20,023 nt of DNA. Source: Ignavibacteriales bacterium (GTDB lineage Bacteria > Bacteroidota > Ignavibacteria > UBA10030 > UBA6906). This document shows, in pieces, positions 1-20,023 of this stretch. The stretch covers positions 1 to 20,023 of the forward strand of contig JBBIRR010000060.1 in assembly GCA_037441705.1 (NCBI GenBank). The letters run 5' to 3'. Under the pieces are notes generated by a model. The model searched no databases and was not told the DNA's origin. It worked only from the letters and a program-made list of their open reading frames with translations. The number at the start of each line of letters is the position of its first letter. The stretch's first letter is position 1. A program made the translations under genes and the position numbers.

Positions 1-1
1 C

Positions 2-499
2 ATCATTCCTCCGGGCGTCGCGTCGTTTCTGCTCACTAGCAGGCTCGACGCCGACTCGATCATTGCCCAGCAGCGCCGAACACGGGTGAACACACTCCAG
101 CTTGTTGACCGAGTCCCCAAGCTCACCTTACAACGATTGCGCGAAGCATTACCGGGTGTTGGCATCGTGCAGGTCGTTCATGTGCAGGGCGAGGAGGCAC
201 TTGCCGAGGCAATGGCCGTCACACCGTTCGTTGATGCAATCCTTCTCGACTCCGGAAAGCCGCAGCTCGCTGTGAAGGAACTCGGCGGTACCGGGCGTAC
301 GCATGATTGGAGCATCAGCCGCAAGATTGTTGAGGCTGTCCGCGTGCCCGTGTATCTCGCGGGCGGACTGAACGCCGACAACGTCGCCGAGGCGGTCCGG
401 CAGGTGCGTCCGTTCGGCGTTGATCTCTGTTCCGGCCTTCGCACGAATGGAAAACTCGATGAACAGAAACTTTCCGCATTCATGAGGAACGTGTCATGA
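2..499 (+). CDS. trpF: Phosphoribosylanthranilate isomerase family protein (TrpF-like), 5'-truncated by the window edge
   Basis: Frame is open from position 2 (IIPPGVASFLLTS...). PRAI motifs LLDS...GGTGRTHDW, LAGGLNADNV and PFGVDLCSG. Stop TGA overlaps the next ATG (ATGA). Confidence 0.85.
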   Translation: MIPPGVASFLLTSRLDADSIIAQQRRTRVNTLQLVDRVPKLTLQRLREALPGVGIVQVVHVQGEEALAEAMAVTPFVDAILLDSGKPQLAVKELGGTGRTHDWSISRKIVEAVRVPVYLAGGLNADNVAEAVRQVRPFGVDLCSGLRTNGKLDEQKLSAFMRNVS

Positions 500-1185
500 A
501 CGCGCTTCTGCTTCTTCTCTCTCTGACGATCACGCTTCAGGAGGACACGATGCAATCCGCTCCGTACCGCTTTCTGGCGCTTGGTGATTCCTACACGATT
601 GGCGAAAGCGTTCAGGAATCCGATCGGTGGCCCGTGCAACTCGCTGCCGCACTGCGACGGCGCAACCTCGCGGTGGACGATCCCCTCATTATTGCTCGCA
701 CCGGGTGGACGACGGACGAGCTGAACGCAGGAATTGATCAGGAACAGCCGCACGGGACGTTCGATCTCGTGACGCTGCTGATCGGCGTCAATAATCAATA
801 TCGCGGGAGATCGGCCGAAGAATACCGCACAGAATTCACCAACCTGCTCCAACGCGCAATTGCGTTCGCCGGCGGAGATGCGTCGCGCGTCGTCGTTGTG
901 TCGATCCCCGATTGGGGCGTGATGCCGTTTGCCGAAGGAAGGGATCGCGAAAAAATCGCCCGCGAGATTGATGCCTTCAACGCCGTCAACTGGGAAGAGG
1001 CCGTTCGTGCAAAGGTGCACTATGTGGATGTCACTCCCATTTCACGCGAAGCTGGGCGGCGGCCTGAGTTAGTTGCCGATGACGGCTTGCATCCCTCCGC
1101 ACTTCAATATCGCCTTTGGGTGGAGCTCATCGAGCCGAAAGCACTTCACGCGCTTGGCGCTGTGATGGAGAAGGAGGAAAAATGA
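496..1185 (+). CDS. SGNH/GDSL hydrolase family protein, possible N-terminal signal peptide
   Basis: Block I LALGDSYTIG, block II ARTGWTT, block III LLIGVNNQY, block V DGLHPS. Short hydrophobic N-terminus. Confidence 0.9.
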   Translation: MNALLLLLSLTITLQEDTMQSAPYRFLALGDSYTIGESVQESDRWPVQLAAALRRRNLAVDDPLIIARTGWTTDELNAGIDQEQPHGTFDLVTLLIGVNNQYRGRSAEEYRTEFTNLLQRAIAFAGGDASRVVVVSIPDWGVMPFAEGRDREKIAREIDAFNAVNWEEAVRAKVHYVDVTPISREAGRRPELVADDGLHPSALQYRLWVELIEPKALHALGAVMEKEEK

Positions 1186-1523
1186 AAAGTCCCATCACCA
1201 CGCACGTCCTTGATCTCTCGCTCGGCAAGCCCGCGGCAGGACTCGTCGTTCGGCTGGAGAAATTCTCCGGCGGCGCCTGGCTGCCCGTTGCCGAAGCCGT
1301 TACCGATAGCGACGGTCGCATCATGACCTTTCTCTCTCCCGATCAATCTCTCTCGGACAATCCTTATCGCCTTACGTTTCAGACGGGAGAGTATTTCGCG
1401 TCGACACGACGAGAAGCTTTCTACCCTAAGGTGTCGGTGGAGTTTCTTGCTGCCGAAGGCGAGCACTATCACATCCCTTTGCTGCTCAGTCCGTTCGGGT
1501 ACACCACCTATCGGGGGAGTTGA
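1182..1523 (+). CDS. uraH: 5-hydroxyisourate hydrolase (transthyretin-like), cytoplasmic type
   Basis: ITTHVLD...GKPAAG N-terminal motif, TDSDGR, and HYHIPLLLSPFGYTTYRGS with the diagnostic C-terminal YRGS. Start moved to ATG 1182 (RBS AAGGAGG at 1171-1177, ATGA overlap). Confidence 0.95.
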   Translation: MKSPITTHVLDLSLGKPAAGLVVRLEKFSGGAWLPVAEAVTDSDGRIMTFLSPDQSLSDNPYRLTFQTGEYFASTRREAFYPKVSVEFLAAEGEHYHIPLLLSPFGYTTYRGS

Positions 1524-1563
1524 GGCAAGCCTGTCCTTTACGGCTGAGAGCCGCCTTCCTCGA

Positions 1564-1583
1564 AATCACATCATGATGTGATT
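1564..1583. promoter_or_regulatory. Perfect 20-bp palindrome, putative transcription-factor operator
   Basis: AATCACATCA|TGATGTGATT, intergenic, abutting and overlapping a predicted -35. Confidence 0.65.
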
Positions 1584-1610
1584 GAGCTACGATTTCCATC
1601 AGGGTATCTT
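1582..1610 (+). promoter_or_regulatory. Putative sigma70-type promoter of the ABM-like gene
   Basis: TTGAGC-N17-TATCTT, 33 nt upstream of ATG 1644. Confidence 0.5.
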
Positions 1611-1643
1611 TGTAGCGTTCATCAACAACTCCGGAGATACTCG

Positions 1644-1919
1644 ATGGCAATTCTTCTCACGACAAAGGTCAAAGGACAGACCGCAGAAGGCTATGACCAA
1701 GTTTCCGTGTTTCTCCATGAGGTTATCCGAAAGTCACCAGGATTCATCCTGCATTGTGCGTATTCATCGGAAGAAGGTTGGAGTGTGTTGGAAGTCTGGA
1801 ATTCCAAGGCAGAAGCAGATCAGTTTTTTGCAAAACATGTTGCACCTAATCTTCCCAAAGGCATTGTACCCAAACGTTCATATCAAGAGTTACATAGTGT
1901 TGTTACACCACCACTGTAG
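1644..1919 (+). CDS. Small (91 aa) dimeric alpha/beta-barrel protein (ABM/antibiotic biosynthesis monooxygenase-like)
   Basis: PGFILH...WSVLEVWNSKAEADQF pattern typical of ABM-like barrels. GGAG RBS at 1633-1636 supports ATG 1644 over GTG 1578. Confidence 0.7.
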   Translation: MAILLTTKVKGQTAEGYDQVSVFLHEVIRKSPGFILHCAYSSEEGWSVLEVWNSKAEADQFFAKHVAPNLPKGIVPKRSYQELHSVVTPPL

Positions 1920-1925
1920 AATTAC

Positions 1926-1946
1926 AGGGAGACAATCTCCCTTTCT
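1926..1946 (+). terminator. Hairpin, possible intrinsic terminator 1
   Basis: AGGGAGA-CAA-TCTCCCT followed by TTCT, 6 nt after the stop codon. Confidence 0.45.
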
Positions 1947-1956
1947 AGCTAGGTGA

Positions 1957-1981
1957 ACCGTTCAGGCGGTCGTTTTTCTTT
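1957..1981 (+). terminator. Possible intrinsic terminator 2
   Basis: ACCGT-TCAG-GCGGT stem-loop (one G-U pair) followed by CGTTTTTCTTT. Confidence 0.45.
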
Positions 1982-2134
1982 GCAAACCAAATTCACGTAA
2001 CAGACAGCACTACGATGTTCGCTCCCTTGAAATGGCTGGAATCAAGCAGTGACCGGCCGAGATCGGGAACTTTCTCGCGGGTTGGATCATCAATTGGGTA
2101 GATCGAAAAGGGTAGGTACTTACAGGAGTCTGTG

Positions 2135-2551
2135 ATGAAGCGGATCATGTTCATGCTGGCGATGGTGTTCGGCTGCGTTTTCTTCGCCGGTGCACAGGGT
2201 GATTCGTACAAAGTCGTTTTCGACTTGACGAGCCGTGACAGCCTTGCCCAGAAGGCGGTCGTGCGGTGGATCAAGGAGATCATCGCCACACATCCACAGG
2301 CGCAGTTAGAAGTCGTCATGTACGGCAAAGGCTTCGAGTTAGTGATGCCGGAGAAGTCTGCGGCAATTGCCGACGTTCGAGATGCGGCAAAGAATCCCAA
2401 CGTGTCGTTCACCGTTTGTGCTATGGCGTTGAAGAGCAACAAGGTCGAGCGCAGCGCGCTGTTGAGCGAAGTGAAAACCGTTCCCGACGGCATTTACGAA
2501 ATCATCACGAAGCAACGGGAAGGGTGGGGCTACATCAAAGTTGCTCACTAA
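2135..2551 (+). CDS. Exported DsrE/DsrF-like family protein (putative sulfur-relay protein)
   Basis: Sec signal MKRIMFMLAMVFGCVFFAGAQG. DsrE-type elements KVVFDL, LEVVMYGKGFEL, FTVCAMAL (conserved Cys) and VPDGIYEIITKQREGWGYIK. RBS AGGAG at 2124-2128; GTG 2132 is an alternative start. Confidence 0.85.
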   Translation: MKRIMFMLAMVFGCVFFAGAQGDSYKVVFDLTSRDSLAQKAVVRWIKEIIATHPQAQLEVVMYGKGFELVMPEKSAAIADVRDAAKNPNVSFTVCAMALKSNKVERSALLSEVKTVPDGIYEIITKQREGWGYIKVAH

Positions 2552-2588
2552 ATCCATCACACGTTAACCACTAAGGAGGATCTCCCCC

Positions 2589-3266
2589 ATGCTCGACCTG
2601 ACCGCAACCCGTCGAAGTTTTCTCGGCAGTCTGGCTGCAACTGCTGCAGCAGGTGTCGCAGGACTCAGTCTGCCCGAGCAGCTCATGGCTCAGCAGATGA
2701 CGAAGGCTTCATCCGACCCGACGTTTGATAAGTGGATTGCCAAAATTCGAGGCAAGCACAAGCAGGTGTTCGATGCCCCGAGCATCAACGGCGGGCTGCC
2801 GCTCGCGTGGGCGCGTGTGTTTGTCATGACGAATGAGATGGTGGGAACGCCTGCAAAGGACGTTTCCGCAGTTCTCATCCTGCGTCACGATGCCATTCCC
2901 ATCGGCATGCATAACGAGGTGTGGCAGAAGTACAAGTTCAGCGAAGCTTTCAAGCCCGTGCACGCCATGACGAAGCAGCTCATCACCAACAACATTTTCT
3001 GGAAGCCGAAAGAAGGTGATTTGCCTCTGCCCGGCATGGCACTGAACGAACTTCTCGACGCGGGAGTGATGGTTGGCTTGTGCGACATGGCCCTGACGGT
3101 GAGCAGCGGTGCGTTTGCGAAAGACATGAATATGGACGCCGCCGCCGTCAAGAAAGAATGGGTTGACAGCGTTTTCCCGGGAATTCAGATTGTCCCATCG
3201 GGTGTTCTTGCGATCAACCGCGCACAGGAGAAAGGCTGCACGTACTGCTACGCAGGTGAAGGATAG
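2589..3266 (+). CDS. Tat-exported protein with DsrE-like C-terminal region
   Basis: Twin-arginine motif TRRSFLG plus hydrophobic stretch. HKQVFD, VGLCDMAL and VPSGVLAINRAQEKGCTY parallel the upstream DsrE protein. RBS AAGGAGG. Confidence 0.75.
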   Translation: MLDLTATRRSFLGSLAATAAAGVAGLSLPEQLMAQQMTKASSDPTFDKWIAKIRGKHKQVFDAPSINGGLPLAWARVFVMTNEMVGTPAKDVSAVLILRHDAIPIGMHNEVWQKYKFSEAFKPVHAMTKQLITNNIFWKPKEGDLPLPGMALNELLDAGVMVGLCDMALTVSSGAFAKDMNMDAAAVKKEWVDSVFPGIQIVPSGVLAINRAQEKGCTYCYAGEG

Positions 3267-3331
3267 TTTATCTCTTCAAGGATCCCTATCTCACAAATGT
3301 TAAGCATTGTATCGAAAGGAGGGTGGCCTGT

Positions 3332-3802
3332 ATGCGTCACTCAAAGATGCTGTATGCGATTCTGACGATTCTGCTTCTGGGGATGGGCACATCACTGCGT
3401 GCTCAAGAAGCCCCCAAAGGCGAGAAGTCACTCTACGAGCGACTCGGAGGAGCAGGCGCCATTGCGGTTGTGGTGGATGACTTCATTGATCGCATCTGGG
3501 TCAACAAGGTTCTCAACGCCAATCCGAAAAACAAAAAAGCGATGGGCGTGAAGAAGCCTGCTCTGAAGTATCTTGCCACGGAACTGGTTTGCCAGGTAAC
3601 CGGCGGCCCGCAGAAATACAGCGGGCGACCGATCAAGGATGTGCATGCAAAGCTCAACATCAGCGAGAAGGAGTGGGACGCGATGGTGGTGGATTTCAAA
3701 ACCACGCTGGACAAATTCAAAGTGCCGATGAAGGAGCAGGAAGAACTCCTGGCTATTGTCGGCAGCAGCAAAGGCGATATCGTGACGGTGGCAAGCAAGT
3801 AG
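3332..3802 (+). CDS. Group I truncated (2/2) hemoglobin with N-terminal signal peptide
   Basis: SLYERLGG, VVDDF, TGGPQKYSGR and proximal His in DVHAKLNI. Signal peptide ...ILTILLLGMGTSLRA|QE. RBS AAGGAGG at 3316-3322 favours ATG 3332. Confidence 0.88.
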   Translation: MRHSKMLYAILTILLLGMGTSLRAQEAPKGEKSLYERLGGAGAIAVVVDDFIDRIWVNKVLNANPKNKKAMGVKKPALKYLATELVCQVTGGPQKYSGRPIKDVHAKLNISEKEWDAMVVDFKTTLDKFKVPMKEQEELLAIVGSSKGDIVTVASK

Positions 3803-3805
3803 AGG

Positions 3806-4792
3806 ATGATGATAGTCCGGCGTCAGCAAGCGAACGTAATTCTCTCTTCTCCAAATTTCTTCAGCTCATACCTACGAAGTCTCGCGCTTGTCCTTCTGGT
3901 GATGAGCCTCGGCATCTTTGCTCCCGACGTCGAGGCTCAATCCCGTTCACGCACTCCTTCTCGCGTCACGTTGATTCCAGCTTCTTCAACCATGACGACG
4001 GCGTGGGACATCCCGATGAACCCACTCGCCGATTCAACACTCCCGCCGTCTCCACTGACGGCCCAGATTCGGTGGGGATTCAAGCTCTTCATGAACACGC
4101 CGGAAGAGGCGGCGCGGTTCTCTCCCAACAAACTCTCGTGCAACAACTGTCATTTGAATGCCGGACAGAAAGAGAAAGCGATGCCCCTCGTCGGCATTGC
4201 CGCAATCTACCCTGAGTACAACAAGCGCGAGGGGCGGCTGTTCAGTCTCGAAGATCGTATTGTGGGATGTTTCAGACGCAGCATGGGGGCGGTGCGCGGC
4301 GATGCGATCCCCGAAAATCATTCTCCGGAAGTGCTTGCCATCTCCGCCTATCTTGCGTGGCTTTCACGCGGGTCTCCTGTCGGTAAGAGTCCTGCCTGGC
4401 GCGGACACAATGTGATCCCTTCTCACAAGTTGCTTCCCCTCGAGCGGCTCGATGCCCGGCGGGGAGAGGAACTGTTCAAGGAGAAGTGCACGAACTGCCA
4501 CGGCCAGGATGGGCAAGGAGTTCAGATTGGAGATAAGAAAGCCGGACCCTTGTGGGGCCCCGATTCGTGGAACGACGGCGCAGGTGCAGCTCGAGTGTAC
4601 ACGCTGGCGGGCATGATACGCCATGCAATGCCGTACCTCGATCCCGGTTCGCTCACCGATGAGGAGGCGCAACACATTGCTGCGTTCATCTGCTCGCAGT
4701 CACGTCCGGAGTATCCTCACAAGTCGCTTGACTATCGTGTCGAGCCTCTGCCGCCTGACGCGGTGTACTACGGAAAACGAAAACAGGACTAA
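3806..4792 (+). CDS. tsdA: Diheme c-type cytochrome, thiosulfate dehydrogenase/tetrathionate reductase TsdA family
   Basis: Two CxxCH motifs (CNNCH, CTNCH), LEDRIVGCFRRSM with the TsdA active-site/heme-ligating Cys, PLWGPDSWNDGAG, and distal Met in AMP. Hydrophobic export signal near the N-terminus; exact start uncertain. Confidence 0.8.
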   Translation: MMIVRRQQANVILSSPNFFSSYLRSLALVLLVMSLGIFAPDVEAQSRSRTPSRVTLIPASSTMTTAWDIPMNPLADSTLPPSPLTAQIRWGFKLFMNTPEEAARFSPNKLSCNNCHLNAGQKEKAMPLVGIAAIYPEYNKREGRLFSLEDRIVGCFRRSMGAVRGDAIPENHSPEVLAISAYLAWLSRGSPVGKSPAWRGHNVIPSHKLLPLERLDARRGEELFKEKCTNCHGQDGQGVQIGDKKAGPLWGPDSWNDGAGAARVYTLAGMIRHAMPYLDPGSLTDEEAQHIAAFICSQSRPEYPHKSLDYRVEPLPPDAVYYGKRKQD

Positions 4793-7125
4793 GTCGCCAC
4801 GGCGTGCCGTTCTGCAACCCGCTCGCGGCGATGCCGCCGCAGCTTCTCTGCTGCAAGAACGATCACTTCATTCGTTGCAGGCAAAGAAAACTCCGGCTCG
4901 ATTTCGTGATCGGCTGATGCAGAGACGGCATCTTTGATTGCGAGCCAGGTCGAGAGTGCGAGCATCAACGGTGGTTCGGCAACGGCTTTGCTCTTGCGGA
5001 TGGTGTTGGGGTTCGGAACATTCTCCAGAAGTCGCACGCGGAAGTCACGCGGAATATCCCGCACGGTTGGAATCTTGTACGTATCGGGTGAGTGCGTCAT
5101 CAGGCGTCCCTTCTCGTCCCACTTGATCTCTTCCGTCGTCACCCAGCCGTTGCCTTGAATGTAGCCTCCCTCGACTTGCCCGATATCGATCTGAGGATTC
5201 AGCGAGTCGCCTACATCGTGAAGAATGTCGGTCCGCACAATGGTGTGATGCCCGGTGAGGAGATCGACCAGTACTTCCGTGCACGCCATCCCGAACGCGT
5301 AGTAGTGGAACGGCTTGCCCCATCCTTTCTGCTTATCCCACCCGATGTTCGGCGTGCGGTAGAAACCGGTAGCGCTCAAACTCACCTGCCGCAGATGCAT
5401 CAACGGCATTGCTTCGGCGAAGCCGATCGTACGATCGGGATGCTCGCTGTCGAAGATCGTATCGTTCTGGAAAATGATTGCTTCGGCGCGCGTCGGTTCC
5501 TGCGGGTGCTGCTCGTTGAAGTATGCAGCGAGTTCGGCGGCGATGCGTGCCTTGAGTGTGTCCACGGCATTCTTCACCGCCATTCCGTTCAGATCGGCGC
5601 CGGCAGATGCTGCGGTAGCGGATGTGTTCGGCACTTTGGACGTGTTGGTTGCGTTGACTTTGACGCGGCTGAGGCTCACGCCGAATTCTGCGGCGGCGAC
5701 CTGCTGCATCTTGGTGTGCAGCCCCTGTCCCATTTCTGTGCCGCCGTGGTTGACGAGGATGGTTCCATCTTTGTACACGTTCACCAGCGCCCCCGCCTGA
5801 TTGAGGAAGGAGGTGGTGAAGGAGATGCCGAACTTCACCGGCGTCAGGGCGATACCTTTCTTGACGAATTCATGCGATGCGTTGAACTCCGCAGCCGCCG
5901 CTCTTCTACGATGGTAGTCCGAAGACGCGACGAGTTCATCGTAGATGCGATAAAGCCGGTTATGCTCGACGGTCTGGCCGTAGTGCGTGATGTTCCGTGA
6001 TTCGACGCCATAGAAATTCCTGTAACGAACCTCGAGCGGATCTTTCTTGAGAAAGCGAGCAATTCGATCCATTACCGTTTCGATGACGGCCATGCCCTGC
6101 GGTCCGCCGAAGCCGCGGAAGGCAGTATTGGAGGGGAGATTGGTCTTCCAGACGCGCGCATTCACATGAACGTTCGGGATGTAGTAAGCGTTGTCGACAT
6201 GCAGCATGGCGCGTTCCATGATGGCGAAGGAAAGATCGGTTGCGCAACCGCCGTCGCTGTTGAGTTCGAATGTTGCGGCAAGAAGCCTTCCCTCGTCATC
6301 GAACCCCACGTCATAGCGGGAGAGAAAGCGGTGACGCTTGCCGGTCATGATCATGTCGTCGTCGCGGAAGAGCCGAATCTTGACGGGCCTGCGCGTCGCG
6401 TGACAGAGCAACGCGGTCCAGCAGGCAGTGTGATTGGCCTGGGTTTCCTTTCCGCCGAACGCGCCGCCCATGCGACGGACCTCGACCACGACGTCATGTT
6501 TCTTGATGCCGAGAAGCTCGGCAATGAGAGCCTGCGTTTCCGAAGGATGTTGTGTTGAGGAGAAGACGTTGATTTCGTTTCCCTCTCCGGGTATGCACAA
6601 ACACACCTGCGATTCGAGGTACCAATGCTCTTGAGCCCCGGTGCGAAGCTCTCCTTGCAAGCGATGCGGTGCCGAACGAAGCGCCTCGTCGGGATCGCCG
6701 CGCTGCATCATACGCGGCGGGCCTAACAGACTGTTCTTTGCCATCGCCTGTTCGATCGTGAGGATGGGTTCGAGGGGTTCGAACGCGACCTGAATTCTGC
6801 GTTCAGCTTCGCGCGCTTGTGCTCCGGTCTCCGCCGCGATCAGGAACATCGCCTGCCCGACGCACACGACCTCGTGTTCCGCGAGGCACGGTTCATCCTT
6901 GACCACCGGACCCATTTGGTTGGCGCCGGGAATATCTCGGAACGAAAGCACGGCATGCACGCCCGGCACCTTGCGCGCCTCGGAAAGATCGAACGACACA
7001 ATGCGCGCGTGTGCGTGAGGAGAGTACACAACGCGACCGACGAGCAGCCGGTCGTTGACGGGAATATCGTCAACATAGACCGCCTCGCCGGTGACGTGCT
7101 TCTCGGCAGACTCGTGGGGGATCAT
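4789..7125 (-). CDS. xdhB: Xanthine dehydrogenase molybdopterin-binding subunit
   Basis: PHESAEKHVTGEAVYVDD, QEHWYLE, RRMGGAFGGKETQ, SNTAFRGFGGPQG, GGTEMGQGLHTK, TAASAG and KAVAEPP (catalytic Glu). Confidence 0.96.
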   Translation of the reverse strand: MIPHESAEKHVTGEAVYVDDIPVNDRLLVGRVVYSPHAHARIVSFDLSEARKVPGVHAVLSFRDIPGANQMGPVVKDEPCLAEHEVVCVGQAMFLIAAETGAQAREAERRIQVAFEPLEPILTIEQAMAKNSLLGPPRMMQRGDPDEALRSAPHRLQGELRTGAQEHWYLESQVCLCIPGEGNEINVFSSTQHPSETQALIAELLGIKKHDVVVEVRRMGGAFGGKETQANHTACWTALLCHATRRPVKIRLFRDDDMIMTGKRHRFLSRYDVGFDDEGRLLAATFELNSDGGCATDLSFAIMERAMLHVDNAYYIPNVHVNARVWKTNLPSNTAFRGFGGPQGMAVIETVMDRIARFLKKDPLEVRYRNFYGVESRNITHYGQTVEHNRLYRIYDELVASSDYHRRRAAAAEFNASHEFVKKGIALTPVKFGISFTTSFLNQAGALVNVYKDGTILVNHGGTEMGQGLHTKMQQVAAAEFGVSLSRVKVNATNTSKVPNTSATAASAGADLNGMAVKNAVDTLKARIAAELAAYFNEQHPQEPTRAEAIIFQNDTIFDSEHPDRTIGFAEAMPLMHLRQVSLSATGFYRTPNIGWDKQKGWGKPFHYYAFGMACTEVLVDLLTGHHTIVRTDILHDVGDSLNPQIDIGQVEGGYIQGNGWVTTEEIKWDEKGRLMTHSPDTYKIPTVRDIPRDFRVRLLENVPNPNTIRKSKAVAEPPLMLALSTWLAIKDAVSASADHEIEPEFSLPATNEVIVLAAEKLRRHRRERVAERHAVAT

Positions 7126-7156
7126 GATTCGTACCGTTCAAGACGTGATTGTATGT

Positions 7157-7172
7157 TGCTCGCCTACCATCC
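7157..7172 (+). repeat. Left arm of imperfect inverted repeat (partner at 8305-8320)
   Basis: TGCTCGCCTACCATCC versus reverse complement of 8305-8320, TGCTCGCCTATCACCC: 14/16 identical, first 10 perfect. Confidence 0.6.
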
Positions 7173-8321
7173 TAATGAGGCGCCGCCGCCAAATTGTTTC
7201 TTGCCGGCTTCGAACGCTCGCACCGCCTCCTTCTGCGCGGTGAACCGATCGTACAGCACGATGGCATTGACAGGAACTTCTTCCGGAATCTGCAGTGGAA
7301 CTTTGGTAAAGGTGAAGCCCGTCTTCTTCGGCCGCAGGATGTGCATCGTTGCGACGGAGAAGAGTATGAGAGTGAATCCCAGAATGATCAACGCATGCTC
7401 GAGCGGAACCGATTGGTAGTAGTAGCGCGTCGTTGCCAGTGTCAGTCCCTCAACAACCAATCCGACCCGCAGCAGGGTGCGGTCACGCACGATCAATCCC
7501 GCAACGACATAGAGGATCGGAACACACAGCGTGAACACATAACTCACGGATGCAAGAACGGCAAAGGTTCCCGCTCGATCGAATCCCGGCACGCCGAGGA
7601 TATGCTGCAGTACAAACGTATTGCCGGCGAGATAGAACGACATGAGCGAAAGAATTCCCAACCACGTCAGACAATCTGCCCACGGCGAGAGCGCATGCCG
7701 GGCGTGGGTGTTTCGCTGCCACGCGTAAACCGCCGCGGAGAGACCCATCAAGACGAGGGGAAGGGGATACCTGCCTCCAACAGTGTCGTACATCAGGTAT
7801 GCGGCCAGTAACAGACCAACGAACGCCGCCGCAGCAGCGAGCCGATCAACATATCGGATTGCAGCGATAATGAAAAGCGGAAGAGCGATGAGCGCCGTGC
7901 CCAAAAGCGCGCTCGCCGGCAGCAGTTCTCGCATCAACCTGTCGGTGCCGACGAGGATCAATGCAAGTCCGAGGTGAAGCAGTGCGTCATCCACTCCTGC
8001 GCGGAAGGGCTTTTTCAGCCGGACAAGAACTTCAAGGACGACGATGCAGAGAAGACCGGTGAGCAGCGAGTGTGCCGGCGTGGCTTCGCCAAGTTCACCC
8101 GGGAAGGCGTGGACACCGATAAAGAACATTGCGGCAACGGCAATGCACGTGAACAGGTAGAGGGTTAGACGTTCGGGCGTACGCGGCACGTAGAGCGGAT
8201 TCAGGAATGCAGCGCGAATAATTTTCAGTTGCTCATCCGTGATCATCCGACTTCGAGCGAGCCGCTCGGCGTCGCGAATCATTGACCATGCTTCGAGCCA
8301 GTATGGGTGATAGGCGAGCAT
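7164..8321 (-). CDS. Multi-pass membrane protein (385 aa), typical partner of DUF2157 proteins
   Basis: Start reassigned to MLAYHPYW (ATG overlaps the upstream TGA). About 10-11 hydrophobic segments, GVDDALL motif and Gly-rich C-terminus FGGGASLGW. Confidence 0.75.
   Translation of the reverse strand: MLAYHPYWLEAWSMIRDAERLARSRMITDEQLKIIRAAFLNPLYVPRTPERLTLYLFTCIAVAAMFFIGVHAFPGELGEATPAHSLLTGLLCIVVLEVLVRLKKPFRAGVDDALLHLGLALILVGTDRLMRELLPASALLGTALIALPLFIIAAIRYVDRLAAAAAFVGLLLAAYLMYDTVGGRYPLPLVLMGLSAAVYAWQRNTHARHALSPWADCLTWLGILSLMSFYLAGNTFVLQHILGVPGFDRAGTFAVLASVSYVFTLCVPILYVVAGLIVRDRTLLRVGLVVEGLTLATTRYYYQSVPLEHALIILGFTLILFSVATMHILRPKKTGFTFTKVPLQIPEEVPVNAIVLYDRFTAQKEAVRAFEAGKKQFGGGASLGW
8305..8320 (-). 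repeat. Right arm of imperfect inverted repeat (partner at 7157-7172)
   Basis: Plus strand GGGTGATAGGCGAGCA, covering the first codons of the membrane gene. Confidence 0.6.
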
Positions 8322-9256
8322 CAACCCTCCGTGAATGTTTTCCGAAACGAGAACAGCCCCACGACGACCGCGGCGCATGACACGATGATGTACGCCAGTT
8401 GAACAGACGGATCGGCAATCCCTTTGCTGACGAGATACGCGGCGCCCAGGTAGCCGTAGATGCAGCTTGTCAGAAGCGCGGCAAAGGAGCGAGTGCGACG
8501 TGCGTATGCCGTACCCGCGTAGCAGAGCAACAGGATGATAAGGACAAAGAGCAGCTTCTCGGTATCGGTCACAAGTCCGGCAAGCGCGGCAAGGAACATA
8601 AAGTGACCGGCCCCCAGCATGAATGCGTTCGTGAAGTGTTTCTTGATATTGAGATATTGCTGGAACGAGCCGATGACGGCTAATAGCCCACCATAAGCGA
8701 ATCCGACGGAGATCAACTCCGTCCGCACGATGTAGCCCTGCATCATCAGCGAAAGCGGCGAGACGGTCAGCCCGATGGCGAGGCCGATGCCCACGAAGGC
8801 AAGACCCAGCGCTCCGCGGTGATCGTATCGGTACGCAACGACGAGAAACACACCTCCGCATACGAGGGCCACCAACTGCCAGGCCGACCCGAAGGGGGCG
8901 TACGCATACTCCCAGAACCCGACAGCGACGGCGAACAGAATGCATCCAATTGTGACATACACACTTGATGCGCCAGCCGGCTCCGACGCGGTACTACGAT
9001 GTTGAGCGGAGAGAAAGGCGGTTCCGGAAAGAACGAACAGAAGCGCGATGAGAATGCTCTGTCCGGTTGTGTTGATGGTGCCGTATGCGAACGCGATCAT
9101 GCCGGCAAGAAGTGAACCTGCCCCAACCCATAGGATCCACCGCAGCTCATCATGCAGCGAGAAGACCTCGTTCGATACAACCCGCGCAATGCGTTCCTTT
9201 TGCTCTCGCGTGATGAAGTGGAGATGGTAAAGATACTCCAGCGATTCTCTGTTCAT
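8321..9256 (-). CDS. DUF2157-like multi-pass membrane protein (311 aa)
   Basis: N-terminal ITREQ...VFSLHDELRWILWVG pattern recalled for DUF2157 proteins, followed by about 10 TM segments. Start at MNRESL avoids overlap with xdhA. Confidence 0.7.
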   Translation of the reverse strand: MNRESLEYLYHLHFITREQKERIARVVSNEVFSLHDELRWILWVGAGSLLAGMIAFAYGTINTTGQSILIALLFVLSGTAFLSAQHRSTASEPAGASSVYVTIGCILFAVAVGFWEYAYAPFGSAWQLVALVCGGVFLVVAYRYDHRGALGLAFVGIGLAIGLTVSPLSLMMQGYIVRTELISVGFAYGGLLAVIGSFQQYLNIKKHFTNAFMLGAGHFMFLAALAGLVTDTEKLLFVLIILLLCYAGTAYARRTRSFAALLTSCIYGYLGAAYLVSKGIADPSVQLAYIIVSCAAVVVGLFSFRKTFTEG

Positions 9257-9287
9257 GTCGGTTACACGTGCTGCAAGAGGTTGTCGT

Positions 9288-10763
9288 TCATCCGTGAGGC
9301 TCAACGCGCGTCCGTTCGTGCTTCGCTCCATCAAATCCCTGCTGCGCGTCACTCCAGAATTTCAGGAGTAGATTTCGTGCGGCGACCCGCCGAAACTCGG
9401 CACTGCCCCGAGCATCCGTAATCGGCGTGAAGTCGCCGTCGATCACGTCCATCGCTTGCTCTACAAGCTCTCGCGACCAGAAACGTCCGAGCAGAAAACG
9501 TTCGGCGCGGCTTGCGCGTTGAACTTTCTCTGCCATGCCCCCGTATGCCAGGACGACATCATTCACTCTTCCTTCTCCATCAAGTTCCAGTCGGAATCCT
9601 GCGCTTACGGTTGAGATGTCGAGGTCTCTTCGTTTCGAGACCTTGTACCATCGAATCAGCACGTGCGGTTCCGGCTTTGGAAGCACGACGGCCGTGATCA
9701 GTTCATCCGGTTCGCGGATGGTTGTGCGATAGCCGATGACAAATTCGTCGAGAGAAACCTCGCGCGTTCGCGTTGTATTCTGAAGGACAACTCGTGCCCG
9801 ATGGGGGATAAGGGCGGACAGCGTATCGCCGATGGGGGAGGCGGATCCAAGGTTGCCGCCAAGGGTCGCAAGATTGCGTATCTGCAGTGAACCGAAGACC
9901 TCCAGCGTTTGCGCAAGCGCGGGAAAGTCACGCGCAACATCTCGTTGCACATCGCTGAGAACGACGCCGGCCCCGATGCGAAGAGCCGTGCCGTTATCTT
10001 CGATCCTTTTCAACTCATCAACCAGCGAGAGATCCAGAACGATCGGCAGCAGCTCGTGGCCCTTCGTTACGCGGAGGGCAACGTCCGTTGCCCCGCACAC
10101 GACGACTGCATCCGGATGCTCGCGCTTGAATGCGAGTGCCTCCTGCACTGTTGTCGGCTGAACATACAGTTGCGCGGCGGTGTGCACACGGCCGGACTCG
10201 CGGGAGATCGACCGCAGGAGTCGTGTGATCTCTTCTTCGGTGGGGGAAAGCTCATCAATACCGTGATGAACACACGCGTGTGCTGCCGCCTCCACGATGG
10301 GCCTGTATCCTGTGCAGCGACACAAGTTGCCGGTGAGGGCATCGTCAATCGTCTGCCGATCCGGCTGATGGTGATTCTTGTAGAGCGCAAACAGCGACAT
10401 GATGATGCCCGGCGTGCAATACCCGCATTGACTGCCGCCGGACTCGACCATCGCCTGCTGCACAGGATGCAGCTGCCCTGCCTTCAGATTCTCAACGGTG
10501 ATGACCTGCTTACCGTGAACCATCGGCAGGAAGACAAGGCACGAATCAACAGCTCGATATCGCAGCTTGTTCTCCTGCCCGGGTTCGGCCAGCACAACGG
10601 TACAGGCACCGCAATCGCCTTCTGCGCATCCCTCCTTCACGCCTGTGTGTGCAGGTAAGCTACGCAAATAATTTAGAAGTGTTGTGGTGGGCGTAACAGA
10701 ATTGCCGGGGAAGCTTTCGGTGACAACACGACCATCAAGAACGAATGATACTGACGAACGCAT
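9288..10763 (-). CDS. xdhA: Xanthine dehydrogenase small subunit (2x[2Fe-2S] plus FAD)
   Basis: GVKEGCAEGDCGACTV, GSQCGYCTPG, GNLCRCTGYRPI, QIRNLATLGGNLGSASPIGD and YKVSKRRDLDIS. RBS CAGGAG upstream of ATG 10763. Confidence 0.95.
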   Translation of the reverse strand: MRSSVSFVLDGRVVTESFPGNSVTPTTTLLNYLRSLPAHTGVKEGCAEGDCGACTVVLAEPGQENKLRYRAVDSCLVFLPMVHGKQVITVENLKAGQLHPVQQAMVESGGSQCGYCTPGIIMSLFALYKNHHQPDRQTIDDALTGNLCRCTGYRPIVEAAAHACVHHGIDELSPTEEEITRLLRSISRESGRVHTAAQLYVQPTTVQEALAFKREHPDAVVVCGATDVALRVTKGHELLPIVLDLSLVDELKRIEDNGTALRIGAGVVLSDVQRDVARDFPALAQTLEVFGSLQIRNLATLGGNLGSASPIGDTLSALIPHRARVVLQNTTRTREVSLDEFVIGYRTTIREPDELITAVVLPKPEPHVLIRWYKVSKRRDLDISTVSAGFRLELDGEGRVNDVVLAYGGMAEKVQRASRAERFLLGRFWSRELVEQAMDVIDGDFTPITDARGSAEFRRVAARNLLLKFWSDAQQGFDGAKHERTRVEPHG

Positions 10764-10827
10764 CGCTACTCCTGTTGGGAAGGATGTTCGCGCGTAGTTC
10801 GAGGAGGGATTTCTCGAATTCTGATGG

Positions 10828-10856
10828 AAACTAACCAAAATCATCGTTACTATCAA
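10828..10856 (-). promoter_or_regulatory. Putative sigma70-type promoter for the xdhA operon
   Basis: Minus strand TTGATA-N17-TAGTTT in the AT-rich divergent intergenic region. Confidence 0.55.
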
Positions 10857-10905
10857 ATAAGACGAACCGTGATGGGTGACGGACGTTCCCTACAGCAGTG
10901 TGTCC

Positions 10906-11874
10906 ATGCAAAGAGAAGTTTGTGAGTTCATACACGCGCATCTCCAACGGCACGAACCCGTGACGCTTGTAGCCGTTGTCGAGAGCCACGGGGCTTCGCC
11001 GGGCAGGGCGGGATTTGCCATGGCGGTGAGTGCTTCGGGCAAACATGCCGGGACGATTGGCGGAGGCGTCATGGAAATGCAGTGGACGGAGCGGGCGATC
11101 GCCGCAGCACGGGCAGCGCAGCCCGGAGCTTCGTTCGTCAAGAAACTCTTTCACTCACGCGATACGCAGTTCGAACCCTCAGGACTGATCTGCTCGGGTT
11201 GGCAAACACTGCTGCTGAAGCGTTTGGACGAGGATGCGCTGCCGGTTGTGGCATCCATCCGCGAAACATTCCACCGGCACGAATGCGGCCGAATCCGGAT
11301 AACGCCTACGGAGTTTACCTTCGCGGCGAATCAGCGCGGCCCGCAGGACTCGACCTTCGCCTATACGGACGAACAGCACTGGGTCTATGAGCAGGCTGTT
11401 GGTGTCCTGGATACGGTGTATGTTGTCGGCAGCGGGCATGTGGGCCTGGCCTTGTGCCGCGTGCTGGCGACGCTGGATGTCCGTGTTGTTGTGTTTGATG
11501 ATCGGCCGGATGTGGAGACGTTCGTCAAGAATTCTTCTGCCCATCAGAAAATCCTCTGCGCGTACGGTGAAGTGGGAGGATGGATACAGGGAAACGACCG
11601 TGAGTACGTCGCTGTCGTAACGGCGGGCTACAAAAGCGATGAAGCGGCGTTGCAATCTCTTGTGAACAAGCAAGTGAGATATATTGGCTTGATGGGAAGT
11701 CCGGCGAAGACGATGCAAATCTTCAACGACCTTCGGGCTGAAGGTATTGGTGAGGACTTCCTGAACCGCATTCACGCGCCCATCGGCCTCCCGATTGCGA
11801 GTCATACCCCGGCAGAAATCGCCGTCAGCATTGCTGCCGAGATCATTCAGATAAAAAACCGCGCGCCTGCATGA
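10906..11874 (+). CDS. xdhC: XdhC/CoxI family molybdenum cofactor insertion accessory protein
   Basis: VVESHGASPGRAGFAM, GTIGGG, SGLICSG, Rossmann-like VVGSGHVG, YIGLMGS and IHAPIGLPIASHTPAEIAVSIAAEII. Start is ATG 10906 or GTG 10876. Confidence 0.92.
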   Translation: MQREVCEFIHAHLQRHEPVTLVAVVESHGASPGRAGFAMAVSASGKHAGTIGGGVMEMQWTERAIAAARAAQPGASFVKKLFHSRDTQFEPSGLICSGWQTLLLKRLDEDALPVVASIRETFHRHECGRIRITPTEFTFAANQRGPQDSTFAYTDEQHWVYEQAVGVLDTVYVVGSGHVGLALCRVLATLDVRVVVFDDRPDVETFVKNSSAHQKILCAYGEVGGWIQGNDREYVAVVTAGYKSDEAALQSLVNKQVRYIGLMGSPAKTMQIFNDLRAEGIGEDFLNRIHAPIGLPIASHTPAEIAVSIAAEIIQIKNRAPA

Positions 11875-12938
11875 TCAACCTCCGGCAGAATGTTCCTCTC
11901 GCAGAGTACACCACGATCAAACTGGGGGGGAACGCGAGATACTTCGTTACCTGCTCGACGGCGGAGGAAGTTCGCGCAGCGCTCCGGGTCGCGGCCGAGT
12001 ACGGCATGCCGCTGCATGTTCTCGGGGGCGGCAGCAACACGATTTTTCGCGATGAAGGATTCGATGGGCTTGTGCTGAAAGTGGCGATGACGGGCGTTCA
12101 GTTCGTTCGCGAACCGGGGAGTGTCAAGATGGTTGTAGCCGCCGGCGAGGAATGGGACCGGTTCGTTCGTTTCAGTGTGTTGATGGGACTTGCGGGCGTC
12201 GAATGTCTGTCCGGCATCCCGGGTCTTGTGGGCGCCGCGCCGATGCAGAATGTCGGCGCGTACGGGCAGGAAGTTGCCGAAACGATTGCACAGGTGAAAG
12301 CCATCAACCGCGTGACGCTGGATGAAGTGCTGTTTACGAACGAAGAGTGTAAGTTCTCCTATCGCCGAAGTCGCTTCAACGCCGAAGACGTGAACGCGTT
12401 CGTCATCACCGAGGTTACGTTCCGCCTCCGCCCCGACGGGAAACCGACGCTGCGGTACCCCGAGCTTCAGCGGTACGTCGAATCGAGTGTGGACCTTTCC
12501 GCATTGAAGCCGGGCGCCGAACAGCTTGCCGCGGTGCGCGATGCCGTACTGGCGCTTCGCAAGAAGAAGTCCATGGTGATCGATCCCTCCGACCCGAACT
12601 CGCGCTCGGTCGGCTCGTTCTTCAAGAATCCGATTCTTTCGCGCCGGCAATTTGAGGAGATGCAAGCACGCTGCCGCGCCCTCGGCATTGCCGAGGAGAT
12701 TCCGACCTTTCCCTTCCAGAACGATGTGAAGGTTCCGGCGGCGTGGCTTGTGGAGAAGGCAGGTTTCTCAAAAGGACTCAGGAGGGAAGGCGTCGGCGTG
12801 TCTTCCAATCATGCTCTTGCATTGGTGAACGTTGACGGAACCACACGCTCGCTTCTTCGTCTTGCCGAAGAGATCGAAGCAGCGGTGCTTACGCGTTTCG
12901 GTGTGAAACTCGAACGTGAGCCGGTTGTTGTACCATAA
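11871..12938 (+). CDS. murB: UDP-N-acetylmuramate dehydrogenase (MurB)
   Basis: YTTIKLGG, VLGGGSN, LSGIPGLVGAAPMQNVGAYGQE, FSYRRSRF, SVGSFFKNP, HALALVN and LEREP. Confidence 0.96.
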   Translation: MINLRQNVPLAEYTTIKLGGNARYFVTCSTAEEVRAALRVAAEYGMPLHVLGGGSNTIFRDEGFDGLVLKVAMTGVQFVREPGSVKMVVAAGEEWDRFVRFSVLMGLAGVECLSGIPGLVGAAPMQNVGAYGQEVAETIAQVKAINRVTLDEVLFTNEECKFSYRRSRFNAEDVNAFVITEVTFRLRPDGKPTLRYPELQRYVESSVDLSALKPGAEQLAAVRDAVLALRKKKSMVIDPSDPNSRSVGSFFKNPILSRRQFEEMQARCRALGIAEEIPTFPFQNDVKVPAAWLVEKAGFSKGLRREGVGVSSNHALALVNVDGTTRSLLRLAEEIEAAVLTRFGVKLEREPVVVP

Positions 12939-12967
12939 TCCCTTAGCCCGTATCGAAGGACCAGCGC

Positions 12968-14578
12968 ATGAAACATACCCGATTGTTCAGTCTCTTTCTC
13001 GGTGTCATGCTTGCGGCATGCAGTGCCGTGCGCCCGTTGCCCGATGCCTCACGGTCTGCACACTTCGGAGCCGGAGAGGAAAGCGACGCAAAAGAAGTTA
13101 CTCTGCTGCAGCTCAACGACGTGTACGAAATCTCTCCGGTGGAGAATGGACGCTACGGCGGCATGGCTCGTGTCGCAACAATCAGAAAAGAGCTGCTCCG
13201 GGAAAATCCTAACACCTTTACACTCCTCGCGGGCGATTTCATCAGCCCGTCGGCGATCGGCACGGCCGTGTATCAAGGCAAGCGGATCAGCGGGGCGCAG
13301 ATAGTTGCCGCCATGAATGCCGCAGGCGTAGATTACGTCACGTTCGGCAACCATGAGTTTGACCTCGGGTATGAGACGCTCCAGAGCAGAATTAACGAGT
13401 CCGCGTTCACCTGGATTTCTTCCAACATACAATACACTCCATCAGAGGAAGGGGAAGTCAAGCCGTTCTGGAAAGTTGTCAACGGTGTCGAACAGCCTCT
13501 GCCCGAGTATGTCGTGCTGCGTGCGAAGAGCGCAGGGGGAGAGGAACTCCGCATCGGCGTGTTCGGCGTGACGATCGGAACACAGCAGCCGCCGTACGTG
13601 GTGTGGACCGATCCGATGAATGCTGCACAGCGCGCGGTCGAACAGCTCAAGCCGCACGTGGACTTCATCATCGCCGTGACGCATCTCTCTATTGACGAGG
13701 ACAGAAAGCTCGCGTTGCTTCTTCCTGAAGTGAAACTGATCCTGGGCGGGCACGAGCATACCAATATGATGTTCAAAGTCGGCGAGACGCTAATCTCCAA
13801 AGCCGATGCCAACGCTCGCACGGTATTCATCCATCGCCTTCGATGGTCCGCGGCCAAGAAAGCGTTACGGATCACTTCAGAGGTCAGAACGGTTGATCAC
13901 ACCATCGCTGAGGATTCTGCCACCGCTGCGGTTGTGCGCGCATGGACGGCGCGTGCGTACGAAGGTTTCCGCGCGCAGGGGTTCGATCCCGACGAAGTCG
14001 TTGCGACACTTCCCGGGCCGCTTGACGGACGTGAAAGCTCGATCCGCTACCGGCAAACGAACATGGGGGCAACGATTGCGCAAGCGATGCTTGCAGCAGC
14101 AACGAAGGCAACGGTTGCCATCTTCAATAGCGGCTCGATCCGCCTCGACGACGAACTGAGAGGGACGATCACGCAGTATGATGTTATCCGCACACTTCCC
14201 TTCGGTGGAAAGATTGTCGAAGTAGAAATGAAGGGAAGCCTGTTACAGCGGGTGTTGGAAGCAGGCCAGCGCAATGTGGGGCGAGGCGGATATCTCCAGT
14301 ATCAAGGCGTCGAGCAGAACCTTGTTGAAGGCGCGAGGGCGGACGGCTCTTCGCCGTGGCGCATCGCCGGCAAGCCGCTTGATGCAGGGCGGAACTACTG
14401 GGTGATCGTTTCGGACTACCTCTTCTCCGGGAGAGAGCAGGGAATCGAGTTCTTCAAGAACGATCATCCGGACGTCGTTACGATTCTTGAACCGAATGCA
14501 CAGGATGCAGAGGATGTTCGGCGAGACATCCGTCTTGCGGTCATCCGGTACTTGCAGCGGGCAACTTTGAGGAGATGA
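12968..14578 (+). CDS. Bifunctional metallophosphatase/5'-nucleotidase, predicted lipoprotein
   Basis: Lipobox MLAAC. Metallophosphoesterase motifs LNDVYE, AGDF, FGNHEFD, VTHL and GGHEH. C-terminal 5'-nucleotidase domain NSGSIR...LPFGG. Confidence 0.92.
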   Translation: MKHTRLFSLFLGVMLAACSAVRPLPDASRSAHFGAGEESDAKEVTLLQLNDVYEISPVENGRYGGMARVATIRKELLRENPNTFTLLAGDFISPSAIGTAVYQGKRISGAQIVAAMNAAGVDYVTFGNHEFDLGYETLQSRINESAFTWISSNIQYTPSEEGEVKPFWKVVNGVEQPLPEYVVLRAKSAGGEELRIGVFGVTIGTQQPPYVVWTDPMNAAQRAVEQLKPHVDFIIAVTHLSIDEDRKLALLLPEVKLILGGHEHTNMMFKVGETLISKADANARTVFIHRLRWSAAKKALRITSEVRTVDHTIAEDSATAAVVRAWTARAYEGFRAQGFDPDEVVATLPGPLDGRESSIRYRQTNMGATIAQAMLAAATKATVAIFNSGSIRLDDELRGTITQYDVIRTLPFGGKIVEVEMKGSLLQRVLEAGQRNVGRGGYLQYQGVEQNLVEGARADGSSPWRIAGKPLDAGRNYWVIVSDYLFSGREQGIEFFKNDHPDVVTILEPNAQDAEDVRRDIRLAVIRYLQRATLRR

Positions 14579-14653
14579 TCTTCGTACACCCGTGTGGTCG
14601 TTTGGTTCATGCCTTCATCATTCATCACTCACTCAAACAACAAGGAATACACT

Positions 14654-16708
14654 ATGCATGCTTATCTTTCGGCGGTCCTTCGCTCAACGCTTGTGTGCCT
14701 GAGCCTCACGCTTGCACTGCACACGACGTTTTCTCAAAGCGGTTACCAACAGGCAAAGCCGCTGGACCCCGTGAACTTTGATACGACGGTTGCGCCGTGT
14801 CAGGACTTCTATCGCTATGCCAACGGCGGCTGGCTCGATGTCAATCCGGTGCCGCCGCAGTACAGCAACTGGGGAAGTTTTGGCGAGCTGACCGAGCGCA
14901 ACAACGAGATTCTTCATACCATTCTCGAAGAAGCTGCCGCGCGTACGGACGCGCCGCGCGGCAGTGCAGCTCAGCTCGTTGGCGATTTCTACGTGAGCGG
15001 AATGGATTCGCTGCGCGCGGATGCCGAGGGCATCACCCCGCTGAAAACCGAGTTAGAGCGGATTGCACGCGTGCGGACATTTGCCGACCTGCAGGCGGGG
15101 CTTGTTCGCCTCCATCTGACCTCAGGGAATCCGATCTTCGCGCTCGTCTCGCAGCCGGACTTCAAGAACAGCGAGATGATGATTGCCAGTATTGATCAGT
15201 CGGGATTGACACTGCCCGACCGGGACTACTATGTGAAGGACGACGCTCGGTACGTCCACGTACGGGATGAGTTTGCGAAGTATATGGTGAAGATGTTCAC
15301 GATGCTGGGCGATAAGCAGTCCGATGCCGAAGCCCATGCTGCAACGGTTATGGCGATCGAAACGAGACTGGCAAAAGCCTCGATGGCCCGCGTGGACTTG
15401 CGAAGCGCCGAAAAAGTCTATCATAAGATGACCCTTGCCGAGTTGAAGAAGATTGTTCCGGCCATGCATTGGGAGCGCTACTTCGACGGGATGGGTGTGA
15501 GGGGACTGCGCGATGTGAACGTGTCGCAACCCGAGTTCATGAAGGAAGTGAATGCCATGCTGAAGGAGGTGGGGATCGAGCAATGGAAAGCGTACTTGCG
15601 GTGGCAGTTGGCTGACGCCGCAGCGCCGTACCTGAGCCGCCCGTTTGTTGATGCACACTTTCAGTTTCACGGCACGGTGCTGAACGGGCAGAGAGAACTG
15701 CAGCCGCGCTGGAAGCGCGTCCTGCGCACCATTGATCGTCTGGTCGGCGATGCGTTGGGCCAGATGTACACCGAGCGCGCGTTCAAGCCCGAAGCGAAAG
15801 CGCGTGCGTTGGAGATGGTCAGAAATCTGCAGGCGGCGTTCCGCGAGCGTCTGCAATCGCTGGAATGGATGGGCGATGAGACTCGCCGCAAGGCTCTCGA
15901 AAAACTCGATGCGTTCCAGCTCAAGATCGGCTACCCCGACAAATGGAAAAGCTACGACGGCCTTGAGATCAACCGCGGTTCGTATCTCCACAACGTCATG
16001 CGGGCAGGCGAGTACGAGACGAGGCGTCAGCTTGCCAAAGTTGACAAACCGGTGGACCGCACCGAGTGGTTCATGACGCCGTCTACCGTAAACGCGTACT
16101 ACAATCCAACGCAGAACGAGATTGTCTTCCCGGCGGGCATTCTTCAGCCACCCTTTTTCAATCCGCAGGCCGATGATGCGGTCAACTACGGCGGCATGGG
16201 CGCCGTGATCGGGCACGAGATGACGCACGGGTTCGACGATGAGGGAAGGAAGTTTGACGCCAAAGGAAATCTCACCGATTGGTGGACGAAAGAAGACAAC
16301 GATCGCTTCGAGCGGCTGGCAAAGATCGTCGAAGAGCAGTTCGACAATTACGTTGCGATTGACACGCTGCGCGTGAACGGAAAGTTGACGCTCGGCGAGA
16401 ACATCGCCGACCTCGGCGGACTTGCCATCGCATATCATGCATTCACCAAAACGCTTGCGGGCAAGCCGCAGCAGCGCATCGACGGCCTCACGCCGCCGCA
16501 GCGGTTCTTTCTTGCGTGGGCACAGATCTGGCGGCGCAATTACACCGACGCGAATCTGAAGCAACGATTGGTGGTCGATCCTCACTCGCCGAGTAAGTTC
16601 CGCACGAACGGGCCGGTGGCTAACATGCCAAGCTTCTTCGACGCCTTCGGCTGCAGCGCGGGCGATCCGATGGTGCGAGCTTCGAACATGCAGGTGAAGA
16701 TTTGGTAA
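14654..16708 (+). CDS. M13 family (neprilysin/PepO-like) zinc metalloendopeptidase with signal peptide
   Basis: PCQDFYRYANGGW, KIGYPDKW, VNAYY, FPAGILQPPFF, HEMTHGFDD (HExxH), GENIADLGG and DPHSP. RBS AAGGA before ATG 14654. Confidence 0.95.
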   Translation: MHAYLSAVLRSTLVCLSLTLALHTTFSQSGYQQAKPLDPVNFDTTVAPCQDFYRYANGGWLDVNPVPPQYSNWGSFGELTERNNEILHTILEEAAARTDAPRGSAAQLVGDFYVSGMDSLRADAEGITPLKTELERIARVRTFADLQAGLVRLHLTSGNPIFALVSQPDFKNSEMMIASIDQSGLTLPDRDYYVKDDARYVHVRDEFAKYMVKMFTMLGDKQSDAEAHAATVMAIETRLAKASMARVDLRSAEKVYHKMTLAELKKIVPAMHWERYFDGMGVRGLRDVNVSQPEFMKEVNAMLKEVGIEQWKAYLRWQLADAAAPYLSRPFVDAHFQFHGTVLNGQRELQPRWKRVLRTIDRLVGDALGQMYTERAFKPEAKARALEMVRNLQAAFRERLQSLEWMGDETRRKALEKLDAFQLKIGYPDKWKSYDGLEINRGSYLHNVMRAGEYETRRQLAKVDKPVDRTEWFMTPSTVNAYYNPTQNEIVFPAGILQPPFFNPQADDAVNYGGMGAVIGHEMTHGFDDEGRKFDAKGNLTDWWTKEDNDRFERLAKIVEEQFDNYVAIDTLRVNGKLTLGENIADLGGLAIAYHAFTKTLAGKPQQRIDGLTPPQRFFLAWAQIWRRNYTDANLKQRLVVDPHSPSKFRTNGPVANMPSFFDAFGCSAGDPMVRASNMQVKIW

Positions 16709-16729
16709 GCGAACGCCGGAAGGCTCATC

Positions 16730-16766
16730 AAAATCCCGATCGCCAAACAGGCGGTCGGGGTTTTTT
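16730..16766 (+). terminator. Rho-independent terminator
   Basis: AAAATCCCGATCGCC-AAACA-GGCGGTCGGGGTTTTTT: long GC stem (two G-U pairs) plus U tract, 21 nt after the M13 peptidase stop. Confidence 0.88.
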
Positions 16767-16834
16767 GTCTGTCGTGGCAGGAGGTAGGTTCTCAGGTGCT
16801 GACCGGCCTTGGGCGCAAGGCGGTAGGATTACCG

Positions 16835-16863
16835 TTGAAAGTCAGACGCTTTTCTTCTATCTT
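16835..16863 (+). promoter_or_regulatory. Putative sigma70-type promoter of the DUF2723-gmd operon
   Basis: TTGAAA-N17-TATCTT between the terminator and ATG 16941. Confidence 0.6.
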
Positions 16864-16940
16864 AACACTGCTTTGTACTCTCGGCTCAGACGTAGATGAG
16901 TCGGCGACCGAACGTTTTCCCCGTCCAAGCGAGGTACTTC

Positions 16941-19640
16941 ATGACGCATAAGAAACTGAACCGCATAATTGCGGCATTCGCCTTTTTCATTCCGATGGTA
17001 ATGTACGGGTTGACCATCGCCCCCACGGTGGTGTTCTGGGACGTCGGCGAGTTCATTGCCGCCGCGTACATGATGCAGGTGCCGCATCCGCCCGGGTCGC
17101 CGTTGTTTTTGTTCCTCACGCGCATTGCGATGATGATCCCGTTTGCATCCGATCTTGCCGTGCGCGCTCATGCGCTCTCGGCGCTGCTCAGTGCGCTTGC
17201 CATCATGTTCCTGTATCTCGTCATTGTCCGCGTCCTCATCAAGATGCGCGGGATGCCGGAGACCCTGGCCGACAAGATCACGGTGTACGGCAGCGCGTTC
17301 ATCGGAGCCATGTCGCTTGCCTTTTGCACGACCTATTGGGATAACTCCATCGAGGCTGAAGTTTACGGCGCAAGCATGTTCTTCCTTGGCACGATTATGT
17401 GGCTTGCGATGCGCTGGCTGGAACGCTCGGAAACCGAAAGCGGCGAGCGTTACATCCTGCTCATCTCGTACCTGATCGGACTCTCGCTTGGCGTGCACCT
17501 GCTCGCGCTGCTGAGCATCTTCCCCGTTTTGATGATCATCTATTTCAAGCGATACGAGTTTTCTCTCAACAGCTTCATCAAATTCGGCGCGGTGGCCGTG
17601 GCAATCTTCTTCGTCGTCTATCCCGGCATTGTGAAGTGGATGCCGGGCATGATGGACGGTGAATTTGGAAAGACGAAAGCCGAGATCTTCAAATACATTC
17701 CATGGGCGATCCTCCTCGCTGCGCTGTACGGCATCTACTATTCCTACATGCACAAAAAGCGCATGCTGCATATCGCGCTGCTGAGCGGCGTGATGATTTT
17801 CTTCGGTTACAGTACCTATACCAGCGTGATCATTCGGGCGAATCAGAATCCCCCCATGAATGAGAACGACCCGAGCAATCTTGCGCGCCTGACCGCCTAT
17901 CTCGGCCGTGAGCAGTACGGCGACGCGCCGTTCCTGCAACGACGCTACAGTCAGGAGCCGCAGCATCAAGGCATTTACACCAACTACACCAGCGACCTGG
18001 ATTTTCTGATCCGGTACCAGTTGAATCATATGTTCTTCCGGTATGTCGGATGGAACTACATCGGGCAGGCGGGCGACGAGCAGGATTCCGGCGTGACGGC
18101 AAAAGACACGCTCGGGATTCCCTTTCTCGTGGGCCTGTTTGGATTGTGGTGGCAGTTCAAGAAAGATTGGAAGATGGGATTGGTGTTTGTGGTGATGTTC
18201 ATTGTGCTGGGCCCGATTCTTGCCCTCTACCAAAACCAACAGGAGCCGCAACCGCGGGAGCGTGATTACTTCTACGTCGGCGCGTTCTATGTCTTCTCGC
18301 TGTGGGTTGCCGTGGGTGTCGTCGGCATCATTGATCTGCTGCGGCAGTGGCGGCCCAAGCTTGCGACGGCGACGGCGGCACTCTCCGTGCTGGTGTTCAC
18401 CGCGGCAATTCCCGCAAACATGGTGCGCATCAACTATCACGAACACGACCGCAGCGGCAACTACGTGGCGTGGGACTATTCCTACAATATTCTGCAGACG
18501 TGTGAACAGGATGCCATCCTCTTCACCAATGGCGACAACGATACGTTCCCGCTGTGGTACTTGCAGGATGTCGAGGGGATACGCCGCGACGTGCGCGTGG
18601 TAAACTTGAGCCTGGTGAACACCTCCTGGTACATCAAGCAGATGAAGCAAAAGCCGTACTATCCCGAAGCGAAAGCCGTCCCCATCAGTCTCAGCGATCG
18701 CGAAATCGAAGCCATTGGGCCGATTCAATTTCAGGAACGCAAGCTCGCGCTGCCGGTGCCGCGCGAGGCGTATGCGCGCTATGGCGTTACCGATACGGCT
18801 GAAATCAACAAAGGGAAGATCGAGTTCACCATGCGGCCCACCTTGCAATTCGGTAATATCACCGCCATCCGCGTGCAGGACATTCTCGTGCAGGATATTA
18901 TCTTCACCAATCGGTGGCAGCGTCCCATCTACTTTGCCGTCACCTGCTCGCCCGACAGCAAGATAGGACTTGATGAGTACTTGTGGTTCAACGGACTCGC
19001 ATGGCGGCTGGAACCGAGGAAGGTTCCCAACACACAGGATGGAGGAGTGAATGTCGAGATTCTTGAGGCGAATCTCTTCAACGAACCCGAAGGGTTCTCC
19101 AAGACGCCGCGGTACGGGTACAAATTCCGCGGCATCAACGACCCGAGTGTGTACTACGACGAAAACATCACACGGTTGATGATCAACTATCGCTCGGCGT
19201 TCATCCGGCTGGCGCTGCACTATGCCAACGTCGCCGGCAACGGCGAGAAGGCTCTGGCCGTGCTCGATAGAATGGAATACCTCATCCCGCGTTCGAAGAT
19301 TCCGATGGGATGGGAGCTTGCCTCGGACATTGCCGCGTTCTATCTCCGTCTGGGCCGCAAAGAGAAATATGATGAGTTGATGGCCGAAGTCGAACCCGAA
19401 TGCTGGCGCGTTCTGGAAAGCGGCCAGTACAACCTCAGCTCCTACTACAATCCGGTGCGTGTTCTGATGGATATCTACGACACGCGCAAGGACTATCAGA
19501 AATCGATTGATGTGCTGCGATGGCTCGAGCAGCGATTTCCCAACGACCCGAACATTCAGCAGCGGATTGCCGCCCTGCAGGCGCAGCTTGCGGCAGAGAA
19601 TGCTGCGCGCAAATCTGACACATCGCGGACACCACAATGA
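16941..19640 (+). CDS. DUF2723/TMEM260-like GT-C membrane glycosyltransferase (putative protein O-mannosyltransferase) with TPR-like C-terminus
   Basis: TIAPTVVFWDVGEFIAA, VPHPPGSPLF, EAEVYG, GVHLL, YLGREQYG, QPRERDYFYVGAF and ILFTNGDNDTFPLWYLQDVEG. Many TM helices and a helical C-terminal region. RBS GAGGT before ATG 16941. Confidence 0.88.
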   Translation: MTHKKLNRIIAAFAFFIPMVMYGLTIAPTVVFWDVGEFIAAAYMMQVPHPPGSPLFLFLTRIAMMIPFASDLAVRAHALSALLSALAIMFLYLVIVRVLIKMRGMPETLADKITVYGSAFIGAMSLAFCTTYWDNSIEAEVYGASMFFLGTIMWLAMRWLERSETESGERYILLISYLIGLSLGVHLLALLSIFPVLMIIYFKRYEFSLNSFIKFGAVAVAIFFVVYPGIVKWMPGMMDGEFGKTKAEIFKYIPWAILLAALYGIYYSYMHKKRMLHIALLSGVMIFFGYSTYTSVIIRANQNPPMNENDPSNLARLTAYLGREQYGDAPFLQRRYSQEPQHQGIYTNYTSDLDFLIRYQLNHMFFRYVGWNYIGQAGDEQDSGVTAKDTLGIPFLVGLFGLWWQFKKDWKMGLVFVVMFIVLGPILALYQNQQEPQPRERDYFYVGAFYVFSLWVAVGVVGIIDLLRQWRPKLATATAALSVLVFTAAIPANMVRINYHEHDRSGNYVAWDYSYNILQTCEQDAILFTNGDNDTFPLWYLQDVEGIRRDVRVVNLSLVNTSWYIKQMKQKPYYPEAKAVPISLSDREIEAIGPIQFQERKLALPVPREAYARYGVTDTAEINKGKIEFTMRPTLQFGNITAIRVQDILVQDIIFTNRWQRPIYFAVTCSPDSKIGLDEYLWFNGLAWRLEPRKVPNTQDGGVNVEILEANLFNEPEGFSKTPRYGYKFRGINDPSVYYDENITRLMINYRSAFIRLALHYANVAGNGEKALAVLDRMEYLIPRSKIPMGWELASDIAAFYLRLGRKEKYDELMAEVEPECWRVLESGQYNLSSYYNPVRVLMDIYDTRKDYQKSIDVLRWLEQRFPNDPNIQQRIAALQAQLAAENAARKSDTSRTPQ

Positions 19641-20023
19641 AAAAGGCTCTCGTTACCGGCGTTACGGGTCAGGATGGCTCCTACCTCGCGGAACTTCTTC
19701 TTGCCAAGGGCTACAAGGTGACCGGCATGGTGCGCCGCTCCAGCACGGAAAATTTCGAGCGGGTCGAACACCTCCGGGACAAAATCACGATTCGGCAGGC
19801 CGACCTTCTTGATCAACTTTCATTGATTGATTTGATCGAAGAAACGGAGCCGGACGAGATTTACAATCTTGCCGCACAGTCCTTTGTGCCGACCTCGTGG
19901 ATTCAGCCTGCGCTGACGGGCGAGTTCACGGCGCTGGGCGTGACGAAGATACTGGAGGCGATCCGGCTGGTCAACAAGAAGATCAAGTTCTATCAGGCAA
20001 GCTCCAGCGAAATGTTCGGCAAG
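19637..20023 (+). CDS. gmd: GDP-mannose 4,6-dehydratase, 3'-truncated by the window edge (not in the ORF track)
   Basis: Manual translation gives MKKALVTGVTGQDGSYLAELLLAKGY...EIYNLAAQSFV...KFYQASSSEMFGK. ATGA overlap with the upstream stop. Confidence 0.96.
   Translation, partial: MKKALVTGVTGQDGSYLAELLLAKGYKVTGMVRRSSTENFERVEHLRDKITIRQADLLDQLSLIDLIEETEPDEIYNLAAQSFVPTSWIQPALTGEFTALGVTKILEAIRLVNKKIKFYQASSSEMFGK

Follow-up and report, generated by a model that had tools for sequence, protein, structure and literature searches.

A Tat-exported DsrE-fold protein as a candidate partner of TsdA in a putative periplasmic thiosulfate/tetrathionate module with an optional globin

Four closely spaced genes for proteins with predicted export signals lie on one contig of an Ignavibacteriales bacterium (JBBIRR010000060.1), and they raise the question of which of their products act together and on which sulfur compound. 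The initial annotation had read them as an undescribed periplasmic sulfur module made of a DsrE protein, a Tat-exported DsrE-like protein, an exported truncated globin and TsdA. The open reading frame list of the window (the whole stretch of DNA analysed, 20,023 nt) confirms four co-oriented genes on the + strand in this order, here called DsrE139, TatDsrE, globin and TsdA, and the four identities are borne out by the reading frames and by matches to Pfam, TIGR01409 and the PDB. Spacers of 37, 65 and 3 nt separate the genes, and each of the first three has an AGGAG-like site ahead of it. Between positions 1500 and 5300, a scan found no sigma-70 promoter sites. It found nine terminator-like sites where 4.1 were expected, and the + strand of the three spacers between the genes has none of them. 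No RNA run was listed as carrying positions 2100-4800. The annotated export signals (Sec, Tat, Sec and probable Sec) are likewise supported; all were judged by eye, except for the TIGR01409 profile match of TatDsrE. The flanking genes belong to purine catabolism (HIU hydrolase, xdhB, xdhA and xdhC), and profile searches agree with the earlier statement that the window contains no sox, dsr or sqr genes.

The fourth gene (3806..4792, + strand; 328 aa) encodes a diheme cytochrome c that matches the thiosulfate dehydrogenase TsdA of Allochromatium vinosum (4wq7) with an E value of 6e-42 over residues 75-306 and contains the SoxA/TsdA domain PF21342 (58.6 bits, cut-off 27). Its signal, judged by eye, consists of a long n-region followed by LALVLLVMSLGIFAPDVEA/QS. 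Both CxxCH heme c motifs are present (C112NNCH116 and C228TNCH232), Cys155 (RIVGCFRRS) aligns with the heme 1 ligand Cys96 of 4wq7 (RIGDCFERS), and Met275 aligns with the heme 2 ligand Met209 of the A. vinosum enzyme. The protein thus shares with the A. vinosum and Campylobacter jejuni enzymes the His/Cys ligation of heme 1 and the His/Met ligation of heme 2. It differs from the former at the position of Lys208, which is taken by Ala274 in this protein and by Asn in the majority of distant neighbours; this lysine is not universal, as C. jejuni TsdA has Asn254 at that position (PMC6879331). Judged by these alignments, the protein is a member of the thiosulfate dehydrogenase/tetrathionate reductase family with intact heme ligands and a corresponding predicted activity. 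A link between TsdA and xanthine dehydrogenase was also considered, as 4 of 13 relatives' loci have tsdA immediately downstream of xdhB on the same strand. It was rejected because just 3 of 80 loci of a wider genome set show xdhB as a neighbour and because XdhB carries no export signal.

The first gene (2135..2551, + strand, with possible starts at 2132 and 2135; 138-139 aa) encodes a small MTH1491-like DsrE protein in which a beta strand is followed by a conserved cysteine (FTVCAMAL). It matches PF02635 (24.5 bits, cut-off 22.7) and, as its best sequence match, MTH1491 (PDB 1l1s; E 4e-9), with the cysteines aligned. A Sec-type signal was recognised by eye (MKRIMFMLAMVFGCVFFAGA/QG), and an N-terminal signal and the cysteine recur in all 20 homologues that adjoin TatDsrE or TsdA genes in other genomes. 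The second gene (2589..3266, + strand; 225 aa) encodes a protein with a twin-arginine motif (TRRSFLG) and a TIGR01409 Tat signal (20.8 bits against 16.7). TatDsrE has no Pfam family at E<=0.01, PF02635 included, and no match among PDB sequences beyond its signal peptide. Its relationship was instead visible at the level of structure and of family profiles. The AF2 model (pLDDT 91.3) retrieved DsrE-family structures at the top of a Foldseek search (2pd2, 1l1s, 3pnx, 3mc3 and 2hy5, at probabilities of 0.98-1.00), and hhalign aligned the TatDsrE family with the DsrE139 family at 96.5% probability, placing Cys165 opposite the DsrE139 cysteine. These results uphold the DsrE-like nature annotated for the Tat protein: the predicted structure indicates a DsrE fold with the cysteine at the equivalent position, and the family comparison indicates that TatDsrE and DsrE139 are paralogues. 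The twin arginines, D62 and C165 are invariant in all 61 sequences of the family alignment. MTH1491 and ST0148 (2pd2; the best fold match of TatDsrE) are DsrE/DsrF-like proteins of the archaeal cytoplasm, about 110 aa long, in which the cysteine also aligns; TatDsrE is set apart from them by its Tat signal and by insertions at two places, around residues 104-150 and 170-190. The ESM Atlas returned only unnamed clusters, with DsrE as the nearest named one at 0.86, which we take as a lead only.

The gene neighbourhood of TatDsrE was followed through relatives and through a wider set of 80 loci in species-representative genomes, obtained by searching genome contigs with a TatDsrE profile built from a 21-row alignment. 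TatDsrE adjoins TsdA in all 13 relatives' loci and in 62 of the 80 wider loci, from Bacteroidota (including Ignavibacteria) and Gemmatimonadota, counts that overstate the independent support because the relatives are kin. Among relatives, a strong TsdA match is found in 14 of 15 TatDsrE-positive genomes as opposed to none of 26 TatDsrE-negative ones. The gap between the TatDsrE and TsdA matches is <=300 nt in 57 of the 62 pairs, and 61 of the neighbouring cytochromes keep the cysteine ligand, both CxxCH motifs and the methionine, the remaining one being cut by a contig end. The orientation varies (34 pairs converge, and in the others TatDsrE precedes TsdA in 17 and follows it in 11), so the two genes cannot share one transcript in the 34 pairs in which they converge. 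Eighteen of the 80 loci have neither an adjacent TsdA nor another cytochrome, and in five of these one side extends for <700 bp. Further neighbours are DsrE139 (17/80 loci), YeeE-type genes (15/80) and a rhodanese-dioxygenase (rhodanese-metallo-beta-lactamase) fusion (8/80); the YeeE and dioxygenase genes that adjoin the module in relatives are absent as neighbours in the genome of the present organism. A search for fused forms of TatDsrE of 395-2000 aa at E<=1e-10 found none, which is weak evidence. Prediction of a complex between TatDsrE (residues 40-225, 61-row alignment) and TsdA (residues 60-328, 56-row alignment) with two hemes scored 0.00 against a mark of 0.32, which counts neither for nor against an interaction. 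TsdA is a well-studied enzyme and, to our knowledge, has so far been described with electron carriers (TsdB) and a single lipoprotein (TsdC) as its partners. The operon contains no gene for a TsdB-type acceptor, and the next-door partner is a DsrE-fold protein in place of TsdB. The recurrence of TatDsrE beside TsdA in many bacteria suggests that this known enzyme has a further, new partner. We found no description of this pairing in the literature, where studies of TsdA electron acceptors and of TsdC may cover tsdA neighbourhoods.

We therefore read the locus, with a probability of about 0.6, as a periplasmic thiosulfate/tetrathionate module with TsdA and TatDsrE as its core, DsrE139 as a helper and the globin as an optional component. 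In such a module thiosulfate would be oxidised by TsdA at its Cys-ligated heme, and Cys165 of TatDsrE would be the site at which the sulfur-sulfur bond forms or at which tetrathionate, the product, is trapped. Cys165 would then bear a protein Cys-S-thiosulfonate or a persulfide, and the sulfur group could be handed to DsrE139 and, where a relative has their genes alongside, onward to YeeE-type importers and the rhodanese-dioxygenase of the cytoplasm. The module could equally well run the other way and reduce tetrathionate. A chemical precedent is offered by DsrE3A of Metallosphaera cuprina, for which PMC4175335 reports formation of a Cys-S-thiosulfonate from tetrathionate on a DsrE-family cysteine; the DsrE3A/TusA system is cytoplasmic and archaeal, whereas both DsrE-like proteins here carry export signals and fall into the MTH1491/ST0148 branch. 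In Methylovirgula thiovorans HY1, the sox operon (PMC9371685) encodes an exported DsrE-like sulfurtransferase together with periplasmic thiosulfate oxidation, although there the protein is linked to Sox and not to TsdA, and its likeness to TatDsrE is one of description.

The arrangement also resembles SoxAX/SoxYZ, in that a SoxA-family Cys-ligated cytochrome has as its neighbour a small exported protein whose single invariant cysteine may take up thiosulfate in the form of a thiosulfonate. The carrier of that system has a SoxY fold as opposed to the DsrE fold here, the loading of the cysteine is inferred here, and this genome contains no SoxB above the cut-off (best TIGR04486 match 128.5 bits, cut-off 550). 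Cysteinyl thiosulfate has been proposed as a common first step of SoxAX and TsdA (PMC6879331). A more far-reaching version of the module would have TsdA in Bacteroidota and Gemmatimonadota load thiosulfate onto Cys165 in the manner of SoxAX/SoxYZ, and not simply join two thiosulfates, founding a second carrier-protein route for oxidising thiosulfate in the periplasm in which sulfur moves into the cell by way of DsrE139 and YeeE-type channels, with the globin recruited in this lineage as a sulfide-capturing or electron-accepting add-on; we regard this combination as speculative and doubtful. A confirmed role for TatDsrE would give TsdA a sulfur-carrier partner and a mechanistic tie to SoxAX/SoxYZ logic, and would assign a function to a family that lacks a Pfam model and comprises 927 cluster representatives at E<=0.001. 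The idea is directly testable, because the TatDsrE-TsdA pair is present in cultured strains, namely Solitalea longa HR-AV, Solitalea koreensis DSM 21342, Chitinophaga hostae 2R12 and Paraflavitalea pollutisoli H1-2-19X.

Two other readings of the pair have to be weighed against a sulfur carrier. TatDsrE might be no carrier at all and instead serve the maturation or repair of TsdA by adding, trimming or removing sulfur adducts on the TsdA cysteine that ligates the heme, a role like that of the accessory proteins by which Sox carrier proteins are reactivated. The tight linkage to TsdA and the invariant Cys165 would suit this role, as would the 47 of 62 pairs without YeeE or dioxygenase, in which TsdA is the sole partner; PMC6879331 further describes thiosulfonate-type adducts on the ligand cysteine of TsdA. 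We consider this role unlikely nonetheless, as the second periplasmic DsrE paralogue and the YeeE importers found in many loci fit a relay better. The neighbourhood could also be an inherited gene order devoid of functional meaning. Many of the loci come from related MAGs, and in genus g1 the pair also stands beside xdhB, an adjacency that the 3 of 80 wider loci sharing it mark as owed purely to descent. Conservation of the pair across two phyla, in three orientations and amid different flanks, together with the joint gain and loss of TatDsrE and TsdA among relatives, makes mere inheritance highly improbable.

The third gene (3332..3802, + strand, with possible starts at 3323 and 3332; 156-159 aa) encodes a group I truncated globin; we place its start at ATG 3332 in preference to GTG 3323. 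The protein matches PF01152 (49.1 bits against 21) and solved group 1 truncated hemoglobins in the PDB (E 5e-17 to 6e-16), His105 aligns with the proximal His of solved trHbN, and the RLGG and TGGP motifs are present. A Sec-type signal was recognised by eye (MRHSKMLYAILTILLLGMGTSLRA/QE), and the AF2 model has a pLDDT of 82.1, with residues 1-25 below 50. The distal pocket is apolar and lacks His (B10 Ile52, E7 Leu and E11 Ala82, helix labels that presumably follow the numbering of Mycobacterium tuberculosis HbN), and the Tyr B10 and Gln E11 typical of characterised group I proteins are not found in it. Across the 87 family members, B10 is Ile in 78, E11 is Val in 78 and Cys87 is invariant; the present protein retains all 16 invariant family residues. 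The family to which it belongs is large and consists of exported globins whose distal pocket is apolar and which share an invariant cysteine; its members normally occur in unrelated contexts, namely beside genes for an ECF sigma factor, a fatty acid hydroxylase and a glycosyltransferase.

Membership of this globin in a conserved module, as initially annotated, did not hold. No other locus out of 184 places a member of the family next to TsdA or DsrE genes: such genes are beside none of 11 relatives' globin loci and none of 80 metagenome globin loci, and a globin is found at none of 13 relatives' TsdA/TatDsrE loci and none of 80 genome loci. Outside this locus TatDsrE recurs with TsdA and the globin does not, an outcome that the initial annotation had named as refuting its proposal and that applies here to the globin; the idea of an undescribed periplasmic sulfur module around TsdA is supported. 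Among relatives the globin tracks TsdA weakly (5 of 14 TsdA-positive vs 5 of 27 TsdA-negative genomes). Furthermore, a 31.6-kb contig of run X2, from another study and ~97.5% identical, lacks the globin: position 3267 is joined to 3987, with 719 bases of the window replaced by 232 other letters. The variable cassette (3268..3986) runs from the intergenic spacer through the globin gene into tsdA, of which it takes in the first 60 codons. The nearest species (G003) also has no globin, and its DNA alignment to the window breaks between 3265 and 3965. The window's form is carried by contigs of X4 (2889-3849) and X5 (2989-3324 and 3479-4046), two further studies, at ~93-98% identity, and by a contig of X3 (3651-3927). 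These comparisons indicate that the globin gene is a recently recombined, strain-variable cassette outside the conserved unit and dispensable for the module. By its position it would be co-transcribed with the module here, and selection for a role with TsdA is possible because the gene is kept in two other studies, lies 3 nt from tsdA and retains the 16 residues. As a natural presence/absence variant in near-identical strains, the cassette offers a clean comparison for the role of an exported globin.

Two such roles can be envisaged. In the pathway initially proposed, the exported globin would be a working member in this lineage that binds H2S or oxidises it to thiosulfate or polysulfide, with the DsrE proteins relaying sulfane sulfur and TsdA oxidising thiosulfate. 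Besides the 3 nt between the globin stop and the tsdA start and the persistence of the cassette in X4 and X5, the pocket speaks for it, as an apolar pocket without His disfavours sulfheme formation in sulfide-binding hemoglobins, and the invariant Cys87 could carry a persulfide. Set against this are the 184 loci devoid of any tie to TsdA or DsrE genes, which leave the chemistry without comparative support, the usual context of the family, the globin-free X2 contig and nearest species, and the weak tracking of TsdA, so that we judge this pathway quite unlikely. Alternatively, the globin might act as an electron sink for TsdA, taking up thiosulfate electrons from the diheme cytochrome and using them to reduce O2 or a nitrogen oxide. 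The 3-nt spacing and the missing TsdB-type acceptor would agree with this, and cable bacteria have pentaheme cytochromes that likewise place a truncated hemoglobin near c-type hemes in the periplasm, in fusions proposed as alternative terminal oxidases (PMC11976967). Here, by contrast, the globin is a separate Sec-exported protein whose linkage to a cytochrome is strain-specific and as unconserved as in the sulfide pathway, two heme-copper oxidases in the genome can take the electrons, and the apolar pocket would offer no obvious way to stabilise or activate bound O2; an electron sink is accordingly very unlikely. Returning to the preferred reading, in which the globin is optional, we note that its gene is not a recent duplicate of the other globin in the genome (C25 copy): the two proteins are 56.8% identical, as compared with 86.7% between the C25 globin and its G003 orthologue, and the window globin falls into a separate clade with a support of 0.998.

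The four co-oriented genes reported in the initial annotation are confirmed by their coordinates, spacing and family matches; the interpretation placed on them, a periplasmic sulfur module with a sulfide-oxidising globin, is partly supported. All four lie on the forward strand, separated in order by 37, 65 and 3 nt. DsrE139 (2135-2551) is barely over the Pfam DsrE cut-off (24.5 bits vs 22.7) and aligns, Cys included, with MTH1491, a DsrE-like protein of solved structure (E 4e-9). TatDsrE (2589-3266) carries a Tat signal (TIGR01409), and neither a Pfam search nor a sequence search of solved structures returned a family or relative for it. The group I truncated globin (3332-3802; PF01152) aligns with solved trHbN (E 5e-17), the proximal His included, and TsdA (3806-4792) with A. 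vinosum TsdA (E 6e-42), including the heme 1 Cys ligand and heme 2 Met. The Sec-type signals of DsrE139, the globin and TsdA were judged by eye. The genes sit inside a purine catabolism neighbourhood comprising a HIU hydrolase (1179-1523), xdhB (4789-7125, reverse strand), xdhA (9288-10856, reverse strand) and xdhC (10876-11874). The stretch from xdhB to xdhA holds two ORFs for membrane proteins, one assigned to DUF2157. In the window tsdA is inverted and convergent with xdhB, their stop codons overlapping; in 4/13 relatives' loci the two genes share a strand and tsdA comes next after xdhB, 18-140 nt away (L055:6384-9731, L057:6469-9794, L062:1832-5157 and L064:784-4088).

The conserved core of this arrangement is TatDsrE together with TsdA. 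Among 41 related genomes TatDsrE occurs in 15 and a strong TsdA match in 14, and all 14 carry both; the fifteenth TatDsrE-positive genome is 84% complete, and its copy lies on a contig of 2.3 kb. A strong TsdA match is absent from all 26 TatDsrE-negative relatives. TatDsrE adjoins TsdA in each of the 13 relatives' loci fetched with both genes. A wider scan with one genome per species found a TsdA-type gene next to TatDsrE in 62/80 loci, with an HSP gap of at most 300 nt in 57 of the 62 pairs, of which 34 are convergent, 17 run TatDsrE-then-TsdA and 11 TsdA-then-TatDsrE. By their labels, the genomes are from Bacteroidota (Ignavibacteria-type and others), Chitinophagales, Sphingobacteriales such as Solitalea and Gemmatimonadales (11/14 paired), with a single MAG labelled Chlorobiaceae. 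Of the neighbouring cytochromes, 61/62 retain the Cys ligand, the two CxxCH motifs and the Met, the remaining one being cut by a contig end. The 18 TatDsrE loci without TsdA, 5 of which have <700 bp on one side, contain no other cytochrome nearby, only unrelated housekeeping genes. These counts overstate the support because kin genomes are not independent; the pair nevertheless recurs in two phyla, in three orientations and amid differing flanks, which argues for a functional link. In one relative (G007:C40, L057 6469-7572) tsdA is split over three reading frames with one TGA and one TAG, possibly a pseudogene or sequencing errors. In another (G015:C143, L064 4107-6036), tsdA and tatDsrE are separated by genes for an RnfC/Nuo51-like protein and a BMC-domain shell protein.

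To judge from models and profiles, TatDsrE is a DsrE-fold protein and a paralogue of DsrE139. Its confident AlphaFold2 model (mean pLDDT 91.3) finds ST0148, MTH1491, Swol_2425 DsrE, a Sulfolobus DsrE/F-like protein and DsrEFH as top PDB matches in Foldseek (probability 0.98-1.00). Profile-profile comparison with the DsrE139 family gives 96.5% probability (E 9e-10), places Cys165 of TatDsrE on the DsrE139 Cys and explains the greater length of TatDsrE by two insertions. The twin arginine, Asp62 and Cys165 are invariant in a 61-member alignment, and two C-terminal Cys are less conserved (43/61 and 28/61). The family comprises 927 cluster representatives at E<=0.001 and carries no name in the Atlas; some members are labelled DsrE/DsrF family by JGI.

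Further sulfur genes accompany the pair in places. DsrE139 homologues occur in 3/13 relatives' loci and 17/80 wider TatDsrE loci, and all 20 that adjoin TatDsrE or TsdA elsewhere have an N-terminal signal and the Cys. Split YeeE/YedE-type Sulf_transp genes, so assigned by Pfam, occur in 15/80 TatDsrE loci and a rhodanese-metallo-beta-lactamase fusion in 8/80; in the window's genome neither stands beside the pair. On another contig (G000:C26:20575-26150; L227 6575-12150) that genome encodes a Psr/Phs/Ttr-like molybdopterin oxidoreductase together with 4Fe-4S and NrfD subunits, behind which stand two genes of YeeE/YedE type and then a rhodanese gene, so its sulfur-compound metabolism extends beyond the window. 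A genome search found no SoxB over the cut-off and two heme-copper oxidases.

As the most likely reading, we propose that TsdA interconverts thiosulfate and tetrathionate at heme 1 and that Cys165 of TatDsrE takes thiosulfate sulfur directly, much as SoxY receives it from SoxAX. Alternatively, Cys165 may capture tetrathionate, as described for DsrE3A (PMC4175335). Onward transfer would fall to DsrE139, plus YeeE-type channels where encoded. TsdA may run in either direction, as it lacks the Lys found in the oxidising A. vinosum type: Lys208 aligns with Ala in the window, and C. jejuni TsdA is likewise described without it (PMC6879331). A repair role for TatDsrE is a rival reading to sulfur transfer. 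For the globin, the rivals are sulfide oxidation, as initially proposed, and service as an electron sink.

Globin homologues occur in 10/41 relatives. Apart from the window, none lies near DsrE139, TatDsrE or TsdA in 11 relatives' globin loci or in 80 loci from metagenomes whose globin is 52-77% identical (26 of these contigs being <2.5 kb), and no globin occurs in the 13 relatives' TatDsrE-TsdA loci or the 80 TatDsrE loci of the species scan. We regard the locus as a variant of a known system, of interest for its TatDsrE-TsdA pair rather than for the globin combination. The literature searched, with subscription and TsdB/TsdC papers outside its scope, described neither a periplasmic pairing of TsdA with DsrE nor a globin associated with TsdA; periplasmic DsrE was represented there by one paper, on a sox-linked protein (PMC9371685).

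The window's genome has a second exported globin, the vertically inherited one (C25, 35409-35825; L019), 86.7% identical to the copy in G003, the nearest species. Both share one context (ECF sigma, fatty acid hydroxylase, family 2 glycosyltransferase, globin, PhoU-like, PHO4, tandem rhodanese), which is conserved in L013, L017, L018 and L019. The window globin is only 56.8% identical to the C25 copy and groups with four metagenome sequences (61-65% identity, support 0.998), the best of which lies between T9SS Kelch protein and TPR protein genes.

These proteins (L067-L146, L013-L023) form a large family of group I truncated globins with predicted Sec export, an E-helix Cys that never varies and a distal pocket that is apolar throughout. 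In 87 full-length members including the window copy, N-termini are signal-peptide-like and end near AQE, and the proximal His and E-helix Cys (Cys87 in the window) are present in 87/87; helix labels follow M. tuberculosis HbN numbering. The distal side carries Phe (85/87), Ile (78/87), Leu (82/87) and Val (78/87), the last position being Ala in the window globin and in 5/87 overall. In a 71-row alignment the window copy retains 16/16 invariant columns; its mature part gives a good model, and the protein is probably functional. In the literature searched, free-standing exported truncated globins were not described, and the periplasmic truncated hemoglobins reported there were all domains of cytochrome fusions from cable bacteria.

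Beside TsdA the globin is an optional cassette (3268-3986: spacer, globin gene and first 60 tsdA codons), outside the conserved TatDsrE-TsdA unit. In G003, tsdA follows straight after tatDsrE (TatDsrE 88%, TsdA about 80-84% identical). The strongest sign is a 31.6-kb contig of another study (run X2, ~97.5% identical), which joins window position 3267 to 3987 with 232 other letters between; the globin is thus missing from it and its tsdA starts differently at the 5' end. The form seen in the window is present in contigs from runs X4 (2889-3849), X5 (2989-3324, 3479-4046) and X3 (3651-3927). With the first 60 tsdA codons inside the replaced block, the difference looks like homologous exchange of a segment, not simple insertion. 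A second strain-level replacement lies at 1655-2063, where X2 and X5 contigs skip ~400 bases and hold ~300 other letters; a small ORF (1644-1919; no family in a Pfam search) is removed by it.
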